Source: Candidatus Multivorans sp.
Lineage (GTDB): Bacteria; Acidobacteriota; Thermoanaerobaculia; Multivoradales; Multivoraceae
Length of the DNA stretch: 64,000 nt
Assembly (NCBI GenBank): GCA_965247095.1
Contig: OZ251997.1
Coordinates: 192,001 to 256,000, forward strand
Direction of reading: 5' to 3'
The notes under the pieces were generated by a model that was not told where the DNA came from, searched no databases, and saw only the letters and a program-made list of their open reading frames with translations. Each line of letters begins with the position of its first letter. The stretch's first letter is position 1. Of the stretch, positions 1-64,000 are shown piece by piece. The position numbers were made by a program, and so were the translations under genes.

Positions 1-188
1 CGCAGGGGCAACGAAAGGCGTACTCGGCCCAGGCTGTAGAGGGTTGCAATCTCCCAGAGGGAGATGTCGGACACGAGGAGTGGGGACTGGGGGTCAACTG
101 CCGCAATGGCCTTCTGTTGGGCTGGCGAGAGTCGGCCGAAGTCGTTGAGCCACCAGATCAGTACGTGGGTGTCGAGCAGTAGCGTCAA
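1..188 (-). CDS. vapC: PIN-domain VapC toxin (3' part lies outside the window)
   Basis: Manual translation from TTG at 188 gives MTLLLDTHVLIWWLND...VSDISLWEIA, the PIN LLDTH and S.iSlWE motifs. It overlaps the antitoxin stop (TTGA). Confidence 0.9.
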   Translation of the reverse strand, partial: MTLLLDTHVLIWWLNDFGRLSPAQQKAIAAVDPQSPLLVSDISLWEIATLYSLGRVRLSLPL

Positions 189-424
189 CGGCGCGTGCTC
201 TCCCAGTGGTCTGGGGGCACTGCCGGCGCCACGATGTCGCCGACCTCGGTGACCGTGCCCTTCAGCTCATACTGCGGGTACGCAGCGCCGGAGCGAACCG
301 CGGGAGAGAGCTCGGCGACCGGCCGACCGCGCTTCAGGATCACCACGGGTTCACCAGTTGCGGCTACGCGATCGAGGATCGCCAGGCAGCGGGCCTTGAA
401 ATCGGTGGCGTTGATCGTTTCCAT
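185..424 (-). CDS. Phd/YefM family antitoxin
   Basis: 79 aa, INATDFKARCLAILDRV...VVILKRGRPVAEL; lies directly upstream of the PIN toxin. Confidence 0.9.
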   Translation of the reverse strand: METINATDFKARCLAILDRVAATGEPVVILKRGRPVAELSPAVRSGAAYPQYELKGTVTEVGDIVAPAVPPDHWESTRR

Positions 425-473
425 CTGACCAGTCTTCAGGACCGGTCCACAGATGTCAAGCCGTTCGAGACCC

Positions 474-1352
474 TCACCCCGCGACGCTGTGCTCCCGCTC
501 GCGCAGCCGGATCAGGCACTCCTGGGTGGCCGAGGCCACCAGCTCGCCCTGCCGGTTGAAGACGTGACCGCGGACGAAACCGCGGCCGCGGGCGGCGACC
601 GGGCTTTCCTTGCTGAACAGGAGCCACTCGTCGGCGCGGAACGGGCGGTGGAACCAGAGCGCGTGATCGAGGCTCGCGCCCTGGATTCGGTATCCCTTCA
701 TCGAGGGGCCATGTGGTTGCATCGATACGGCCATGAAGTCCAGGTCCGACATGTAGGCGAAGAAGGAGACATGGATGATGCGGTCGTCGGGCAGCGGCTC
801 CCGGCAGCGCAGCCACGTGTTCTTGCGCGGCTCGGTGGCCGGGCGGTCGCCGCGCGGCAGCATCTGGATTCCCTCGACCTGGCGGCTGTCGATCACGTCG
901 AAGCGGTGGGCGAACCGCCGGTAGGAGGGGTCGTCCTTTGCCATCTTTCGGTAGATGTCGCCGTCGGAGGCCAGCTCGTCGGGCGGCGGCACGTCGGGCA
1001 TTTCGGACTGGTGCTGCAGACCGCCCTCCTCGATCTGGAAGGACGACGACATGTTGAAGATCGCCTGTCCGTGCTGGATGCCGACGACACGGCGGGTGGT
1101 GAAGCTCTTGCCGTCCCGGATGCGATCGACATCGAACAGGATCGGCCGCTCCGGGTCGCCGCGGCGCAGGAAGTAGGCGTGGATCGAGTGCAGGTGGCGG
1201 TTCTCGACCGTCTTCGAGGCGGCGACGATCGCCTGCCCTAGCACCTGGCCGCCGAAGACGTGGTTGCCCGGTCCGTTCTGCGCCCGGAACAGGTTCTCCT
1301 CGATCTGTTCCATCTGCAGCAGGTCGATCATCTCCTGGACTGCGCCGTTCAT
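474..1352 (-). CDS. tesB: acyl-CoA thioesterase II
   Basis: Start reassigned to ATG 1352 (MNGAVQEM). Motifs VFGGQVLGQA, HSIHAYFLRRGD, RDGKSFTTRRV, AYMSD, ASLDHALWFHRPFRADEWLL, QECLIR. Confidence 0.93.
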   Translation of the reverse strand: MNGAVQEMIDLLQMEQIEENLFRAQNGPGNHVFGGQVLGQAIVAASKTVENRHLHSIHAYFLRRGDPERPILFDVDRIRDGKSFTTRRVVGIQHGQAIFNMSSSFQIEEGGLQHQSEMPDVPPPDELASDGDIYRKMAKDDPSYRRFAHRFDVIDSRQVEGIQMLPRGDRPATEPRKNTWLRCREPLPDDRIIHVSFFAYMSDLDFMAVSMQPHGPSMKGYRIQGASLDHALWFHRPFRADEWLLFSKESPVAARGRGFVRGHVFNRQGELVASATQECLIRLREREHSVAG

Positions 1353-1410
1353 GGGAGGGGGATGGTAGCCGCTGCGCGCGCGCTGCGGGAGGCCGGCGGC
1401 AGGGCGGCAA

Positions 1411-1941
1411 TCAGAGCGTCCGGTGCAGCCAGGCGAGCAGATCGTCGAGGTCGGTGAGCACGAGCGCGCCGGCTCCGGCCGCGGCCGTCGACTGTTCGCT
1501 GTCGCCGGGCGGACGGTCGTAGAGTGCCAGCGGCCGGCCGTAGCGCAGCGCCAGCGCGATCTCGCTTCGGGTGCCGGCGCTGCCGGGGAGGGCGACCACG
1601 GCGTCGGCGGAGAGGACGTTGATGTGGTTGCGCGAGTCGGGTCCCGTTCCGGCCGCGCCGGAAAGCGGCAGGTGGGTCCGGATCGCCACCTCGACCCAGG
1701 GATTGGGGTAACCATCGGGCGAGCCGTTGCCGTCCTCCGCGCTCGGCACGACGCCGATGCACAGGCCGGCGCGGTCCGGCGTCTCGGCGAAGGCGCGGCT
1801 GGTTGCCGTCATCGTGCCCGCGCCGCCGCCGGTCAGCAGGTGCCAGCCGGCGCTCGCGATCGCGCGGCCGAGCGGAGCGGCCAGAGCCTCGTGACTGCTT
1901 ACGCCCGAACCCATCACGCCGACGATGGGCAGTCGGCTCAC
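1411..1941 (-). CDS. LOG/SLOG family (TIGR00725/Mo-cofactor carrier-like) protein
   Basis: GTG start 1941 overlaps the upstream stop. Motifs IVGVMGSG, LLTGGGAGTM, RNHINVLSADAVVALPGSAGTRSE. Confidence 0.8.
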   Translation of the reverse strand: MSRLPIVGVMGSGVSSHEALAAPLGRAIASAGWHLLTGGGAGTMTATSRAFAETPDRAGLCIGVVPSAEDGNGSPDGYPNPWVEVAIRTHLPLSGAAGTGPDSRNHINVLSADAVVALPGSAGTRSEIALALRYGRPLALYDRPPGDSEQSTAAAGAGALVLTDLDDLLAWLHRTL

Positions 1942-3179
1942 TACTGCGACTTGCCGCGGGCGCTGATCGGCCACAGTTCCTCGACCCGGCCGTCGCGCAC
2001 GGGGTAGTAGACGTCGTACAGGTTGACCGTCGGGTCGCAGTGCGGGGTGACGCACCAGAGCCGGTCGCCGAGTTGCGGCGGCCGGGGTGCGTCGGCGATG
2101 CGCAACATGCCGTGTTCGTCGCCGCCCCAGCCGTACACCACACCCGCGAGGTCGGCGAGCTGCGGCCGGTCGGCGTCCGACGCGAACGCCTTGTAGCCGC
2201 CGTCCGTGGTGATCATCTCGGGCACCGGCTGGCTGATCGCGGTGACGACCACGAAGAGCGAAGTCTCGAAGTCGTCGAAGACCTCGCCGTCGCGGCTGCC
2301 GATCTGCCGGTACTGCTCGTCCATGAACAGGTAGGAGCCGACCTGAAGGTCGGTCATGCCGTCGACCGCCGAGTCGATGTCCCAGGTTCCCGTGCCGCCG
2401 CCGGTGAGTACGCTGAGCTCTATGCCGTCGTCCTCGATCAGCCGCTTCGTCTCGACCGCGGTTTCGAGCTCGGCCAGTGAACGGGCCTGCCGCTCGGCGT
2501 GGCCGTGGACGTGCATGAGGTGCCCGGCGTAGGCCTGGAGGCCCTGGAGCTCGAGGTGGCGCAGGCCGTCGATCGCCCGCGCCAGATCGAGCGCGGGCTC
2601 GCCCACCGCGATACCGGTGCGGCGCGTACCGACATCGAGGTCGATGAGCACCCGCTGGGTGACGGCCCCGGCCGCGGCCGCCTCGTTCAGCCGTTCCGCG
2701 GCCAGCTGGTTGTCGACCACCAGGGCGACATGGGAGCTCTTCTTCGAGAGGGCGACGACGCGACCGATCTTGTCGTCGGTCACCACGGGCGAGGTGATCA
2801 GGACCTCGTCGATGCCGGCTTCGACCATCACTTCCGCTTCGCTGACCTTGGCGCAGCAGACACCGACCGCTCCCATCTCCATCTGGCGGCGGGCCAGCAG
2901 GGGACACTTGTGGGTCTTGGTGTGGGGGCGAAGCGAGATGCCCTGCTCCTCGGCGTGGGCCGCCATCTTCGCCAGGTTCAGTTCCATCGTGGCGACGTCG
3001 ATGAGCAGCGCCGGCGTCGGGATGTCCTCGACCGCGAGGGGCTGATCGAGAGGAATCGGTTCGTGGCTCAAGGCGGGCGCCGGCGGGCCTCCCGTGAGGC
3101 CTGAACTGCAGGCGACGGACGCGCCGCCGGCCGCACCGACCGCCCCCAGGAAGGCGCGTCGCGTGGTGTGATCGGCCAC
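1941..3179 (-). CDS. DSD1/D-threonine aldolase family PLP enzyme with Tat-lipoprotein signal
   Basis: Motifs TPALLID, RPHTKTHKC (PLP Lys), GGGTGT, QVGSYLFMD, DEHG, PHCDPTVNLYD. N-terminus has TRRAFL and SVAC. Confidence 0.88.
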   Translation of the reverse strand: MADHTTRRAFLGAVGAAGGASVACSSGLTGGPPAPALSHEPIPLDQPLAVEDIPTPALLIDVATMELNLAKMAAHAEEQGISLRPHTKTHKCPLLARRQMEMGAVGVCCAKVSEAEVMVEAGIDEVLITSPVVTDDKIGRVVALSKKSSHVALVVDNQLAAERLNEAAAAGAVTQRVLIDLDVGTRRTGIAVGEPALDLARAIDGLRHLELQGLQAYAGHLMHVHGHAERQARSLAELETAVETKRLIEDDGIELSVLTGGGTGTWDIDSAVDGMTDLQVGSYLFMDEQYRQIGSRDGEVFDDFETSLFVVVTAISQPVPEMITTDGGYKAFASDADRPQLADLAGVVYGWGGDEHGMLRIADAPRPPQLGDRLWCVTPHCDPTVNLYDVYYPVRDGRVEELWPISARGKSQ

Positions 3180-3340
3180 TCTCTAGCTCCCTTGGTCATT
3201 CGCGGCTCGTCGCTACGGCCTTCAGGTCTCCGGGCACCGGCGCCTTCGGTAGGCCGGGCGCAGCATCGCTGGGACTATAGCCTCGGCAGGCTGTGGTGGA
3301 CCGTGGAACAGAACGTCAGTGGCGTGGAGTTACCGCAACA

Positions 3341-4510
3341 ATGCGAAGCGCCGCAGCCCTGATCCTGGTCGCGGCTGCCGCAACGGCCCTGCCGGCGCAG
3401 GAGCCACCGGCGCCGGACCGGACCTTCACGGACGAGATCGATGTCGCGGAGTCGTCGGTGGTCGTGGAACTGCCGCGGCTGGGCAAAGTGTCGCCGGAGG
3501 AGTTCGAGCCGGACGACTTCATCGTCGAGGTCGACGGGCGCCGCAGGCGCGTGGTGGGAGTCTCGGCGCTCGATCTGAAGGCCAACCCGCGGCCGGTGCT
3601 CGTTTACGTCGATGCCGTGCTCTCGAAGCCCGAGACGGTCCGCGTCGGCGCCGAGGCGCTGGCCCGGCAGGCGCGGCCGCTGACCGCGCTGGGCCCGGTC
3701 GAGATCGTGGTCGACGGAGGCGCGCCCGGCGGCGTGGAGCTGCGGCTCACGCCGTCGACGAAGCCGCGGGCGGTGGGGGCGGCGCTTCAACAGATCGCCG
3801 GAGAAGACCTCGGCCGGGATGCCTACTTCGAATCCCGGAACCGGCCCGCTGGTCTGCAAACCTACGTTGACGTGGTGCGCGGCTCGGCCGACCGCCTGCT
3901 GGCCGAGGCCCTGCCCCGCTGCGGCGATCCGCCGTGCTTCCTGTTCTGGCTCAGCGACGGCTTTCCCGTCGTGGACGAGGACGGCGAACGGGCCGCCGAC
4001 GACCTGGCGGCGGCCCTCTCGGCGCATGGCTGGATCGTGGTCGCCATGGCGCTCCACATCCCCACTCCCGATCCACACCTCGGCGTGCCCCAGCCGCTCA
4101 GCTTCGAGCAGTGGAAGGCGCTGACGCCGGGGGTCAAGATGGGGCCCTCCGGGGGCGAGATCAGCCGCCTCAAGGGCCTCTCCGCGAGCAGCTTCGACTT
4201 CTACGTCGAACCCCGGTACGAGCCATTGCGCCGGGCGGCGATCGCGTCCTGCGGCGCCGCGCTGCGGGTCGAGCATCAACTGGAGGCCGAGTTCGAGCGG
4301 CTGGAGCGCCGCCTGCTGCTGCGGTTCGCGTCAGCGGAGGAGGGCGGCGCACGGGAGGGACTGCGGCCGGCCTTTCTGCCGGTGGAGGTGCGGCTGGCGG
4401 AGGTGTCCCGGTTTGCCGATCGGCGTCGGTTCAAGAAGTGGCTCGGGCTCGTGCCGGCCGAGGAGCGGTTGCGGTATGGGCGGTGGGTGCGGGCCGGGGG
4501 GTCCGAGTGA
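3341..4510 (+). CDS. secreted protein, Acidobacterial VWA-related
   Basis: Signal peptide MRSAAALILVAAAATALPAQ; F.DEIDV...DDFIVEVDG N-terminal pattern; FWLSDGFP. The family call is tentative. Confidence 0.5.
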   Translation: MRSAAALILVAAAATALPAQEPPAPDRTFTDEIDVAESSVVVELPRLGKVSPEEFEPDDFIVEVDGRRRRVVGVSALDLKANPRPVLVYVDAVLSKPETVRVGAEALARQARPLTALGPVEIVVDGGAPGGVELRLTPSTKPRAVGAALQQIAGEDLGRDAYFESRNRPAGLQTYVDVVRGSADRLLAEALPRCGDPPCFLFWLSDGFPVVDEDGERAADDLAAALSAHGWIVVAMALHIPTPDPHLGVPQPLSFEQWKALTPGVKMGPSGGEISRLKGLSASSFDFYVEPRYEPLRRAAIASCGAALRVEHQLEAEFERLERRLLLRFASAEEGGAREGLRPAFLPVEVRLAEVSRFADRRRFKKWLGLVPAEERLRYGRWVRAGGSE

Positions 4511-4635
4511 CTTGCATGGAACAAGCCCTGTTCCCTGTGCGTCAGCGCGGCGCGGACGCCGCGACTCGACTTGCATCGAACAAGCCCTGTTCCCTGTGCG
4601 TCAGCGCGGCGCGGACGCCGCGACTCGACTCCTAG
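4511..4635. repeat. REP-like repeat family A, two tandem 59-bp copies ending in CTAG
   Basis: Units 4511-4569 and 4570-4628 are identical except for one base (cttgcat[g/c]gaacaagccctgttccctgtgcgtcagcgcggcgcggacgccgcgactcga). Further copies at 26901 and 32389. Confidence 0.92.
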
Positions 4636-6104
4636 AACGTGAGCAACTCGACCAGGTCCGGGGCGACGAAGAACAGCGCCAGCGACAGGAGCGCGGTGAG
4701 GACGAGCGGCAGCACGCACAGGAACGGTGCCTCGGCAACCTTCGCAGAACCGCCGCCGTCGCCGCCCGGTGGCGCGGCGAAGAAGCCGCGGACGACGACG
4801 GGCATCAGGTAGAAGAAGGCCAGCAGCGAGCTGAGCATCAGCACGCCGAGGAACGCGACCTGGGCCGGGAATCCGGTCTCGAGCGCGCCGGTCATGAGAA
4901 ACCACTTGGCCCACGACCCGCCTAGCGGCGGGATGCCGATGATCGAGAGCGAGGCGAGGAAGAAGGCGGCGAAGGTCCAGGGCATGGTGCGGCCGAGGCC
5001 GTCGAGTTCGCTGACCTTCTTCTTGTGGGTGGCGACGAGGATCGCGCCGGCGCAGAAGAAGAGGGTGATCTTGCCCGCCGCGTGCATGGCGATCTGCATG
5101 CCGCCGGCGAGGACGCCGGTGGCGGTCGCCATCGCCGCGCCGAGGACGATGTAGGCGAGTTGACTGATCGTCGAGTAGGCGAGACGCGCCTTCAGGTTGT
5201 CCTGGCGGATCGCCACCACCGCCGCCATCAGCATGGTGAAGGAGGCGATCGTCATCAGGGTCAGCGAGGCGGTGCTGTCGCGCAGCAGGTCGAGGCCGAA
5301 GATGTAGACCACGACCTTGAGGATGGTGAACACGCCCGCCTTGACCACCGCCACCGCGTGCAGCAGCGCGCTGACCGGGGTCGGGGCGACCATCGCGTTC
5401 GGCAGCCAGCGATGGAGCGGCATCAGCGCCGCCTTGCCGGCGCCGAAGGCGTAGAGCAGCAGGAGCACCGTCACCAGGCCGGAACTCGTGTCCGCGGCCA
5501 GGATGCCGCCGGGTGTGAACTCGACCGTCCCGGTGAGCCGCCAGGTGAACAGGATCGCCAGCAGCAGGAAGGAGATCGAGGTGAACAGCAGGATGCCGAG
5601 GTAGATGCGGCCGGCACGCCGCGCCTCGGCGGTGCCGTGGTGGGTGACGAGCGGGAAGGTGAGGAGCGTCAGCGCCTCGTAGAACAGGAACAGCGTGAAC
5701 AGGTTGCGCGCGAAGGCGATGCCCAGGGCGGCGAAGATCGAGAGCGCGAAGAAGGTGAAGAAGCGGGTCTGGTTCTGCTCGTGGTGTCCGCGCATGTAGC
5801 CGACGGCGTAGATCGAGGTGGGGATCCACAGGCCGCTGGCGACAAGGCCGTAGAGCAGGCCGAGCGGCTCCACCTGGAACGCCAGTTCGACTCCCGGCAT
5901 CACTTCCAGCAGGACGAGTTCCGGCCGGCCGCCGGCCATGACATCGGCGCCGAGCCGCCACACGGCGGCGAAGGTGCAGACGCCGATCAGCGGCGTCGCC
6001 AGGTCGCGCAGGTTCGGATGGCCGAGGCGGCCGAAGACCAGGCAGGCGCCCGCCGCTGCGAGCGGCAGGAGCAACGCGACCAGGATCGTCGTCTCGGCGC
6101 TCAT
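4632..6104 (-). CDS. mrpD: Na+/H+ antiporter subunit D family (second copy)
   Basis: Multi-TM protein; GKAALMPLHRWLPNAMVAPTPVSALLHAVAVVKAG, RLAYSTISQL. Confidence 0.88.
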   Translation of the reverse strand: MSAETTILVALLLPLAAAGACLVFGRLGHPNLRDLATPLIGVCTFAAVWRLGADVMAGGRPELVLLEVMPGVELAFQVEPLGLLYGLVASGLWIPTSIYAVGYMRGHHEQNQTRFFTFFALSIFAALGIAFARNLFTLFLFYEALTLLTFPLVTHHGTAEARRAGRIYLGILLFTSISFLLLAILFTWRLTGTVEFTPGGILAADTSSGLVTVLLLLYAFGAGKAALMPLHRWLPNAMVAPTPVSALLHAVAVVKAGVFTILKVVVYIFGLDLLRDSTASLTLMTIASFTMLMAAVVAIRQDNLKARLAYSTISQLAYIVLGAAMATATGVLAGGMQIAMHAAGKITLFFCAGAILVATHKKKVSELDGLGRTMPWTFAAFFLASLSIIGIPPLGGSWAKWFLMTGALETGFPAQVAFLGVLMLSSLLAFFYLMPVVVRGFFAAPPGGDGGGSAKVAEAPFLCVLPLVLTALLSLALFFVAPDLVELLTF

Positions 6105-6108
6105 CGGC

Positions 6109-7593
6109 TCAGATCCCGCCGGCGAGGAGGAGTTCCGCGGCTTCCGCGGCGACGCCGTAGGTCCACTTCGTGGTCAGACCGAAGACCACCGCGGCCCCGA
6201 TCAGGATCCAGGTCGGCGCCAGCATGCCGAACGGGACTTCGCGAATGTGGTCGATGGGTTGGGTTGCGGATGGGCGACGGAAGTAGACGACCTCGACCAC
6301 CCGGCCGACGTAGACCACCGCGAGCAGCGAACTCAGCAGGATGAGAACTGCCGCCGCGGTCCAGCCGCGCTCCAGGGCGCCGGACACCAGGTACCACTTG
6401 CTGACGAACCCGACCGTGCCCGGGACGCCGATCAGGCTCAAGCCCCCGACCACCAGGGCGGCGCCGGTCAGCGGCATGCGGCGGCCGACGCCGGCCAGGG
6501 CGTCGAGGTGGACGGAGCCCACCCGGTAGAGCAGGCAGGCGACGACCAGGAACAGGCCGCCCTTCATCACCGCGTGGTTGAACAGGTGGACCAGAGCGCC
6601 GGCCAGGCCAGTGGCGTTCGCGGTCGAGAGGCCGAGGGTCATGTAGCCGATCTGGGCGACGCTCGAGTAAGCGAGCAACCGCCGCAGGTCGGTCTGGAAG
6701 ATCGCCGCGCCGGATGCCAGGAACATGGCGAGGAGGGAGAGCGGCAGGAGCACCATGTGCAGGCGGAGTTCTTCGAACACGAAGGGCGCGCCGAAGACCG
6801 TGAACAGGATCATCGCCAGCAGGTAGAAGGAGACCTTCGTGGCGGTGGCGGCCAGGAAGGCGCTGACCTTGGGCGGTGCGAACGAGTAGGCGTTCGGCAG
6901 CCAGTGGTGCAGGGGGAAGACGGCCAGCTTGATCGAGATGCCGACCACGAGCAACGCCAGCGCCAGGACCGTGCCGCGAGCCTCCAAGGACGGATCGAGC
7001 CGCTCGGCGATGTCGCGCAGGTTCAGGGTGCCCGTTTCCTGGTAGAGCAGGCCGACGCCGAGCATGAAGAAGACGCCGCCGATCGTGCCCATGACCAGGT
7101 AGTAGAAGGCCGACATCACCGCGCGGCGGTGGCCGCCCAGGCTGACTAGGATGTAGGACGACAGGGACGAGATCTCGAGGAAGACGAAGATGTTGAAGGC
7201 GTCGCCGGTGATCGTGATGCCGAGCAGGCCGCAGATGCAGAGCAGGAACACGGCGTAGTAGAGGTGGCGGCGCGACTCGGGCACCCGCGTCGGACCGCCC
7301 CGCGAGTCGAAACTCAGCACGACCAGGGCCATCGCCGTGACCAGGGTGAGCAGGTAGGCGTTGACGGTGGAGACCCGGTACTCGATGCCGAGCGGCGGCG
7401 GCCAGCCGCCGAGCTGGTAGGAGATGACGCCGCCGCCGCGGACCTCGACGAGCAGCGCCACGGCGATGGCGAAGCACGCCGCGACGACGCCGAGGCTGAA
7501 CAGGCGGGTAACGCGCGGGTGGCGCAGCAGCACGCACGCGGGCGCCGCCAGCAGCGGCAGGACGACCTCGAGGACGACGATGTGCTCGGTCAT
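6109..7593 (-). CDS. mrpD: Na+/H+ antiporter subunit D
   Basis: Start MTEHIVV at 7593; GDAFNIFVFLEISS, KLAVFPLHHWLPNAY, LLAYSSVAQIGY. Confidence 0.9.
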   Translation of the reverse strand: MTEHIVVLEVVLPLLAAPACVLLRHPRVTRLFSLGVVAACFAIAVALLVEVRGGGVISYQLGGWPPPLGIEYRVSTVNAYLLTLVTAMALVVLSFDSRGGPTRVPESRRHLYYAVFLLCICGLLGITITGDAFNIFVFLEISSLSSYILVSLGGHRRAVMSAFYYLVMGTIGGVFFMLGVGLLYQETGTLNLRDIAERLDPSLEARGTVLALALLVVGISIKLAVFPLHHWLPNAYSFAPPKVSAFLAATATKVSFYLLAMILFTVFGAPFVFEELRLHMVLLPLSLLAMFLASGAAIFQTDLRRLLAYSSVAQIGYMTLGLSTANATGLAGALVHLFNHAVMKGGLFLVVACLLYRVGSVHLDALAGVGRRMPLTGAALVVGGLSLIGVPGTVGFVSKWYLVSGALERGWTAAAVLILLSSLLAVVYVGRVVEVVYFRRPSATQPIDHIREVPFGMLAPTWILIGAAVVFGLTTKWTYGVAAEAAELLLAGGI

Positions 7594-7603
7594 GCCGAAG
7601 GGC

Positions 7604-8002
7604 TCATCCGTGTTCCATGTCCCACGCGACCGCCTCGTCCTCCTCAACGGTGCCGTACTCGCGGTGGATGCGGACGGCCAGGGCCAGAGCCAGGGCGGTG
7701 GTGGCGACGCCGACCACGATCGCGGTCAGCATCAGCACATGGGGCAGGGGGTTCGAGTAGACGACATCGTGCCCGCCGTGGCCGGCGCCGTGACCCGTGT
7801 CCTGGGGAACGATCGGCGCCGTGCCGCCGGCGACCTTGGCCATCGACACGTAGAAGAGGATCGCCGCGGCCTGGAAGATGTTCAGCCCCATGACCTTCTT
7901 GACCAGGTTGTCGCGCGCGATGACGATGTAGAGCCCGACCATCATCAGCGCGATGATCAGCCAGTAGGCCCACAGATTGGTGAGCGCTTCCGGCAGGGTC
8001 AT
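7604..8002 (-). CDS. mrpC: Na+/H+ antiporter subunit C
   Basis: NLVKKVMGLNIFQ, NPLPHVLMLTAIVVGVATTA. Confidence 0.92.
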   Translation of the reverse strand: MTLPEALTNLWAYWLIIALMMVGLYIVIARDNLVKKVMGLNIFQAAAILFYVSMAKVAGGTAPIVPQDTGHGAGHGGHDVVYSNPLPHVLMLTAIVVGVATTALALALAVRIHREYGTVEEDEAVAWDMEHG

Positions 8003-8502
8003 GGCGCGTCTCCCGCGGCGTCGATGCCGGCGCCGGGCGCCGTCTCACTGGTCTCCCGGTGGCTGCCGAGGTGGCGACTCACGAAGGCGTAGTAGACGCG
8101 CATTATCGTCGCCGCGACGGCGATGCCGACGCCGAGCTCGATGACGATGATGCCGAGGTGCTGGCCGTGGTGGCCCGTGGTGAGCGGGTCGAGCGCGGAG
8201 TAGTCGAGGAAGGTGCCGCCCAGGAACATCGCCGCCACGCCGACCGCGCCGTAGAGCAGCACGCCTGCCGCCATCAGCCGCTCGGTCAGGATCGGCGGAA
8301 CGACCTGCTGGAGGGGCTCCAGGCCGAAGATCAGGGCGTAGACAATGAGGCCCGCAGCGAAGATCACGCCGGCCTGGAAGCCGCCGCCGGGGCCGAAGTC
8401 GCCGTGGAACTGGACGTAGAGCGCGAACAGCAGGATCATCGGCACCAGCGCCCGGGCGATGACCCGGAGCACCGGCATGTCGCGGACCCGGACCGGCCTC
8501 AC
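7999..8502 (-). CDS. mrpB: Na+/H+ antiporter subunit B
   Basis: HGDFGPGGGFQAG motif, IELGVG. Confidence 0.9.
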   Translation of the reverse strand: MRPVRVRDMPVLRVIARALVPMILLFALYVQFHGDFGPGGGFQAGVIFAAGLIVYALIFGLEPLQQVVPPILTERLMAAGVLLYGAVGVAAMFLGGTFLDYSALDPLTTGHHGQHLGIIVIELGVGIAVAATIMRVYYAFVSRHLGSHRETSETAPGAGIDAAGDAP

Positions 8503-9038
8503 GGCTCCTCCTCCTTCGTGCGCCGGCTCAGGCCGCCCAGGAGCAGCGCGACGCCGACACCGGCGGTGAAGATCACGGTGACTTCGCCCAGCGTGTCGTA
8601 GCCGCGGAAGCTGGCCAGGATCGCGGTGACGATGTTCGGGATGTGGATCTTCTCCTCGGTCTCCGCAATCAGGTCGGGGACCAGGTAGTGGTGGATCACG
8701 GCGTCGGGATCGCCGTAGGCCGGCATGTCCCAGGTGCCGTAGATCAGCACCGCGCCGGTGGCGACGACGATGATCAGCGGCGCGATGCGCGTCCGGCCCT
8801 GCCGCTCACGCCGCGAGGTCAGGCTCAGCGCGCCGAGGATGAGCACGGTGGAGATCCCGGCGCCCACGGCGGCCTCGGTGAAGGCGACATCGACCGCGTC
8901 CATGAGCACGAACAGGCCGGCGGCCAGCAGGCTGGCGATGCCGGTCAGCATGGCGGCGGCGAACAGGTCCTCGAGCCGGGCCACGACGACGACGGTCGCC
9001 AGGAGCAGCAGCATGAGCAGGAGTTCGACCGGCGGCAT
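8499..9038 (-). CDS. DUF4040 / MrpA C-terminal-like antiporter subunit
   Basis: Start MPPVELLL; DAVDVAFTEAAVGAGIST, NIVTAILASFRGYDTLGE. Confidence 0.87.
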   Translation of the reverse strand: MPPVELLLMLLLLATVVVVARLEDLFAAAMLTGIASLLAAGLFVLMDAVDVAFTEAAVGAGISTVLILGALSLTSRRERQGRTRIAPLIIVVATGAVLIYGTWDMPAYGDPDAVIHHYLVPDLIAETEEKIHIPNIVTAILASFRGYDTLGEVTVIFTAGVGVALLLGGLSRRTKEEEP

Positions 9039-9040
9039 CG

Positions 9041-9409
9041 TCACTCTCCGCCGGCCACAGCGCCGGACTCGCCGGGCGTCGGTGCAGTGGCCGCGTCGTC
9101 GTCGGACACCTCGAGTTCGAGCGCCAGACCGTGACCGTGGGCCGCCTTGACCAGCGCGTGCGCGATGGCGGGGCTGGTGAAGAGCAGGAAGACGACCACC
9201 AGGAGCAGCTTCACGGTGACCATGGACAGGCCGCCCTGGAACATCAAGGCCAGGAGCATCAGGCCGGCGCCGGCGGTGTCCGTGACCGACGCGGCGTGGG
9301 TCCGCTGGTAGAAGTCCGAGAACCGGTGCAGGCCGATGCCGCCGACGATGCAGAACAGCCCTCCGATCACCAGCAGGACCACGGTCACTACATCGAGCGC
9401 GCCATTCAT
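9041..9409 (-). CDS. mrpG: Na+/H+ antiporter subunit G
   Basis: Start MNGALDVV at 9409; GGIGLHRFSDFYQRTHAASVTDT, TSPAIAHALVKAA. Confidence 0.9.
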   Translation of the reverse strand: MNGALDVVTVVLLVIGGLFCIVGGIGLHRFSDFYQRTHAASVTDTAGAGLMLLALMFQGGLSMVTVKLLLVVVFLLFTSPAIAHALVKAAHGHGLALELEVSDDDAATAPTPGESGAVAGGE

Positions 9410-9837
9410 GGGGCGTCCGCCGGCCGGTCGTTGCGGGCAAGACCACGGTCGTCGCTGGCGAGGCTGCGGTCGTCGCGGGCCAGCGCCCCGAAACGCCTCG
9501 CAGGCTCGGAGTTTCGGCCCATCCCGTCCTCGCTGTGACCCCGCGTTTCGGAACTTGCTGCGCCGCGTTCCGAAGCGCTGGGTCCCAGCCCCCCGAAGCG
9601 CGCGAAGCGCAGCACCGCGAGCGTGCCGGTGAAGTTGACCAGGGTGTAGACGAGGGCGAGGTCGAGCCACTCGGGCCGCTCCATCAGGAAGCCGCTGACC
9701 GCGATCAGCAGCACCGTCTTGGTGCCGAACATGTTCACCGCCAGGATGCGGTCGAACACCGTGGGGCCGATGGCGGCGCGGGCGAGCGCCAGGAACATCG
9801 TCACCACGATCGCGGCCATTGCCGCCGTGTACATCAC
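9406..9837 (-). CDS. mrpF: Na+/H+ antiporter subunit F with C-terminal extension
   Basis: GPTVFDRILAVNMFGTK, DLALVYTLVNF. Confidence 0.88.
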   Translation of the reverse strand: MMYTAAMAAIVVTMFLALARAAIGPTVFDRILAVNMFGTKTVLLIAVSGFLMERPEWLDLALVYTLVNFTGTLAVLRFARFGGLGPSASERGAASSETRGHSEDGMGRNSEPARRFGALARDDRSLASDDRGLARNDRPADAP

Positions 9838-10325
9838 GTCGACCGTCCCTCGAGGCGGAGCACGTCGCGGTCCATCGAACCGCCCACAACATCCGCCTCA
9901 CTCTCCGCGTCGAGGGCGTAGACGAGCAGCTCGCCGTCCCGCAGATCGAGCGTGATCGTGCCAGGGGTCAAAGTGATGAAGTTCGCGTACAGGACCTGGC
10001 CGAAGGACGTCTTCTGACTGGCGCGAACGCGTCTGAGCCGGGGGTGGAGTTTGCTCCCAGGGGCCAGGATCAGGCGCACGACGTGGAAGTTCGCCATGGC
10101 GACCTTCGAGACGAAGGCGATCAGGAAACGCGGCAGCCGCAGCCAGGCCCAAGGGTGAAAGAACTCGGAGTCGCCGCCCGCGGCCCGGTCGAGTGCCAGG
10201 TACAGGCGCCATACGAACAGACAGGAGACCAGCCCGAAGAGCGCGATCAGCCACTCGTTGAGGGTGTAGTGCCCCGACAAGGACAGCCACGCCGCGGCCA
10301 GGAGCAGGAGCACGCCCCACCTCAT
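9834..10325 (-). CDS. mrpE: Na+/H+ antiporter subunit E
   Basis: WLSLSGHY, YANFITLTPGTITL. Confidence 0.9.
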   Translation of the reverse strand: MRWGVLLLLAAAWLSLSGHYTLNEWLIALFGLVSCLFVWRLYLALDRAAGGDSEFFHPWAWLRLPRFLIAFVSKVAMANFHVVRLILAPGSKLHPRLRRVRASQKTSFGQVLYANFITLTPGTITLDLRDGELLVYALDAESEADVVGGSMDRDVLRLEGRST

Positions 10326-10331
10326 CGCGGT

Positions 10332-10781
10332 CTACCCATCCACATAGGACTGCTTCCCCTTCGAAATGCTGAGAGTCCACTTTCCGGTGGCCCGGATCCT
10401 CAGCGGGTAGACGCCGGTTTCGGGGTTGAAGAACGTCCTGATGCCCGACCAGTTCGTCGCGTTCTCGGAGATGTTGAGCGGTGCTCCGATCGCGAACGAG
10501 CCCTCGTTGCCTTCGACGGTGACGGCGGCGGTGTACTCGCCGCCGTCCATCTGGAACCTGACTACGGCGTTTCCCTTGCCCTCCAGGCAGCCGGTGCCGC
10601 AGCTCTTCGGTGGCGGCGGGGGCGCGGGCGGTTTCCAGACCGGTCGCTCGGCGGCGGCCGTCGGCGCCGGTTCGGCGGCGTCGCGTGTCTCCTGGACGCA
10701 CGCTGCCGCCCCAAGAACCAGCAAGACGGCGAGGGCGCAGGAACGCGCGGCGCCGCGGCTACGTGGACGGTGCAAGCTCAC
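10332..10781 (-). CDS. hypothetical lipoprotein
   Basis: GTG 10781 overlaps the upstream TAG; lipobox LGAAAC, Pro-rich linker, small beta-rich domain ending ATGKWTLSI. Confidence 0.55.
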   Translation of the reverse strand: MSLHRPRSRGAARSCALAVLLVLGAAACVQETRDAAEPAPTAAAERPVWKPPAPPPPPKSCGTGCLEGKGNAVVRFQMDGGEYTAAVTVEGNEGSFAIGAPLNISENATNWSGIRTFFNPETGVYPLRIRATGKWTLSISKGKQSYVDG

Positions 10782-13006
10782 TAGTCGCCGTCCGTCGACT
10801 CGGTTTCCTGGTTTTCGGTGTCGCCCTCGTCGCCCTCGTCGCCCTCGTCGGCCCAAGGCAGGTAGACCGCGTAGTCGATCTCCCGCGGCGGCGGCTCGCC
10901 GCCGGGGCCGCTTAAGTAGTGCTCCATCCACCGCAGCGTGCGCAACATGTAGTCGAAACGCGCCGCCGAACGGCGGTTGCCGTGCCCCTCGCCCGGGTAG
11001 AAGACGAGCCGCACCGGGGCTTGGCCCAGGGTCTTCAGGTGCCGGTACAGCTCCATCGACTGGCTGGGATGGACCCTCGGATCCTCCTTGCCGTGCAGGA
11101 TCAGGGTCGGCGTGCGGTTGCGCTCGACGTAGTAGATCGGGCTGCTCTTCGTGAAGTAGTCCCAGTCGTCCCAGAGCCGCTTGCGGTGGTGGACGAGGTG
11201 CATCTCCTCCGGGATGTCCGTCGTGCCCATCTTGGAGATGTTGTTCGAGATGCCCACGAAGGGGATGGCGGCGGCGAAGCGGTCGGAGTAGAAGGTCGTG
11301 CCCCAGGCCGAGGCGTAGCCGCCATAGGAGCCGCCGGTGATGCCGACGCGGTCGCGGTGGACGAGGCCGATGTCGATCAGATGGTCCACGGCGACAATCA
11401 GATCCTCGAACTCCTTGCCGGCCGCCGCGGCCTGACCGTGCTTGGAGAACGCAACACCGCGTCCGGTGCTGCCCCGGTAGTTCGGGTAGAAGGCGGCGAA
11501 GCCGCGCGCGGCGGCGAGCTGCCCCAGGTTCGAGTAGCTGGTCAGCCAGCCGTTGCTGTAGTGGCTCTCCGGGCCGCCGTGGACGATCAGGATCAGCGGG
11601 TAGCGCTCTCCTTCCTCGTAGGCGAGCGGGTAGATCAGCAGGCCCTCGAGTTCCAGGCCGTCGGGCGTGCTGTGCCGGATGGCCTCCTGGCGGGCGAGGG
11701 TCAGCTCGTCGAGCCAGGGGTTCGAGTTCGTCATGCGCACCGGCGCCGTCTGCGGGTCCGCCGGGTCGTAGCGGTAGATCTCGCGCGGGTGATCCGGGCC
11801 TTCCGAGACCAAGGCAAGCGCGCCGCCGCCCTTGGCCCGGCTGAAGCCGAGACTGATCGGACCGCCCGGCTCGATCAGCGTCGTCGCCTGGCCAGAGGTG
11901 GAGACCCTGCCGAAGGTGCTCCAGACACCGACGGACGCGCTGTAGAGCAGGTGCTCCTCGTCCTCCCAGGCGAACGCGGCAACGTGTCCCTCGAAGTCGG
12001 GCAGCAGATCGCTCGGCTCGCCGTCGACGCTTTCGAGCACGATCAGCCGGCCCGCCGCGGGGTCGTTCGGGTCGGCCGCCGAGACCGCGGCGATCCGTTC
12101 GCCGTTCGGACTGAACGCGACCGAGCCGAGCTTGCCGATGGCGCGGAAGGAACCCGCGACGGAGAGCTCTTCGCCGGCGGGGGCATCGACGACCACGACG
12201 CTCTTGCTGGTGTAGGAGTCGTCGATGAGGGAGGTCGGGGTGGTGACCGCGGCCAGACGGTCGCCGGTCGGGCGCCAGATCACGGAGAGCACGGAGCCCT
12301 CGACCGCCTCGACCAGGACGGGCTTGGACGCCTCGTCATGCCGGTCGGCGTCGAGTGCGGGGACGTCGGCGACCCACAGGCGGGTCAGCGGTCGGTCCTC
12401 CTCGTAGATCTCCTGGTCGAATCCCTGATCCTTCAGTTTCTTCAGGTCCTTGTCCGTCTCCTCCCGAGCCAGGAAGGCGACCCGGCTGCCGTCCGGCGAC
12501 AGGGCGTAGGCGCCAATGCCGACCGGGTGCTCGACCAGCTTGCGGCTCTCACCGCCGCCGAGGGGGATGCCGTAGAGCGCCGACGTCTTGTCGGAGGCGC
12601 GGCGGGCCGTGTACAGGACCTCGTCGTTGCCCCGGAAGGTCGGGCGCCCGACGTTGACTTCGCCGGTGATGTACGGACGCGACGAGCCGGGTTCGCTCAT
12701 GTCGAGGACATGGAGCTCGGTCCAGGACGAGCCGCTGTCTTCGTCGACGGGACGCCTAGGCACGGCCAGCAGGTAGGCGGCGAGGCTGCCGTCCGGCGAG
12801 AGTTCGACCGTGCCGACACTGCGCAGGGTCGCCACGTGGTGCGGCTCGATCGCGGTCGTTTCCTGGGCGCTCAGGGCGGTCGGCGCCAGCAGCGCCGCGG
12901 CGGCGACGCAGCAGAACGCCGCGGCGACGGTCGACCGCGGGCCCTGGCGCTTTGTGGCGTCCCCTGGTGCGGACGGATCCTCGATGCGAGCGGTGTGCCG
13001 ATTCAT
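10781..13006 (-). CDS. S9 family (prolyl oligopeptidase/acylaminoacyl) peptidase, secreted
   Basis: Signal peptide, propeller repeats (SPDG), HGGP, GGSYGG, D-PRV, EGHG catalytic triad. Confidence 0.92.
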   Translation of the reverse strand: MNRHTARIEDPSAPGDATKRQGPRSTVAAAFCCVAAAALLAPTALSAQETTAIEPHHVATLRSVGTVELSPDGSLAAYLLAVPRRPVDEDSGSSWTELHVLDMSEPGSSRPYITGEVNVGRPTFRGNDEVLYTARRASDKTSALYGIPLGGGESRKLVEHPVGIGAYALSPDGSRVAFLAREETDKDLKKLKDQGFDQEIYEEDRPLTRLWVADVPALDADRHDEASKPVLVEAVEGSVLSVIWRPTGDRLAAVTTPTSLIDDSYTSKSVVVVDAPAGEELSVAGSFRAIGKLGSVAFSPNGERIAAVSAADPNDPAAGRLIVLESVDGEPSDLLPDFEGHVAAFAWEDEEHLLYSASVGVWSTFGRVSTSGQATTLIEPGGPISLGFSRAKGGGALALVSEGPDHPREIYRYDPADPQTAPVRMTNSNPWLDELTLARQEAIRHSTPDGLELEGLLIYPLAYEEGERYPLILIVHGGPESHYSNGWLTSYSNLGQLAAARGFAAFYPNYRGSTGRGVAFSKHGQAAAAGKEFEDLIVAVDHLIDIGLVHRDRVGITGGSYGGYASAWGTTFYSDRFAAAIPFVGISNNISKMGTTDIPEEMHLVHHRKRLWDDWDYFTKSSPIYYVERNRTPTLILHGKEDPRVHPSQSMELYRHLKTLGQAPVRLVFYPGEGHGNRRSAARFDYMLRTLRWMEHYLSGPGGEPPPREIDYAVYLPWADEGDEGDEGDTENQETESTDGD

Positions 13007-13019
13007 GAGCGCTCTCCTG

Positions 13020-14123
13020 TCACTGAGCAGCTTGCTGTTGCTGCTGGTGTTCGATTGATGTCAGGCGTTCGCGGATGTCAGGCGACAGTTTGACGCCCAG
13101 GTGAGTGATCGTATCGGCGGCCATGGCGATGCCGATCTCGCAGCAGGTGCGAATCGGTAGTTCGCGCAGGTGTCCGTAGAGGAAGCCGGCAGCGAAGCAG
13201 TCGCCGGCGCCGGTGGTATCGACCACCTCGACCTCGTGGGCGGGGACGTGGTGGACTTCTTCGCCCCGGCGCACCCAGGCGCCGCGGACGCCGTCCTTGA
13301 CCGCGACCACCTCGATCGTTTCGCTCAGTTCGCGGGCCGCGGCCTCGGGCTTCAGGCCGGTCATCATCCGCGCCTCCTCGGCGTTCGCGAACAGGATGTC
13401 GAAACCGTGTTCCTTGTGGCGCAGCAGGTGGTCCCTCGAGCGCCCGACCGCGAACGGATCGGCGAGGTCGATCGCCAGCTTGACGCCGGCGTCGCGCGCC
13501 ACCTCGATGGCGTGTTCTATCGCGTCGATCTGACTCGGCGTATCCCAGATGTAGCCGGTGGTGAAGAAGATGCGCGACCGGCGGATGTCGTCCTCGGGCA
13601 CGTGTTCGGCGCGGTACTGGCGGCAGACGCCGAGGTGCGTGTTCATCGTCCGCTCGCCGTCGGGGGTGACCAGGACGACGGAGGTGCCGGTCACGCCATC
13701 GATCCGCGCCAGCCGATTCCGGACCCGGCTCGCGGTCAGGCCGCGTTCGAACAGGCGTCCCGTGTCGTCGTCTGCGATGGCTGAGCTGTAGCTGGCGTTC
13801 ACCCCGAGCAGGGAGGCGGCGCGCAGCACGTTGGCGCAGGAGCCGCCGGCCTCGATCTCGGGTTCGAGGACTGCGCCATCCCGGTTGAGGACGTGGTCGA
13901 GGATCGCGTTCTGCTCGTCGGCGGAAACGAGCTTCATGATCCCCTTGTCGAGACCCATTTCGTCCAGGTGCCGGTCCTCGACCCGCACCAGGAGATCGAG
14001 AATCGCGTTCTCGATCCCGGTGACCTCCAGGTCGACTTCAGCCCGCGGCGGTCCCGCCACGGTGGCTACCGCCGCCAAACCCGTCGCGGGCTCCGTGTTT
14101 GGCCCCATCCCCCACCTCCCCAC
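13020..14123 (-). CDS. PfkB family carbohydrate/adenosine kinase (true start may lie further downstream)
   Basis: GIENAILD, GGSCAN, DGERTMNTHLG, FANAEEA, DTTGAGDCFAAGFLYG. Confidence 0.88.
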   Translation of the reverse strand: MGRWGMGPNTEPATGLAAVATVAGPPRAEVDLEVTGIENAILDLLVRVEDRHLDEMGLDKGIMKLVSADEQNAILDHVLNRDGAVLEPEIEAGGSCANVLRAASLLGVNASYSSAIADDDTGRLFERGLTASRVRNRLARIDGVTGTSVVLVTPDGERTMNTHLGVCRQYRAEHVPEDDIRRSRIFFTTGYIWDTPSQIDAIEHAIEVARDAGVKLAIDLADPFAVGRSRDHLLRHKEHGFDILFANAEEARMMTGLKPEAAARELSETIEVVAVKDGVRGAWVRRGEEVHHVPAHEVEVVDTTGAGDCFAAGFLYGHLRELPIRTCCEIGIAMAADTITHLGVKLSPDIRERLTSIEHQQQQQAAQ

Positions 14124-14175
14124 GAGCTTGCGCCCAAGAAGTTGCTTCGCTGCCTTCTACGGCGCAAGCTCCTAG
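14124..14175. repeat. short member of inverted-repeat family B
   Basis: gagcttgcgcc...cttctacggcgcaagctc-ctag; termini match those of the 23013-23185 element. Confidence 0.7.
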
Positions 14176-15704
14176 GTTTCTCCCCAGCGGTCCTTGACGG
14201 CGGCTCGGTCGACCTGGTCGCCGTCCGAGCGGGGCAGCTCGCTGGTGAAGATCACGTCGCGCGGCCGCTTGAACCGGGCGATGCTTGAGCCGACGTGCTC
14301 TCGCACGGCTTCCTGGTCGAGACCGGCCTCCGGATCCGCTTCGACGACGGCGCGGATCGCCTCGCCCCACCGGTCGTCGCTGACCCCGAAGACGCAGACG
14401 GCCCGCACCGCGTCCAGTTCCAGGATGGCCGCCTCGACCTCCGCCGGATAGACGTTCTCGCCGCCGGGCTTGATCAGCTCCTTCTCGGGCTTGCGGGCGA
14501 CGTAGAACAGGTTGCCCTCCTCGTCGAAGCGGCCGATGTCGCCGGTGTGGTGCCAGCCGCCACGGAAGGTGTGGGCGGTGACGTCGGGCTGGCCGTCGTA
14601 GCCCAGGAACACGAGCGGTCCGCGCACGACGATCTCGCCGTCCTCGCCGGCCGGCACCTCGCGTTCGTCGTCGTCGACCAGGCGCACGCTGCACAACTCG
14701 GCCGCCTTGCCGGCACAGCCGAGGCGCTCGCGGGCGTTCTGGATCGTCACGAAACCGCTCGTTTCGCACTGCCCGAAGCCGGCCCAGAAGGTGGCGTCGG
14801 TCTCGTTGTGAAGCCGCTCCATCGTCGCCGGCGAATCGAGGCCGGTGACGTGGCGCAGGCTGGGCAGCTTGCTGCCTGCTTCGGCGGCCGCGTCGAGCAG
14901 CGTGGCGAGCACCGGCGGGAAGTCGCTGATCATCGTGACCTGGTGGCGGTCGATCAGCTCGACCGCCTGCGCGGGGTCGTACTTCGCCGTGATCACGTTC
15001 GCGCCGCCGGCGTGCAGGACGCTCAGCAGGTGGCCGAGCGCGGCGATGTGAAAGAGCGGCAGCGCGACCAGGTTGCGGTCGGCGCCGTCGAGCCCCAGCG
15101 ACGCGATCTCCTGCAGGTTGGCCCAGACCAGGTTCGAGTGGCTGAGCAGGGCGCCGCGCGGGATGACGTCGACGGCGGCGGTCGCGATGACCGCGAACGG
15201 TTCGTCTGCCGCCACCTCGGGTCGCGGCAGATCCCGGGCCGCAGCGTCGTAGGCGTAGAGCGAATCGAGTGAGGCGTAGCCCGACGCGGGACCTTTGCCG
15301 AACTGAAGCCAATGCCGAATCGCGTCGTCTCCGGGTCCGGCCGGCACGGAGTCCAGGAAGTCGGCGCCGACCACGAAGGCGTTCGGCTTCGCCCGCTCGC
15401 GGATCAGCAGCTCGATCTCGCCCTTTTGGAGCCGCCAGTTGACCGGGTAGACCAGGATGCCCTGGCGGGCGCAGGCGAAGTAGAGCTCCACGTAGGCCGC
15501 CGAGTTCTGGGCCAGGACCGCCAGCCGGTCGCCGGTGGTCAGACCGAGACCGGCCAGGCCCGCGGCAAGGGCGTCGACGCGGCTGCGCAGCTCGGCGAAG
15601 CTCCGCTCTTCGCCGTCCTCGGTAACCAGGGCGAGCCGGTCGCCGAACGCCGTCGCGTTGCGGACCAGGACATCGTAGAGCGTGAAGTTCTGAACGCTGG
15701 ACAC
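14172..15704 (-). CDS. AMP-binding acyl-CoA synthetase
   Basis: LPLFHI, GFGQCETSG, GWHHTGDIGRFD, LIKPGGENVYPAEVE; atypical A3 loop TAAVDVIPRG. GTG start inferred. Confidence 0.85.
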   Translation of the reverse strand: MSSVQNFTLYDVLVRNATAFGDRLALVTEDGEERSFAELRSRVDALAAGLAGLGLTTGDRLAVLAQNSAAYVELYFACARQGILVYPVNWRLQKGEIELLIRERAKPNAFVVGADFLDSVPAGPGDDAIRHWLQFGKGPASGYASLDSLYAYDAAARDLPRPEVAADEPFAVIATAAVDVIPRGALLSHSNLVWANLQEIASLGLDGADRNLVALPLFHIAALGHLLSVLHAGGANVITAKYDPAQAVELIDRHQVTMISDFPPVLATLLDAAAEAGSKLPSLRHVTGLDSPATMERLHNETDATFWAGFGQCETSGFVTIQNARERLGCAGKAAELCSVRLVDDDEREVPAGEDGEIVVRGPLVFLGYDGQPDVTAHTFRGGWHHTGDIGRFDEEGNLFYVARKPEKELIKPGGENVYPAEVEAAILELDAVRAVCVFGVSDDRWGEAIRAVVEADPEAGLDQEAVREHVGSSIARFKRPRDVIFTSELPRSDGDQVDRAAVKDRWGET

Positions 15705-15792
15705 GGTTGAGCAGGCTTCGCCGGGGATCGGACCGGCGGGCACTTTATCAACGCGAAGGGGCCGTTTGCCGATCCGTCGCTACACTCCGCCC

Positions 15793-16869
15793 ATGTCCGC
15801 ACGACAATGGAGTCGAATCGTCTTGCTCGCGCTGCTCTTGCCCCTGGCCGTGGCCACGCCCAGCCACGCCTGGAACGACTTCGGCCACGAACTGGTGGCC
15901 CGGATCGCCTGGCAGGTGCTCGAACCGGAGGTCCGAAACCGGGTCGTGGCCCTGCTCCGGCAGGCGCCGGCGGACAGCCGCATGCACTGCCTCGATCTCA
16001 CCCAGGATCGGCGGCGGGGGTGCGGACGCTTCGCCTACCGCCTGGATTCGGCCCGGACCACCGAGGACGGTGACCGCATCCTGTTCGAGCGCGCCGCCTA
16101 CTGGGCGGACCTCGCGCGCGAACTCGACAAGTACAACCGGCCGACCTGGCACTACATCGGCTGGACCTGGCGCCAGGGAACCGACGGATCGGCGCACGAC
16201 ACGGATTTGCCGGTGCCCGCACCGAACGTCGTCAGCCAGTTGCAGGAGTTGGCCCTGTCGGTCGCCGACACGTCCGGCAGGCCCGACAAGCGCGCGATCC
16301 ACCTGGCCTGGATCTTCCACCTGGCCGGCGACGTCCACCAACCGCTTCACGCCGCCTCGCGCGTCACCGACCGGCGGGACGAGCGCGAAGGCGACCGCGG
16401 CGGCAACGGCTTCGGCCTCGACGAAGGGAACCGCAACCTCCACGCCTTCTGGGACGGCGCTCTGGACGGGCAGGCCTGGGCCGAGCATCGGCGGCGTCTG
16501 GCCACCGAGCTCACCCGCGAATCCGGCCAACGGCCTACCCCGGAGCAGCTATGGGCAGCCCTCGGCGAAGTCCGCGACCGCGACTTCGAAGGTCTCAAGG
16601 ACCGCATCGCCGCCCTGGCCCGCTCACGCCACCCCCTCGACGACGCCACCCGCGCCGAACTCAAGTCCGGCGACTTCGAAGCCTGGGCCCAGGAGTCCAA
16701 CCAGATCGTCCGCACCGCTCTCTATCCCGCCAATCTCGTCCGCGGCGAGACACCCCCGGACCACTACGGCGACCAGGCCTTTGACATCGCCCTCCAGCGG
16801 GCAGCCTTGGCCGGCTACCGCCTCGCCGACCTGCTGCGACGAATGCTCGGAGAGGGCGAAGCTCCCTAA
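15793..16869 (+). CDS. S1/P1 nuclease, secreted
   Basis: Signal peptide, then WNDFGH, WAD, WHY, HLAGDVHQPLH, DRGGN, NLHAFWD, AGYRLA. Confidence 0.92.
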   Translation: MSARQWSRIVLLALLLPLAVATPSHAWNDFGHELVARIAWQVLEPEVRNRVVALLRQAPADSRMHCLDLTQDRRRGCGRFAYRLDSARTTEDGDRILFERAAYWADLARELDKYNRPTWHYIGWTWRQGTDGSAHDTDLPVPAPNVVSQLQELALSVADTSGRPDKRAIHLAWIFHLAGDVHQPLHAASRVTDRRDEREGDRGGNGFGLDEGNRNLHAFWDGALDGQAWAEHRRRLATELTRESGQRPTPEQLWAALGEVRDRDFEGLKDRIAALARSRHPLDDATRAELKSGDFEAWAQESNQIVRTALYPANLVRGETPPDHYGDQAFDIALQRAALAGYRLADLLRRMLGEGEAP

Positions 16870-16887
16870 GGGCCGATAGGGCCGTCG

Positions 16888-17847
16888 CTACGCCGCCGGC
16901 AGGCGGTTCAGGAACCGGCGAATCGACCGGACGAGCTCGTCCGGGACGTCGTAGTGGACCATGTGGCCGGCTTCGGCGATCTCTTCGTGTTCGCCGCGGC
17001 GGAAGAGGGCAACGCGGCGGGTGATTTCGTCGGGTTCAGGGGTGGCGTGTTGTTCGTCGACGCCGCGGCGGCCGCTCCAGAACTCGTCTGCGAGGGCGGC
17101 GGTGAGGATAAGGGCTGGGCAGGTGACCCAGCTCCAACGTTCCTCGGAGGCCTCCGGCACGTTCGACATCCAGGTCGTCACCACCTGGGGATCCCACTTC
17201 CACTCCAGCCCGCCAGAGGCCAGGGGGCGCGTGCCCTGCTCGGCGAACTTGCGGGCGCGGACAGGGTCGAGCCGGGTATGGACGCGCTGGAGCAGATCCC
17301 AGGCGTGGTCGAAGGACGCGACGAGCCGGTGCGCTCGCGGGTACGTCAGCGACTCGACCGCCATCCTGGCCCGTTTCTGCTTGACCTCTTCGGGGAAGCG
17401 GTTCATCGCATAGGGCGGCCCCAGGCCCTCGATCAGGACGATGGCGTGCGGCAGCTCGGCGAAGATGCCCGCCCACTGGGCGACGACCTGGCCTCCGAGG
17501 CTGTGCCCGATCACGATCGGCCGCTCGAGGCCGCAGTCGGCGAACACCGCGTGCAGGTCGGCGATGTGGTGGGCCATCGTGTAGATGCCCGGATGCGCGC
17601 TGTCGCCGTGGCCGCGCAGGTCGTACGCGATGACCCGGTGGTCGACCGCGAGCGCTTCCGCGACCGGCGAAAGCGTCAGGGCGAAGTCCTGGATTCCGTG
17701 GGCGAGGAGGATCGGCGGCTGGCTTCGGTCCCCCCACTCGTAGATCTGGAGTTCGGTGCCGCTGGCTTCGATGCGGCGCCGGATCCGCGCCGCGGTCTCG
17801 AGGACGGCGGGCACGAGGGACTCGGGAGAGGACGTGGTGGAAGTCAT
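16888..17847 (-). CDS. alpha/beta fold hydrolase
   Basis: Start MTSTTSS at 17847; LAHG, DLRGHGDS, GHSLGG, AGHMVH. Confidence 0.88.
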   Translation of the reverse strand: MTSTTSSPESLVPAVLETAARIRRRIEASGTELQIYEWGDRSQPPILLAHGIQDFALTLSPVAEALAVDHRVIAYDLRGHGDSAHPGIYTMAHHIADLHAVFADCGLERPIVIGHSLGGQVVAQWAGIFAELPHAIVLIEGLGPPYAMNRFPEEVKQKRARMAVESLTYPRAHRLVASFDHAWDLLQRVHTRLDPVRARKFAEQGTRPLASGGLEWKWDPQVVTTWMSNVPEASEERWSWVTCPALILTAALADEFWSGRRGVDEQHATPEPDEITRRVALFRRGEHEEIAEAGHMVHYDVPDELVRSIRRFLNRLPAA

Positions 17848-20800
17848 CGGGGGTCGAGGACAACGAAGCCGGCGTCGGCGAGCGTCTGGTTCAGGTCCGC
17901 CAGCGGGCCGGCAAGCGTAGCCTCGAAAAGGTCTTCCTGCTCGGCGAGTTGGGATTCGAGTCGTCGCCAGACCGCGACCTGCTGGTCGGTCGGCCGCGCG
18001 TCGGCCTGACCGACCGAGCGTGCGAGGTAGGTGAGCCGCGCGTAGAGCCGGCGCTCCCAGCGGAGCGAGTCCTGGCCGGTGCCGGTGAGCCGCAGGTCGA
18101 AGAAGGCGCCCTCGATCTGCCGTAACTCGTCGTCGAGCGCCGTCGCCTGCTCCGCGGCGGCCCCGTGCGCGTCGTCGTCCTCGAGGCGTTCCTGCAGAGC
18201 CGGCAACTGGGCCCGCAGGTCCTCGGCGCCGTTCAGGATCGAGGCGGCCCGCTCGATTGCGTCGCGGATCACGAAGAGCAGTTCGTTCTGCGCGGCCAGG
18301 TCGTCCGCGGATGCAGTGGAATCGGGGTCGAGCAGTACCTCGAACTCCGCCGTCGACAGGGCTTCGCTCTCTTCGCCGGCGTCTCCCGGCAGGGAGAGTT
18401 CGAGCCGGTAGACACCCGGCGCCGCGAGCAGGGAGAGCCGGTCGCCGTCGCGCAGTGGCCGCCAGCCCTCCGCCGGCATCTTCCAGTCGGGTCGCTCGTC
18501 CGGCTTCGTACGCAGGCGGACTTCGGTGGTCGGATCGTGGCGGAGATCCCAGCTCACACGGTGGAGGCCGGGCGCCGCCGGCAGGTCGTCGAGCGTGCGG
18601 ACAAGTTCTTCTTGTTCGTTGAAGATTCGTATCTGGCCGCGAGCATCGGCGGACCGGCGCTCCGCGCCGGATGCGGGCGAGACGCCCGCGTTCCCAGGGT
18701 CCGGAATCCAGTAGTGGAGCGGTGGCCCGTAGGGTGAGTTCGTGCCGGTCGCCGGCACGTCGGGTTGGGCCATCGGAGCGCCGCGCGTGCGGAAGCGGTA
18801 GGTGACGCGGGGCGGCAGCAGCTCGGGGCCGTCCGTGGACAGGCCGCGGGCGATCGCGCGCAGCGGTGTCGCATCGTCCAGGATCCAGATGCCGCGGCCG
18901 TAGGTCGCGACCACGAGGTCGTCGAAGTGCTCCTGGATTTCGATCCAGTGCACCGGCGCCGGCGGCAGGTTCGCGCCGCCGTCGCTGCGGCGGGAAAGCC
19001 GCTGCCACGCGGCGCCGTCGTCGAAGGAGACCCAGAGCGCGTTCTCGGCGCCCAGGAACAGGAGCCCGGGTTGCTCCGGGTCCTCACGGATGCAGTGGAC
19101 GTTGCCGAGCGGGCCGCGGGGCAGATCGGCGGCGAGGTCCGTCCAGGTCTCGCCGTAGTCGTTGGTGCGGAAGACGTAGGGGTTCGTGTCGCCCTCCTGG
19201 CGCCGGTCGATCGCGACGTAGGCCGTGCCGGCGTCGAAGTGCGAGGGGTCGATGTTGCGCACCGTGCCCAGGGGCGGCAGGTCCGGGAGGTTCGCGGTCA
19301 CGTTGGTCCAGGTCTCGCCGCCGTCGCGGGTCAACTGGACCTGGCCGTCGTTCGTGCCCGCCCAGATCAAGCCGGGTTCGACGGGGCTCTCGGCGATCGC
19401 GAACACCACCGGCGCGATGGTCGGGCCTGCGTCGTCGAGGGTCAGGCCGCCGGTGCGGCGCATCAGGGCGGGGTCGGTGGTGGTCAGGTCCGGCGAGATG
19501 CGCTTCCAGCTCTGGCCCCGGTCGCGGCTGCGGTGAACGTACTGGCTGCCGGCGTAGACCGCGGCTTCGTCGTGCGGCGAGGTGGCGAAGGGCGCCGTCC
19601 ACTGGAAACGGTATTCGAGGGCCGAGGCGGGGGAGCTCTCGATCGCCAGGGGCCAGACGCTGACGTCCCGGGCCTGACCCGAGCGCAGGTCGTAGAGCTC
19701 GAGCCGGCCGTCGTAGCAGCCGGTCCAGACCAGGTCCGGATCGGCGCGGTCGACCATCGAGAAGCCGACCTCGCAGCCGCCGACGGAGTGCCACTCGCCG
19801 ACCGGAATACCCTGTGTGCGTCCGCCGTAGAGCACGCGGCTCGGCCCGCGCATGGAGGGCCCGTCCTGGCGGTTGCTGTAGACGAAGTAGGGCACGCGGT
19901 CGTCGGTCGAGACGTGGTACATCTGGGCGATCGGCAACTGCGGGCGGGACCAGGAATGGCCGCGGTCGGACGTGATGCTGACGCCGCCGTCGTGGCCGAC
20001 GATCCGGCGGTCCGGGTCGAGGGGGTCGATCCAGATGTCGTGATGGTCCCAGCCGGCCTGGTCGAAGCCTTCGCTCTCCACCGTGCTGCCGCCGTCGAGC
20101 GACACGGACAGGCGGGTGGCGACGAAGGTGAGTTCGTCCGCGCGGTCGGGCGCGGCGGCCATGCGGGTGTAGTAGAGGGGCCGGGTGATCAGGTCCAGGT
20201 TGCGGCTGACGAGACGCCACGAGTCGCCGCGATCGTCGGAGCGCCAGAGGACGCCGGCGAACGGATCGGAGGGGGCGAAGTCGCGGTTCGAACTCGTCTC
20301 GATCAGGGCGTAGAGCCGGTCCGGATCGTCGGCCGACACCGCGAGCCCGATCTTGCCCAGGGGCGGCGCCGGCAGGCCGGCGCCTTCGAGGGGCGCCCAG
20401 GTCGCGCCGCCGTCGCGGGAACGGTGGAGGCCGCTGCCCGGGCCGCCGCTGGTGCGGCCGGAGGTGCGGATCTCGATCTGCCAGGCCGCGGCGTAGACGG
20501 TCCGCGGGTTATCCGGGGCGAAGGCGAGGTCGATGGCGCCGGTGTTCGCGTCGATGAACAGGACGTGATCCCAGGTCGCGCCGCCGTCCGTGGTGCGAAA
20601 GACGCCGCGCCCCGCCTCGTCGCGTTCCTGTGGCCCATAGGCATGGCCGAGCGCCGCGATCAGGGCGGTGTCGGGGTCGTCGGGATGCACGACGATGCGG
20701 CCGATGCGGCCGGTCTGGTCCAGCCCGAGGTGTTCGAAGCTGTCGCCGCGGTCCGTGGAGCGGTAGACGCCGTTGCCGATCGAGATGTTGCTGCGGATGA

Positions 20801-21161
20801 AGCTCTCGCCGGTGCCGACCCAGATCACGTTCGGGTCGGAGGGGGCGACCGCGATCGAGCCGATCGAAGCGGCTTCCTGGCGGTCGAAGATCGGCGCCCA
20901 TGAGGCGCCGCCGTTGTGGGTTCGCCAAAGCCCGCCGGAGGCGGCGCCGGCGTAGTACACGCCTTCGTCTCCGGGCACTCCGGCGACGGCCGAGACCCGG
21001 TTGCCGATGGGGCCGATGTGGCGGAAGGCGAACGGATCGAGAAGCTGCGCTGTGAGGTCGGCCGTCTGCTGCGCGGCGGCGGCGCTGCAGAGCAGGAGGG
21101 CGAGTACCGTGCCCAGCGGCGCCTTCGCCACGACGGGCGGCGCTAGTAGCTTGCGCGGCAA
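17844..21161 (-). CDS. BNR/VPS10-repeat glycosyl hydrolase-like secreted protein (start uncertain)
   Basis: FRHIGP.GNRV, many S/T.DGG.tW Asp-box repeats, coiled-coil C-terminus. The TTG start falls inside a repeat element. Confidence 0.85.
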   Translation of the reverse strand: MPRKLLAPPVVAKAPLGTVLALLLCSAAAAQQTADLTAQLLDPFAFRHIGPIGNRVSAVAGVPGDEGVYYAGAASGGLWRTHNGGASWAPIFDRQEAASIGSIAVAPSDPNVIWVGTGESFIRSNISIGNGVYRSTDRGDSFEHLGLDQTGRIGRIVVHPDDPDTALIAALGHAYGPQERDEAGRGVFRTTDGGATWDHVLFIDANTGAIDLAFAPDNPRTVYAAAWQIEIRTSGRTSGGPGSGLHRSRDGGATWAPLEGAGLPAPPLGKIGLAVSADDPDRLYALIETSSNRDFAPSDPFAGVLWRSDDRGDSWRLVSRNLDLITRPLYYTRMAAAPDRADELTFVATRLSVSLDGGSTVESEGFDQAGWDHHDIWIDPLDPDRRIVGHDGGVSITSDRGHSWSRPQLPIAQMYHVSTDDRVPYFVYSNRQDGPSMRGPSRVLYGGRTQGIPVGEWHSVGGCEVGFSMVDRADPDLVWTGCYDGRLELYDLRSGQARDVSVWPLAIESSPASALEYRFQWTAPFATSPHDEAAVYAGSQYVHRSRDRGQSWKRISPDLTTTDPALMRRTGGLTLDDAGPTIAPVVFAIAESPVEPGLIWAGTNDGQVQLTRDGGETWTNVTANLPDLPPLGTVRNIDPSHFDAGTAYVAIDRRQEGDTNPYVFRTNDYGETWTDLAADLPRGPLGNVHCIREDPEQPGLLFLGAENALWVSFDDGAAWQRLSRRSDGGANLPPAPVHWIEIQEHFDDLVVATYGRGIWILDDATPLRAIARGLSTDGPELLPPRVTYRFRTRGAPMAQPDVPATGTNSPYGPPLHYWIPDPGNAGVSPASGAERRSADARGQIRIFNEQEELVRTLDDLPAAPGLHRVSWDLRHDPTTEVRLRTKPDERPDWKMPAEGWRPLRDGDRLSLLAAPGVYRLELSLPGDAGEESEALSTAEFEVLLDPDSTASADDLAAQNELLFVIRDAIERAASILNGAEDLRAQLPALQERLEDDDAHGAAAEQATALDDELRQIEGAFFDLRLTGTGQDSLRWERRLYARLTYLARSVGQADARPTDQQVAVWRRLESQLAEQEDLFEATLAGPLADLNQTLADAGFVVLDPR
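18654..18698. repeat. REP-like palindrome inside a coding region
   Basis: ccggcgctccgcgccggatgcgggcgagacgcccgcgttcccagg matches 23044-23081, inside the MITE-like element. Confidence 0.6.
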
Positions 21162-21208
21162 GAGACCACGAAGAGTTGAATTCCCTTCTACGGCGCAAGC
21201 TACCTTAG
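21143..21208. repeat. short member of inverted-repeat family B
   Basis: ctag-tagcttgcgcgg...cttctacggcgcaagcta-ccttag. Confidence 0.7.
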
Positions 21209-22233
21209 TAACCCGCCTGCTTGTCGACCACGTTGCGCAGCGGTCTGCCGGTCGCGAAGCGAGTGATGTTGTCGCGCAGCAACTGCGTCCGCCGCTCTTC
21301 GAGCCGGTCGGAGATCGTTGCCAGGTGGGGCGTGATCGTCACGTTCGACATGGTCCAGAGCGGGTGGTCGGAGGGCAGCGGCTCGGGATCGGTCACGTCG
21401 AGGCCGGCGGCGCGGACCTTGCCGCTACGAAGCGCCGCGACCAGGGCGTCCGTGTCGACGATCTTTCCGCGCGAGATGTTGATGAAGTAGACGTCCTGCT
21501 TCATCAACTCGAACTGGCGGGCGCCGATCAGGCCCTCGGTGGCGGGCGTGTGGGGCACGGAGGAGAAGACGACGTCGGCCCTGGGCAGCAGATCGTCGAG
21601 CTCGTCCGGCTTGCCGACGTACAAGACATCGCGGTGGATCGGGATGTCCTTCGGATCGACGCCGATCACGGTCATGCCGAAAGCCGCGGCGCGTTGGGCG
21701 ATCTGCGTGCCGATGCCGCCGAGGCCGATGACGAGCGCCGTCTTGCCCCTGAGCTCGATCATCGGCAGCTCGCGGTTCGTGTTCCAGCCCTCGGGCATCT
21801 GGGCGTTGAAGGCCTTGATGTTGCGCGTGAAGTTCAGGAGCAGGGCGAAGGCGTGATCGGCGATCTCGGGCCCCTGGATGATCTTCGCGTTGGTCAGCAC
21901 GATGTCGCTGTCGCGCAGGTCGGGGATCTCAAGGAAGCCCTCGACACCGGCCGAGTTGCTCTGGATCCAGCGCAGCTTGCTGTCGGCGACCAGGAAGTTC
22001 TCGATGCCGCGGTAACCGGCAATCAGGCCGTCGCAGTCGCTCGGGTCGAGATCCTCGCTGACGCCGGCCAGTCGGAGATTCTCGTGCTCGTCTTCCAGGT
22101 CCGCCAGGGCGTCCAGGACGAACGGCGGCGCGCAGATCGTGACCGTCTGGGCGGCGACCGGAGCGGCCAGCAGGGCGAGAAGCAGATGGGTGAGCAGGAC
22201 CAGCGCGAGACCCGTTGCACGGCGGTTCAACAT
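21205..22233 (-). CDS. D-2-hydroxyacid dehydrogenase with N-terminal signal peptide
   Basis: GLGGIG, NISRG, LDVTDPEPL, TPHLA; start MLNRRATGLALVLL at 22233. Confidence 0.87.
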   Translation of the reverse strand: MLNRRATGLALVLLTHLLLALLAAPVAAQTVTICAPPFVLDALADLEDEHENLRLAGVSEDLDPSDCDGLIAGYRGIENFLVADSKLRWIQSNSAGVEGFLEIPDLRDSDIVLTNAKIIQGPEIADHAFALLLNFTRNIKAFNAQMPEGWNTNRELPMIELRGKTALVIGLGGIGTQIAQRAAAFGMTVIGVDPKDIPIHRDVLYVGKPDELDDLLPRADVVFSSVPHTPATEGLIGARQFELMKQDVYFINISRGKIVDTDALVAALRSGKVRAAGLDVTDPEPLPSDHPLWTMSNVTITPHLATISDRLEERRTQLLRDNITRFATGRPLRNVVDKQAGY

Positions 22234-22452
22234 GGGCGGTGCCTCCCTTGAGGGGTAGTGCTGTCGCGTCCCTCGGACGCTTGAAATGAGGGTTGCTGAG
22301 AGTAGCACCGGCAATGGCGCCGGCGGCCGGATCGGCAAGTTCCGTGGCCTGCGCCGTGGTGCTACGATGCCGCGGCGCCGGCCGGTCGCGGCCGCAGGTC
22401 GGCCGTCGCGGCAAGCCTTTTCGCCTTTGGATCAGACAAGGAAGCAAGCCAG

Positions 22453-23016
22453 ATGAGCAGTAGTTCGCTCCGTGAACGCGGACAGTCGTTGGAAGAGGCC
22501 TTCTTCAGCAACATGGACCGCAAGCTGATCGAGGATCTGCGCGTGCAGAAGGAGCGCGAGCAGCAGATCGACGAGTTGGCGGCGGCTTCAGGGATCGACC
22601 ATCGGGAAGTGCTCGGCGCGCTTCTTGACGCGGGGGTGCACAGCGAAGTGCTGGTTGCCGTGGGGTTGGCGCCCTTGATCGAGGTGGCGTGGGCCGACAA
22701 TGCGATGGACGCCGGCGAACGCGACGCCATCCTCCGCGCCGCGAAGGAAGCCGGGGTGACCGAGGGGTCGGCTGCCGCCGGACTGCTCTCTGCGTGGCTC
22801 GAGCAGCGCCCCGGCGTCGAGCTGCTCGAGGCCTGGAAGGGCTACGCCGGCGCTCTCGTCGCCGAACTCAGCGAGTCGGACGCCGAAGCCGTGCGGGGCG
22901 ACATCCTCGGCCGGGCGCAGAAGGTCGCCGAAGCCGCCGGCGGCTTCCTGGGGCTCGGCGCGGTGTCGAAGGACGAGCAGCGCATGCTCGATGTACTCGC
23001 CGCCGCGCTGCGCTAG
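22453..23016 (+). CDS. TerB-like helical hypothetical protein
   Basis: SLRERGQSLEEAFF, PLIEVAWAD...ERDAIL, VAEAAGGFLGLG.VS..E. Confidence 0.65.
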   Translation: MSSSSLRERGQSLEEAFFSNMDRKLIEDLRVQKEREQQIDELAAASGIDHREVLGALLDAGVHSEVLVAVGLAPLIEVAWADNAMDAGERDAILRAAKEAGVTEGSAAAGLLSAWLEQRPGVELLEAWKGYAGALVAELSESDAEAVRGDILGRAQKVAEAAGGFLGLGAVSKDEQRMLDVLAAALR

Positions 23017-23185
23017 GAGCTTGCGCGGTAGAACGACCGGAGGCCGGCGCTTCGCGCCGGATGCGGGCAGGATGCCCGCGTGCCATCCGTGCGCCCGATG
23101 ACGGGCGCACGGAGTGGTTCGCGTGTGGCGCGGGTCGCGCCACACGGGTTCCCAGGTCAGATCGTTCTACCGCGCAAGCCCCTAG
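23013..23185. mobile_element. MITE-like element (family B), 173 bp, bounded by CTAG
   Basis: Left end CTAGGAGCTTGCGCGGTAGAACGA; right end TCGTTCTACCGCGCAAGCCCCTAG (24-bp inverted repeat, 1 mismatch); internal hairpins; no transposase. Confidence 0.8.
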
Positions 23186-23190
23186 CGTCG

Positions 23191-23496
23191 CTACCAGCTC
23201 GCCTTGATGACGCCGGGAAGCTCGCCGCGCAGGGCGAGATCCCGCAGCGCGATACGCGACAGGCCGAACTTGCGGTAGTAGCCCCGCGGGCGACCGGTGA
23301 CGACACAGCGGTTGCGTATCCGGACCGGGCTCGAGTCGCGCGGCAGCTTGTTCAGCAGGAGCTGCGCCTCGAAGCGCTGTTCGGGGGGCAGGCGCTGATC
23401 CCTGACCAGGGAGCGCAACTCGGTCCGGCGCTCCCGGTACCTCTCGACGATCTTCTTGCGGCGCTCGTTCTTGGCGACCGATGCCTTCGTGGCCAT
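23191..23496 (-). CDS. rpsN: 30S ribosomal protein S14, long Zn-independent (C-) type
   Basis: 101 aa; [35 protein letters not shown]...[11 protein letters not shown]; only one Cys. Confidence 0.96.
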
Positions 23497-23813
23497 ATCT
23501 TCCGTCTTCCTTCGCGTTGCGGATGCTGGCGGTCTTTGTGCGCCGGCCGCGGTCGTCCGGGGCGCGGGAAGCGCGTACCCTAGCAGGTTTCGGCTCGGAG
23601 CGTCTCAGAGGGAGCGACCAACGCGAACAAGAAGAGCGCCGTGTCCGCTGTTGGAAGGGTGGGCGCCGCCGTTCGGCGTGCAAATATTTGTTCAGGTTCG
23701 CTAACAAAAGGCCCTTGACTCCTCAAGAGGGACTAGGAGAACGTGTCGCTATCCTAGCTAGTACCGACTGAGGCAGAGCAGGCATCCCATAGGCGCGACA
23801 GGAGGGATCGGGC

Positions 23814-25547
23814 ATGAGCCGAGCATCGGAATCTGGACGTGTCGAGGTGAAGGGAGCACATTCGCCGATCGGAAGATGGGCGCCAACGCTCGTCGTCCTC
23901 GGCGCGCTGGTGTTCGTTTCTGCGGTACAGGGCTCCGAGTGGCCGCAGTGGCGGGGACCGAATCGCGACGGCATCGCAGCCGGTGGCGAGCTTCCCGCCG
24001 TGCTTCCCACGGCGCTCCATCAACTCTGGAAGGTCCGGGTGGGGGTCGGCCAGTCCTCTCCGATCGTCGTTGGCGACCGCGTGTTCGTCCACGCGCGGCA
24101 GGGCGAGGAGGAAGTGGTGCTTGCCCTGTCGGCGGCGACGGGCGAGGAATTGTGGCGGCACAGCTACGCAGCCTCCTACGTGCCCAGAACTGCGGCCATC
24201 CAGTATGGCCCGGGTCCGAAGTCGACCATGCTGGCTGAAGGCGATTCGCTCTACGCCTTCGGCATCCGGGAGCGTCTTCTTGCCCTGGACGCCGACTCGG
24301 GCGCGGTGCGCTGGGAGAACACCTTTGAAGACCTCTACGAAGAGCCGTACCCGATCTGGGGAACGGCGTCGTCGCCTCTGATCGAGGGCAACCTGCTGAT
24401 CGTCCCGATTGGGACCACGGGCAACGAGCAGCAGGGAGATGAGGGCGCCCTGGTTGCCTACGACAAGGCGACCGGAGAGGAAGTGTGGCGGCTGGAAGGG
24501 CCGCCTGCGTATGCGTCGCCCATGGCGTTCACGCATGAAGGGGTTCGCCAGATCGTGACGATGGACGACGTGTCCTTCTTCGGAGTCGGGGCCACTGATG
24601 GCGATCCGCTGTGGTCGCTCGACTTCGAGACCGCGTTCCAACAGAACACCCCGACCACGATCCGGTATGACGGCATGTTCATTCTTTCCGGCTACCAGTG
24701 GGGTACCGCGGCGATCCGGGTCGAGCCGCCGGCCGAGGCGGACGGGGCCTGGTCGGTGAGCGAGGTCTGGAAGACGACGGACGTCGAGCTCTACATGGAT
24801 TCGCCGGTGCTGGTCGGCGACCATCTGTACTTTCGGTCGAACAAGCGGGCCGGCGCTTTCGTTTGCCTGGATCCCGCTACCGGGGAACTCGTGTGGCAGG
24901 GCCCGGGACGATGGGCGGCGTACGCCTCGGTGATCGCGGTGGGTGATCGTCTGCTCGTGCTCACCGACGAAGCCGAACTGAAGGTGATCGCGGCGGATCC
25001 GTCTGGCTACCAGGAGTTGGCCTCCTGGGAGGTGGCCGACAGTACGACCTGGTCGCACCTCGCGCTTTCCGGATCCCGGGTGTACGTGAAGGACGAGGAG
25101 CACCTCGCAGGATTCGACCTGGCCTCCATGCGGGTCACGGAAGCAAAGGACCGGCCTGCCGGGACCGCCGTCGCCCGGGCGGAGAAGGGCAGCGCCGGCG
25201 GCGCGCAGGATACGGAGGCTGTGAAGGTGGCCGTCCGTCAGATGTTGAAGGCCATGGGGAACGGAGACATGGACCTCATGTGGACCTATCTGGGTGAGGA
25301 CTTCAGGTCCTACAGCGGCGCTGACAAGGCTGTTTTCCGCCAGTACCTCGGGTCAACTGCCGGTACCGAGACGAAGAGCGAGGACATGAAGGTCGAATGG
25401 CAGGGTGCGACGGCCAGAGTCACAGGGGTGCGGTGGATTACGAACGGGCTGGACTTCGGACTGGAGATGCTGGTGGACGAGGGCGACGGAAAGTGGCTCG
25501 TCACCTTCATGGACTTCGACTCCAGGCGCATCAGCGGCCAGGAGTAG
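23814..25547 (+). CDS. PQQ-like beta-propeller protein with C-terminal NTF2/SnoaL-like domain (copy 1)
   Basis: WPQWRGPNRDG, SSPIV, repeated TGE..W motifs; SD GGAGGG upstream. Confidence 0.85.
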   Translation: MSRASESGRVEVKGAHSPIGRWAPTLVVLGALVFVSAVQGSEWPQWRGPNRDGIAAGGELPAVLPTALHQLWKVRVGVGQSSPIVVGDRVFVHARQGEEEVVLALSAATGEELWRHSYAASYVPRTAAIQYGPGPKSTMLAEGDSLYAFGIRERLLALDADSGAVRWENTFEDLYEEPYPIWGTASSPLIEGNLLIVPIGTTGNEQQGDEGALVAYDKATGEEVWRLEGPPAYASPMAFTHEGVRQIVTMDDVSFFGVGATDGDPLWSLDFETAFQQNTPTTIRYDGMFILSGYQWGTAAIRVEPPAEADGAWSVSEVWKTTDVELYMDSPVLVGDHLYFRSNKRAGAFVCLDPATGELVWQGPGRWAAYASVIAVGDRLLVLTDEAELKVIAADPSGYQELASWEVADSTTWSHLALSGSRVYVKDEEHLAGFDLASMRVTEAKDRPAGTAVARAEKGSAGGAQDTEAVKVAVRQMLKAMGNGDMDLMWTYLGEDFRSYSGADKAVFRQYLGSTAGTETKSEDMKVEWQGATARVTGVRWITNGLDFGLEMLVDEGDGKWLVTFMDFDSRRISGQE

Positions 25548-25567
25548 CGATGAGTCCGCCGCGCCGT

Positions 25568-26212
25568 CTAGGGTCGGCGCCGCACGACCATCGCCACTTC
25601 GGCCAGCGCGTCGAGAGTGAAGCCCTGGTCGCAGAGGCGGCGCAGAGCTCGACCGAGCTTGTCGCCGTGCTCCCCGGCCAGAACGTCGGGGAGCCGGTCC
25701 CACAGGTCACGGTCGCACCAGCGGGCTGCGGTCTCGAAGCCATGCTCCTCGTAGATCGAGGCGGGGTGGCCGCCCATGAACACCCCCAGGGGCCTGAAGG
25801 GCGGCACGGCCTTGGCCACGGTCGCCTCGACGCCTGCGGCGTCGGCCCAGCGGAGGAACTCCTTGAGCAGGGCGATGCCGATACCCCGCCCGTGGTAGCG
25901 GGGATCGCGAGCGTCGCCGCTTTCCAACTGGCCCACGTGGTAGCAGAACAGGTTCAGCGTCCGCGATGGCAGGGACGGGGCGTTCGCTTGGCCAAAGTCG
26001 CCCCAGTACAGCGGATCCATGATGCCGCTCGGGGAGCGCAGTGACGGGTCATACCGCCGGAACTGGAGTTGGCCCACGTGCTGCTCGCCGTCGAAGGCGA
26101 GGATCGCGCTCGCGCCGAGGTCCGCGATGCGGGTGCGCACTTCCCCCTCGGTACCCTGGCAGTCGATGGGGGCGCGGCCGATATCGGCCATCGTCATCAG
26201 CCGGTAGTGCAT
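25568..26212 (-). CDS. GNAT family acetyltransferase
   Basis: PRYHGRGIGIALL (motif A), YEEHGF. Confidence 0.75.
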   Translation of the reverse strand: MHYRLMTMADIGRAPIDCQGTEGEVRTRIADLGASAILAFDGEQHVGQLQFRRYDPSLRSPSGIMDPLYWGDFGQANAPSLPSRTLNLFCYHVGQLESGDARDPRYHGRGIGIALLKEFLRWADAAGVEATVAKAVPPFRPLGVFMGGHPASIYEEHGFETAARWCDRDLWDRLPDVLAGEHGDKLGRALRRLCDQGFTLDALAEVAMVVRRRP

Positions 26213-26274
26213 TGGCGCCGCCTAGACTATCGGGAGACACTTGAGACCTGACAACCTGGGAAGGGAGCGCAGCG

Positions 26275-26904
26275 ATGGAGATCATTCAGGCAACCGAGGC
26301 TCACTCCGAGAACTGGGCGGACGAAGTCGCCGACCTGGTCTGGGCTAGCGGGCCGACGACGTACGACTACCAATTCGGGGGCCGGGAGTACTACGACGAG
26401 ATCGTCAAGGCCTCGTGGCGCATACCTGGCACGCTCTTTTCGTATGACTGCACCACGATTGCGGTGGAAGGAGACGAACTCATCGCTATCGAGATCGGCT
26501 TCCGCGGTCCGGAGTTCGCCCAGCGCAAGAAGACGTTGCCGCCCCTGTGGGCGCCGCTGATCGAGTCGGGCCGGGTCACACGTGAGAAACTGGCCGAGAT
26601 CGGCAGGGCCGCCTATCTGTGCAGCTACCTGAATGTGGCGATTCCGTCGGCTGTCTACTACGTTCACGCGCTCGCCGTTCAGGAGTCGCGACGGGGCCAG
26701 GGGATCGGCAAGCAGTTGATGCAAGGGGCGCTCGACGGCGCGAAGAGCGCTGGCCTGCGCGGTCTGCACCTCGATGTCCTCTCGGATACTCCCGCGGTCG
26801 GCTTCTACTACTCGCTGGGAATGGAGTGCCTGACCGAAACGGTTGCGCCGATACCTCTCCAGAACGGAATACCCATGGAAATGCGGATGTCGCTCGACTT
26901 CTAG
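26275..26904 (+). CDS. GNAT family acetyltransferase
   Basis: YVHALAVQESRRGQGIGKQLM, LDVLSDTPAVGFYYSLG. Confidence 0.85.
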   Translation: MEIIQATEAHSENWADEVADLVWASGPTTYDYQFGGREYYDEIVKASWRIPGTLFSYDCTTIAVEGDELIAIEIGFRGPEFAQRKKTLPPLWAPLIESGRVTREKLAEIGRAAYLCSYLNVAIPSAVYYVHALAVQESRRGQGIGKQLMQGALDGAKSAGLRGLHLDVLSDTPAVGFYYSLGMECLTETVAPIPLQNGIPMEMRMSLDF

Positions 26905-26966
26905 GAGTCGAGTCGCGGCGTCCGCGCCGCGCTGACGCACAGGGAACAGGGCTTGTTCCATGCAAG
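26901..26966. repeat. REP-like repeat family A, single copy
   Basis: Reverse complement of the 4511 unit; starts at the CTAG that holds the GNAT stop codon. Confidence 0.9.
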
Positions 26967-27046
26967 TTCGCGTGGCAGAACGAAACGGACGAGTGCAGTA
27001 GGTCGACGGCTGAGGTGTTTGGAACTCGACGGAGGAGGTACGGGTC

Positions 27047-28783
27047 ATGCACCGAGCATTGGAATTCGCACGTTTCGAGCTGAAGGGAGCGCATCCGCTG
27101 CTCGGAAGATGGTCGCCCACGCTCGTCGTCCTCGGCGCACTGGCTTTCGTCTCTGCCGTACAGGGCTCCGACTGGCCGCAGTGGCGGGGACCGAATCGCG
27201 ACGGCATAGCAGCCGGGGGCGAACTTCCCGCCGTGCTTCCCACAGCGCTCCATCAGCTCTGGAAGGTCCGGGTGGGCAGCGGCCAGTCCTCTCCGATCGT
27301 CGTTGGTGACCGCGTGTTCGTGCACGCGCGGCAGGGCGAAGAGGAAGTCGTGCTTGCCCTCTCGGCGGCGACCGGCGAGGAACTGTGGCGGCACAGCTAC
27401 TCGGTGTCCTACGTGCCCAGAACCGCGGCCATCCAGTACGGCCCGGGTCCGAAGTCGACCATGCTGGCTGAAGGCGATTCGGTCTACAGCTTCGGCATCC
27501 GGGAGCGTCTTCTTGCCCTGGAGGCAATGTCGGGCGCGGTGCGCTGGGAGAAGACCTTCGAAGACCTCTACGAGGAGCCGTACCCGATCTGGGGAACCGC
27601 CTCTTCGCCGCTGATCGAGGGCAACCTGCTGATCGTCCCGATTGGGACCACGGGCAACCAGCAGCAGGGAAACCATGGCGCCCTGGTTGCCTACGACAAG
27701 GCGACCGGAGAGGAAGTGTGGCGGGTGGACGGGCCGCCCGCGTACGCCTCGCCCGTAGCGTTCACGCATGGGGGTGTTCGCCAGATCGTGACGATGGACG
27801 ACGTGTCCTTCTTCGGAGTCGGGGCCACTGATGGCGATCCGCTGTGGTCGCTCGACTTCGAGACCGCATTCGAGCAGAACACGCCCACCACGGTTCGGTA
27901 TGACGGCACGTTCATTCTCTCCGGCTACCAGTGGGGTACTGCGGCGATCAAGGTCGAGCCGCCGGCTGAGGCGGACGGAGCCTGGGCGGTGAGCGAGGAG
28001 TGGATGACGACGGACGCCGAGCTCTACATGGATTCGCCGGTCCTGGTCGGCGACCATCTGTACTTCCGGTCGAACAAGAGGGCCGGCACCTTCGTCTGTC
28101 TCGATCCCGCTACCGGGGAGCTTGTCTGGCAGAGCCCTGGACGGTGGGCGGCCTACGCCTCGGTCATCGCGGTGGACGATCGCCTTCTGGTGCTCACCGA
28201 TGAAGCCGAACTCAAGGTGATCGCGGCGGATCCGTCGGGCTACCGGGAGTTGGCTTCCTGGGAAGTGGCGACTTCTTCGACCTGGTCGCACCTGGCGCTT
28301 TCCGGATCCCGGGTCTACGTCAAGGACGAGGAGCATCTCGCGGGTTTCGACCTGGCGGCCGCGCGGGTCACGGAAGCAAGGGACCAGCCCACGACACCCA
28401 CGGAACCTCAGTCGGAGAGAAGCGCCGGTGCGGACAGGACGCGGGATACCGAGGCCGTAGAGGTTGCTGTTCGTGAGCTCTTGAAGACCCTGGAGACCGG
28501 ACACATGGACCTCATGCTGACCTATCTGGGCGAGGACTTCAGGTCCGACAGCGGCGCCTCGAAGACGGTCTTCCGCCAATACCTCGGGTCAACTGCCGGC
28601 AGCGAGACGAAGAGCGAGGACATGAGGGTCGAGTGGGAGGGTGCTACGGCCAAGATCACCGGAGTGCGGTGGATCAGGGGCACGATGGATTTCGGAGTCG
28701 AGATGCTGGTCGACCAGCGCGACGGCAAGTGGCTCGTCACCTTCTTCGAGCTCGACTCGAGGGGCATCTTCGACGAGCCGTAG
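27047..28783 (+). CDS. PQQ-like beta-propeller protein with C-terminal NTF2/SnoaL-like domain (copy 2)
   Basis: Long stretches identical to 23814-25547; SD GGAGG upstream. Confidence 0.85.
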   Translation: MHRALEFARFELKGAHPLLGRWSPTLVVLGALAFVSAVQGSDWPQWRGPNRDGIAAGGELPAVLPTALHQLWKVRVGSGQSSPIVVGDRVFVHARQGEEEVVLALSAATGEELWRHSYSVSYVPRTAAIQYGPGPKSTMLAEGDSVYSFGIRERLLALEAMSGAVRWEKTFEDLYEEPYPIWGTASSPLIEGNLLIVPIGTTGNQQQGNHGALVAYDKATGEEVWRVDGPPAYASPVAFTHGGVRQIVTMDDVSFFGVGATDGDPLWSLDFETAFEQNTPTTVRYDGTFILSGYQWGTAAIKVEPPAEADGAWAVSEEWMTTDAELYMDSPVLVGDHLYFRSNKRAGTFVCLDPATGELVWQSPGRWAAYASVIAVDDRLLVLTDEAELKVIAADPSGYRELASWEVATSSTWSHLALSGSRVYVKDEEHLAGFDLAAARVTEARDQPTTPTEPQSERSAGADRTRDTEAVEVAVRELLKTLETGHMDLMLTYLGEDFRSDSGASKTVFRQYLGSTAGSETKSEDMRVEWEGATAKITGVRWIRGTMDFGVEMLVDQRDGKWLVTFFELDSRGIFDEP

Positions 28784-28806
28784 GAGTGGCCACGGCGGGT
28801 CGCCGA

Positions 28807-28893
28807 CGGTAGTGCATTGGCGCTGCCCAACCGAGGCTCGTGCAGAGAAGTGGGCCGACGAAGTCGCGGACCTGGTTCACGCGCTCGCGGTAG
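28807..28893. pseudogene. collapsed remnant of the divergent GNAT gene pair
   Basis: 28807-28823 equals 26202-26218; 28828-28876 resembles 26291-26339; 28875-28888 equals 26662-26675. Confidence 0.75.
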
Positions 28894-28935
28894 GCTACCC
28901 GTCGCACTGCTCCCGCGCCCGCGGTCCCACCGACG

Positions 28936-30681
28936 ATGTCCTCGCCTTCTAGTCGCCGTTCCTACTTCTTTGGACCGTACGTGCTGGATCTCGGTCAGCG
29001 GCGGCTGCTTCGCGACGGGCAGCCGGTTCCGGTTCGGCCGAAGGTCTTCGACACGCTGCGGGCTCTGGTCGAGAACAGCGACCGCCTTCTGCACAAGGAG
29101 GAGCTGATGACCATCGTGTGGCCGCACAGAAGCGCGGTCGACGAGAGCAATCTCACCCACAATGTGTCCGTGCTGCGGAAGATTCTGGGGCAGACCAGCA
29201 AGACCCAGTACGTCGTCACCGTTCCTGGCCGCGGCTACCGCTTCACCGCTCCGGTCGAGGCGTCGCTCGAGGGATCGATCGCGGTCCGGCCCTTCGCCAG
29301 CCTGAGTCCTGACTCGGACCAGGACTTCTTCTGTCAGGGGATGGCCCAGGAGCTCATCGATGCCCTGGCAGGTGTCGAGGGGCTGCGGGTCGTTGGCCGG
29401 ACTTCTTCCTTCGATCGCCGGCTGAGAGAACTGGGCGCTTTCGCGGTCGGCGAGAAGCTGGGTGTCTCGACGATCCTCGAGGGCAGCGTGCGCAAGGCGG
29501 GCGACCAACTGCGGATCTCGGCGCGACTGATCCGGACCTTGGACGGAACGCAGCTCTGGTCCGAGCACTACGATCGGAAACTGGGTGACGTCTTCGAGAT
29601 CCAGGAGCACATCGCGCAAGCGATTGTCGACCACGTACGTACGAAACTGCTGGATCCACACACCGGTCCCGTCGTGTCACGAACCACGGACGACCAGGAC
29701 GTCTATCGCCTCTACCTGGAGGCGAGGTACAGCCTGAACCACCAGACGGAAAAGGGGATGCAACAGGCGATCCGGTTTCTTGACCGGGCGCTCAAGCTGC
29801 AGCCTGGTTTCGCGCGTGGTCACGCTCTGCTCGCAGTGTGCTACGCGTATCGAGCTGTCTACGGCTTCCGGTCCGTGCCCGAGACGGTGGCCAAGGCGGA
29901 GGAAGCGGTGCGCCAGGCACTGGAACTCGACGACTCGAGTGCGCTCGCGTACCAGGCGTTGGGTGTTCTGAGCGCCACGTTTCGATGGGACTGGCCGGCA
30001 GCGCAAGGGGCATACCTGCGGGCTCTGCGACTCGATCCGGGCGATTCCACCGCCCACTACTCGTACGGGAACCACATGCTGGCGCCGGTTGGTCGTCTTG
30101 AGGAGGCGGAACAGGAAATCAGGATCGCCGCGGAGTTGGATCCTCTGTCGCCGACGTTCAGTCAGGGTCTTTGCCTGGTCCTCTACTACGCGCGCCGTTA
30201 CGAAGAGGCGGTCGTGCAGGCTCGTCACACGCTCGCCCTGGAGACGGACTATCCGATCGTGAGCACGCTGTTAGCGGCCTGCTACAGCGCGATGGGCCGG
30301 CCCGACGAGGCGATCCATGAGCGTCAGGTCCACCTGCGGAATACCGGTCGCGTGGAAGACGCGGAGGCGATGGGGAGCGCCTACGCGAAGGAGGGCGAAC
30401 CGGGAGCACTGCGCTGGATAGCGGATCAGTTGCTGAAGCGGGCGGATGCCGGGGAGCAACGTCCCTTCTCCCTGGCTATCCTGTACTCCTGGCTCGACGA
30501 GAGAGAAGCTGCTCTGATGTGGCTGGAAGATGCGCTGAATGCGAAGCTTGGCGCCGTTATCTGGACCAAGGTGCATCCAGCGTTTGACAACCTGCGCGGC
30601 GAGCCACGGTTCCAGGAGCTGCTCGACAAAATGGGCGTCAACGATCCCCGGGTTGCGACGCCCGGGGCCGTTGTCCACTAG
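28936..30681 (+). CDS. OmpR/CadC-type winged-HTH + TolB-N-like + TPR regulator
   Basis: FGPYVLD, KVFDTL, VTVPGRGYRF, SIAVRPF, LEGSVRKAGDQLRISARL, TPR repeats, P.FDNLRGEPRF. Confidence 0.87.
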   Translation: MSSPSSRRSYFFGPYVLDLGQRRLLRDGQPVPVRPKVFDTLRALVENSDRLLHKEELMTIVWPHRSAVDESNLTHNVSVLRKILGQTSKTQYVVTVPGRGYRFTAPVEASLEGSIAVRPFASLSPDSDQDFFCQGMAQELIDALAGVEGLRVVGRTSSFDRRLRELGAFAVGEKLGVSTILEGSVRKAGDQLRISARLIRTLDGTQLWSEHYDRKLGDVFEIQEHIAQAIVDHVRTKLLDPHTGPVVSRTTDDQDVYRLYLEARYSLNHQTEKGMQQAIRFLDRALKLQPGFARGHALLAVCYAYRAVYGFRSVPETVAKAEEAVRQALELDDSSALAYQALGVLSATFRWDWPAAQGAYLRALRLDPGDSTAHYSYGNHMLAPVGRLEEAEQEIRIAAELDPLSPTFSQGLCLVLYYARRYEEAVVQARHTLALETDYPIVSTLLAACYSAMGRPDEAIHERQVHLRNTGRVEDAEAMGSAYAKEGEPGALRWIADQLLKRADAGEQRPFSLAILYSWLDEREAALMWLEDALNAKLGAVIWTKVHPAFDNLRGEPRFQELLDKMGVNDPRVATPGAVVH

Positions 30682-32366
30682 GGATCCTCTACGGGCGGTC
30701 CGGTGTGTTGCCGGGGTGGGTGAAAGAGCGTTCCCAGGCCCTTCTCCAGTTCCAAGCAGGCCGCGGCTTCGCCCATGTTGCAGGCCGTGGAGAGGAGTTC
30801 CTGGGCCAGGCCGATGTTCCTCGGCACGCCGTGCCCGTGCACGTGGGCGTAGCCCAGCAGGAAGCAGCTCATGCTGTCGCCTTCGTCGCATCCGCCCGAG
30901 AGTTTCCCGATCGCGTCGGACACCCCGGCAGACGACATCGTCACGTTGCCGTCGAAGAACGCCTGGATGGCGACGTTCTGGCAACCCTTGTGGAAACCGC
31001 TGCGGCACGCCTGGTCGAAGTAGGAGACGCCCTCCAGCGGGTCGAGCGGCACCACCTCTCCCCGGTTGAACAGCACGCCCAACTGGTTGCATTCCTCGCC
31101 ACCGCCGTTGTCGCACGCGAGTTCCAGTTTCGTGACCAGGTTCTCGCAGGCGAACCGCTTGCCCTCGTCGCAGGCGGTCTGCCAGTACTTGAAGTCGTCG
31201 CCCTCGTGCGTGCGGCCGACGAAGTTCGACGCCAGCATCCACCCAAAGAGCCCGATCCAGACGGCCATGAAGGCGTAGTTCACCCGGCGTGGCTTCGTCG
31301 TCTGAAGCAGCACCGAGAGGCGCAGGCTCTCCACGCGGCGCGACTTCCCCAGCCGGTCGAGCAGCGGCACGCAGAGGTTGAGCACCGGCACGAAGAGGAG
31401 CTTGTCGTAGAACAGCGGGACGTCGATCTGGCGGAGGAACTCGAAGAGGCCGAAGGCGCTGAGTCCGTAGAGCGCCCCGAACACCGCGCTTCCCAGCCTG
31501 CTGCGCGGAGACGTCGAAGGATCGGTGACGAGGAGGTGAAGACCGAGGAAGACCGCGATCGGAATGCTGGCGTCGACGAAGAAGTGGACGCCCGTCAAGC
31601 TGGAATAGACGAGGTTCGCCGACACCAGGGCGGCTGCTGCGAACAGCGTCACGATCGTCACCGAGAAGAAGAACTGGACGACCAGACCGGCCATGAAGAT
31701 CGCGACATACATGTGGGGCGCGTTGGCCAGGGTGGTCGCGATCTGAGCGCCCCAGGTGAGGTCCGTCGTCCCGGAGAGGATCAGGCCGAGCGAGAAGACC
31801 GACAGAGCGAAGCCCGAGGGATTGAAGATGTGCCTCTTTCGGCCGTCCCGGTTCCACCGGAAGAACTCCTTGCCGAGGATGCCGACGGCGATCATCGAGA
31901 ACTGCAGGTAGAACCACTCTTCCTTGAAGCAGAGGAAGAAGTTCGTGCTCAGAATGATCGGAAACTGCCCGAAGCCCAGGTACCAGGTGTTACGCCTCGA
32001 CCAACTGACGAGCATGTCGAAGGCGTAGGCAAAGACGATCTGCGCGAGGATGAGTGCCGCCTGGTTGCTCATCTGGTCCCAGTACAGGCCCCAGTAGACG
32101 TAGATGCAGGTCTGAACGAATGCCTGCACGTAGTGCGAGGGGATGAGGGAGACCTTCAGCTTGAGTTCGCGACCGTCCTGAGCGGAACTCGCCAGGAGGC
32201 GAGCTTGCAGGAGGACCAGGGCCGCACAGGCGGTCCAGACCGACCAGCTCAGTTCGGAGCTGCCCCGGAACTGTGGCAGCAGCGAGAACGCAAGCAGCAG
32301 GAGAGTGAAGGACGCTGGCAGCCACCAGGTCGGCGGCAGCCGCCGGGCTTTCCCGATGTCGGTCAT
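30678..32366 (-). CDS. RnfD/UnbU-like multi-TM protein with C-terminal Sel1-like repeats
   Basis: HIFNPS, TDPSTSP, many TM segments, AC..G...C..LG repeats. Start moved to 32366 because the longer ORF start lies in a repeat copy. Confidence 0.65.
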   Translation of the reverse strand: MTDIGKARRLPPTWWLPASFTLLLLAFSLLPQFRGSSELSWSVWTACAALVLLQARLLASSAQDGRELKLKVSLIPSHYVQAFVQTCIYVYWGLYWDQMSNQAALILAQIVFAYAFDMLVSWSRRNTWYLGFGQFPIILSTNFFLCFKEEWFYLQFSMIAVGILGKEFFRWNRDGRKRHIFNPSGFALSVFSLGLILSGTTDLTWGAQIATTLANAPHMYVAIFMAGLVVQFFFSVTIVTLFAAAALVSANLVYSSLTGVHFFVDASIPIAVFLGLHLLVTDPSTSPRSRLGSAVFGALYGLSAFGLFEFLRQIDVPLFYDKLLFVPVLNLCVPLLDRLGKSRRVESLRLSVLLQTTKPRRVNYAFMAVWIGLFGWMLASNFVGRTHEGDDFKYWQTACDEGKRFACENLVTKLELACDNGGGEECNQLGVLFNRGEVVPLDPLEGVSYFDQACRSGFHKGCQNVAIQAFFDGNVTMSSAGVSDAIGKLSGGCDEGDSMSCFLLGYAHVHGHGVPRNIGLAQELLSTACNMGEAAACLELEKGLGTLFHPPRQHTGPPVEDP

Positions 32367-32387
32367 GCGGGATCTCCTACGGTCATG

Positions 32388-32452
32388 CCAGGAGTCGAGT
32401 CGCGGCGTCCGCGCCGCGCTGACGCACAGGAACAGTGCTTGTCCCATACAAG
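32388..32452. repeat. REP-like repeat family A, degenerate copy
   Basis: ggagtcgagtcgcggcgtccgcgccgcgctgacgcacagg is identical to the other copies; the tail has diverged. Confidence 0.85.
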
Positions 32453-32519
32453 TTTACGCGGCAGCTCGTCGGCCGGGAGCTATAGTCTTCGTGGATTCCT
32501 TGGGTCCTAGAGGAGAACG

Positions 32520-33080
32520 ATGCGATCGAGAGCGCGCCGGCGTCGTTGGCGGGCCGGGAGCGTGATTCTGATGCTGGCGGTGCTCGCGGCCGCGGGTGTG
32601 CTGGTAAGCCGCGCTGTCCGTGACGGTCGCGCGCAAGCGGCCCTGACCGACGCCCTGGTGACAAGCCGGGTACCGGGCCGGCTTGGCGAGACTCAGCGCC
32701 GCCTCGAACGGCTGATCGTGGACTATCGCGACAGCCGGGCTGCCTGGGCTGCGCATGGCCACCTCGCTGAACTGCAGGCGGAGAACGGCAGGTTCGATGA
32801 GGCCCGCAAGCTCTGGCAGAGCGTGGTCGAGAGGGCCCCGGGCGATCTCGCGGCGGACGCGGAGATGAACCTGATCCGCCTGGACCGCGAGCAGGGCCGG
32901 CTCGAGGAGCTGGCCGGCAGGCTGGCGAGCCTGGTGGAGAGTGGAGAGAGCAGCCTGCCGGAGGATGTCCTCCTGTTCGAACTCGCCCAGACCCTCGAAG
33001 AGTTGGGGCGGCACGATGAGGCCCGCAAGATCAAGCGCTTCGAGGAAGTCGTGCCGGAAGGACCCCGGGTGCGCAGGTAG
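32520..33080 (+). CDS. membrane-anchored TPR protein (YfgM-like)
   Basis: N-terminal TM helix, TPR-like helices, SD GAGGAG. Confidence 0.6.
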   Translation: MRSRARRRRWRAGSVILMLAVLAAAGVLVSRAVRDGRAQAALTDALVTSRVPGRLGETQRRLERLIVDYRDSRAAWAAHGHLAELQAENGRFDEARKLWQSVVERAPGDLAADAEMNLIRLDREQGRLEELAGRLASLVESGESSLPEDVLLFELAQTLEELGRHDEARKIKRFEEVVPEGPRVRR

Positions 33081-33092
33081 CGGCCTCTCCGG

Positions 33093-33527
33093 CTACTCCT
33101 CAGCAGACGAGCGCTGTACCTCGGCGATGATTCGCTGGCGCACCGCGGTCGGGTTGGTTACCGGTTGACGGCGCAGTCGCCCCACTTCGGCTGCCTCATA
33201 GGGCTTCAGGTCCTTTGCGTTCTCGGGATCGAAGCGCCTGACGATCCAGTTCATCAATCTGGCCAGAGCCGCGTCGTCGATGAAAGCCTGGGAGGCGCCG
33301 GGCACCTGAACGAGATAGTCGCGCCACTCCGGGCTGGAGATGAACTTGCCCACCTCGCCGGGCAACGGAGGAACCGTGCCCTCCACGCCGGAACCGTCGG
33401 CCATGTGGCAGCCCTGGCAGTGCAGCATGTAGTCGAGGTGGGCGAGACGGTAGGTCTCCGCCTCGTCGGCCGCGGCCGCACCCGCGCACACGAAACCGAG
33501 CGTGAGCAGAACGACGACGCGATGCAC
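33093..33527 (-). CDS. monoheme cytochrome c (start uncertain)
   Basis: Signal peptide, DYMLHCQGCH, YLVQVPG; last gene of the mau cluster. Confidence 0.82.
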   Translation of the reverse strand: MHRVVVLLTLGFVCAGAAAADEAETYRLAHLDYMLHCQGCHMADGSGVEGTVPPLPGEVGKFISSPEWRDYLVQVPGASQAFIDDAALARLMNWIVRRFDPENAKDLKPYEAAEVGRLRRQPVTNPTAVRQRIIAEVQRSSAEE

Positions 33528-33564
33528 TTCGCGGTGTACCTCGGAATCCACGAATCCAGTCGTG

Positions 33565-34086
33565 CTATTCGGCGACTGCAAGAATGCGGGACATCGTGCA
33601 GTGGTAGCCGAACGGAGCGCCGCCGTTTCCGCACCAGAGGACGGAGTTCGAACGCTGCGGCTGGTACCGCGCGGTGTCGCCCTCATTCGTGTTGCAGTAG
33701 CAGCGTTGGCAGGGGAAGGCGCCGCAGCAGTCGTGGTAGGCGACGACGTAACTCTTGCCGTCCGCCGGATTCAGGCAGGTGCCGGTCCAGGTGACGGGCG
33801 CCGCCTTGGACCCCGGCGGGCAGGAGTTCGTCGAGCCGCCGCAGCACCCGCACAGCCAACCGTCGACCGAGCAGTACGCCCAGTAGTCGCACTGCGCGGG
33901 ATCCTGATTGGGGTCCGCCGCCGCGCCCTCTGCGGACTCCTGCGCGAAAACGCGGTCCACCGGCAGCAGCGGCAGCAGAACGCCGCCGGCGATGACGCTA
34001 CCCAGTGAACCGAGCACCGACCTCCGGGAGGTCCTGTCGGCGAGACGGGTGGCCGCGCGAATCGAGATGTTGTCGAACCAGTTCAT
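33565..34086 (-). CDS. mauA: TTQ amine dehydrogenase small subunit
   Basis: Tat SRRSVL; CDYWAYCSVDGWLCGCCGG, TWTGTC, YHDCCG, VLWC. Both TTQ tryptophans are present. Confidence 0.92.
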   Translation of the reverse strand: MNWFDNISIRAATRLADRTSRRSVLGSLGSVIAGGVLLPLLPVDRVFAQESAEGAAADPNQDPAQCDYWAYCSVDGWLCGCCGGSTNSCPPGSKAAPVTWTGTCLNPADGKSYVVAYHDCCGAFPCQRCYCNTNEGDTARYQPQRSNSVLWCGNGGAPFGYHCTMSRILAVAE

Positions 34087-34094
34087 GGCAAACC

Positions 34095-34733
34095 TCACGA
34101 TGGTTGTTGTGATCCCCCTGCGATCAGCGCCGGCCCTTCGTCCCGGCGCTCGAGAAACTCCTGAATCGAGCTGACACCCAGCCTCTTAGCCTCAAAGAGG
34201 CTCTCGACGTGCTCCCTGCTGTTGGTGAGCCCTTGCGCGGCAATGACGCCTTGCTCGTCGATCAGCACCCCGTAGGGGAGCTTCCCGATTTCGTAGGTGA
34301 TGCCGAGTTCCGGCGAGAGCACGTACGTGAAACCGTCGAGCCCGTTCTTCTTCCGGAACTTCGCATGCTGCACCGGATCGCCGTCACTCGCGAAGACGAG
34401 CCGGAGCCAACTCGACTCCGCCTGGGCGATGGAGCGTAGCGCGGGAAGAAGTTGGGCGCATACGGGGCAGTTGGGCGTCAGGAAAGTGATCAGCGTGCTC
34501 TTGCCGTCGGAATCGGGCGCGCCGACGACGACCGCTTCGCCGTCGAGGGTCTCCAGCCGGAACTCGGGCGACTTCTCGCCGACCCGCACCTGTTTGCTGA
34601 GCGCCAGGGCGCCGACCGGGCCCAGCCGTTGATGCAGTACGCCGACCTGGCGTGCGAGCGCGAAGCTCACCACGGCGAGACAAAGAATCGCGCAGCCCTG
34701 GATCGCGAGCAGGATGGCGACGGAGGTCGTCAA
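34095..34733 (-). CDS. mauD: amine dehydrogenase maturation thioredoxin-like protein
   Basis: ALARQVGVLHQRLGPVGAL, CPVC, KLPYGVLID, GLTNSREHVESL; TTG start overlaps the mauE stop. Confidence 0.9.
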   Translation of the reverse strand: MTTSVAILLAIQGCAILCLAVVSFALARQVGVLHQRLGPVGALALSKQVRVGEKSPEFRLETLDGEAVVVGAPDSDGKSTLITFLTPNCPVCAQLLPALRSIAQAESSWLRLVFASDGDPVQHAKFRKKNGLDGFTYVLSPELGITYEIGKLPYGVLIDEQGVIAAQGLTNSREHVESLFEAKRLGVSSIQEFLERRDEGPALIAGGSQQPS

Positions 34734-35290
34734 GACGTTTGCTCCCGGAGCAGACCGTGATTGGCGATGAGCACGTCCGCCGTAGCGTACATGGCGATGG
34801 CGAAGATGCCGAGCGAGAAGGCGCCGGTGTAGTCCGCGACCTCCAGCGGTCGCGCAGTCGCCGCCGGCGCCAGCAGGAGCGCTACGGCGATGAGCACCAG
34901 ATTCCGCCAGACCAGCGCCCATCCGGCGGGTTGCCCGCTGGCGCCGGCCCAGGAGCAGCCGCAGTCCTCCGGCGCGATGCCGCGGAGGATGCTCACGCTC
35001 ATGCCGAGCGCGTAGAGGGCAAGCAGCGTGACGACCACTGCGGCGGCCGCCGGCCCCGATGGGTAGAGGGCGCACAGGCCCGCGGCCAGAAGCTCCGTTG
35101 CGATGAGCCCGGCCGTCACCATGCCCGCAAGCACGGACCAACCCGGAAGGCCGAAGCTCTCCAGGTAGCGGGACGTGATCGCCGAAGTTGCCCGGAGGTC
35201 GCGCAGTTTGTGCACGGCGGTACCGAGAAACAGCAGCGTGAGCAGGACGCGCACGCCGAGTTGCACGACCGGGTCGATGGCGAGGCTCAT
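34730..35290 (-). CDS. mauE: MauE/DoxX family membrane protein
   Basis: TAVHKL, DCGC, LVWRN, TM helices. Confidence 0.85.
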   Translation of the reverse strand: MSLAIDPVVQLGVRVLLTLLFLGTAVHKLRDLRATSAITSRYLESFGLPGWSVLAGMVTAGLIATELLAAGLCALYPSGPAAAAVVVTLLALYALGMSVSILRGIAPEDCGCSWAGASGQPAGWALVWRNLVLIAVALLLAPAATARPLEVADYTGAFSLGIFAIAMYATADVLIANHGLLREQTS

Positions 35291-35297
35291 CGAGGAC

Positions 35298-36479
35298 TCA
35301 GTCCCAAGGTTGAATCATGACGATGGTGCCTCTGACCTCCTGATTGGGGGACAGCACGCGCGTCACCTCTCCCGTGTTCGCGTCGTAGATGTCGACGTGG
35401 GAATAGGTCGTCGCATAGAGGAGCGGCGCGTCGTCCTGGCTCACCGCGATCGCGGCGGTGGCGCGGTCCATCTTGTAGCGGGCAAGTCGTTCGCGGCTCT
35501 CGATGTCGAACACCCAGACCTCGAAGCCGAAGCCGCGGTGGAAGTCGTAGCCGCCCGGCTTCCGCTCGAGATCGGGTACCACGGACATCAGCATGAAGAG
35601 GCGGCCGGACCCGTCGTGGGCCGCCATGTGTTGGTTTGGCGCCGCGGGCACCCAGACCCCGGCGTCGTCCTCCTCACGGAACGTCCAGGGTTCCTGGAAG
35701 GAGATCTCGCCGCCGCTCGTGTCGACGGCGTGCATCACGCCGCGCACCGAGGCGAAGTACCAGACGTCTCCCGACCTCGCGCCCGTGGGATGGAGGGGAT
35801 CCCCTTCCGCGTCGAAGAAACCGGGGTGGCTTGTTCTCGCGCTCTCGGCGCCGTTGTCGTCCAGGTCGACCGCCAGCACGGCGCCGTCGCCGCACAACGA
35901 CAGGAACCGGCGGGGGCCGGCCGCCATCGTGTGCGCGCAGCCGCCGGTCTCGATCTCGCCGACGTACTTGCGCTTCTCCAGGTCGACCACCCCGAAGCTC
36001 AGGGCGGGAGTAAAGAACGACTGGATGAGGAAGCGATCGTCGTCCGTCAGGGTGGTGAGGTTGATGCTCGCCAGACCCCGCATCGCCTTCGGCGGTTCGA
36101 TCGGGATTTCGCCTTTGATCTCGAGCGTCTTGGCATCGAAGATCTCGACCACCTCGACGAGCTCGCCGTGGTAGCCGCGCGTGAGGTACACGGCATGGTT
36201 GTAGATCTCGTCGCCGGAGCTGGGGATCTGGGGCAGGAGGCCCTGGTAGCCGAGCTCGATCGTGCCGAGAACGGTTCCCGCGTCGGCGTCGATGAGGTCC
36301 GCGTGCGCGTAGTTGGGGAAGGCCGCGATCCAGACCCAGTGGGCGCCGTCCGGTTTGTCCGGGAGGACCGCGGTGAAAAGCGGCTCCGGCAGCGAGGCCG
36401 GATCGATCTGCGCTGAAGCCGGAATTCCGGCGAACCCGATAAAGGCGGCGAGCGCCACTGCCGAAAACGTCCTCTTCAT
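35298..36479 (-). CDS. mauB: TTQ amine dehydrogenase large subunit
   Basis: Signal peptide MKRTFSAV; RGYHGE, GEIPI.PPK, FTPALS..VVDL, GC, LCGDG, EVWVFD, VSQDDAPLLY. Confidence 0.88.
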   Translation of the reverse strand: MKRTFSAVALAAFIGFAGIPASAQIDPASLPEPLFTAVLPDKPDGAHWVWIAAFPNYAHADLIDADAGTVLGTIELGYQGLLPQIPSSGDEIYNHAVYLTRGYHGELVEVVEIFDAKTLEIKGEIPIEPPKAMRGLASINLTTLTDDDRFLIQSFFTPALSFGVVDLEKRKYVGEIETGGCAHTMAAGPRRFLSLCGDGAVLAVDLDDNGAESARTSHPGFFDAEGDPLHPTGARSGDVWYFASVRGVMHAVDTSGGEISFQEPWTFREEDDAGVWVPAAPNQHMAAHDGSGRLFMLMSVVPDLERKPGGYDFHRGFGFEVWVFDIESRERLARYKMDRATAAIAVSQDDAPLLYATTYSHVDIYDANTGEVTRVLSPNQEVRGTIVMIQPWD

Positions 36480-36481
36480 GT

Positions 36482-37000
36482 CTATTCCTTTCGGGTCCAG
36501 AACAACTCGTACTCGGTCTCCCACGTCTCGCCGTTGTCGGTGGAGAGCACGGAAAGCTCGCGCAGCCGTCCGTCGGGCAGCGTGAAGAAGCTGAAGCGGC
36601 CACTGGTCCCTTCGTCCAGATCGGCCGTCTCAAACCGGAACTCGTCGCTCACCATGTTCCCGTTCTCGAACCGCATCCGCTGTCCGCCCGGCTTCCCCGA
36701 GGCGGAGAGGTAGCTCCAGTTGTCGCGTGTGTCGCTGTAGACGAGAACACAGAAGAAGTCCCGTATACCCTCCATGCGGGTCATCCACTGTTCGACGAGA
36801 TAGCAGCCCTCGGGCCCCAGCTCCCAGACAACTTCGGCCATGAGCGTGCCGTCGCCAGTGTGTACCTCCCATTCGCCGACCAGGTGGTGCGCGGCCGCAC
36901 AGGCGGGATTCGCCGGCTCGTGTGAATCGGCCATTGCGGCCGAGGCGGCTAGGAGCGTGACCGTCACGGACCCCCAAGCGAGAAGTCGCGTCAAACCCAT
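36482..37000 (-). CDS. secreted hypothetical protein (DUF1579-like beta-barrel)
   Basis: Signal peptide; LVGEWEV, GC.LVEQW, STDNGETW; SD GGAGGAGG upstream. Confidence 0.65.
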   Translation of the reverse strand: MGLTRLLAWGSVTVTLLAASAAMADSHEPANPACAAAHHLVGEWEVHTGDGTLMAEVVWELGPEGCYLVEQWMTRMEGIRDFFCVLVYSDTRDNWSYLSASGKPGGQRMRFENGNMVSDEFRFETADLDEGTSGRFSFFTLPDGRLRELSVLSTDNGETWETEYELFWTRKE

Positions 37001-37071
37001 GTCGTCCTCCTCCTGAAGGCGCCCTTCGGCCTTCCGACGGTTGGCCTTCCCAGCGATGTTACGGTGGATTC

Positions 37072-37186
37072 ACTGTGCCGGAGAACGTATGGGAAGTCAA
37101 GGTGCGTATGGGCATTCCACGTTTGCTCAGATTCGCTAAGGAAATGCCCTTGACATCCGAGGGCGGCTTCATAACTGTGATAGTTA
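37072..37186. promoter_or_regulatory. divergent promoter region with candidate operator
   Basis: Minus strand TTGACT(37100-37095)-N17-CACAGT; plus strand TTGACA at 37150-37155; palindrome TAACTGT-G-ATAGTTA at 37172-37186. Confidence 0.45.
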
Positions 37187-37217
37187 GCCAGAACAAGCGA
37201 CAAGCAAGGGAGGTTGG

Positions 37218-40034
37218 ATGAAGTCACCTCATGGTTCACACGGGAGAGTTCTTCTCGCCCTCGGTGTTTTGCTGCTCCTTGTGTCGACGGCGGCCTACGG
37301 CCAGAACGTCGGCACGGTACGCGGTACGGTCCGCTCGGCGGACGGAGAATCGCTGCCCGGAGTGCTGGTGCAGGTTACGGGCGACATCGTGCGCGGCGAG
37401 CGCAATTCGGTGTCCGGGGCCACCGGCGAGTACCTGGTTGCCGGGCTTCCTCCAGGCCTGGTGACGCTGACCGCGACGCTCGAGGGGCTGGAGACGGAGA
37501 CGGTCGAAGGCGTCCGCGTCTCGATCTCCGGCGTGGCCGTCGTGGACTTCTCGATGCGGGTCGAAGGGGTCGAAGAGGCGATCACGGTGACCTCGGAGGC
37601 GCCAATCCTCGATGTGACGAGCTCCTCGGCCAGCAGCAGTTTCCAGGCCGAGTTGATCGACGCCAAGCCGACGACCCAGCGCAACTTCCAGGAACTGGCC
37701 CTGATGGCCCCCGGCGTCAGCGCGATCGGCCGCATCGGATCGGTCGGCGTGTATTCGGGGTTCGTCTCCGCTTACGGACGGGACGAGGGGTCGGTGGCCT
37801 GGAACGTCGACGGACTGAGCATCAACTTCCCGGATACCGGCAACATCTGGGGCGGGTGGGCCGACCCGGACACGATCGCCGAGGTGCAGGTGCTCGGCGT
37901 CGGCGCTCCGGCCGAGTACGGAAACATGACGGGCGCCGCGGTCAATGTGGTCACCAAGTCGGGAACTAACACCTTGCAGGGGCGGGTGGGCTACACCGGC
38001 GAGTTCGACGAGTTGACCTCCACGGGTCCCGAAGTGGAGGATGCGCTTGCGGTCGAGCGCGGTTTCGTGAGAGACACGTACAACAGTTGGGCCCTGTCGG
38101 CGGGCGGCCCGATCAAGAAGGACAAGCTGTACTTCTTCGCCGCGGTCGGGCTCAAGGAGGATCGGTTGCTGGAGCCGGGGGCGACTCCCAGCATCAACAT
38201 CCCGGTCAGCACCTTCGACCACTACAACCTGAAGCTGGACTGGTCGATCAACCCTTCGCACACGCTGACGGGCGCCTACCAGTTCGAGGAGTACGCGCGC
38301 TCGTACGGCAACAGCAGTCGCGTGATCACGAATCCGGCAGCGGTCGGCACCGAGTACTCGGTGGTCCCGTACTCCCGCTTCGGCTACCAGGGGGTGCTGG
38401 GCGGCAACACGATCTTCGAGGTGAACTGGTCCGACATCATCAACAAGAACCGCAACGTTTCGGCGACCGGCAGCCTGGAGCCGCCCTTCATCGACTACAA
38501 CACGAGTCCCCAGACGCTCAGCGGCGGCAAGACGTACCCCTACATGTACCCGGTGTGGTGGAACCGCGGTCACGCCAAGGTGACGCACTTCGCCGAGGAT
38601 CTCGGCGGCAGCCACGAGTTCAAGTTCGGATTCCAGTACAGCAGCACCGGCGAGAAGGCGGCGGCTGTCTATCCCGGCTTCGGTGGCAAGTACTACTACA
38701 AGTACGGGGCCAACTACTACGTCTACTCGCGCAAGGAGCACTACTACGGGGCGAACACGGAGGCTTTCGGGCTCTACGTGGACGATTCCTGGCGCGTCAA
38801 CGACCGTTTGACCCTGAACCTCGGCATACGGACCGACTCGGACGGGGGCGAGATTCCGCCCTATCCGATCCTGGAGTCCTACCTCTGCGACAAGCTGAAC
38901 TGCGGCGTCACGACCGGGGAGTTCCAGCCGAGGTACGCGGACGTCGTCGACTACTCGAGCGTCGACCCGCGGCTGGGGTTGGCCTACCGGATCGGCGACG
39001 GTGACAAACAGGCTGTCCTCCGGGCATCCGTCGGCAGGTACCACGAGACGAACGTCGTCTCCAACTGGCAGCAACCGCACCCCGACCGCCCGGTCGCCCG
39101 GTTCGGCTCCAGCCCGAACCGGCACGGTCCGTTCACCTACTTCCGCGAGTTGGGGGATGGCACCTTCGGGCTGCCGAGGAAGGATCTGAAACGACCGCAG
39201 ACGGATCAGTTCGCGGTCGGCTACGAACAGCAGCTTGGGGAGTACGTCGTCGGTCTTCAGTTCGTGGCGCACGAGACGACGGACCTGATCGGCTGGCAGA
39301 TCGCCGACGACGGCGAGTACGAGGACGTGCCGTACGTCAACCCCCTGACGGGCGAGACGATCATGTTGAAGAACATGATCGTTCAGCCTACGCTCCAGAA
39401 GGGCAACCGGCCCGGAGATGCGGCGAACGCTCCACCGGGGACGAAGTACCACCAGGAGTACAAGGGCGCCTTCCTCACCTTCGCCAAGCGCCACACCGGC
39501 CGCTGGTCGTTGAACTCGTCGCTCGGCTGGTCGGAGTCGAAGGGACAGCAGTCCAACGGACTCAGCCAGAACCAGAACACCGCGTTCTACATCGGTCAGG
39601 CGGGCTCCGATCCGAACCATCATCTCTATGGAGGCGGTTTGGGCCAGAGCGACCGGCCGTGGACGTTCAGGACCCAGGCGACCTTCGACCTGCCCTGGGA
39701 CCTCAGGTTGGTCACCATCCTGAACTACGAGGACGGCCGCCCGTACCGCCACCTGGCGCGGGAGCGACTGAACCAGGGGAACGTCACGGTTCCGCTGGAG
39801 CGGATGACCGGCAAGCGCCGGATGCCCGACGTCAAGACCATCGACCTCGGTCTTTCACGGAGGTTCTCGCGCGGCGATCGGGTCGGGTTCAAGGTCGATC
39901 TGCAGGTGTTGAACCTGCTGGACGACGACGGCCACTACTACTGGGGAAGCTACGGCCGCTATCCGGCCGAACTGGTACCGTCGCAGTACTTCCTGCCGCG
40001 ACGGATGGCGGTACGCGTGGGCCTTGACTTCTAG
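37218..40034 (+). CDS. TonB-dependent receptor with N-terminal carboxypeptidase-regulatory-like domain
   Basis: Signal peptide, GTVRGTV...LPGV.V, AEYG...GA.VNVVTKSGTN, DSWRVNDRLTLNLG.R, PRLG.AY, C-terminal Phe. Confidence 0.92.
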   Translation: MKSPHGSHGRVLLALGVLLLLVSTAAYGQNVGTVRGTVRSADGESLPGVLVQVTGDIVRGERNSVSGATGEYLVAGLPPGLVTLTATLEGLETETVEGVRVSISGVAVVDFSMRVEGVEEAITVTSEAPILDVTSSSASSSFQAELIDAKPTTQRNFQELALMAPGVSAIGRIGSVGVYSGFVSAYGRDEGSVAWNVDGLSINFPDTGNIWGGWADPDTIAEVQVLGVGAPAEYGNMTGAAVNVVTKSGTNTLQGRVGYTGEFDELTSTGPEVEDALAVERGFVRDTYNSWALSAGGPIKKDKLYFFAAVGLKEDRLLEPGATPSINIPVSTFDHYNLKLDWSINPSHTLTGAYQFEEYARSYGNSSRVITNPAAVGTEYSVVPYSRFGYQGVLGGNTIFEVNWSDIINKNRNVSATGSLEPPFIDYNTSPQTLSGGKTYPYMYPVWWNRGHAKVTHFAEDLGGSHEFKFGFQYSSTGEKAAAVYPGFGGKYYYKYGANYYVYSRKEHYYGANTEAFGLYVDDSWRVNDRLTLNLGIRTDSDGGEIPPYPILESYLCDKLNCGVTTGEFQPRYADVVDYSSVDPRLGLAYRIGDGDKQAVLRASVGRYHETNVVSNWQQPHPDRPVARFGSSPNRHGPFTYFRELGDGTFGLPRKDLKRPQTDQFAVGYEQQLGEYVVGLQFVAHETTDLIGWQIADDGEYEDVPYVNPLTGETIMLKNMIVQPTLQKGNRPGDAANAPPGTKYHQEYKGAFLTFAKRHTGRWSLNSSLGWSESKGQQSNGLSQNQNTAFYIGQAGSDPNHHLYGGGLGQSDRPWTFRTQATFDLPWDLRLVTILNYEDGRPYRHLARERLNQGNVTVPLERMTGKRRMPDVKTIDLGLSRRFSRGDRVGFKVDLQVLNLLDDDGHYYWGSYGRYPAELVPSQYFLPRRMAVRVGLDF

Positions 40035-40051
40035 GGGTCTGTGCGGCGGAG

Positions 40052-40630
40052 ATGGAACGAACTGAACAACCTCTGGAAAGGTGGATTCCTGACATGACGA
40101 CTAAGCCCGACACGCCACTTCCCTTGGATCGCCGCACTCTGCTGGCCGCGGCCTCACTCGGAATCGTCGCGGCAGCCTGCGCTCCGGCGGAGGAGGAAGC
40201 CGCTGCGATGGAGGAGGAAACCGCTCCGGCAGGTGACGACGGCGGTCTGACGGAGGCGGAACTGTCGCATCGGCAGACGGCCCGCGACTTCGTCAAAGCG
40301 CTCGAGACGTCGGATTGGGACGCGTTCTCGGGCCTGCTCGCCGACGACGCCCGGTTCATCACCCACGCTGCGGAAGGCCCGTACGCCCGGTCACACTCGG
40401 AGGGCGGCGCGGTGATCACCGAAGCGATGACGCAGTTGATGGGGGGATTGACCGATCCCCACCTGACGATCACCCGCGAGCGGGTGCTGGGACACCTCGT
40501 GATCCACGAGCGCGAGGAGACCTTCACCACCGCGGACGGCCCCGCAGAAACGAACATCACCGCGATGTACCTCGTCCACCAGGGCAAGGTGCAGATCTGG
40601 TTCGAGCTGGTGGGTGAGCTGCCGGCTTAG
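40052..40630 (+). CDS. Tat lipoprotein with NTF2/SnoaL (limonene epoxide hydrolase-like) fold
   Basis: DRRTLL, AAAC lipobox; DWDAFSGLLADDA, VIHEREETF, GKVQIW. Start may be ATG 40094. Confidence 0.6.
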   Translation: MERTEQPLERWIPDMTTKPDTPLPLDRRTLLAAASLGIVAAACAPAEEEAAAMEEETAPAGDDGGLTEAELSHRQTARDFVKALETSDWDAFSGLLADDARFITHAAEGPYARSHSEGGAVITEAMTQLMGGLTDPHLTITRERVLGHLVIHEREETFTTADGPAETNITAMYLVHQGKVQIWFELVGELPA

Positions 40631-43020
40631 CGTCGGCGTTGCAGGCGCCGTCCGTTGTCGACGGCTTCCCTCGCCTCGCCCAGGCGGCCCCTACGGTTGA
40701 GGATGTCGGCGAGAACGAAGTAGCCGAACGGACCGAAGGCGCCATCCGGATCGAGACGCAGACCTTCTCGTGCCAGCGCCTCGGCGCGGTCCAGGTCGTC
40801 TCCTCGGTCCATGTGGAGCTTGGCCAGGTGGTAATAGCCGAGGACAAACTCCGGGTTCGACCGGATCGCCGTACGCCACATCTCCAGGTGTTCCTCCGGC
40901 CGGTCGAGTTCGCCGTAGAGGCGTCCCAGGTTGAACTGGGCCCGGAAGTGGTAGGGAGCGTGCCTGATCGCATCCTCGTAAGCGGCGACCGCGTCTTCGA
41001 TGCGTGAGGCCTCTTCGTGGGTGAGCCCCAGGTTGAAGTGGGCCTGACCGATCTCGGGGTTCTTGGCGATGGCCTTCTGGAAGTGGACCGCCGACTCCCG
41101 GCTCTGTCCCAGGAGCGCCAGGAGTTCGCCGTGCTGGTTGTGGATCCACGCCGGGGCCAGCTCGTCGGCGGCAGCCGCTTCCACGACTCGCAGCGCATCG
41201 GGGAGGCGGTCGAGATCGGCATAGATGTCGCTCATGGCGATTGCCGCGTTCGACTCGTAGGGCGCCAACTCCTGCAGGCGGTGGAAGCCGACCAGGGCTT
41301 CCTCGAGGCGGCCGAGGCGCCAGTAGCTGGTCGCGAGGCCGAGCAGCGAGGCCTGGTGCTCCGGGTTCAGGGCGAGGGCCCGCTGGTAGAGGTCGAGCGC
41401 CTGTTGCTCGAGTTCTCTCGCTTCGGCGGGTTCCGCTTGGCGCGAAGCGATGTCGGCCTGGCGTCCGATGATGCCGCCGAGCATCTGGTTCGCGTCGACG
41501 ATGTTGTCGTCCAGAGCCAGGGCCGCGCGCAGGTACTCTTCAGCCCCCTGTTCGTCGCCGCGCCCGATCAGGCTCTGCGCCTCCATGATCGCCCGGTGGA
41601 CGGCGATCCTCTCCTTCGGGTCCGTTCGCGGGGCGCCGTCGTTGTCGTTGACTCTGGAGCTGGCGCGGCCCGCCAGGTAGCCCAGGGCGCGCAGTTGCGC
41701 CAGAGTCTCGGTATCGAGGTCGGGCAGCCGGCCGGTCCGGTCGCCTGACGGTGTCAGACCGCTGGCGTAGTTGACGAGACGGTCCCGCAGGGACCTCGAC
41801 AGCTCGCGGTCTCGGAGCACTACGTTGTCCGCTTCGTCCTCGTCTTCGGATAGCAGGTAGAGCTCCGGATTCGTCGTGTCGATGAACTTCTCGGATTCCG
41901 TGCGGATCGAGCGCAGAGGCGCCCAGTTGTAGTGGTAGAGGGAGTAGTACGACTCCGTGTAGACCTCCCGTTGCGTTTCGAGTTCGCGGCCCAGGATCGA
42001 GGGCAGCAGATCGGCGCCCTGCACGGCTGCCGGCGCTTCCTCGCCGACGATCGAAAGGACGGTCGGCAGGATGTCGACATGGCTTACCGCCTCGTCGACG
42101 ATCCGCTCTTCGAAGTCTCCGAAGGGCAGGCGCAGGATGAGGGGAACGTGGACGGTGGAGTCGTAGATGAAGTAGCCGTGGAACCCCTCGCCGTGCTGGC
42201 CCAATCCCTCGCCGTGGTCGGAGGTGAGGAGGAGCACCGACTCGTCCAGGACGCCTCGACTCTCGAGGCCTTCGCGCAACACGCCGACGAGGGAGTCGGT
42301 GTAGGCCACCTCGGCGTCGTAGGGGCGGTCGGGATACTGGGACCGGTAGGGTTCAGGCGGCGTGTAGGGGTCGTGCGGCTCGAACAGGTGGACCCACAGA
42401 AAGAACGGTTGGTCCCGGGGCTCGTCGAGCCACGCGAACGCCTCCTCGATCGTGTCGCGCCCATCGTGCTGAACCTGGCCGACGTTCACGGAGGGCTTGT
42501 TCGGGTCGAGCTGGAAGTCGTCGCGATAGTGATCGAAGCCGCGGCCGATGCCCCAGCGCGAGTCGAGGACGAAGGCGCTGACGAACCCCGCGGTGTCCCA
42601 TCCGGCCGCCGAGAGCCGCTCGGCGAGAGTGGGCACCGTTTCGTCGAGGTAGTAGCCCACGTTCTCCCGTACGCCGTGGAACGGCGGGTAGGTACCGGTC
42701 ATGATCGAGGAGTGGGCCGGCAATGTGAACGGCACGGTGGTGGCGGCGTTGGAAAAGCGCACGCCTTCACTCGCAAGCCTGTCGATGTGAGGGGTGGAGA
42801 CCTGCTCTGAGCCGTAGCTGGAGAGCCGGTCCGCTCGCAGGGTGTCGATCGTGACCAGAATGACGTTCAGGCGGCCTGGTTCGACCTCGCCGGCGAGTTC
42901 TTCCCAGGTCGGCAGCGGTTCCGGCGCCGTCTCGGGGCGCGGCTCAGGGTCGCTTTCGGGAGCGCATCCGGGCAGCAGCCCGAAGGCAAGAACAGCCGCC
43001 AGAGCGCGTGCGCCGGTCAC
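40627..43020 (-). CDS. sulfatase-like hydrolase with C-terminal TPRs, lipoprotein
   Basis: GTG 43020; LLPGC lipobox; NVILVTIDTLRAD, TLPAHSSIMTG, HLFEPHDPY, TSDHGE, TPR repeats. Confidence 0.88.
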   Translation of the reverse strand: MTGARALAAVLAFGLLPGCAPESDPEPRPETAPEPLPTWEELAGEVEPGRLNVILVTIDTLRADRLSSYGSEQVSTPHIDRLASEGVRFSNAATTVPFTLPAHSSIMTGTYPPFHGVRENVGYYLDETVPTLAERLSAAGWDTAGFVSAFVLDSRWGIGRGFDHYRDDFQLDPNKPSVNVGQVQHDGRDTIEEAFAWLDEPRDQPFFLWVHLFEPHDPYTPPEPYRSQYPDRPYDAEVAYTDSLVGVLREGLESRGVLDESVLLLTSDHGEGLGQHGEGFHGYFIYDSTVHVPLILRLPFGDFEERIVDEAVSHVDILPTVLSIVGEEAPAAVQGADLLPSILGRELETQREVYTESYYSLYHYNWAPLRSIRTESEKFIDTTNPELYLLSEDEDEADNVVLRDRELSRSLRDRLVNYASGLTPSGDRTGRLPDLDTETLAQLRALGYLAGRASSRVNDNDGAPRTDPKERIAVHRAIMEAQSLIGRGDEQGAEEYLRAALALDDNIVDANQMLGGIIGRQADIASRQAEPAEARELEQQALDLYQRALALNPEHQASLLGLATSYWRLGRLEEALVGFHRLQELAPYESNAAIAMSDIYADLDRLPDALRVVEAAAADELAPAWIHNQHGELLALLGQSRESAVHFQKAIAKNPEIGQAHFNLGLTHEEASRIEDAVAAYEDAIRHAPYHFRAQFNLGRLYGELDRPEEHLEMWRTAIRSNPEFVLGYYHLAKLHMDRGDDLDRAEALAREGLRLDPDGAFGPFGYFVLADILNRRGRLGEAREAVDNGRRLQRRR

Positions 43021-45233
43021 GGGTCGATCAGGTCCACCAATTCGCGGACGCCGCTGTCGAAGCGCTGGAACGCCCGCTGAGCCCGCGCCCGGTCGGCCAG
43101 GTCGCCGCCGCGGTCGAGTTCGGCGGCGCTCTGCATGACCCGCCCGATCGCCTTGCGCGCCTGGCCGCGCTGCCGGGCGCTCAGGCCGCTCAGCCGGTCG
43201 AGCAGCACCTCGGCGAGATCGCGGGCGTCGAAGGCGGGCACGTAGAGGGTGAGCCATTCGCCGTTCTCGATCTGGGTGCGCACCCGGTCCCGTTTGTTCG
43301 CCATCAGCGCCACGATCGCGATTGGATCTTCGGGGATCGTCATTGGCGGCCGCTCGTGGCTGTGCGGACCGGTCCGGATCGCGGTGCTCCGCGAGCCGCC
43401 GCCCGCGGGCTCGACCGTCGTCTCCTCGAAGTAGAAGTCGTAGCGCTGCTGATCGCCGGCCAGCCAGACGTGGGCGAAGAACTCGCCGGGGAGTTCTTCG
43501 GGGATCTCGGACAGGAGGTAGTCGCTGCCGACGGCCGGCGCCATCGGGTAGCGGGTCTCGTCCCAACCCTCCGTCTCTTCGTTCCACGCTTCGAACACGA
43601 CTTGGCCGCTGAAGTTCCGTGGATCGACCGGCTGCTTGAAGTCGTCGTAGACGTAGAGCCGGAATTCGCCGGGCCGGGGCAGGGCGCCCTCCAGGTGATG
43701 GTAGTTGTTCGCCGCCATGAAGAACTGGCCGCCGTGGAGCGGGTTGTGGTCCATGTGCGCGGCGGCGTTCGGATCGGCGGGGTCGAGCCCGCTCGATGCC
43801 GTCCCGCTTCCGGGTGCGCCGCCGGTCGCCGTGCCGCCGAACGCCTCGGTCAACATGCCGCCGCGCGACGGCGGCTGTTCGCGGGGCTCGAAGATGTCGG
43901 GCAGGACGAGGTGGTCGTCGAGTTCGTAGTCCAGGTTGAGGGCGAACGCCTGGACGACGGTCTCCTTGCCTTTCGCGACATCGAACGATCCGACCAGCTC
44001 GACGCGAGTTCCCGGCGGCGCGTGAATGGGCTCCTCGAACAGGTAGGAGGCGGGGAACTCGGGGTCGTACTCGGGGACGTAGAGCACGGTCTGGAGCCGC
44101 TGGTCGGGGAAGTGGACGCGGACCTCCATGCTGGCGAGCCGGTCGCCGACGTCTGGATGCAGTCCGATCAGCCGGGCACGCTCGGACAGGGTCATGCTCG
44201 CGGTCTGCGTGCGCGCGGCGCGGCGGCCCTTGAGCGTGACCTCGCCGCCGGCCTGCGCGCTCTCGACCCACAGCTCGACCTCGTCCTCGGACTGGGCCAG
44301 GAAGAGTCCCAGACTCGAACGGTCGCGGACAAGGGTTCGGGAGTCGTCGCCCGGCCGCCGGCGGTACTCGACCAGGAGCTCGATCGTAGCGCCGCGGCGC
44401 AGCCGCTTGCCGGCGCCGTCCGGCAGCAGCACCGGGTCGTCGCCGCGAAGCCACTGACCCAGGAAGTGGGGGCCGACCGTTGCGGTCCGTGTCCGGGTCG
44501 GCTCGGGTTCATCCTCGTCGCGGAAGGGGTCGTAGGGGACCTGGACCTCGACTTCGAGTTGCTCAGCGGGCGCGTCTTCGGGGTCGTGTACCCAGGCCGC
44601 CATCCGGTAGACCACGCCGGGGTGTTGCGGCCGGAACTCGTAGCCGGTGATCCAGGCGTCCTGTTCGAGTTCGACGGCGAGCCGCTCGCGCTGGCGGGCG
44701 GTCTGCCGACCGGGCGCGACAACCGTCTCGGCGGCGGGCTCGACGACCAGATCGGGCACGCCGAGCACCCATTCCTCTTCCGTGAACTCGGGCGGTGGAG
44801 GCAGGTTGCGACGCGGCCCCTGGGGCCCGCCGCCCTGGACCCAGGCCACCACGATGTCGATCTCGCGCTGGCTCATGCGGCGCGAGTTGCGGAAGTGGTC
44901 GTAGCGGGCATCGGCGGTCCACGGCGGCATGCGGCCGGTGAGCAGTTCCTCCTCGATCGCCACGCCCCATGCTCGGGCGCCGGGTTTGGCGTCGTTGCCG
45001 TAGGTGGTCAGGTCGATGTAGTCGGGCGCCGACCCCTTCGGGTTGTGGCACGGCATGCAGTAGCGCCGGAGGATCGGGCGCACGTCGTCGGCGAAGTTGA
45101 TGTCCGTCGTGATCCGCACGTGGGCGGGCGCCGGCTCGGTGGCGATCCCGGTCAGCGTCAGCGCCGCCAGGCCGATCACGGCCGCGGCCGCGGCGATGGA
45201 TCTGCCGTGGCGGGTCGTTCGCCTCTGTCTCAT
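43017..45233 (-). CDS. secreted cytochrome c / Cu-type-II monooxygenase-like fusion with His-rich C-terminal domain
   Basis: DVRPILRRYCMPCH, MPPW.AD, W.LG.PDLV; C-terminal HMDHNPLHGGQFFMAANNYHHLEG. Confidence 0.6.
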   Translation of the reverse strand: MRQRRTTRHGRSIAAAAAVIGLAALTLTGIATEPAPAHVRITTDINFADDVRPILRRYCMPCHNPKGSAPDYIDLTTYGNDAKPGARAWGVAIEEELLTGRMPPWTADARYDHFRNSRRMSQREIDIVVAWVQGGGPQGPRRNLPPPPEFTEEEWVLGVPDLVVEPAAETVVAPGRQTARQRERLAVELEQDAWITGYEFRPQHPGVVYRMAAWVHDPEDAPAEQLEVEVQVPYDPFRDEDEPEPTRTRTATVGPHFLGQWLRGDDPVLLPDGAGKRLRRGATIELLVEYRRRPGDDSRTLVRDRSSLGLFLAQSEDEVELWVESAQAGGEVTLKGRRAARTQTASMTLSERARLIGLHPDVGDRLASMEVRVHFPDQRLQTVLYVPEYDPEFPASYLFEEPIHAPPGTRVELVGSFDVAKGKETVVQAFALNLDYELDDHLVLPDIFEPREQPPSRGGMLTEAFGGTATGGAPGSGTASSGLDPADPNAAAHMDHNPLHGGQFFMAANNYHHLEGALPRPGEFRLYVYDDFKQPVDPRNFSGQVVFEAWNEETEGWDETRYPMAPAVGSDYLLSEIPEELPGEFFAHVWLAGDQQRYDFYFEETTVEPAGGGSRSTAIRTGPHSHERPPMTIPEDPIAIVALMANKRDRVRTQIENGEWLTLYVPAFDARDLAEVLLDRLSGLSARQRGQARKAIGRVMQSAAELDRGGDLADRARAQRAFQRFDSGVRELVDLIDP

Positions 45234-45856
45234 TGCCCCTCTCCGGAGTAGACCGACAGGTTGCCCTCGCTGTCGGCGAGGAACAGTGGCCGGAACTCGA
45301 AGCCGAGGTCGCGCAGACGTTCTCCGCCGCCCTGCTGGCGATCGACGACAGCCGACACGGCAACGACCTTGCAGCCCTCGGCCTGCACCGCCTCGATCGC
45401 TCGGATGATGGAGCCGGCCGAGGTGACGACGTCGTCGACGACGGCGACCCGGCGTCCCTCGGCGATCAGCTTGCGACCGTCCGGATGGTACGAAGCATCG
45501 ATCTTGGCGCTGGTGCCGTGGCCCTTCGCCTTGTTGCGGACCAGGAAGCCGAACAGAGGCGGACCTTCCATGTCGCTTGCTACGGATGCCGCGGTGGCCA
45601 GGTAGGCGCCGCCGACCTCGGGTCCGCCGACCGCGTCGATGCCGAAGGGCCGCAGTTGCTCGCGGAGCGCCTCGCCGATCAGCCGCGAGCCGCGCGGAGA
45701 CAGCACGGTCGCCTTGGTGTCGCAGTAGTAGTGGGAGTGCGCGCCGGAGGTGAGCGTGAAGCTCCCCTTGGCGATGCTCCGCTCCTGGAGCAGCGCCTGG
45801 AGTTCGTGCAATCGCAGGTCTGTTTCCGGGTTCGGCACGGCCGGAGAGGGTATCAA
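45230..45856 (-). CDS. pyrE: orotate phosphoribosyltransferase
   Basis: FTLTSG..S.YYCD, VRNKAKGHG, VVDDVVTSAGS, VVDR. Confidence 0.92.
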   Translation of the reverse strand: MIPSPAVPNPETDLRLHELQALLQERSIAKGSFTLTSGAHSHYYCDTKATVLSPRGSRLIGEALREQLRPFGIDAVGGPEVGGAYLATAASVASDMEGPPLFGFLVRNKAKGHGTSAKIDASYHPDGRKLIAEGRRVAVVDDVVTSAGSIIRAIEAVQAEGCKVVAVSAVVDRQQGGGERLRDLGFEFRPLFLADSEGNLSVYSGEGQ

Positions 45857-46087
45857 CGACGGTCGGCTGCCGGCCTTTTCCGGACCGGGCGGGTGGTACT
45901 CTCAAGGCCCTTGCCCCGGGCACCAGGAGGCGAACGATGAGTTCGACGCGTCGACACGCGGCCTACCGATCCATCAAGCGATTCATGATCCGCACGGCGC
46001 CACCGATGGAGCTGTTGGCGGTGTTGTCGGGCGCCAATCTCACTCTCGCGGTCCTGTTCCTACTTGGCTTCTTTGACTGTTGACGCC

Positions 46088-46645
46088 GTGTCGGAACGCG
46101 CCCCGGCCCGTATCGGCATCGTCACCGTCTCGGATCGGGCCTCCCGCGGGGAGTACGAGGACCGCGGCGGCCCTGCGATCCGCGACTACCTGGCGGAGGT
46201 CCTGACGTCGCCTTGGGAGCCCTGTGAGCGCGTGGTCGAGGACGAAGTCGAGCGGATCGAGGCGGCGCTCCGGGAACTCTGCGACGACGAAGGCTGCTGC
46301 CTGGTCGTGACCACCGGCGGTACCGGCCCGGCGCCACGCGACGTGACCCCGGAGGCGACCCTGGCCGTATGCGAGAAGCCGATGCCGGGGTTCGGCGAGC
46401 TGATGCGCCAGGTGTCGCTCAAGGCCGTGCCGACCGCGATCCTGTCGCGGCAGACTGCGGGGATCCGCGGCTCGTCGCTGATCGTCAACCTTCCGGGGCA
46501 GCCAAAGGCGATCGGGGAGTGCCTGGACGCGGTGTTTCCGGCGATTCCGTACTGCGTCGATCTGATCGGCGGGCCGTACCTGACCACGAACGAGGTGCGG
46601 ATCAAGGCGTTCCGGCCGAAGTCGGCGAAGAAGCCGGCGGGCTGA
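46088..46645 (+). CDS. mog: molybdopterin adenylyltransferase
   Basis: VTVSDRASRG.YED.GGP, TTGGTGPAPRDVTPEAT, MPGFGE, LSRQTAGIRG, NLPGQPK. Confidence 0.95.
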   Translation: MSERAPARIGIVTVSDRASRGEYEDRGGPAIRDYLAEVLTSPWEPCERVVEDEVERIEAALRELCDDEGCCLVVTTGGTGPAPRDVTPEATLAVCEKPMPGFGELMRQVSLKAVPTAILSRQTAGIRGSSLIVNLPGQPKAIGECLDAVFPAIPYCVDLIGGPYLTTNEVRIKAFRPKSAKKPAG

Positions 46646-48879
46646 TGAGGATCGACGTGGGGCACCGATGCTCCAGGCCGGCGGTCTGGCCGGTGCTCGC
46701 GGCGCCGCTGTTTGCTCTAGCCGCTGCCTGCGGGCCGTCCGGCGGAGGCGGCGAGGAAGCGATCGTCTACCGCGACACCTGGGGCGTTCCCCACATCTAC
46801 GCCGACACCGCCGAGGCCGGGCTGTACGCCTCCGGCTGGGCCATGGCCGAGGATCGGCTGAGCCAGTTGCTCGAGAACTATCTGTTCGGCCTCGGCGAGT
46901 ACGCGGCTGCGTTCGGCCCCGGCGACGGCGACCGTTGGGTGCGGTCCGACCTCGAGTCGCTGATGTGGGACCACTACGGCGCCGCGAAGCGCCACTACGA
47001 GGCGAAGCTGAACCCCGAGCTGCGCCGTCACCTGGCGGCGTTCGTTGCCGGGATCAACGACTACCTGGAGCAGCATCCCGCCGAAGTGCCGCCGTGGTGG
47101 GGCGACCGCCCGGTCGACGTCTACATGCCGGTCGCCTTCAGCCGCCAGTTCATCTGGAGCTGGCCGGCCGGTCAGGCTCGGTCCGACCTGCGCGCGATCG
47201 GCGTCGAACCCTCGTTCGACGTCGACCTGCGGGCGTCGAATCAGATCGCTCTGGCGCCGGACCAGACGACGTTCGGCGCCGCGGCGCTGATCATCGACCC
47301 GCACCTGTCCTGGCTGGGCCGTCACCGCTACTGGGAGGTGCGCCTTCACGCCGGCGACATCCACATCAGCGGCTTCGCCACCGCCGGCTTCCCCTACGTC
47401 AACCTGGGTCACAACGAGCACGTGGCCTGGGCGCATACGACCGGCGGGCCGGACACCGCCGACGCCTACGAACTGACCCTCGATCCGGAGGATCCGAGCC
47501 GCTACCTCTACGACGGCGAGTGGCGGCAGATGGAGAGCCGCACGGTCGAGGTGTCCGTGGCGGGCGAGGCGTCGCCGCGCGAGGCCACGTTCTGGTACTC
47601 CCACCACGGTCCCATCGTGGCGCGGCAGGGCGACAGGGCCTGGGCGGCCGCGCTGGCCTACGAGCAGGAGATCGGCTACCTGGAGTCCAAGTACCACTTC
47701 ATGGTCGCCGAGGACTACCAGGGCGCTGCGGCGGCGCTGGACGTGCTTCAGATCATGCCGCAGAACGTGATGATCGCCGACACCGGGGGCAACATCTACT
47801 ACCAGCGCACCGGCCGGGTGCCGATCCGGCCCGATGGCTACGACTGGCGCCGGCCCGTCGATGGCTCGACCTCCGACACGGAATGGCTGGGCATCCACCC
47901 GGCTTCCGACCTGATGTCGCTGCTCAACCCGGAACGCGGGTACATGCAGAACAACAACATCGGCCCGGACACGATGCTGGTCGGTTCGCCGCTCGTGCCG
48001 GAGCGCTACCCGGCGCACCTCTACAACCAGCCCGCTCTGTACACCCACCAGCGCGGCGCCGTTGCTGTCGCGCTTCTCGAGGCGAAGCGGGAAGCCGGCG
48101 GCAAGTGGAGCGAAGAGGAGATCGTCGAGCTGGCGCTCGACCGCTCGGTCTACCAGTTTGAGCGCTGGGTGGCGGAGTTGGGCAGGGCGGAGGCCGCCTT
48201 CCCCGGCAAGCCTTCCTCGGACCGCCCGGAAGTGGTGCGCCGGATCCTGGAGTGGGACGGCGTCGCCGAGCCGGACTCGCAGGGCGCGCTCGCCTACTTC
48301 CGGTGGCGCGAGGCGCTACGCGGTCTGGTCGGGAGCGAACGAATGAACGACATGGCCTCCAGGGTCGATGACTACCTGGAGCTCATCCGCGAGGCGCCCG
48401 AGCCGCCTGGACTGCGCGACGACGAACTGCCGGAGCTGGTCATGGCGGTCGAAGCCGCCGCCGTCGCGTTGCGCGTGGGCCCGGGAGGGTTCGATGCGGC
48501 GTTCGGCGACGTGTTCCGGGTCGGCCGCCAGGACTCGGCGGACGAGGTCTCCTGGCCGGTCGGCGGCGGCTCGCTCGGCGAGGCCGGGATGGCGACCCTG
48601 CGCGCGGTCGGGTTCAGCCCGGCCCGCGCGGACGGGACGCGCTGGGGCAACCGGGGCCAGACGTCGACCGAGGTCGTCATCCTGAGCAATCCGATCCGCA
48701 GCTACACCCAACCCCCGATCGGCCAGAGCGACCGCCCGGACTCGCCGCATTACCGCGACCAGGCCGAGAAGCTGTTCTCGCCCGGCGCGATGAAGTCGGG
48801 GTGGTTCACGCGCGAGGAACTGTTTGCCGACGGCGGCGCGAACGTCGCGGCCGAGATGCGGTTGGTCTACGAGCCCTGA
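46645..48879 (+). CDS. penicillin acylase (Ntn hydrolase) family lipoprotein
   Basis: ATG overlaps the mog stop; LAAAC, RDTWGVPHIYA, ASNQ (beta-chain Ser), DPHLSW, GQS.RPDSPHY.DQ. Confidence 0.88.
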   Translation: MRIDVGHRCSRPAVWPVLAAPLFALAAACGPSGGGGEEAIVYRDTWGVPHIYADTAEAGLYASGWAMAEDRLSQLLENYLFGLGEYAAAFGPGDGDRWVRSDLESLMWDHYGAAKRHYEAKLNPELRRHLAAFVAGINDYLEQHPAEVPPWWGDRPVDVYMPVAFSRQFIWSWPAGQARSDLRAIGVEPSFDVDLRASNQIALAPDQTTFGAAALIIDPHLSWLGRHRYWEVRLHAGDIHISGFATAGFPYVNLGHNEHVAWAHTTGGPDTADAYELTLDPEDPSRYLYDGEWRQMESRTVEVSVAGEASPREATFWYSHHGPIVARQGDRAWAAALAYEQEIGYLESKYHFMVAEDYQGAAAALDVLQIMPQNVMIADTGGNIYYQRTGRVPIRPDGYDWRRPVDGSTSDTEWLGIHPASDLMSLLNPERGYMQNNNIGPDTMLVGSPLVPERYPAHLYNQPALYTHQRGAVAVALLEAKREAGGKWSEEEIVELALDRSVYQFERWVAELGRAEAAFPGKPSSDRPEVVRRILEWDGVAEPDSQGALAYFRWREALRGLVGSERMNDMASRVDDYLELIREAPEPPGLRDDELPELVMAVEAAAVALRVGPGGFDAAFGDVFRVGRQDSADEVSWPVGGGSLGEAGMATLRAVGFSPARADGTRWGNRGQTSTEVVILSNPIRSYTQPPIGQSDRPDSPHYRDQAEKLFSPGAMKSGWFTREELFADGGANVAAEMRLVYEP

Positions 48880-48900
48880 GCAGAGGACGGCCCACGACGG

Positions 48901-48938
48901 GATCGCCGTGCTCGGTGCACGTGACCGAGCACGCGATC
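48901..48938. terminator. hairpin between convergent genes
   Basis: CGTGCTCGGT-N7-ACCGAGCACG with an outer GATCG/CGATC pair; no U-tract. Confidence 0.4.
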
Positions 48939-48964
48939 GGGCCGAACCGCCGCGACGAGTAGAA

Positions 48965-50044
48965 CTAGTCGCCGCTGCCGGCGCCGGTGCTGGTGGTTTC
49001 GCCGGACCGGATGTCGTCCTCGAGAATCCTCGCGCCGCGCAGGGTGTTGCCCATCGCGTAGTTGCCCTCGTGGCAGGCGTACTCGTAGACCCGCTCGGGT
49101 CTGTTCCGCCAGATGTACTCACCGGACCAGGGGGCTTCCCAGGTAGCCGGATCGTCCATCGTGAAGTGGTAGAGGATGTCGCCGTCCGGCTGGAGTGTGA
49201 GACGTTCGGTGACGTGGAGATCCCGCGTTGCCCCGCGCAGGAACCCATCGGATCGGAAGTGGCCCGAGTCGATGACCAGGGTGTCGCCTTCCCACCAGCC
49301 GATCGAGTCGCCCAGCCATCTGCGCTCCTCGGGGCTCGGGTGCTCCGAGTTCAGGCGCACGATCCGGGCGTCATGGACCATCTCGATCAGGATCATGATG
49401 TGGTCCTCGGTCTGCACCACCCGCTTGTAGTTGTTGTAGCCGCTAGGGAACGTCGGCGTGGCGCCGGTGAAGCCGAGGATGCAGCGTTCGTTGATCGGCA
49501 ATGACTCGGGGCCGTCGTAGGGGCCCGGGCCGTCGTGTTCGAGCCACCAGGCGGTGCCTTCGTTCGGGCGCCGCAGCTTGGCGCGCTCCGCCGCTCTCGC
49601 CTTTCTTGCCTCGGTCGTTTCTGGAATTCGGCCGTTCGGCGGGTCGATGATGATCGAGGTGCGGAACTTGCCGTCCACTGCGAAGGCCTCGGTGCCGCGG
49701 TCGAGCCAGAAGCTGTTGTAGCCGCCCACATTGCCGGCAGCGCCCGGGGACCCGTCTCCGCCTTCCGGCGGCGCTTCGCGGTTCGGGTCGGAGACCTGGT
49801 GGCGCTCGGCGCGGGCCTTCGCCGCGTCGGCCGCGATCTTCTCCGCCTCTTCCCTGGTCAGGAGCAGGTTGTCGCCGTACTCCTCCGGGCGCTGCAGCGG
49901 CGTCAATGTCGCGGCGTCGTAGGTGCCGCTCAGGTCGGGCTTGCCGTCGGCGGCGCGCTTGATCTCGGTCTCGGCCGCGAGGGCCGGCGCCGCGAGCAGC
50001 AGCACGAGGATGGCGGCCAGGGCCGCTGGGAATCGGACTCTCAT
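48965..50044 (-). CDS. secreted hypothetical protein, paralog 1 of 3
   Basis: Start MRVRFPAAL; GKPDLSG, RTSII.DPPNGR, GDSIGWWEGDTLVID, YEYACHEGNY. Confidence 0.85.
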   Translation of the reverse strand: MRVRFPAALAAILVLLLAAPALAAETEIKRAADGKPDLSGTYDAATLTPLQRPEEYGDNLLLTREEAEKIAADAAKARAERHQVSDPNREAPPEGGDGSPGAAGNVGGYNSFWLDRGTEAFAVDGKFRTSIIIDPPNGRIPETTEARKARAAERAKLRRPNEGTAWWLEHDGPGPYDGPESLPINERCILGFTGATPTFPSGYNNYKRVVQTEDHIMILIEMVHDARIVRLNSEHPSPEERRWLGDSIGWWEGDTLVIDSGHFRSDGFLRGATRDLHVTERLTLQPDGDILYHFTMDDPATWEAPWSGEYIWRNRPERVYEYACHEGNYAMGNTLRGARILEDDIRSGETTSTGAGSGD

Positions 50045-50133
50045 TCTGCGTCCTCCTGTTTCGACTGGAAGCCGAGAGTCTAGCGGAGGGCCTCCAGGTG
50101 GGGGCGCCACCCGAAGTCGCTCAGCGAGCGCGT

Positions 50134-50916
50134 CCCGACGTTCTCGGAGGCAGTCGAGCGCGTGATCGAGATGCACCGCGCTTCTTGGCGGGCAGGCAGC
50201 GCATCGGTGCGGGAGGTGGGCGATCCCGCAGGGCCGCCGGGCCGACAACCCCGCAGGGGACGCGGATGCCGCGGCGTTGCCGCGAAACGCTGCGCAGCCG
50301 GAGCACTTCCGTGCGCTGCCACATGGCGAGTTGGCGGCGGTGCTGGCGAAGTTGCGGCAGTCGGAGGCCGGACCCTGTGCGCGGCTCTCCCTGGAGCTCC
50401 TGGTCCTGACCGCGGCGAGAACAGGCGAAGTCCGGCACGCGCGGTGGGTTGAGATTGACCGCGCCGGAAGGGTCTGGACGATTCCGGCCTCACGGATGAA
50501 GGCCAGCCGGGAGATCGCGCGTTCCGCTGGCTCGACGGGCGCTTGAAGTGCTTGAAGAGGCCAGGGACCTTGGGGACGGCTCGCCATTGATCTTCCCCTC
50601 GGCGCAGACAGGCAGAACCCTGAGCTCTGGCGTGTGGTGGAAGCTCCTGCGCCGGCTTGACCTCGATTGCACGGTACATGGATTCCGCAGTTCGTTTCGC
50701 GACTGGTGTGGGGAGAATGGCGTGGCGCGCGAGTTGGCCGAGGCTTGCCTCGCGCACGCAGTGGGCAACCAGGCGGAGGCCGCATACGCCCGTTCCGACT
50801 TGTTGGAGCGGCGTCGTCGGGTGATGGGGGAATGGGATCAATACGCCACCGGCGAAGGACCGCGCATCCCCGATCCTGGCCGCCCCGGATCGAGTCGTAC
50901 CATTTCTTCGCGGTAG
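50134..50916 (+). pseudogene. P4-like tyrosine integrase remnant
   Basis: Fragments PTFSEAVERVIEMHR, HFRALP, LTAARTGEVR, WTIPASRMK; frameshift near 50520; then HGFRSSFRDW, LAH, AAYARSDLLERRR. Confidence 0.88.
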
Positions 50917-51058
50917 GCGATCAAGTTCCGCCCGCGTCGGTTTCCCATCTACAGAGTTCGAGTGCCGGTAGAGGGTGCTTCGCTGGCCTGAAGGTACACA
51001 GGGGGCCAATACGACGATAACCTACAGAATTGCTGCGGTGGCGGACGAGTAGTCGCCC

Positions 51059-52528
51059 TCAGATTTCGTATCTGTCCCATTCGATGCTTCGCCAACCATC
51101 CAGTCTCAGCCAGTGCCTGAGTTCCCTACTTCTCTCCAAGACAAGAGCTTTGTCCACGCCAATCTCGTCCAGCACACAGAGCTTCAATAGCGCCTCGCCC
51201 TGTTTCCATAGTCTGTGCAGGCTGACATCTGGATCGCCGTATCCTCCTGCACCATGAGAGATCGGGTTCCTTGCGCTTACGAGTTCGTGGACAAGTTTCT
51301 TGATTTGCCCACTCGTCATCACCTCAGACAGGTTTTCCCGGGCGTGGTCCAGCAGCCTTTTCCGCAACGGAGGCTTGAGTAGGTAGGGTCCCATCGTGTT
51401 CGTCCACCAGCCTCTGTGGCGATCTGGAACGACATCTGTTGTCGCGTTGACGATCTCCTGGAACTCGTCCTCTGTCATCACAGGCTGTGGACCGTTCTTC
51501 GCTCGGTGCAGTTCCTCAAGCGCTTGGACTACGAGAAGAAGGAGATTCTCCAGGTGGTCCTGGCCCACGGCTGAGGCTCGAAGTCGCTGCAGAGCTGACG
51601 GTGCCGATTCATAGAGTGCGAACCAAGCTCGAATGACATCTTCGGGAGAGTTGACAGCCTCTTCCCGTGCCATGAAGAGAGCATGTAGGCTTGGCGAGTC
51701 CTTTGGAGCCTGGGTGTCCGATGGGCGGATTCCATCTTGATAGAAGACGTTCAAGTATGCCTCTTGGTCGCTCTCGGTTTCTGCTAGGGCTGTGATGGAC
51801 TCCACGCAGCATCTCGCACCTAGGCCGAAACAGAGGAGTTCTTGGAACACCCTCAGTTGTCTGAGGAAGTCGTCTAGCGGTGCCTCGGCAACGCGTTCGA
51901 TGACTACGACAGCGGATTGACCGATCTTGACGGCGTGACCCTTTTCGATGCGGCGAGACACTCCGGTTCGAGTGGCCTGCACCTTGATCCTCCAGTCACC
52001 CACCTCTACCTGTATCGGTTCTGGCAGCCTAGTCCTGAACGCGATCTTAGGAGAACCAAGTTCATAGTCCTCCTTCCATCGGATGGCGTCTGTGAGCCAG
52101 CCGATGAGGCCATCCACCCCTGCGCTAATGCTGGTGACGGTTAGGGGAGTTTCTGGGTCGACATTCTCGTCATAGGACGCACCGATGCAGCACCGCCTAG
52201 CATGGTAGGTGATTCTTGACGAGATGTTGGGGGCGAAGGAGGTCGATCCTCCTATAGCACGGCAGTCCTCAAAGATGACCCTCTTAGTCAGGTCGAACTC
52301 TCCGGTGAGGAGGGGCCAATCGCGCGCGCCACGGGTGACCTCGTAAACGCCGAAAGGCTTCTTGTCATTGGGTAGCACTAAGACACCGGCGGCGAACTTG
52401 TTCATGGCCGACACTTCGAGTCGTATGTCGCCAGAAGTCGAGATGGTGAAGTTGCCTGGAAGTCGTTCACTAGGTCGGTCTGGCGGCCAGAAGTAGCCGG
52501 TTCCCGTAACTGGAGCATTCAGTTTCAT
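51059..52528 (-). CDS. ApeA-like HEPN domain protein (putative anti-phage RNase)
   Basis: N-terminal GYFWPP...LPG.FTI pattern, C-terminal RxxxxH (RNPISH); visibly lower GC than the flanks. Confidence 0.75.
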   Translation of the reverse strand: MKLNAPVTGTGYFWPPDRPSERLPGNFTISTSGDIRLEVSAMNKFAAGVLVLPNDKKPFGVYEVTRGARDWPLLTGEFDLTKRVIFEDCRAIGGSTSFAPNISSRITYHARRCCIGASYDENVDPETPLTVTSISAGVDGLIGWLTDAIRWKEDYELGSPKIAFRTRLPEPIQVEVGDWRIKVQATRTGVSRRIEKGHAVKIGQSAVVVIERVAEAPLDDFLRQLRVFQELLCFGLGARCCVESITALAETESDQEAYLNVFYQDGIRPSDTQAPKDSPSLHALFMAREEAVNSPEDVIRAWFALYESAPSALQRLRASAVGQDHLENLLLLVVQALEELHRAKNGPQPVMTEDEFQEIVNATTDVVPDRHRGWWTNTMGPYLLKPPLRKRLLDHARENLSEVMTSGQIKKLVHELVSARNPISHGAGGYGDPDVSLHRLWKQGEALLKLCVLDEIGVDKALVLERSRELRHWLRLDGWRSIEWDRYEI

Positions 52529-52679
52529 TTGTCGTCGTTCCCCTTGGTTTCCTTCAGTCGGGAATTTGGATGCCCACCGAGGTCCTAACGTTGCGTAGGG
52601 CAGTGGAGAGGACACGAGCGGCTCCTTGAACTCTTGCCAGGGGAAGAGACCAACACCGAACAAACAAGACAGCGGCTGT

Positions 52680-53642
52680 CTAGCTGGAGTCTGCTGTCTG
52701 CTGTTCGATGGTCTTCTCCATGATCAGGCCTAAGTCCTGCGCCGCTCGGTCGAGGACGATGGTCAGGTGCTTTAGGTCCCACCCCATGTAGGCCGCAAGT
52801 GGTAGAAGCGAGTCTCTGAGGGCCAACAGTGCCAGCGCCGTCAGCATGGCCATGTTCTGTGGGCGGAACGTCTTGACAGCGATGGCGCCTTCGTCGTCGC
52901 CTTCCACGACTTCGTAGCACCATCTTCGAAGAGCTAAGGTTTCGGCATGGGCTAAGGCCGACAGTAGTCTGTACTCGGCGTCTTGGCCGAGGGACTCACG
53001 GATAGCATCAGTTGGTCCTGGGACGGCTTCGGCTATTCGGGTTATCCGGTCTCCTTTTCGTCCCACGGAATAGCCAAGCTCTTCTGCTTGGCCAGCGATA
53101 TGTTCGACTCGCTCAGTGTAGAAGCTGGCGGAGTCCTCGTCTTTGCGGGCCTCGGCCAATCTTCGGTTCTGAACCAGTTCCTTGTGGCGCAGCGCGTAGA
53201 CACGGCCCACTCTCTGCGTCGCGTCGATCTGTGGATCAAGAAGCCAACGGACTCTAGCGCTTGGCTCTAGCATCGCCCGCACACAGTTGCATGAAGCAAT
53301 CATCTGAATCGGTGGAGTTAGCGCTTTGGCGAGCAGGCCACCGTTTTCCCCTACGGCTTCAAGGAAGTGCCAAGCGAACGAGATGGCCGTTCTTACAGAT
53401 TCGTCGCGTGGCGCAGTGGATTGTTCGACGAATCCAGGCGAGTCTTGTGCTGGCTGTCTGAACTGGATGCGCACGAAGGCGTTGGTCGCGGCCAAGACTT
53501 GCTGCAAGACTGAGCGCAGTGCGCCGATAATGGGAGGTGTGGGGTCTACTGGAGTGGGGTTGCGCAAGTCTCCGTGGATTGCTTCTAGCGTGAGCGCGAT
53601 TCGTTCGAGCAGTTGAACCTGCTGGTGTCCATAGGGGTCCAT
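52680..53642 (-). CDS. DUF5677-like helical protein
   Basis: VRAMLE...RWLLDP and YRLLSALAH motifs; lower GC; start MDPYGHQ inferred. Confidence 0.55.
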   Translation of the reverse strand: MDPYGHQQVQLLERIALTLEAIHGDLRNPTPVDPTPPIIGALRSVLQQVLAATNAFVRIQFRQPAQDSPGFVEQSTAPRDESVRTAISFAWHFLEAVGENGGLLAKALTPPIQMIASCNCVRAMLEPSARVRWLLDPQIDATQRVGRVYALRHKELVQNRRLAEARKDEDSASFYTERVEHIAGQAEELGYSVGRKGDRITRIAEAVPGPTDAIRESLGQDAEYRLLSALAHAETLALRRWCYEVVEGDDEGAIAVKTFRPQNMAMLTALALLALRDSLLPLAAYMGWDLKHLTIVLDRAAQDLGLIMEKTIEQQTADSS

Positions 53643-53720
53643 TCTGGGCCGAGCCTCTTCATCAATGGTTGTGGGGCTAGCGCCCGCCTTTGGAAGCGAG
53701 CGACTTCGCGCGAGGCCCAC

Positions 53721-53793
53721 TGGTCCTGACGGGACTCGAACCCGCGACCTCCTCGTGTGACCGAGGTGCTCTATCCGGCTGAGCTACAGGATT
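53721..53793 (-). ncRNA. defective tRNA-Val(CAC)-like element
   Basis: Minus strand reads AATCCTG TAGCTCAGCCGGATAGAGCA CCTCG GTCACA CGAGG AGGTC GCGGG TTCGAGT CCCGT CAGGACC A. D and T arms are canonical; the anticodon loop has 6 nt; the acceptor stem has 2 mismatches. Confidence 0.8.
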
Positions 53794-53949
53794 AGGACCA
53801 GTGAGGTCAAAGCGGACTGGGCGATCGTTGCGATCTCCAGTCGGCTCGACATCACCTCTAAGGGCGGCATCGTAGCTGAGTTGCAGGACTTGTTCAACTG
53901 TTCACGTCGTGATGCGCGGGGAAGGTCTCGCGGTCTGCTGCGCGCCTTT

Positions 53950-54845
53950 CGCCGCATGGCCTCCTCGAGGCTCTTGACGTCCCCGTAGACGTCACGGTCG
54001 AGAAGCGACAGGAAGAAGCGGAAGTTCTCGGGATCGCCCTTGTGTGGCGTGGCCGTCATGCGGAGTTAGTGGTCGGTCCGATCCGCGAGCGCTTCGCCAA
54101 GCTGGAAGGCGAGGGTCTTCTTCTCATGGCTGTAGGCGCTCATCTTGTGGGCCTCGTCGACTACTACGAAGTCCCAGCGGCTGTGCAGCAGGCTCTCCCT
54201 GGCGTCGTGGATGCGAGAGATCCACGAAACCGAAGTGACAACCTGGTTCTTCTCCTGCGAAGAATTCTGCCCATACTGGCTGCGGACGGTCTCGCCCCGC
54301 ATGACGTCGAACTGCTCGCGGAACTTGTCCTTCTGCTCGCGCTGCCATTGGAACGTGAGGTTCGCCGGTGCCACGATCAGGGTTCGCCGGACCAGGCCGC
54401 GGATCTTCAGCTCCTTGAGAAGGAGGCCCGCCATGATCGGCTTGCCGGCCCCCGAGTCGTCGGCGAGCAAGAAGCGGATGCGTGGGAGCCCGAGGAAGTA
54501 CTCGTAGACCGCCTCGAGTTGGTGGGGGAGTGGGTCGACGCGGGCTGTCGAGAGCGAGAAGTAGCGGTCGTACTCGTAGGCGAGTCCCAGACGCTCCGCC
54601 TCAATGCGAAGACGGAAGCGAAGAGGATCTCCGTCGAAGGGCTCGGTGGCTGGCGAGATTGTGAGTTGCGAGATTTGCGCCTCGCTCAAGATCGGATCGT
54701 GGACTTGACCCGTGCGGAGGCCTTTCCCCAGCAGCTTGACCAACTCGCCGACCGGGATAGTCGTAGTGACCTCGACCGGCTCGGGGAGCAAGGGTCCGCG
54801 CACCACGACACCGGGAGAAAGCTCTTCGAACGCGGCTTGAGTCAC
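53950..54845 (-). pseudogene. SNF2/RapA-like helicase remnant (DrmD-like)
   Basis: PLPHQ, LLADDSGAGKP (decayed motif I), QWQRE, DEAH, in-frame TAA at 54066-54068, then MTATPHKG; truncated before the C-terminal helicase domain. Confidence 0.85.
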
Positions 54846-55262
54846 CGTTGCTTCGCTGGGGGCGGTTGAACAGACGTAGTTCGGCTGCTACGGCAGCGCG
54901 AAGACGAAGATGTTGTTGCCGGAGCTGGGACGCACTTCGGAGGAGTCCGCCCGAGAGCGCCGACGACCGGGATCCCCGGCACCGTCGTCAGAAGAGCGGC
55001 GACAGGCTCCGCCAGCGAATAGAGCTTTGGCGGCGCATCTTAGCCGAGGAGTTCCGACGCTGTAGTAGTCGGCATCGTCCAGCGCCACGCGGGTGATCTC
55101 CTCGTCGTTCCGCAGCACGACATGCTGGTTGGCGAAAGCCGGATGGGACCAGAGGACCAGACGGTCGCTCTGCCCGTGCCGCGGGGGTAGGATTTGTTCT
55201 ACGGGCTCCCTAGCTGCACGGGCACTGGCCACGAATGTCTTCGCGAGAGGAGCCGGAGGAAG

Positions 55263-55478
55263 ATGCAGGAGTACACCGCGATCGTCAAGCGGGCCGGCGA
55301 CTGGTGGATCGGCTGGATCGAAGAAGTGCCGGGCGTGAACTGCCAGGAAGGGAGCCGCGAAGAGTTGCTGGAGACCTTGACCATCACGCTGAGTGAGGCG
55401 CTGGAGTTCAATCGCCAGGCAGCGCTGGCCGCGGCGGGTGAGGGCTACACGTTGGAGAGGATCGTTGTCGCCACATGA
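55263..55478 (+). CDS. hicB: HicB family antitoxin
   Basis: YTAIVKRAGDWWIGWIEEVPGVNCQEGSREELLE; SD GGAGGA. Confidence 0.85.
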   Translation: MQEYTAIVKRAGDWWIGWIEEVPGVNCQEGSREELLETLTITLSEALEFNRQAALAAAGEGYTLERIVVAT

Positions 55479-55515
55479 GGCGCTGAGTTCTTCCGCGGCA
55501 TCTCGTCCTCATACG
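55475..55515 (+). pseudogene. HicA toxin 5' remnant
   Basis: ATG overlapping the hicB stop reads MRR*VLPRHL, resembling the HicA start MKRRxLxRHL. Confidence 0.45.
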
Positions 55516-55711
55516 GTCCCCAAACAGCAAGGGCTGCCCCGAAGAGCAGCCCTTGAGCCGACAGCACGCTGCCGGCGGGTATCTGCGCAGAATCTACCTT
55601 CGCCCGGCAGACGATGCAAGCGACACGGCCGCCTGACAGACGCTCCTTCCCGTCACCGGGGGGAGAGGGGCGGTGCCGCCAGCGGTCACGCAGGGCCGCG
55701 GCGGGGGACCG

Positions 55712-56791
55712 CTAGTCCCCGCTGCCGCCGCCGGTACTCCCGGCTTCCGCGGCCGCCGCGTCGGCCTCGAGAATCCGCGCGCCGCGCAGCGTGTTGCCCA
55801 TCGCGTAGTTGCCCTCGTGGCAGGCGTACTCGTAGACGAGCTCCGGGCGGTTCCTCAGGATGTACTCGCCGGACCAGGGCGTTTCCCAGGTGGCCGGATC
55901 GTCCATGGTGAATTGGTAGAGGATGTCGCCGTTCGGCTGAAGGGTGAGGCGTTCGGTGACGTGAAGCCCCTGGGTCGATCCGCGAAGGAAGGTCTTGGGG
56001 TGGAAGTTCACGGAGTCGATGACGAGGGTGTCGCCTTCCCACCAGCCGACCGAGTCGCCGAGCCACTTGCGCTCTTCGGGGCTGGGGTGCTCGGAGTTCA
56101 GGCGCACGATACGGGCGTCGTGGACCATCTCGATCAGGATCATGACGTGGTCTTCGGTCTGCACGACGCGCTTGTAGTTGTTGTAGCCGCTCGGGAGAGT
56201 CGGCGTGGCGCCGGTGAAGCCGACGATGCAGCGCTCGGTGACCGGGAGCGACTCGGGGCCGTCGTAGGGGCCGGGGCCGTCGATGTCGAGCCACCAGGCG
56301 GAGCCGTCGTTCGGCCGGCGCAGCTTGTCGCGCGCCGCCCTCTTCGCCTTCGCGGCCTCGGTCGTTTCGGGCATACGGCCGTTCGGCGGGTCGACGATGA
56401 TCGAGGTCCGGAACTTGCCGTCGACGGAGAAGGCCTCGGTGCCGAAGTCGAGCCAGAAGAAGTTGTACCCGCCGACGTTGCCGGCGCCGCCTCCGGAACC
56501 GTCGCCGCCGGGAGGCGGCGCTTCGCGGTTGGGATCGCTGACCTGATGGCGTTCGGCGCGGGCCTTCGCCGCGTCGGCCTTGATCTTCTCGGCCTCTTCC
56601 CTGGTCAGGAACAGGTTCTCGCCGTACTCCTCGGGCCTCTGCAGCGGGGTCAGAGTGGCGGCGTCATAGTTGCCGGCCAGGTCGGGTCGGCCGCTTGGAG
56701 TGCGCTTGATCTCGTCCTGAGCTCCCGCAGCGGGCGCCGTGATTAGCAGAAGAACGATTGCGGTCAGGGCCGCGGGGATTCCGCTTCTCAT
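55712..56791 (-). CDS. secreted hypothetical protein, paralog 2 of 3
   Basis: Start MRSGIPAAL; same length (359 aa) and motifs as paralog 1. Confidence 0.85.
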   Translation of the reverse strand: MRSGIPAALTAIVLLLITAPAAGAQDEIKRTPSGRPDLAGNYDAATLTPLQRPEEYGENLFLTREEAEKIKADAAKARAERHQVSDPNREAPPPGGDGSGGGAGNVGGYNFFWLDFGTEAFSVDGKFRTSIIVDPPNGRMPETTEAAKAKRAARDKLRRPNDGSAWWLDIDGPGPYDGPESLPVTERCIVGFTGATPTLPSGYNNYKRVVQTEDHVMILIEMVHDARIVRLNSEHPSPEERKWLGDSVGWWEGDTLVIDSVNFHPKTFLRGSTQGLHVTERLTLQPNGDILYQFTMDDPATWETPWSGEYILRNRPELVYEYACHEGNYAMGNTLRGARILEADAAAAEAGSTGGGSGD

Positions 56792-56813
56792 TCGGTGTCC
56801 TCCAAGGGTTCGA

Positions 56814-57893
56814 TCAGTCACCGCTGCCCGCTCCGGTGCTGGCGGTCTTGCCGGACAGCACGTCGGACTCGAGCACCCGGGCGCCGCGCAACGTGCCGCC
56901 CATCGAGTAGTTGCCTTCGTGGCACGCGTACTCGTAGACGTTCACGGGGCTGCGCTTCCAGATGTACTCACCGGACCAGGGGACGTCCCAGGTTGCCGGA
57001 TCCTCGATCGTGAACTGGTAGAGGATGTCGCCGTTCGGCTGCAGCGTGAGGCGCTCCGTGACGTGGGACTCCTGGGTGGCGCTGCGCAGCACCGCCTTGG
57101 GATGGAAGTTCCTCGAGTCGATGACGAGGGTGTCGCCTTCCCACCAGCCGACCGAGTGGCCTAGCCACTTCCGCTCCGTAGGATCCGGATGCTCGGCGTT
57201 CAGGCGCACGATGCGGGCGTCGTGGACCATCTCGATGAGGATCATGACGTGGTCCTCGGTCTGCACGACGCGCTTGAAGTTGTTGTAGAGGCTCGGGAAG
57301 GTCGGCGTGGCGCCGGTGAAGCCGACGATGCAGCGCTCGGTGACGGGCAGCGTCTCGGGGCCGTCGTAGGGACCGTGGCCGTCGATCTCGAGCCACCAGG
57401 CAGAGCCGTCGTTGGGGCGCCGCAGCCGGGCGCGCTCAGCGGCCCTCGCCTTGCCGGCCTCGGTCATCTCCGGCATGCGGCCGTTCGGAGGATCGAAGAT
57501 GATCGAAGTACGAAACTTGCCGTCGACCGCGAATGCCTCGGTCCCGGTCTCGACCCAGAATCGGTTGTAGCCGCCCACGTTGCCGGCGCCGCCCGTCGTC
57601 CCGTCGCCGCCGGCTGGCGGCGGCTTGCGGTTCGGATCGGAAATCTGGTGCCGGTCGGCGGCGTACTGGGCCGCCTCCGCCTCGATCTTCGCGGCGTCTT
57701 CCGGAGAAAGGAAGAGGTTCTCGCCGTACTCCTCGGGCCGCTGGAGCGGTGTCAGGGTGCCGGCGTCGAAGGTGCCGGTCAGGTCGGGCTTACCGTTGGC
57801 GGCACGCTTGATCTCGCCTTCGGCGGCTAGCGTCGGCGCCGCGATCAGCAGCACGACGATGGCGGTCAGGGCCGCGGGGACTCGGAGTCTCAT
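56814..57893 (-). CDS. secreted hypothetical protein, paralog 3 of 3
   Basis: 359 aa; same motifs, including YEYACHEGNY. Confidence 0.85.
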   Translation of the reverse strand: MRLRVPAALTAIVVLLIAAPTLAAEGEIKRAANGKPDLTGTFDAGTLTPLQRPEEYGENLFLSPEDAAKIEAEAAQYAADRHQISDPNRKPPPAGGDGTTGGAGNVGGYNRFWVETGTEAFAVDGKFRTSIIFDPPNGRMPEMTEAGKARAAERARLRRPNDGSAWWLEIDGHGPYDGPETLPVTERCIVGFTGATPTFPSLYNNFKRVVQTEDHVMILIEMVHDARIVRLNAEHPDPTERKWLGHSVGWWEGDTLVIDSRNFHPKAVLRSATQESHVTERLTLQPNGDILYQFTIEDPATWDVPWSGEYIWKRSPVNVYEYACHEGNYSMGGTLRGARVLESDVLSGKTASTGAGSGD

Positions 57894-57955
57894 TCGGTGT
57901 CCTCCTTCTTTGACTGGATTCGGGGAGTGTACCGGAAGGCGGCGCGCCTTCGGCG

Positions 57956-59005
57956 TCAGGGCGACGGCTTGGAGCGCTCGATCCGCCGCCTCGGAAGCGG
58001 CCGTTCCGGCACGTCCTCGAGCAGGCCGCCGTGGCCGAGCGACGTGATGTCGCGGCGCGTCAATCGATCGCCTGCCAACAGGCGGGGCAGCACCAGGTCG
58101 ACGATGTTCCGCTTCGGACTCCGCGCGCAGCCGGGGGCGCCGAGAACGGGGGTGCCGCCCAGTTCGGCGAGCAGGAGCAGGTTGCCGGGATCGACCGGGG
58201 CGCCGTAGCAGATCACCGTGCCGCCCGCGGCCTCGATTGCGCTCGGAGCCAGGTCGTGGCGGTCCTGGATGGCCGTCTCGCCGGCCAGCACGACGAGATC
58301 GACGGTGGGCGCGAGCCGGGCCGCGGCGAGGGTCAGGCTTTCCACGCCCCGGTCGCCGTCAAGGGGTACGAAGCGGACCTCCGAGAGCTCGCTGTTCAGC
58401 AGCTCGAGCCGCTGCCTGAACGCGTTTTCGAAGCCGTGGACCAGGCGGTCCCGGCCCTCGGACTGGCCCCTTCCCACGGTGCCCGAGACGATCAGGCCGG
58501 CGCGCCGCGGCGCCAGCCGGTCGACCCGGATCACAGGTGCTGCCGCGACTCTCTCGGCTGCGGCCACGGTCTTTTCGGGCACGGCGTAGGGGAGGATCTT
58601 GGTCGTTGCCACCATCTTGCCGGCGCGGGCCACGCTGTGATTCGGGAGCGTGGCCAGGGTTACGCCCTCGCAGTCGTTGATCCGGTCCAGGGCTTCGGCG
58701 TCGACACGCAGAACGCCCAGCTCGCGGGCGTGGAAGTTCACGCGGCCCGTGGTCGAGCCGCGCCGGGTCAGTCCCGCTCCGGCGACCACCTCGGCGACTC
58801 GCCGCGCGGCTTCGTCCTCGTCGACGTCTCCCGGTTCGAGACGGGCCGCGAACACCCTGTCCCGGCCCAGATCAGCCAGAAGCAGAAGTTCCGCCTCGCC
58901 CAACGCCCGGCCCTTGCGTAGCACGCGGCGTCCGGAGTCGTCATGGACGTTGTGCCCCAGGATTGTCCCCAGGGCGTCGCCAAGCGCGGTGGTTTCAAAC
59001 TTCAT
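57956..59005 (-). CDS. molybdopterin-binding (MoeA-like) protein
   Basis: Start MKFETTAL; LRKGR.L, D..ED.AA, TGRVN, GAPVDPGNLLLL, GAPGCARSPK, GHGGLL. Confidence 0.85.
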   Translation of the reverse strand: MKFETTALGDALGTILGHNVHDDSGRRVLRKGRALGEAELLLLADLGRDRVFAARLEPGDVDEDEAARRVAEVVAGAGLTRRGSTTGRVNFHARELGVLRVDAEALDRINDCEGVTLATLPNHSVARAGKMVATTKILPYAVPEKTVAAAERVAAAPVIRVDRLAPRRAGLIVSGTVGRGQSEGRDRLVHGFENAFRQRLELLNSELSEVRFVPLDGDRGVESLTLAAARLAPTVDLVVLAGETAIQDRHDLAPSAIEAAGGTVICYGAPVDPGNLLLLAELGGTPVLGAPGCARSPKRNIVDLVLPRLLAGDRLTRRDITSLGHGGLLEDVPERPLPRRRIERSKPSP

Positions 59006-59057
59006 CGACCGGTGGACGCGGCGCGTCCTCGGCGTCAACTCGCGTTCTCGCCGAGCC

Positions 59058-59471
59058 CTACCCGCCGAGGTTCAGGAGCATCTGGCCGACGAGAAGGCTG
59101 ACGAGCATGAGCGTCATGCCCTGCATCCACCGCAGCGCGACCATCTCGCCCTTGAGCCCCTTGAGGGTCGCCAGTTCGATGCGGACTGCGCCAATCTCGT
59201 CCTTGAACTCGTCGCGGGTGACGAACCGGGAGAGTGCGGACTTGAACTCCGCCCTGATCTCCGTCTTCAGTTCCGTCTTGAGTTCCGCCTTGAGTTGGAT
59301 CAGGTCGTCCTTCGTGGCGAGGTTGGCGAGGTCTTCCTTCCAGGCGAAACGCTGGCTGGCCTTCTCGAAGGCCTCGACCAGGGCGTCGGCGGTGACCGGC
59401 GTGACGCCGGCCTGGATCAACTCGCTTTGGGTCACGATCGGGATACGGGTTGCTGTTGCGGTTGTCGGCAT
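59058..59471 (-). CDS. small coiled-coil protein with C-terminal TM (DUF1640/CCDC90-like)
   Basis: LATKDDL, ELKTELKTEI repeats, hydrophobic LRWM tail. Confidence 0.65.
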   Translation of the reverse strand: MPTTATATRIPIVTQSELIQAGVTPVTADALVEAFEKASQRFAWKEDLANLATKDDLIQLKAELKTELKTEIRAEFKSALSRFVTRDEFKDEIGAVRIELATLKGLKGEMVALRWMQGMTLMLVSLLVGQMLLNLGG

Positions 59472-59716
59472 GGTGCGGTGACCTTTCGGGGAGGGTCGCC
59501 GCCTTTCGTGCCAGTCAGTCTAACCGCTGGCGGCGTCGGGCGGCAAAGCGTGGCCGTTGCCGCGGTCCTCCTTCGGAACCGCGGTCCTTCTACAGGACAG
59601 GGACGGATTTCGGGCCGTCTTCCTGGGTCGGCCGGGCGGGAGCGGACGGTCGGCGCCCCGGGCGGGGCCGAACCCTGGGAACTCCAGGCCTGCCGCGGCG
59701 TTACACTTCCAGCTTC

Positions 59717-60871
59717 ATGCCTTCCGACAACTACGGCCGGATCGACGACTGGCGCGACGAGCTCATCGAGTGGCGCCGCGACTTCCACCGCCACCCGGAA
59801 CTCGCCTTCGAGGAGGAACGGACGGCGGGCATCGTCGCGGAGCGTCTCCGCTCCTTCGGCGTCGATGTCCATGAGGGGATCGCGAAGACCGGGGTCATAG
59901 GAACCCTCCGCGCCGGCAGTTCGGATCGCGCGGTGGCGTTGCGGGCCGACATGGACGCGCTGCCCATCGACGAGAAGAACCAGTTCGGGCACCGCTCGAC
60001 GGCGCCGGGGAAGATGCATGCCTGCGGGCACGACGGCCACACCGCGATGCTGCTTGGAGCGGCCCGCTATCTGGCGGAGACACAGAACTTCGACGGTACG
60101 GTCCAGCTCATCTTCCAGCCCGCGGAGGAGAAGGACGGCGGCGCCGGGGTCATGGTCCGCGAGGGCCTGTTCGAGCGCTTTCCGGCCGACAAGGTTTTCG
60201 GTCTGCACAACTTCCCCGGCGTACGCACGGGCGCGTTCGCGACCAACAGCGGACCGTTCATGGCCGCGATCGACCAGTTCGAGATCGAGATCCGCGGGCG
60301 GGGCACCCACGGCGCCTGGCCGCAAAGCGGCATCGACCCGATCGTCGCCGCGTCCCAGGTCGTGCTCGGTCTGCAGACCCTGGTGTCGCGCAACGTCGAC
60401 CCCCGGCGCCGGGCCGTCGTCTCGGTGACGATGAGCCACGCCGGCGACGCCTTCAACGTGATCCCCGAGACGGCCTACCTGGCGGGGGGCGTGCGGTCCT
60501 TCCTGCGAGAGGTCCAGGAGACGCTCGAACTCGGATTGAAGCGGGTCGTCCACGGCATCTGCGCGGCCCACGGCGCATCGGCCAAGGTGGACTACCAGCG
60601 CTACTACCCGACGACGGTCAACGCGCCCCGCGAGACCGAGGAAATGACCGCCGCGGCGCGCAGCATGGGCTGGGAGGTCGACGCCGAGATGGAGCCGCTG
60701 ATGGGTTCCGACGACTTCGCGTTTCTGGCCCAAGAGCGGCCGGGGTCCTTCATGATGATCGGCAACGGCGACAGCGAGATGCTGCACACGCCGAGGTACG
60801 ACTTCAACGACGAGTTGCTGACCGTCGGCGCCAAGTACTGGGCTCGCCTGACCGAGAGCCAGCTTTCTTAG
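59717..60871 (+). CDS. M20 family amidohydrolase (hippurate hydrolase-like)
   Basis: RRDFHRHPELAFEE, LRADMDALP, MHACGHDGH, FQPAEE, LHTPRYDFND. Confidence 0.93.
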   Translation: MPSDNYGRIDDWRDELIEWRRDFHRHPELAFEEERTAGIVAERLRSFGVDVHEGIAKTGVIGTLRAGSSDRAVALRADMDALPIDEKNQFGHRSTAPGKMHACGHDGHTAMLLGAARYLAETQNFDGTVQLIFQPAEEKDGGAGVMVREGLFERFPADKVFGLHNFPGVRTGAFATNSGPFMAAIDQFEIEIRGRGTHGAWPQSGIDPIVAASQVVLGLQTLVSRNVDPRRRAVVSVTMSHAGDAFNVIPETAYLAGGVRSFLREVQETLELGLKRVVHGICAAHGASAKVDYQRYYPTTVNAPRETEEMTAAARSMGWEVDAEMEPLMGSDDFAFLAQERPGSFMMIGNGDSEMLHTPRYDFNDELLTVGAKYWARLTESQLS

Positions 60872-61041
60872 AAACCGTCGAAACAAAGCCGGCGGCTGCG
60901 GCGTATTCCCTGGTGACGCGGGCAGTTGCCGGGCCCCTTGCCAATGGACGCCGCTTGGCGGCGAAGGCCCCCGCGCTCCGTCCACCCACCGGTCCGAAGA
61001 CAACGTCCGAAAGCCACGCTTCCAAACAAACGAGCAACCTG

Positions 61042-62217
61042 ATGCCGTACACAAACCGAACCCGAGCGGCCACAGTTCCAGCGAACTGGGCGCCGTTTGT
61101 CCTCATCGCCCTACTGCTTCTGCCCTTCGCGGCCGGCTGCGCGTTCGATAGCGGCGTGGCCGGCGAGCCGCCCCCAGCCGACACGGCCAGCCCGGTCGAC
61201 GACGACGCGATTCCCGTCGCGGCGCTGCCCATGTTCCGCGGCCGAATCGAATCCGTGCTCCGCTTCTCGACCAACCTCGAGGCGGAGAACCGGGTCGACG
61301 TGCTCACCGAGACCGAGCGCCACGTCACCGACCTCCTGGTCGAAGAGGGCGACTCGGTGCGCGCCGGCCAGACCCTGCTGCTACTCGAAGACGAGGCGCA
61401 ACGGACGGCCCTCAGGAGGGTCCAGAGCCAACTCGCCCGCTCGCGGCTGGAGTACGAGCGCCAGAAGCGCCTCTTCGAGCAGGACCTGATCAGCGAACAG
61501 GCGTACAACCAGGCGCGCTACGACACGGAGCAGCTCGAACTCGCGCTGGAAGACTCCGAGCGCGAGCTCAGCTACGCGACCGTCACGGCGCCGATTTCCG
61601 GCATCGTCACCGAGCGCCTTGTGAACCTCGGCGACCATGTCGAGACCCACGCCAAGCTGTTCGAGATCGTCGACTTCGACTCCATCGTGGCGCGCGTGTT
61701 CGTGCCGGAGCGCCAGTTGCCGGCGCTGTTCGTGGGCCAGCCGGCGCGAGTGCTGGCGCAGTCTCTCGACGGCTCGCACCAGGCGAGAGTCGAACGCATC
61801 TCGCCGGAGGTGGACCCGCGGAGCGGCACGGTCAAGGTGACCCTCGACATTCCCGGCGACCAGGGGCTGCTGCCGGGCATGTACGTCGAGGTCGACCTGG
61901 TGGCCGCGGTCGAGGAGGACGCCCTGCTGGCGCCGAAGCGGGCTCTGGTCTACGACCAGGAGCAGGTCTTCGTGTTCCGGGTCACCGAGGGCGCCGAGGG
62001 CCCGCGCGCCGAACGCCTGTTGGTGCACATTCTGATCGAGAGCGAGGACGTGGTTCAACTGGCCGGTGATCTGGCCGAAGGCCAGCGCCTGATCGTGGCC
62101 GGGCAGGCCGGACTCAAGGACGGCGCCCGCGTCCGCCTGCTCGATCCGGCCGAGGCGCTGGGCTCGGCGGCGGAGCTGGGCGCCCGGTCGGCCCCGAGCT
62201 ACCAGCCCGCGAGCTGA
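61042..62217 (+). CDS. RND efflux periplasmic adaptor subunit
   Basis: FAAGC lipobox, VEEGD.V..GQ.L, APISGIV, VDPRSGTVKV, LLPGMYV. Confidence 0.9.
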   Translation: MPYTNRTRAATVPANWAPFVLIALLLLPFAAGCAFDSGVAGEPPPADTASPVDDDAIPVAALPMFRGRIESVLRFSTNLEAENRVDVLTETERHVTDLLVEEGDSVRAGQTLLLLEDEAQRTALRRVQSQLARSRLEYERQKRLFEQDLISEQAYNQARYDTEQLELALEDSERELSYATVTAPISGIVTERLVNLGDHVETHAKLFEIVDFDSIVARVFVPERQLPALFVGQPARVLAQSLDGSHQARVERISPEVDPRSGTVKVTLDIPGDQGLLPGMYVEVDLVAAVEEDALLAPKRALVYDQEQVFVFRVTEGAEGPRAERLLVHILIESEDVVQLAGDLAEGQRLIVAGQAGLKDGARVRLLDPAEALGSAAELGARSAPSYQPAS

Positions 62218-62257
62218 CTCCTACTGCTAGAAGTGCGATAGCGAGAGGAGCGGCGTT

Positions 62258-64000
<1,743 letters not shown>

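Follow-up and report, generated by a model that had tools for sequence, protein, structure and literature searches.

The DNA analysed here (the window, 64,000 nt from Candidatus Multivorans sp.) carries on its minus strand a tRNA-like sequence followed by a DUF5677-like gene, P0001, and by a gene for the HEPN nuclease ApeA. An earlier note had taken this arrangement for a candidate undescribed defence or toxin module headed by a tRNA mimic, and had offered a decayed tRNA or att scar as the simpler alternative. The question is whether the RNA and the two genes belong to one system. Our best reading is that they do not: the DNA is best explained as three pieces, unrelated to one another, that came to lie side by side in a hotspot of a defence island, and the simpler alternative is the best-supported account of the tRNA-like sequence, which is probably a decayed foreign tRNA or an att relic. 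The features are collected in Table 1.

Table 1. Positions in the window of the tRNA-like sequence, the neighbouring genes and the landmarks of the locus.
Feature	Position	Strand	Basis or remark
Left flanking host gene, tandem paralogue family	48965..50085	(-)	frames the apparent variable defence hotspot
ApeA, ApeA_NTD1 + Apea-type HEPN RNase domain, 489 aa	51059..52528	(-)	Pfam, PADLOC
Segment missing from G422	52529..55184	(.)	includes P0001, the tRNA-like sequence and the helicase stump, plus 300 nt of unassigned DNA
Terminator-like hairpin (weak), T-rich tail	52667..52681	(-)	directly after the P0001 stop
P0001, 320-aa all-helical DUF5677-like protein	52680..53642	(-)	Pfam/phmmer relatives, conserved motifs
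3' arm of inverted repeat, AGGACCAGTG	53718..53727	(-)	3' acceptor strand + discriminator + 3 trailer bases
Degenerate tRNA-like sequence	53720..53794	(-)	ARAGORN; Rfam RF00005
5' arm of inverted repeat, CACTGGTCCT	53794..53803	(-)	read from sequence; outer helix of MFE fold
SNF2-type defence helicase stump (HmaA/DrmD/BrxH-like)	53940..54887	(-)	only 4 to ~301 of the 1060-1176 profile positions remain
Right flanking host paralogue	55712..56821	(-)	in G373 directly adjoins the left paralogue

ARAGORN called a single gene in the window, labelled 'tRNA-???', with canonical D and T arms and a 2-nt anticodon, which corresponds to the 6-nt loop GUCACA. The Rfam tRNA model (RF00005) matched 53721-53793(-) with 44.0 bits (E 1.1e-7) and so reached its gathering score of 29; in the alignment the loop was one base under the model and the two top acceptor pairs were non-canonical. 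Five of the seven acceptor-stem positions are paired, A·C mispairs occupy 1:72 and 2:71, and the 3' end reads ...CAGGACC-A-GTG, with A as the discriminator and no CCA. The 73-nt minus-strand cloverleaf reported in the earlier note was therefore real, as were its short anticodon loop, its mispaired acceptor top and its missing CCA, and all the features named there were found where they had been placed. Among the 47 Rfam tRNA matches of the whole genome this one scored lowest, the second lowest reaching 54.2 bits, and all 12 of the genuine host tRNAs that were checked scored 61.6-74.3. CCA is encoded in 44 of the genome's 53 ARAGORN calls, and this sequence is not among them. It is a tRNA-derived sequence well beyond chance, yet clearly abnormal as a tRNA.

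The perfect 10-bp inverted repeat, which had been described as extending the acceptor helix, was likewise present on the minus strand, and the MFE fold lengthens its helix to a total of 12 bp, one of them G·U. The fold of the region reached -44.2 kcal/mol (z -2.74), and an equally good fold was obtained in 2 of 200 shuffles. The GGTCCT in the 5' arm seems to be the original 5' acceptor strand, which would be parted from the D arm by AATCCT, a 6-nt insertion or duplication. The sequence would then have been damaged at least twice: 6 nt would have been inserted into a GGTCCTG/CAGGACC acceptor stem that is perfect apart from them, and the anticodon loop would have lost 1 nt. Against a relic stands the complementarity of the flanks, which adds 4-6 bp to the acceptor helix past the tRNA body and is not predicted by simple decay. 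It is highly improbable that the sequence is a working but unusual tRNA, be it a frameshifting tRNA, a suppressor or a nuclease-resistant spare in the style of phages. Some phage tRNAs are reported to escape anticodon nucleases by an altered anticodon loop, and the intact D and T arms and the passed gathering score would suit such a role, but a loop of 6 nt has no standard register for a 3-nt anticodon, the acceptor stem is mispaired at 1:72 and 2:71, CCA is absent although it is encoded in most host tRNA genes, and the processing sites would be hidden within the alternative long helix.

No parent of the tRNA-like sequence was found in its own genome, where the best global match had 56 of 75 positions identical and the best BLAST match showed 82% identity over 56 nt. 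A search of 401 genomes of the phylum returned nothing nearer than a tRNA-Arg CCT (84% over 66 nt), and the exact 21-nt anticodon-arm pattern had 0 matches in viral contigs. The GC content of the surrounding block is 56-61%, compared with 68% for the genome. These comparisons show a sequence that does not belong to the tRNA set of the host; a match to a host tRNA with random decay, which the earlier note had held would tell against its idea, was not seen. Tyrosine integrases use att sites inside tRNA genes. Against an att origin, the ORFs that were scanned from 48.9 to 56.8 kb contained no integrase or recombinase domain, and the sequence is a full-length cloverleaf, whereas attP/attR remnants are usually 3' fragments. 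Nor did a second att copy turn up: a 25-nt tRNA 3'-end pattern with up to 3 mismatches matched itself alone, and the search for direct repeats of the 3' part of the tRNA gave 10-11-nt matches at chance level (E ≥ 1.1).

The tRNA-like sequence lies at a homology breakpoint. At the same locus, congener G421 carries GajA/GajB (Gabija), G422 carries a type I R-M system together with ApeA, and G373 is empty, a pattern that points to a variable defence hotspot. Homology to G422 ends exactly at the ApeA ATG and starts again at 55185, and both P0001 and the tRNA-like sequence are absent from G422. In the window, a low-GC cassette of ~1.4 kb with the tRNA-like sequence at its edge borders on what is left of an HmaA/DrmD-type helicase gene; this remnant ends at a distance of 135 nt from the tRNA-like sequence and holds an in-frame TAA at 54066-54068. 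The P0001 and ApeA ORFs have GC contents of 0.58 and 0.56, compared with 0.68 for the flanking genes. For the small ORF at 55191-55478(+), a HicB-like name was dropped, as it had no match in Pfam or PADLOC. The stretch was present in 5 listed runs from 2 studies, none of them recorded as RNA; the contigs recovered were one of 4,650 nt with 0 differences, which is the assembly itself, and short identical pieces in a second sample.

Under the mosaic reading, the first piece would be ApeA, a stand-alone HEPN anticodon-nuclease abortive-infection gene, the second the ~1.4 kb cassette with the DUF5677-like gene, and the third a Val-CAC-like foreign tRNA-derived sequence on the outer edge of this cassette. 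The cassette would have recombined into an older HmaA/DrmD-type helicase gene and truncated it. The tRNA-like sequence would be either a pseudo-tRNA or the leftover of a tRNA-gene att site that moved in with the cassette and, as such a relic, would, we infer, have no function.

The 489-aa ApeA protein matched PF18862 (ApeA_NTD1, 4.8e-24) and PF18739 (HEPN_Apea, 8.9e-13) in Pfam and PDC-S58 in PADLOC (5.2e-22). Its RNPISH sequence is an R-x4-H HEPN motif, with R420 and H425 invariant in 8 homologues. The available text of a recent preprint (bioRxiv 10.64898/2026.01.26.701840) describes ApeA as a single-protein anti-phage system that cleaves tRNA anticodon loops and functions as a lone gene when expressed in E. 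coli. In the same text, the E. coli homologues form a ring oligomer and show phage-triggered anticodon-loop cleavage, and ApeA is described as activated by small ligands, with no release from RNA. The ApeA at the same locus in G422 is 78% identical in protein and 82% in nucleotide sequence, and ARAGORN found 0 tRNAs at that locus (L019). Since this orthologue stands without the neighbouring genes, ApeA would need no partner, and in the window it appears, from this comparison of loci, to be independent of both P0001 and the tRNA-like sequence.

These data bear directly on the main idea of the earlier note, in which the RNA serves ApeA as decoy, antitoxin or leader; this now seems very unlikely indeed. 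The tRNA-like sequence does lie 1.2 kb upstream of ApeA on the same strand, and its altered loop invites comparison with the anticodon loops that ApeA enzymes cut according to the available preprint text (bioRxiv 10.64898/2026.01.26.701840). The G422 orthologue without the element, however, largely refutes the idea; ApeA works alone in E. coli in the account given by that same source, and the RNA is separated from ApeA by P0001, the hairpin behind it and a gap of 150 nt. Indirectly, the clusters of the 79-81% ApeA homologues (longest contigs 4,535-275,453 nt) share none with those of the P0001 homologues (5,007, 7,446 and 57,840 nt). Neither 50700-54000 nor 49500-57000 contained a tandem repeat family of the kind that marks a type III toxin-antitoxin system.

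P0001 itself did not match the DUF5677 model (PF18928) even at E ≤ 1. Homology was reached via intermediates: PF18928 was matched by 16 of 60 phmmer relatives of P0001, with a best E of 8e-7, and is found on 13-16% of the members of the nearest Atlas clusters. P0001 thus appears to be a distant relative of DUF5677, belonging to a sister group. The gene identities proposed earlier, DUF5677-like and ApeA-HEPN, were right, as was the description of two low-GC genes on the same strand with R..LE, Y..LS..AH and RNPISH motifs. Across the 60 relatives, R122..LE126 and Y224-R225..S228..H232 are invariant or at least 90% conserved. Within the latter, R225-x6-H232 (H232 invariant, R225 at least 90% conserved) agrees with the R-x4-6-H motif of HEPN proteins, and P0001 may have a HEPN-like fold. 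Alignment of the P0001 family with the ApeA HEPN alignment by hhalign gave a probability of 0.4. The family profile had no match among PDB sequences, Foldseek returned nothing for P0001 at E ≤ 0.001, and no fused forms of the family were found at 735-2095 aa.

The P0001 family, with 601 representatives, is commonest in Actinomycetota, and E. coli K-12 MG1655 had no match to PF18928. Only three relatives exceed 60% identity (P0003, P0004 and P0005; 63-76%). A profile scan of genome contigs gave one weak match. A first metagenome scan gave none; in another, a single relative at 40% turned up twice, on contigs that end 54-120 nt upstream of the gene; viral contigs, plasmids and phages had no match. 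In the window, the P0001 ORF starts 78 nt downstream of the tRNA-like sequence on the same strand. The hairpin behind P0001, 150 nt from ApeA, is weak on its own, since the region held 4 terminator-like sites compared with 3.9 expected from shuffles. A sigma-70 scan of the region found 0 promoter-like sites. Upstream of the tRNA-like sequence, at ~65 nt, a weak TTGAAC-17-TACGAT can be seen by eye; it matches 8 of 12 positions and falls under the threshold of the scanner.

The neighbours of P0001-family genes vary and include IS elements, a serine recombinase, a TIR gene and DUF4238; ApeA was found in the fetched flanks of none of 10 distinct loci (11 ids; L010 = L011). At eight of the nine other evaluable DUF5677-like loci the tRNA-like element was absent at Rfam E values up to 5, and the one with a tRNA-like neighbour, in G260, has it on the opposite strand. 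In the test proposed earlier, recurrence of a tRNA-like sequence near relatives of P0001 came to this single locus among those nine. The reading as an undescribed module headed by a tRNA mimic is not supported: ApeA is a known single-gene system and in G422 occurs without the RNA and the DUF5677-like gene, and DUF5677-like relatives occur without ApeA.

The G260 locus (L034) is a DUF5677-like cassette that is not homologous to the one in the window. At 165 nt from the start of its gene it carries a tRNA-like sequence that is likewise orphan and aberrant. This sequence scored 46.3 bits; its anticodon is Val-GAC, its acceptor measures 8 bp, it lacks CCA, and its anticodon arm is mispaired or has an 8-nt loop. 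It is absent at the locus in all 8 of 8 same-genus relatives, ARAGORN found no tRNA at 5 fetched relatives' loci, and no parent was found within G260. The best local alignment between the tRNA-like sequences of the window and of G260 scored 24 and covered the T arm alone, and the two differ in strand, spacing and sequence. The genome of the window (G000, 4.6 Mb) has three DUF5677(-like) genes, and its sole tRNA match below 50 bits is found 78 nt away from one of them. Family matches occurred in 2 of 76 genomes in the order of G260, both already known, and in 3 of 57 in the window's own family, G000 included. The orphan Val-type sequence in G260 counts against a mere relic, being unlikely as pure coincidence, though a shared habit of integration at tRNA-Val would explain the recurrence.

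The same observations suit another reading, in which the tRNA-like RNA works together with the DUF5677-like protein rather than with ApeA. It would be a mimic of tRNA-Val that cannot be charged and would serve a HEPN-fold, RNA-directed protein in trans, whether as decoy, as antitoxin or as specificity element. We consider this unlikely. The unrelated G260 cassette with its own orphan, missing in 8 of 8 same-genus relatives and parentless in its genome, and the position of the lone sub-50-bit match of G000 argue for it, but the element is missing at 8 of 9 other evaluable loci, the two tRNA-like sequences are dissimilar, and the hhalign comparison with the ApeA HEPN domain was poor. In the available text of a study in enterococci (PMC12632615), the single DUF5677 ORF tested was not one of the five, out of nine, reported to be active. 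Because the strand, spacing and sequence of the two elements differ, a cis leader is excluded, and any shared function would act in trans. A link between DUF5677 and tRNA-like sequences is in itself improbable. The fuller proposal, that DUF5677-like proteins have a HEPN fold and are RNA-directed, with some cassettes carrying a tRNA-Val-like RNA with a deformed anticodon arm that acts in trans, is somewhat more doubtful again; if true, it would amount to a protein/tRNA-mimic pair not yet described.

As it stands, the annotation is routine: a known ApeA gene, DUF5677-type cargo and a pseudo-tRNA in a variable hotspot, where adjacency within a defence island does not equal a system. The residual interest lies in the orphan Val-type tRNA-like sequences with deformed anticodon arms beside two unrelated DUF5677-like cassettes. 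Should wider sampling bear this recurrence out, DUF5677 would gain a first functional handle, which would point to either a tRNA-Val-targeting integration habit or a tRNA-mimic partner RNA.

Among known systems, the ApeA of the window shares with Ec1ApeA and Ec2ApeA the two-domain architecture (PADLOC PDC-S58 and Cas13-ApeA models), the R-x4-H motif and the occurrence as a single gene (alone in G422) amid other defence genes. It is too divergent for a PDB sequence match, and its activity is predicted only; the published ApeA systems lack the DUF5677-like neighbour and the pseudo-tRNA. PrrC and RloC are anticodon nucleases, and ToxIN is a type III toxin-antitoxin system with an RNA antitoxin. 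The locus shares with the former an anticodon-loop-targeting HEPN nuclease near the element and with the latter the idea of an RNA restraining a nuclease, but it differs from ToxIN-type RNA antitoxins in having no tandem-repeat array and no conserved linkage of RNA and nuclease. P0001 resembles the DUF5677 proteins, uncharacterised cargo of islands and mobile elements, in its all-helical make-up and its size of about 290-320 aa, and its relatives share their setting of IS elements, recombinases and defence islands; it differs from DUF5677 proper in not matching the Pfam model. From tRNA att sites and pseudo-tRNAs at island borders, the element differs in lacking an integrase and a matching direct repeat, and in being a full-length cloverleaf with extra flank complementarity rather than a 3' fragment. 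It resembles them in standing outside the host's own tRNA set and in its position, since in both the window and G260 a tRNA-derived sequence occupies the boundary between accessory and older DNA.

ARAGORN called a single tRNA-type gene in the window, as 'tRNA-???' because its anticodon loop has six bases, GUCACA. Against the Rfam tRNA model this sequence scored 44.0 bits over 53721-53793 (E 1.1e-7; gathering score 29), with acceptor pairs 1 and 2 non-canonical and the loop equal to that of the model minus one base. The cloverleaf described in the earlier note is confirmed: canonical D and T arms, a 6-nt loop, a mispaired acceptor top and no CCA, the 3' end reading CAGGACC-A-GTG. The perfect 10-bp inverted repeat said to enclose it is also present and reaches 12 bp if one G·U is counted. 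The 101-nt stretch containing the element folds at -44.2 kcal/mol (z = -2.74), which was equalled by 2 of 200 shuffles. On its 5' side the element reads GGTCCT-AATCCT-G. Deletion of the middle six bases, AATCCT, gives a perfect 7-bp acceptor stem (GGTCCTG/CAGGACC), and one C added to the anticodon loop regains a Val-CAC-type arm. These repairs suggest a formerly normal tRNA that would have acquired two lesions, one on the acceptor 5' side and one in the anticodon loop.

Within the 4.6-Mb host genome, the element ranked lowest among 47 Rfam tRNA matches (second lowest, 54.2 bits), and the 12 genuine host tRNAs checked separately all scored 61.6-74.3 bits. The CCA that it lacks is encoded in 44 of the 53 ARAGORN calls of the genome. 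We consider it very improbable that a sequence of this rank and anatomy is an unusual working tRNA. No parent tRNA was found in the host genome, where the best global alignments had 56 of 75 positions identical and the best BLAST match was 82% over 56 nt. Among 401 genomes of the same phylum, 178 had some match at E ≤ 1e-6, and the best non-self match (84% over 66 nt) was an ordinary tRNA-Arg(CCT); the 401 include one genome marked as unpublished (G049), used in these counts alone. Rfam backs 47 hits against the 53 host calls by ARAGORN, and several long or odd calls among the latter (e.g., 1199612, 1885943, 2994288, 3535281 and 3999825) probably represent false positives; the host also encodes tRNA-SeC and a tmRNA (tag ANDNLALAA).

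Coordinates of the features in the window and in compared loci
Feature	Sequence	Position	Strand	Remark
Paralogous host genes, left	window	48965-50085		~370 aa
GC-rich stretch	window	50197-50855		left paralogue to ApeA
P0002, ApeA	window	51059-52528	-	489 aa
P0001, DUF5677-like	window	52680-53642	-	320 aa
tRNA-derived sequence	window	53720-53794	-	ARAGORN and Rfam tRNA
SNF2-type defence helicase stump	window	to near 53940		directly upstream of tRNA-like sequence; profile matches HmaA, DrmD, BrxH
In-frame TAA in stump	window	54066-54068		
Shared stretch	window	54951-55620		
95-codon open frame	window	55191-55478	+	
Paralogous host genes, right	window	55712-59038		
tRNA-type sequence	L034 (G260:C1)	9234-9311	opposite to gene	165 nt before gene start; 46.3 bits
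DUF5677-like gene	L034 (G260)	9477-10295	+	51% GC
DUF5677-like and DUF4238 genes	L046 (G410)	403-2736		convergent
DUF5677-like and DUF4238 genes	L047 (G494)	475-3317		convergent
Host family member	L036	C1:3428503-3429303		
Host family member	L037	C1:471836-472312		
tRNA match cluster	G260:C1	42767-48751		

Tandem paralogous host genes frame the region, and the block from ~50.9 to 54 kb has a GC content of 56-61% versus 68% in the flanking genes. We searched the DNA of 31 genomes of the genus and aligned three loci fetched from congeners (L019, L020 and L021); the comparison shows that the region between the paralogues is a classic variable defence-island hotspot whose content varies among species of the genus. 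The paralogues are adjacent in G373, leaving an empty site; G421 holds a Gabija pair (GajA 1.6e-208, GajB 9.3e-172), G422 holds type I restriction-modification and an ApeA gene (82% DNA and 78% protein identity to P0002), and the host holds ApeA, the DUF5677-like cassette and the helicase stump. The stump matched HmaA at 2.2e-57, as well as DrmD and BrxH; it retains only profile positions 4 to ~301 of 1060-1176, is interrupted in frame by a stop codon, and loses similarity 135 nt away from the inverted repeat. Homology between the host and G422 stops exactly at the ApeA start codon (52528) and restarts at 55185, and in G422 an unrelated GC-rich segment of 290 nt takes the place of P0001, the tRNA-like sequence and the stump. 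ARAGORN found no tRNA in the 19.5-kb G422 locus. ApeA occurs there at the same site without P0001 or the tRNA-like sequence and therefore exists independently of both, which makes the earlier proposal that the RNA is a decoy for ApeA highly implausible. When all 57 genomes of the taxonomic family were searched at the protein level, P0001 relatives turned up in only two others (41-42% identity), and the P0001 cassette was specific to the host among the genomes searched.

Two further stretches of the hotspot are shared within the genus. G421 and G422 share the stretch containing the 95-codon frame at 84-91%; the frame had no match in Pfam or PADLOC, and a HicB-like identity was not confirmed. 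Four listed congeners (G419, G407, G402 and G389) have the GC-rich stretch beside the left paralogue at 84-89%, and its G402 copy sits on the opposite side of the paralogue array, implying hotspot rearrangement.

With moderate confidence, we read the tRNA-like sequence as most likely a tRNA or att relic that was imported horizontally and has decayed, in line with the simpler alternative already offered in the earlier note. Such a relic would mark where a DUF5677-like cassette of 1.4 kb ends; this cassette may have landed beside an ApeA gene already in place, truncating an older system based on a helicase. Counting against this reading, the element is full-length, the complementarity of its flanks goes past the tRNA body, no second att repeat was found for it, and the ORFs scanned from 48.9 to 56.8 kb included no integrase.

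P0001 had no match of its own in Pfam or PADLOC. An exhaustive phmmer search with P0001 returned 601 cluster representatives at E ≤ 0.001 (322 at ≤ 1e-10 and 6 at ≤ 1e-30), and only three proteins exceeded 60% identity. DUF5677 (PF18928) was matched by 16 of 60 aligned family members, so the label 'DUF5677-like' is right by transitivity; the motifs quoted for both downstream proteins are likewise all present and conserved within their respective families. The AlphaFold model, built from the 60-sequence alignment, is all-helical and confident (pLDDT 91.6, pTM 0.85), and Foldseek gave no match to it at E ≤ 0.001. Long fusion proteins of this subfamily were sought and none turned up. In a defence screen, the DUF5677 ORF tested was outside the five of nine ORFs found active (PMC12632615); our full-text literature search found no other functional characterisation of DUF5677 in print. 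The host holds two more family members (L036 and L037), one a 30% paralogue between IS elements near a TIR-domain gene and the other a true PF18928 match (40.3 bits).

We evaluated nine other DUF5677-like loci with at least 200 nt of sequence upstream of the gene: L034 (G260), L035 (G353), L036, L037, L015, L016, L046 (G410), L047 (G494) and L009. L010 and L011, identical sequences ending 54-120 nt upstream of the gene, were left out, as was the window, since it had prompted the search. ARAGORN and a permissive Rfam search (E ≤ 5) found a tRNA-type sequence adjoining the gene only at L034; the recurrence that the earlier note had suggested looking for was absent at the other eight. The fetched flanks of the other DUF5677-like loci contained no ApeA, the neighbours being IS transposases, a large serine recombinase, an SNF2-NOV_C helicase with a deaminase, a TIR gene or DUF4238. 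Neither the 'DUF5677-like + ApeA' pair nor a cis-acting leader RNA is therefore a conserved feature of the family; together with the G422 ApeA, these flanks speak against the two genes forming one module. The 41-42% relatives of P0001 in the congeners G410 and G494 are each convergent to a DUF4238 gene, and DUF5677-like/DUF4238 may be a conserved pair; both the G410 copy and P0008 have a DUF1232 segment at the N-terminus.

The anticodon of the L034 element is Val-GAC; its arm is mispaired according to ARAGORN or, according to Rfam, contains an 8-nt loop. The acceptor stem of the element has 8 bp, and CCA is absent. Homology around the neighbouring aminotransferase region ends 50-70 nt short of it in all 8 same-genus relatives, ARAGORN found no tRNA in the five relatives' loci fetched, and G260 contains no second match; IS copies come after the element. 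It has only a generic T arm in common with the window's element (local alignment score 24). A second, unrelated DUF5677-like cassette is thus also bordered by a tRNA-like sequence of Val type that is orphan and deformed. Because G260 has roughly a dozen sub-53-bit tRNA matches in 6.2 Mb, we estimate the chance probability of this co-occurrence at ~0.5% to 5%, depending on how far both features concentrate in islands, which is suggestive and not decisive. Two readings fit the recurrence: descent of these cassettes from elements that insert into tRNA-Val genes and take att-site tRNA copies with them, or a partner RNA that acts on the protein in trans. For the window's element, a working role as partner RNA to the DUF5677-like protein is unlikely but deserves some weight given L034; a cis leader role is opposed by the single occurrence among nine loci, there on the opposite strand. 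Eight low-scoring tRNA matches (39-53 bits) also cluster within 6 kb elsewhere in G260 and may be a mobile-element tRNA array.

P0002 matched ApeA_NTD1 (4.8e-24) and HEPN_Apea (8.9e-13) in Pfam and PDC-S58 (5.2e-22) in PADLOC, profiles that mark it as an ApeA protein. The earlier note proposed a candidate undescribed module; ApeA is already characterised, in a 2026 preprint, as a single-protein abortive-infection system that forms ring oligomers, is activated by small ligands, 5'-phosphorylated deoxydinucleotides among them, and cleaves host tRNAs in the anticodon loop through its HEPN domain (10.64898/2026.01.26.701840).
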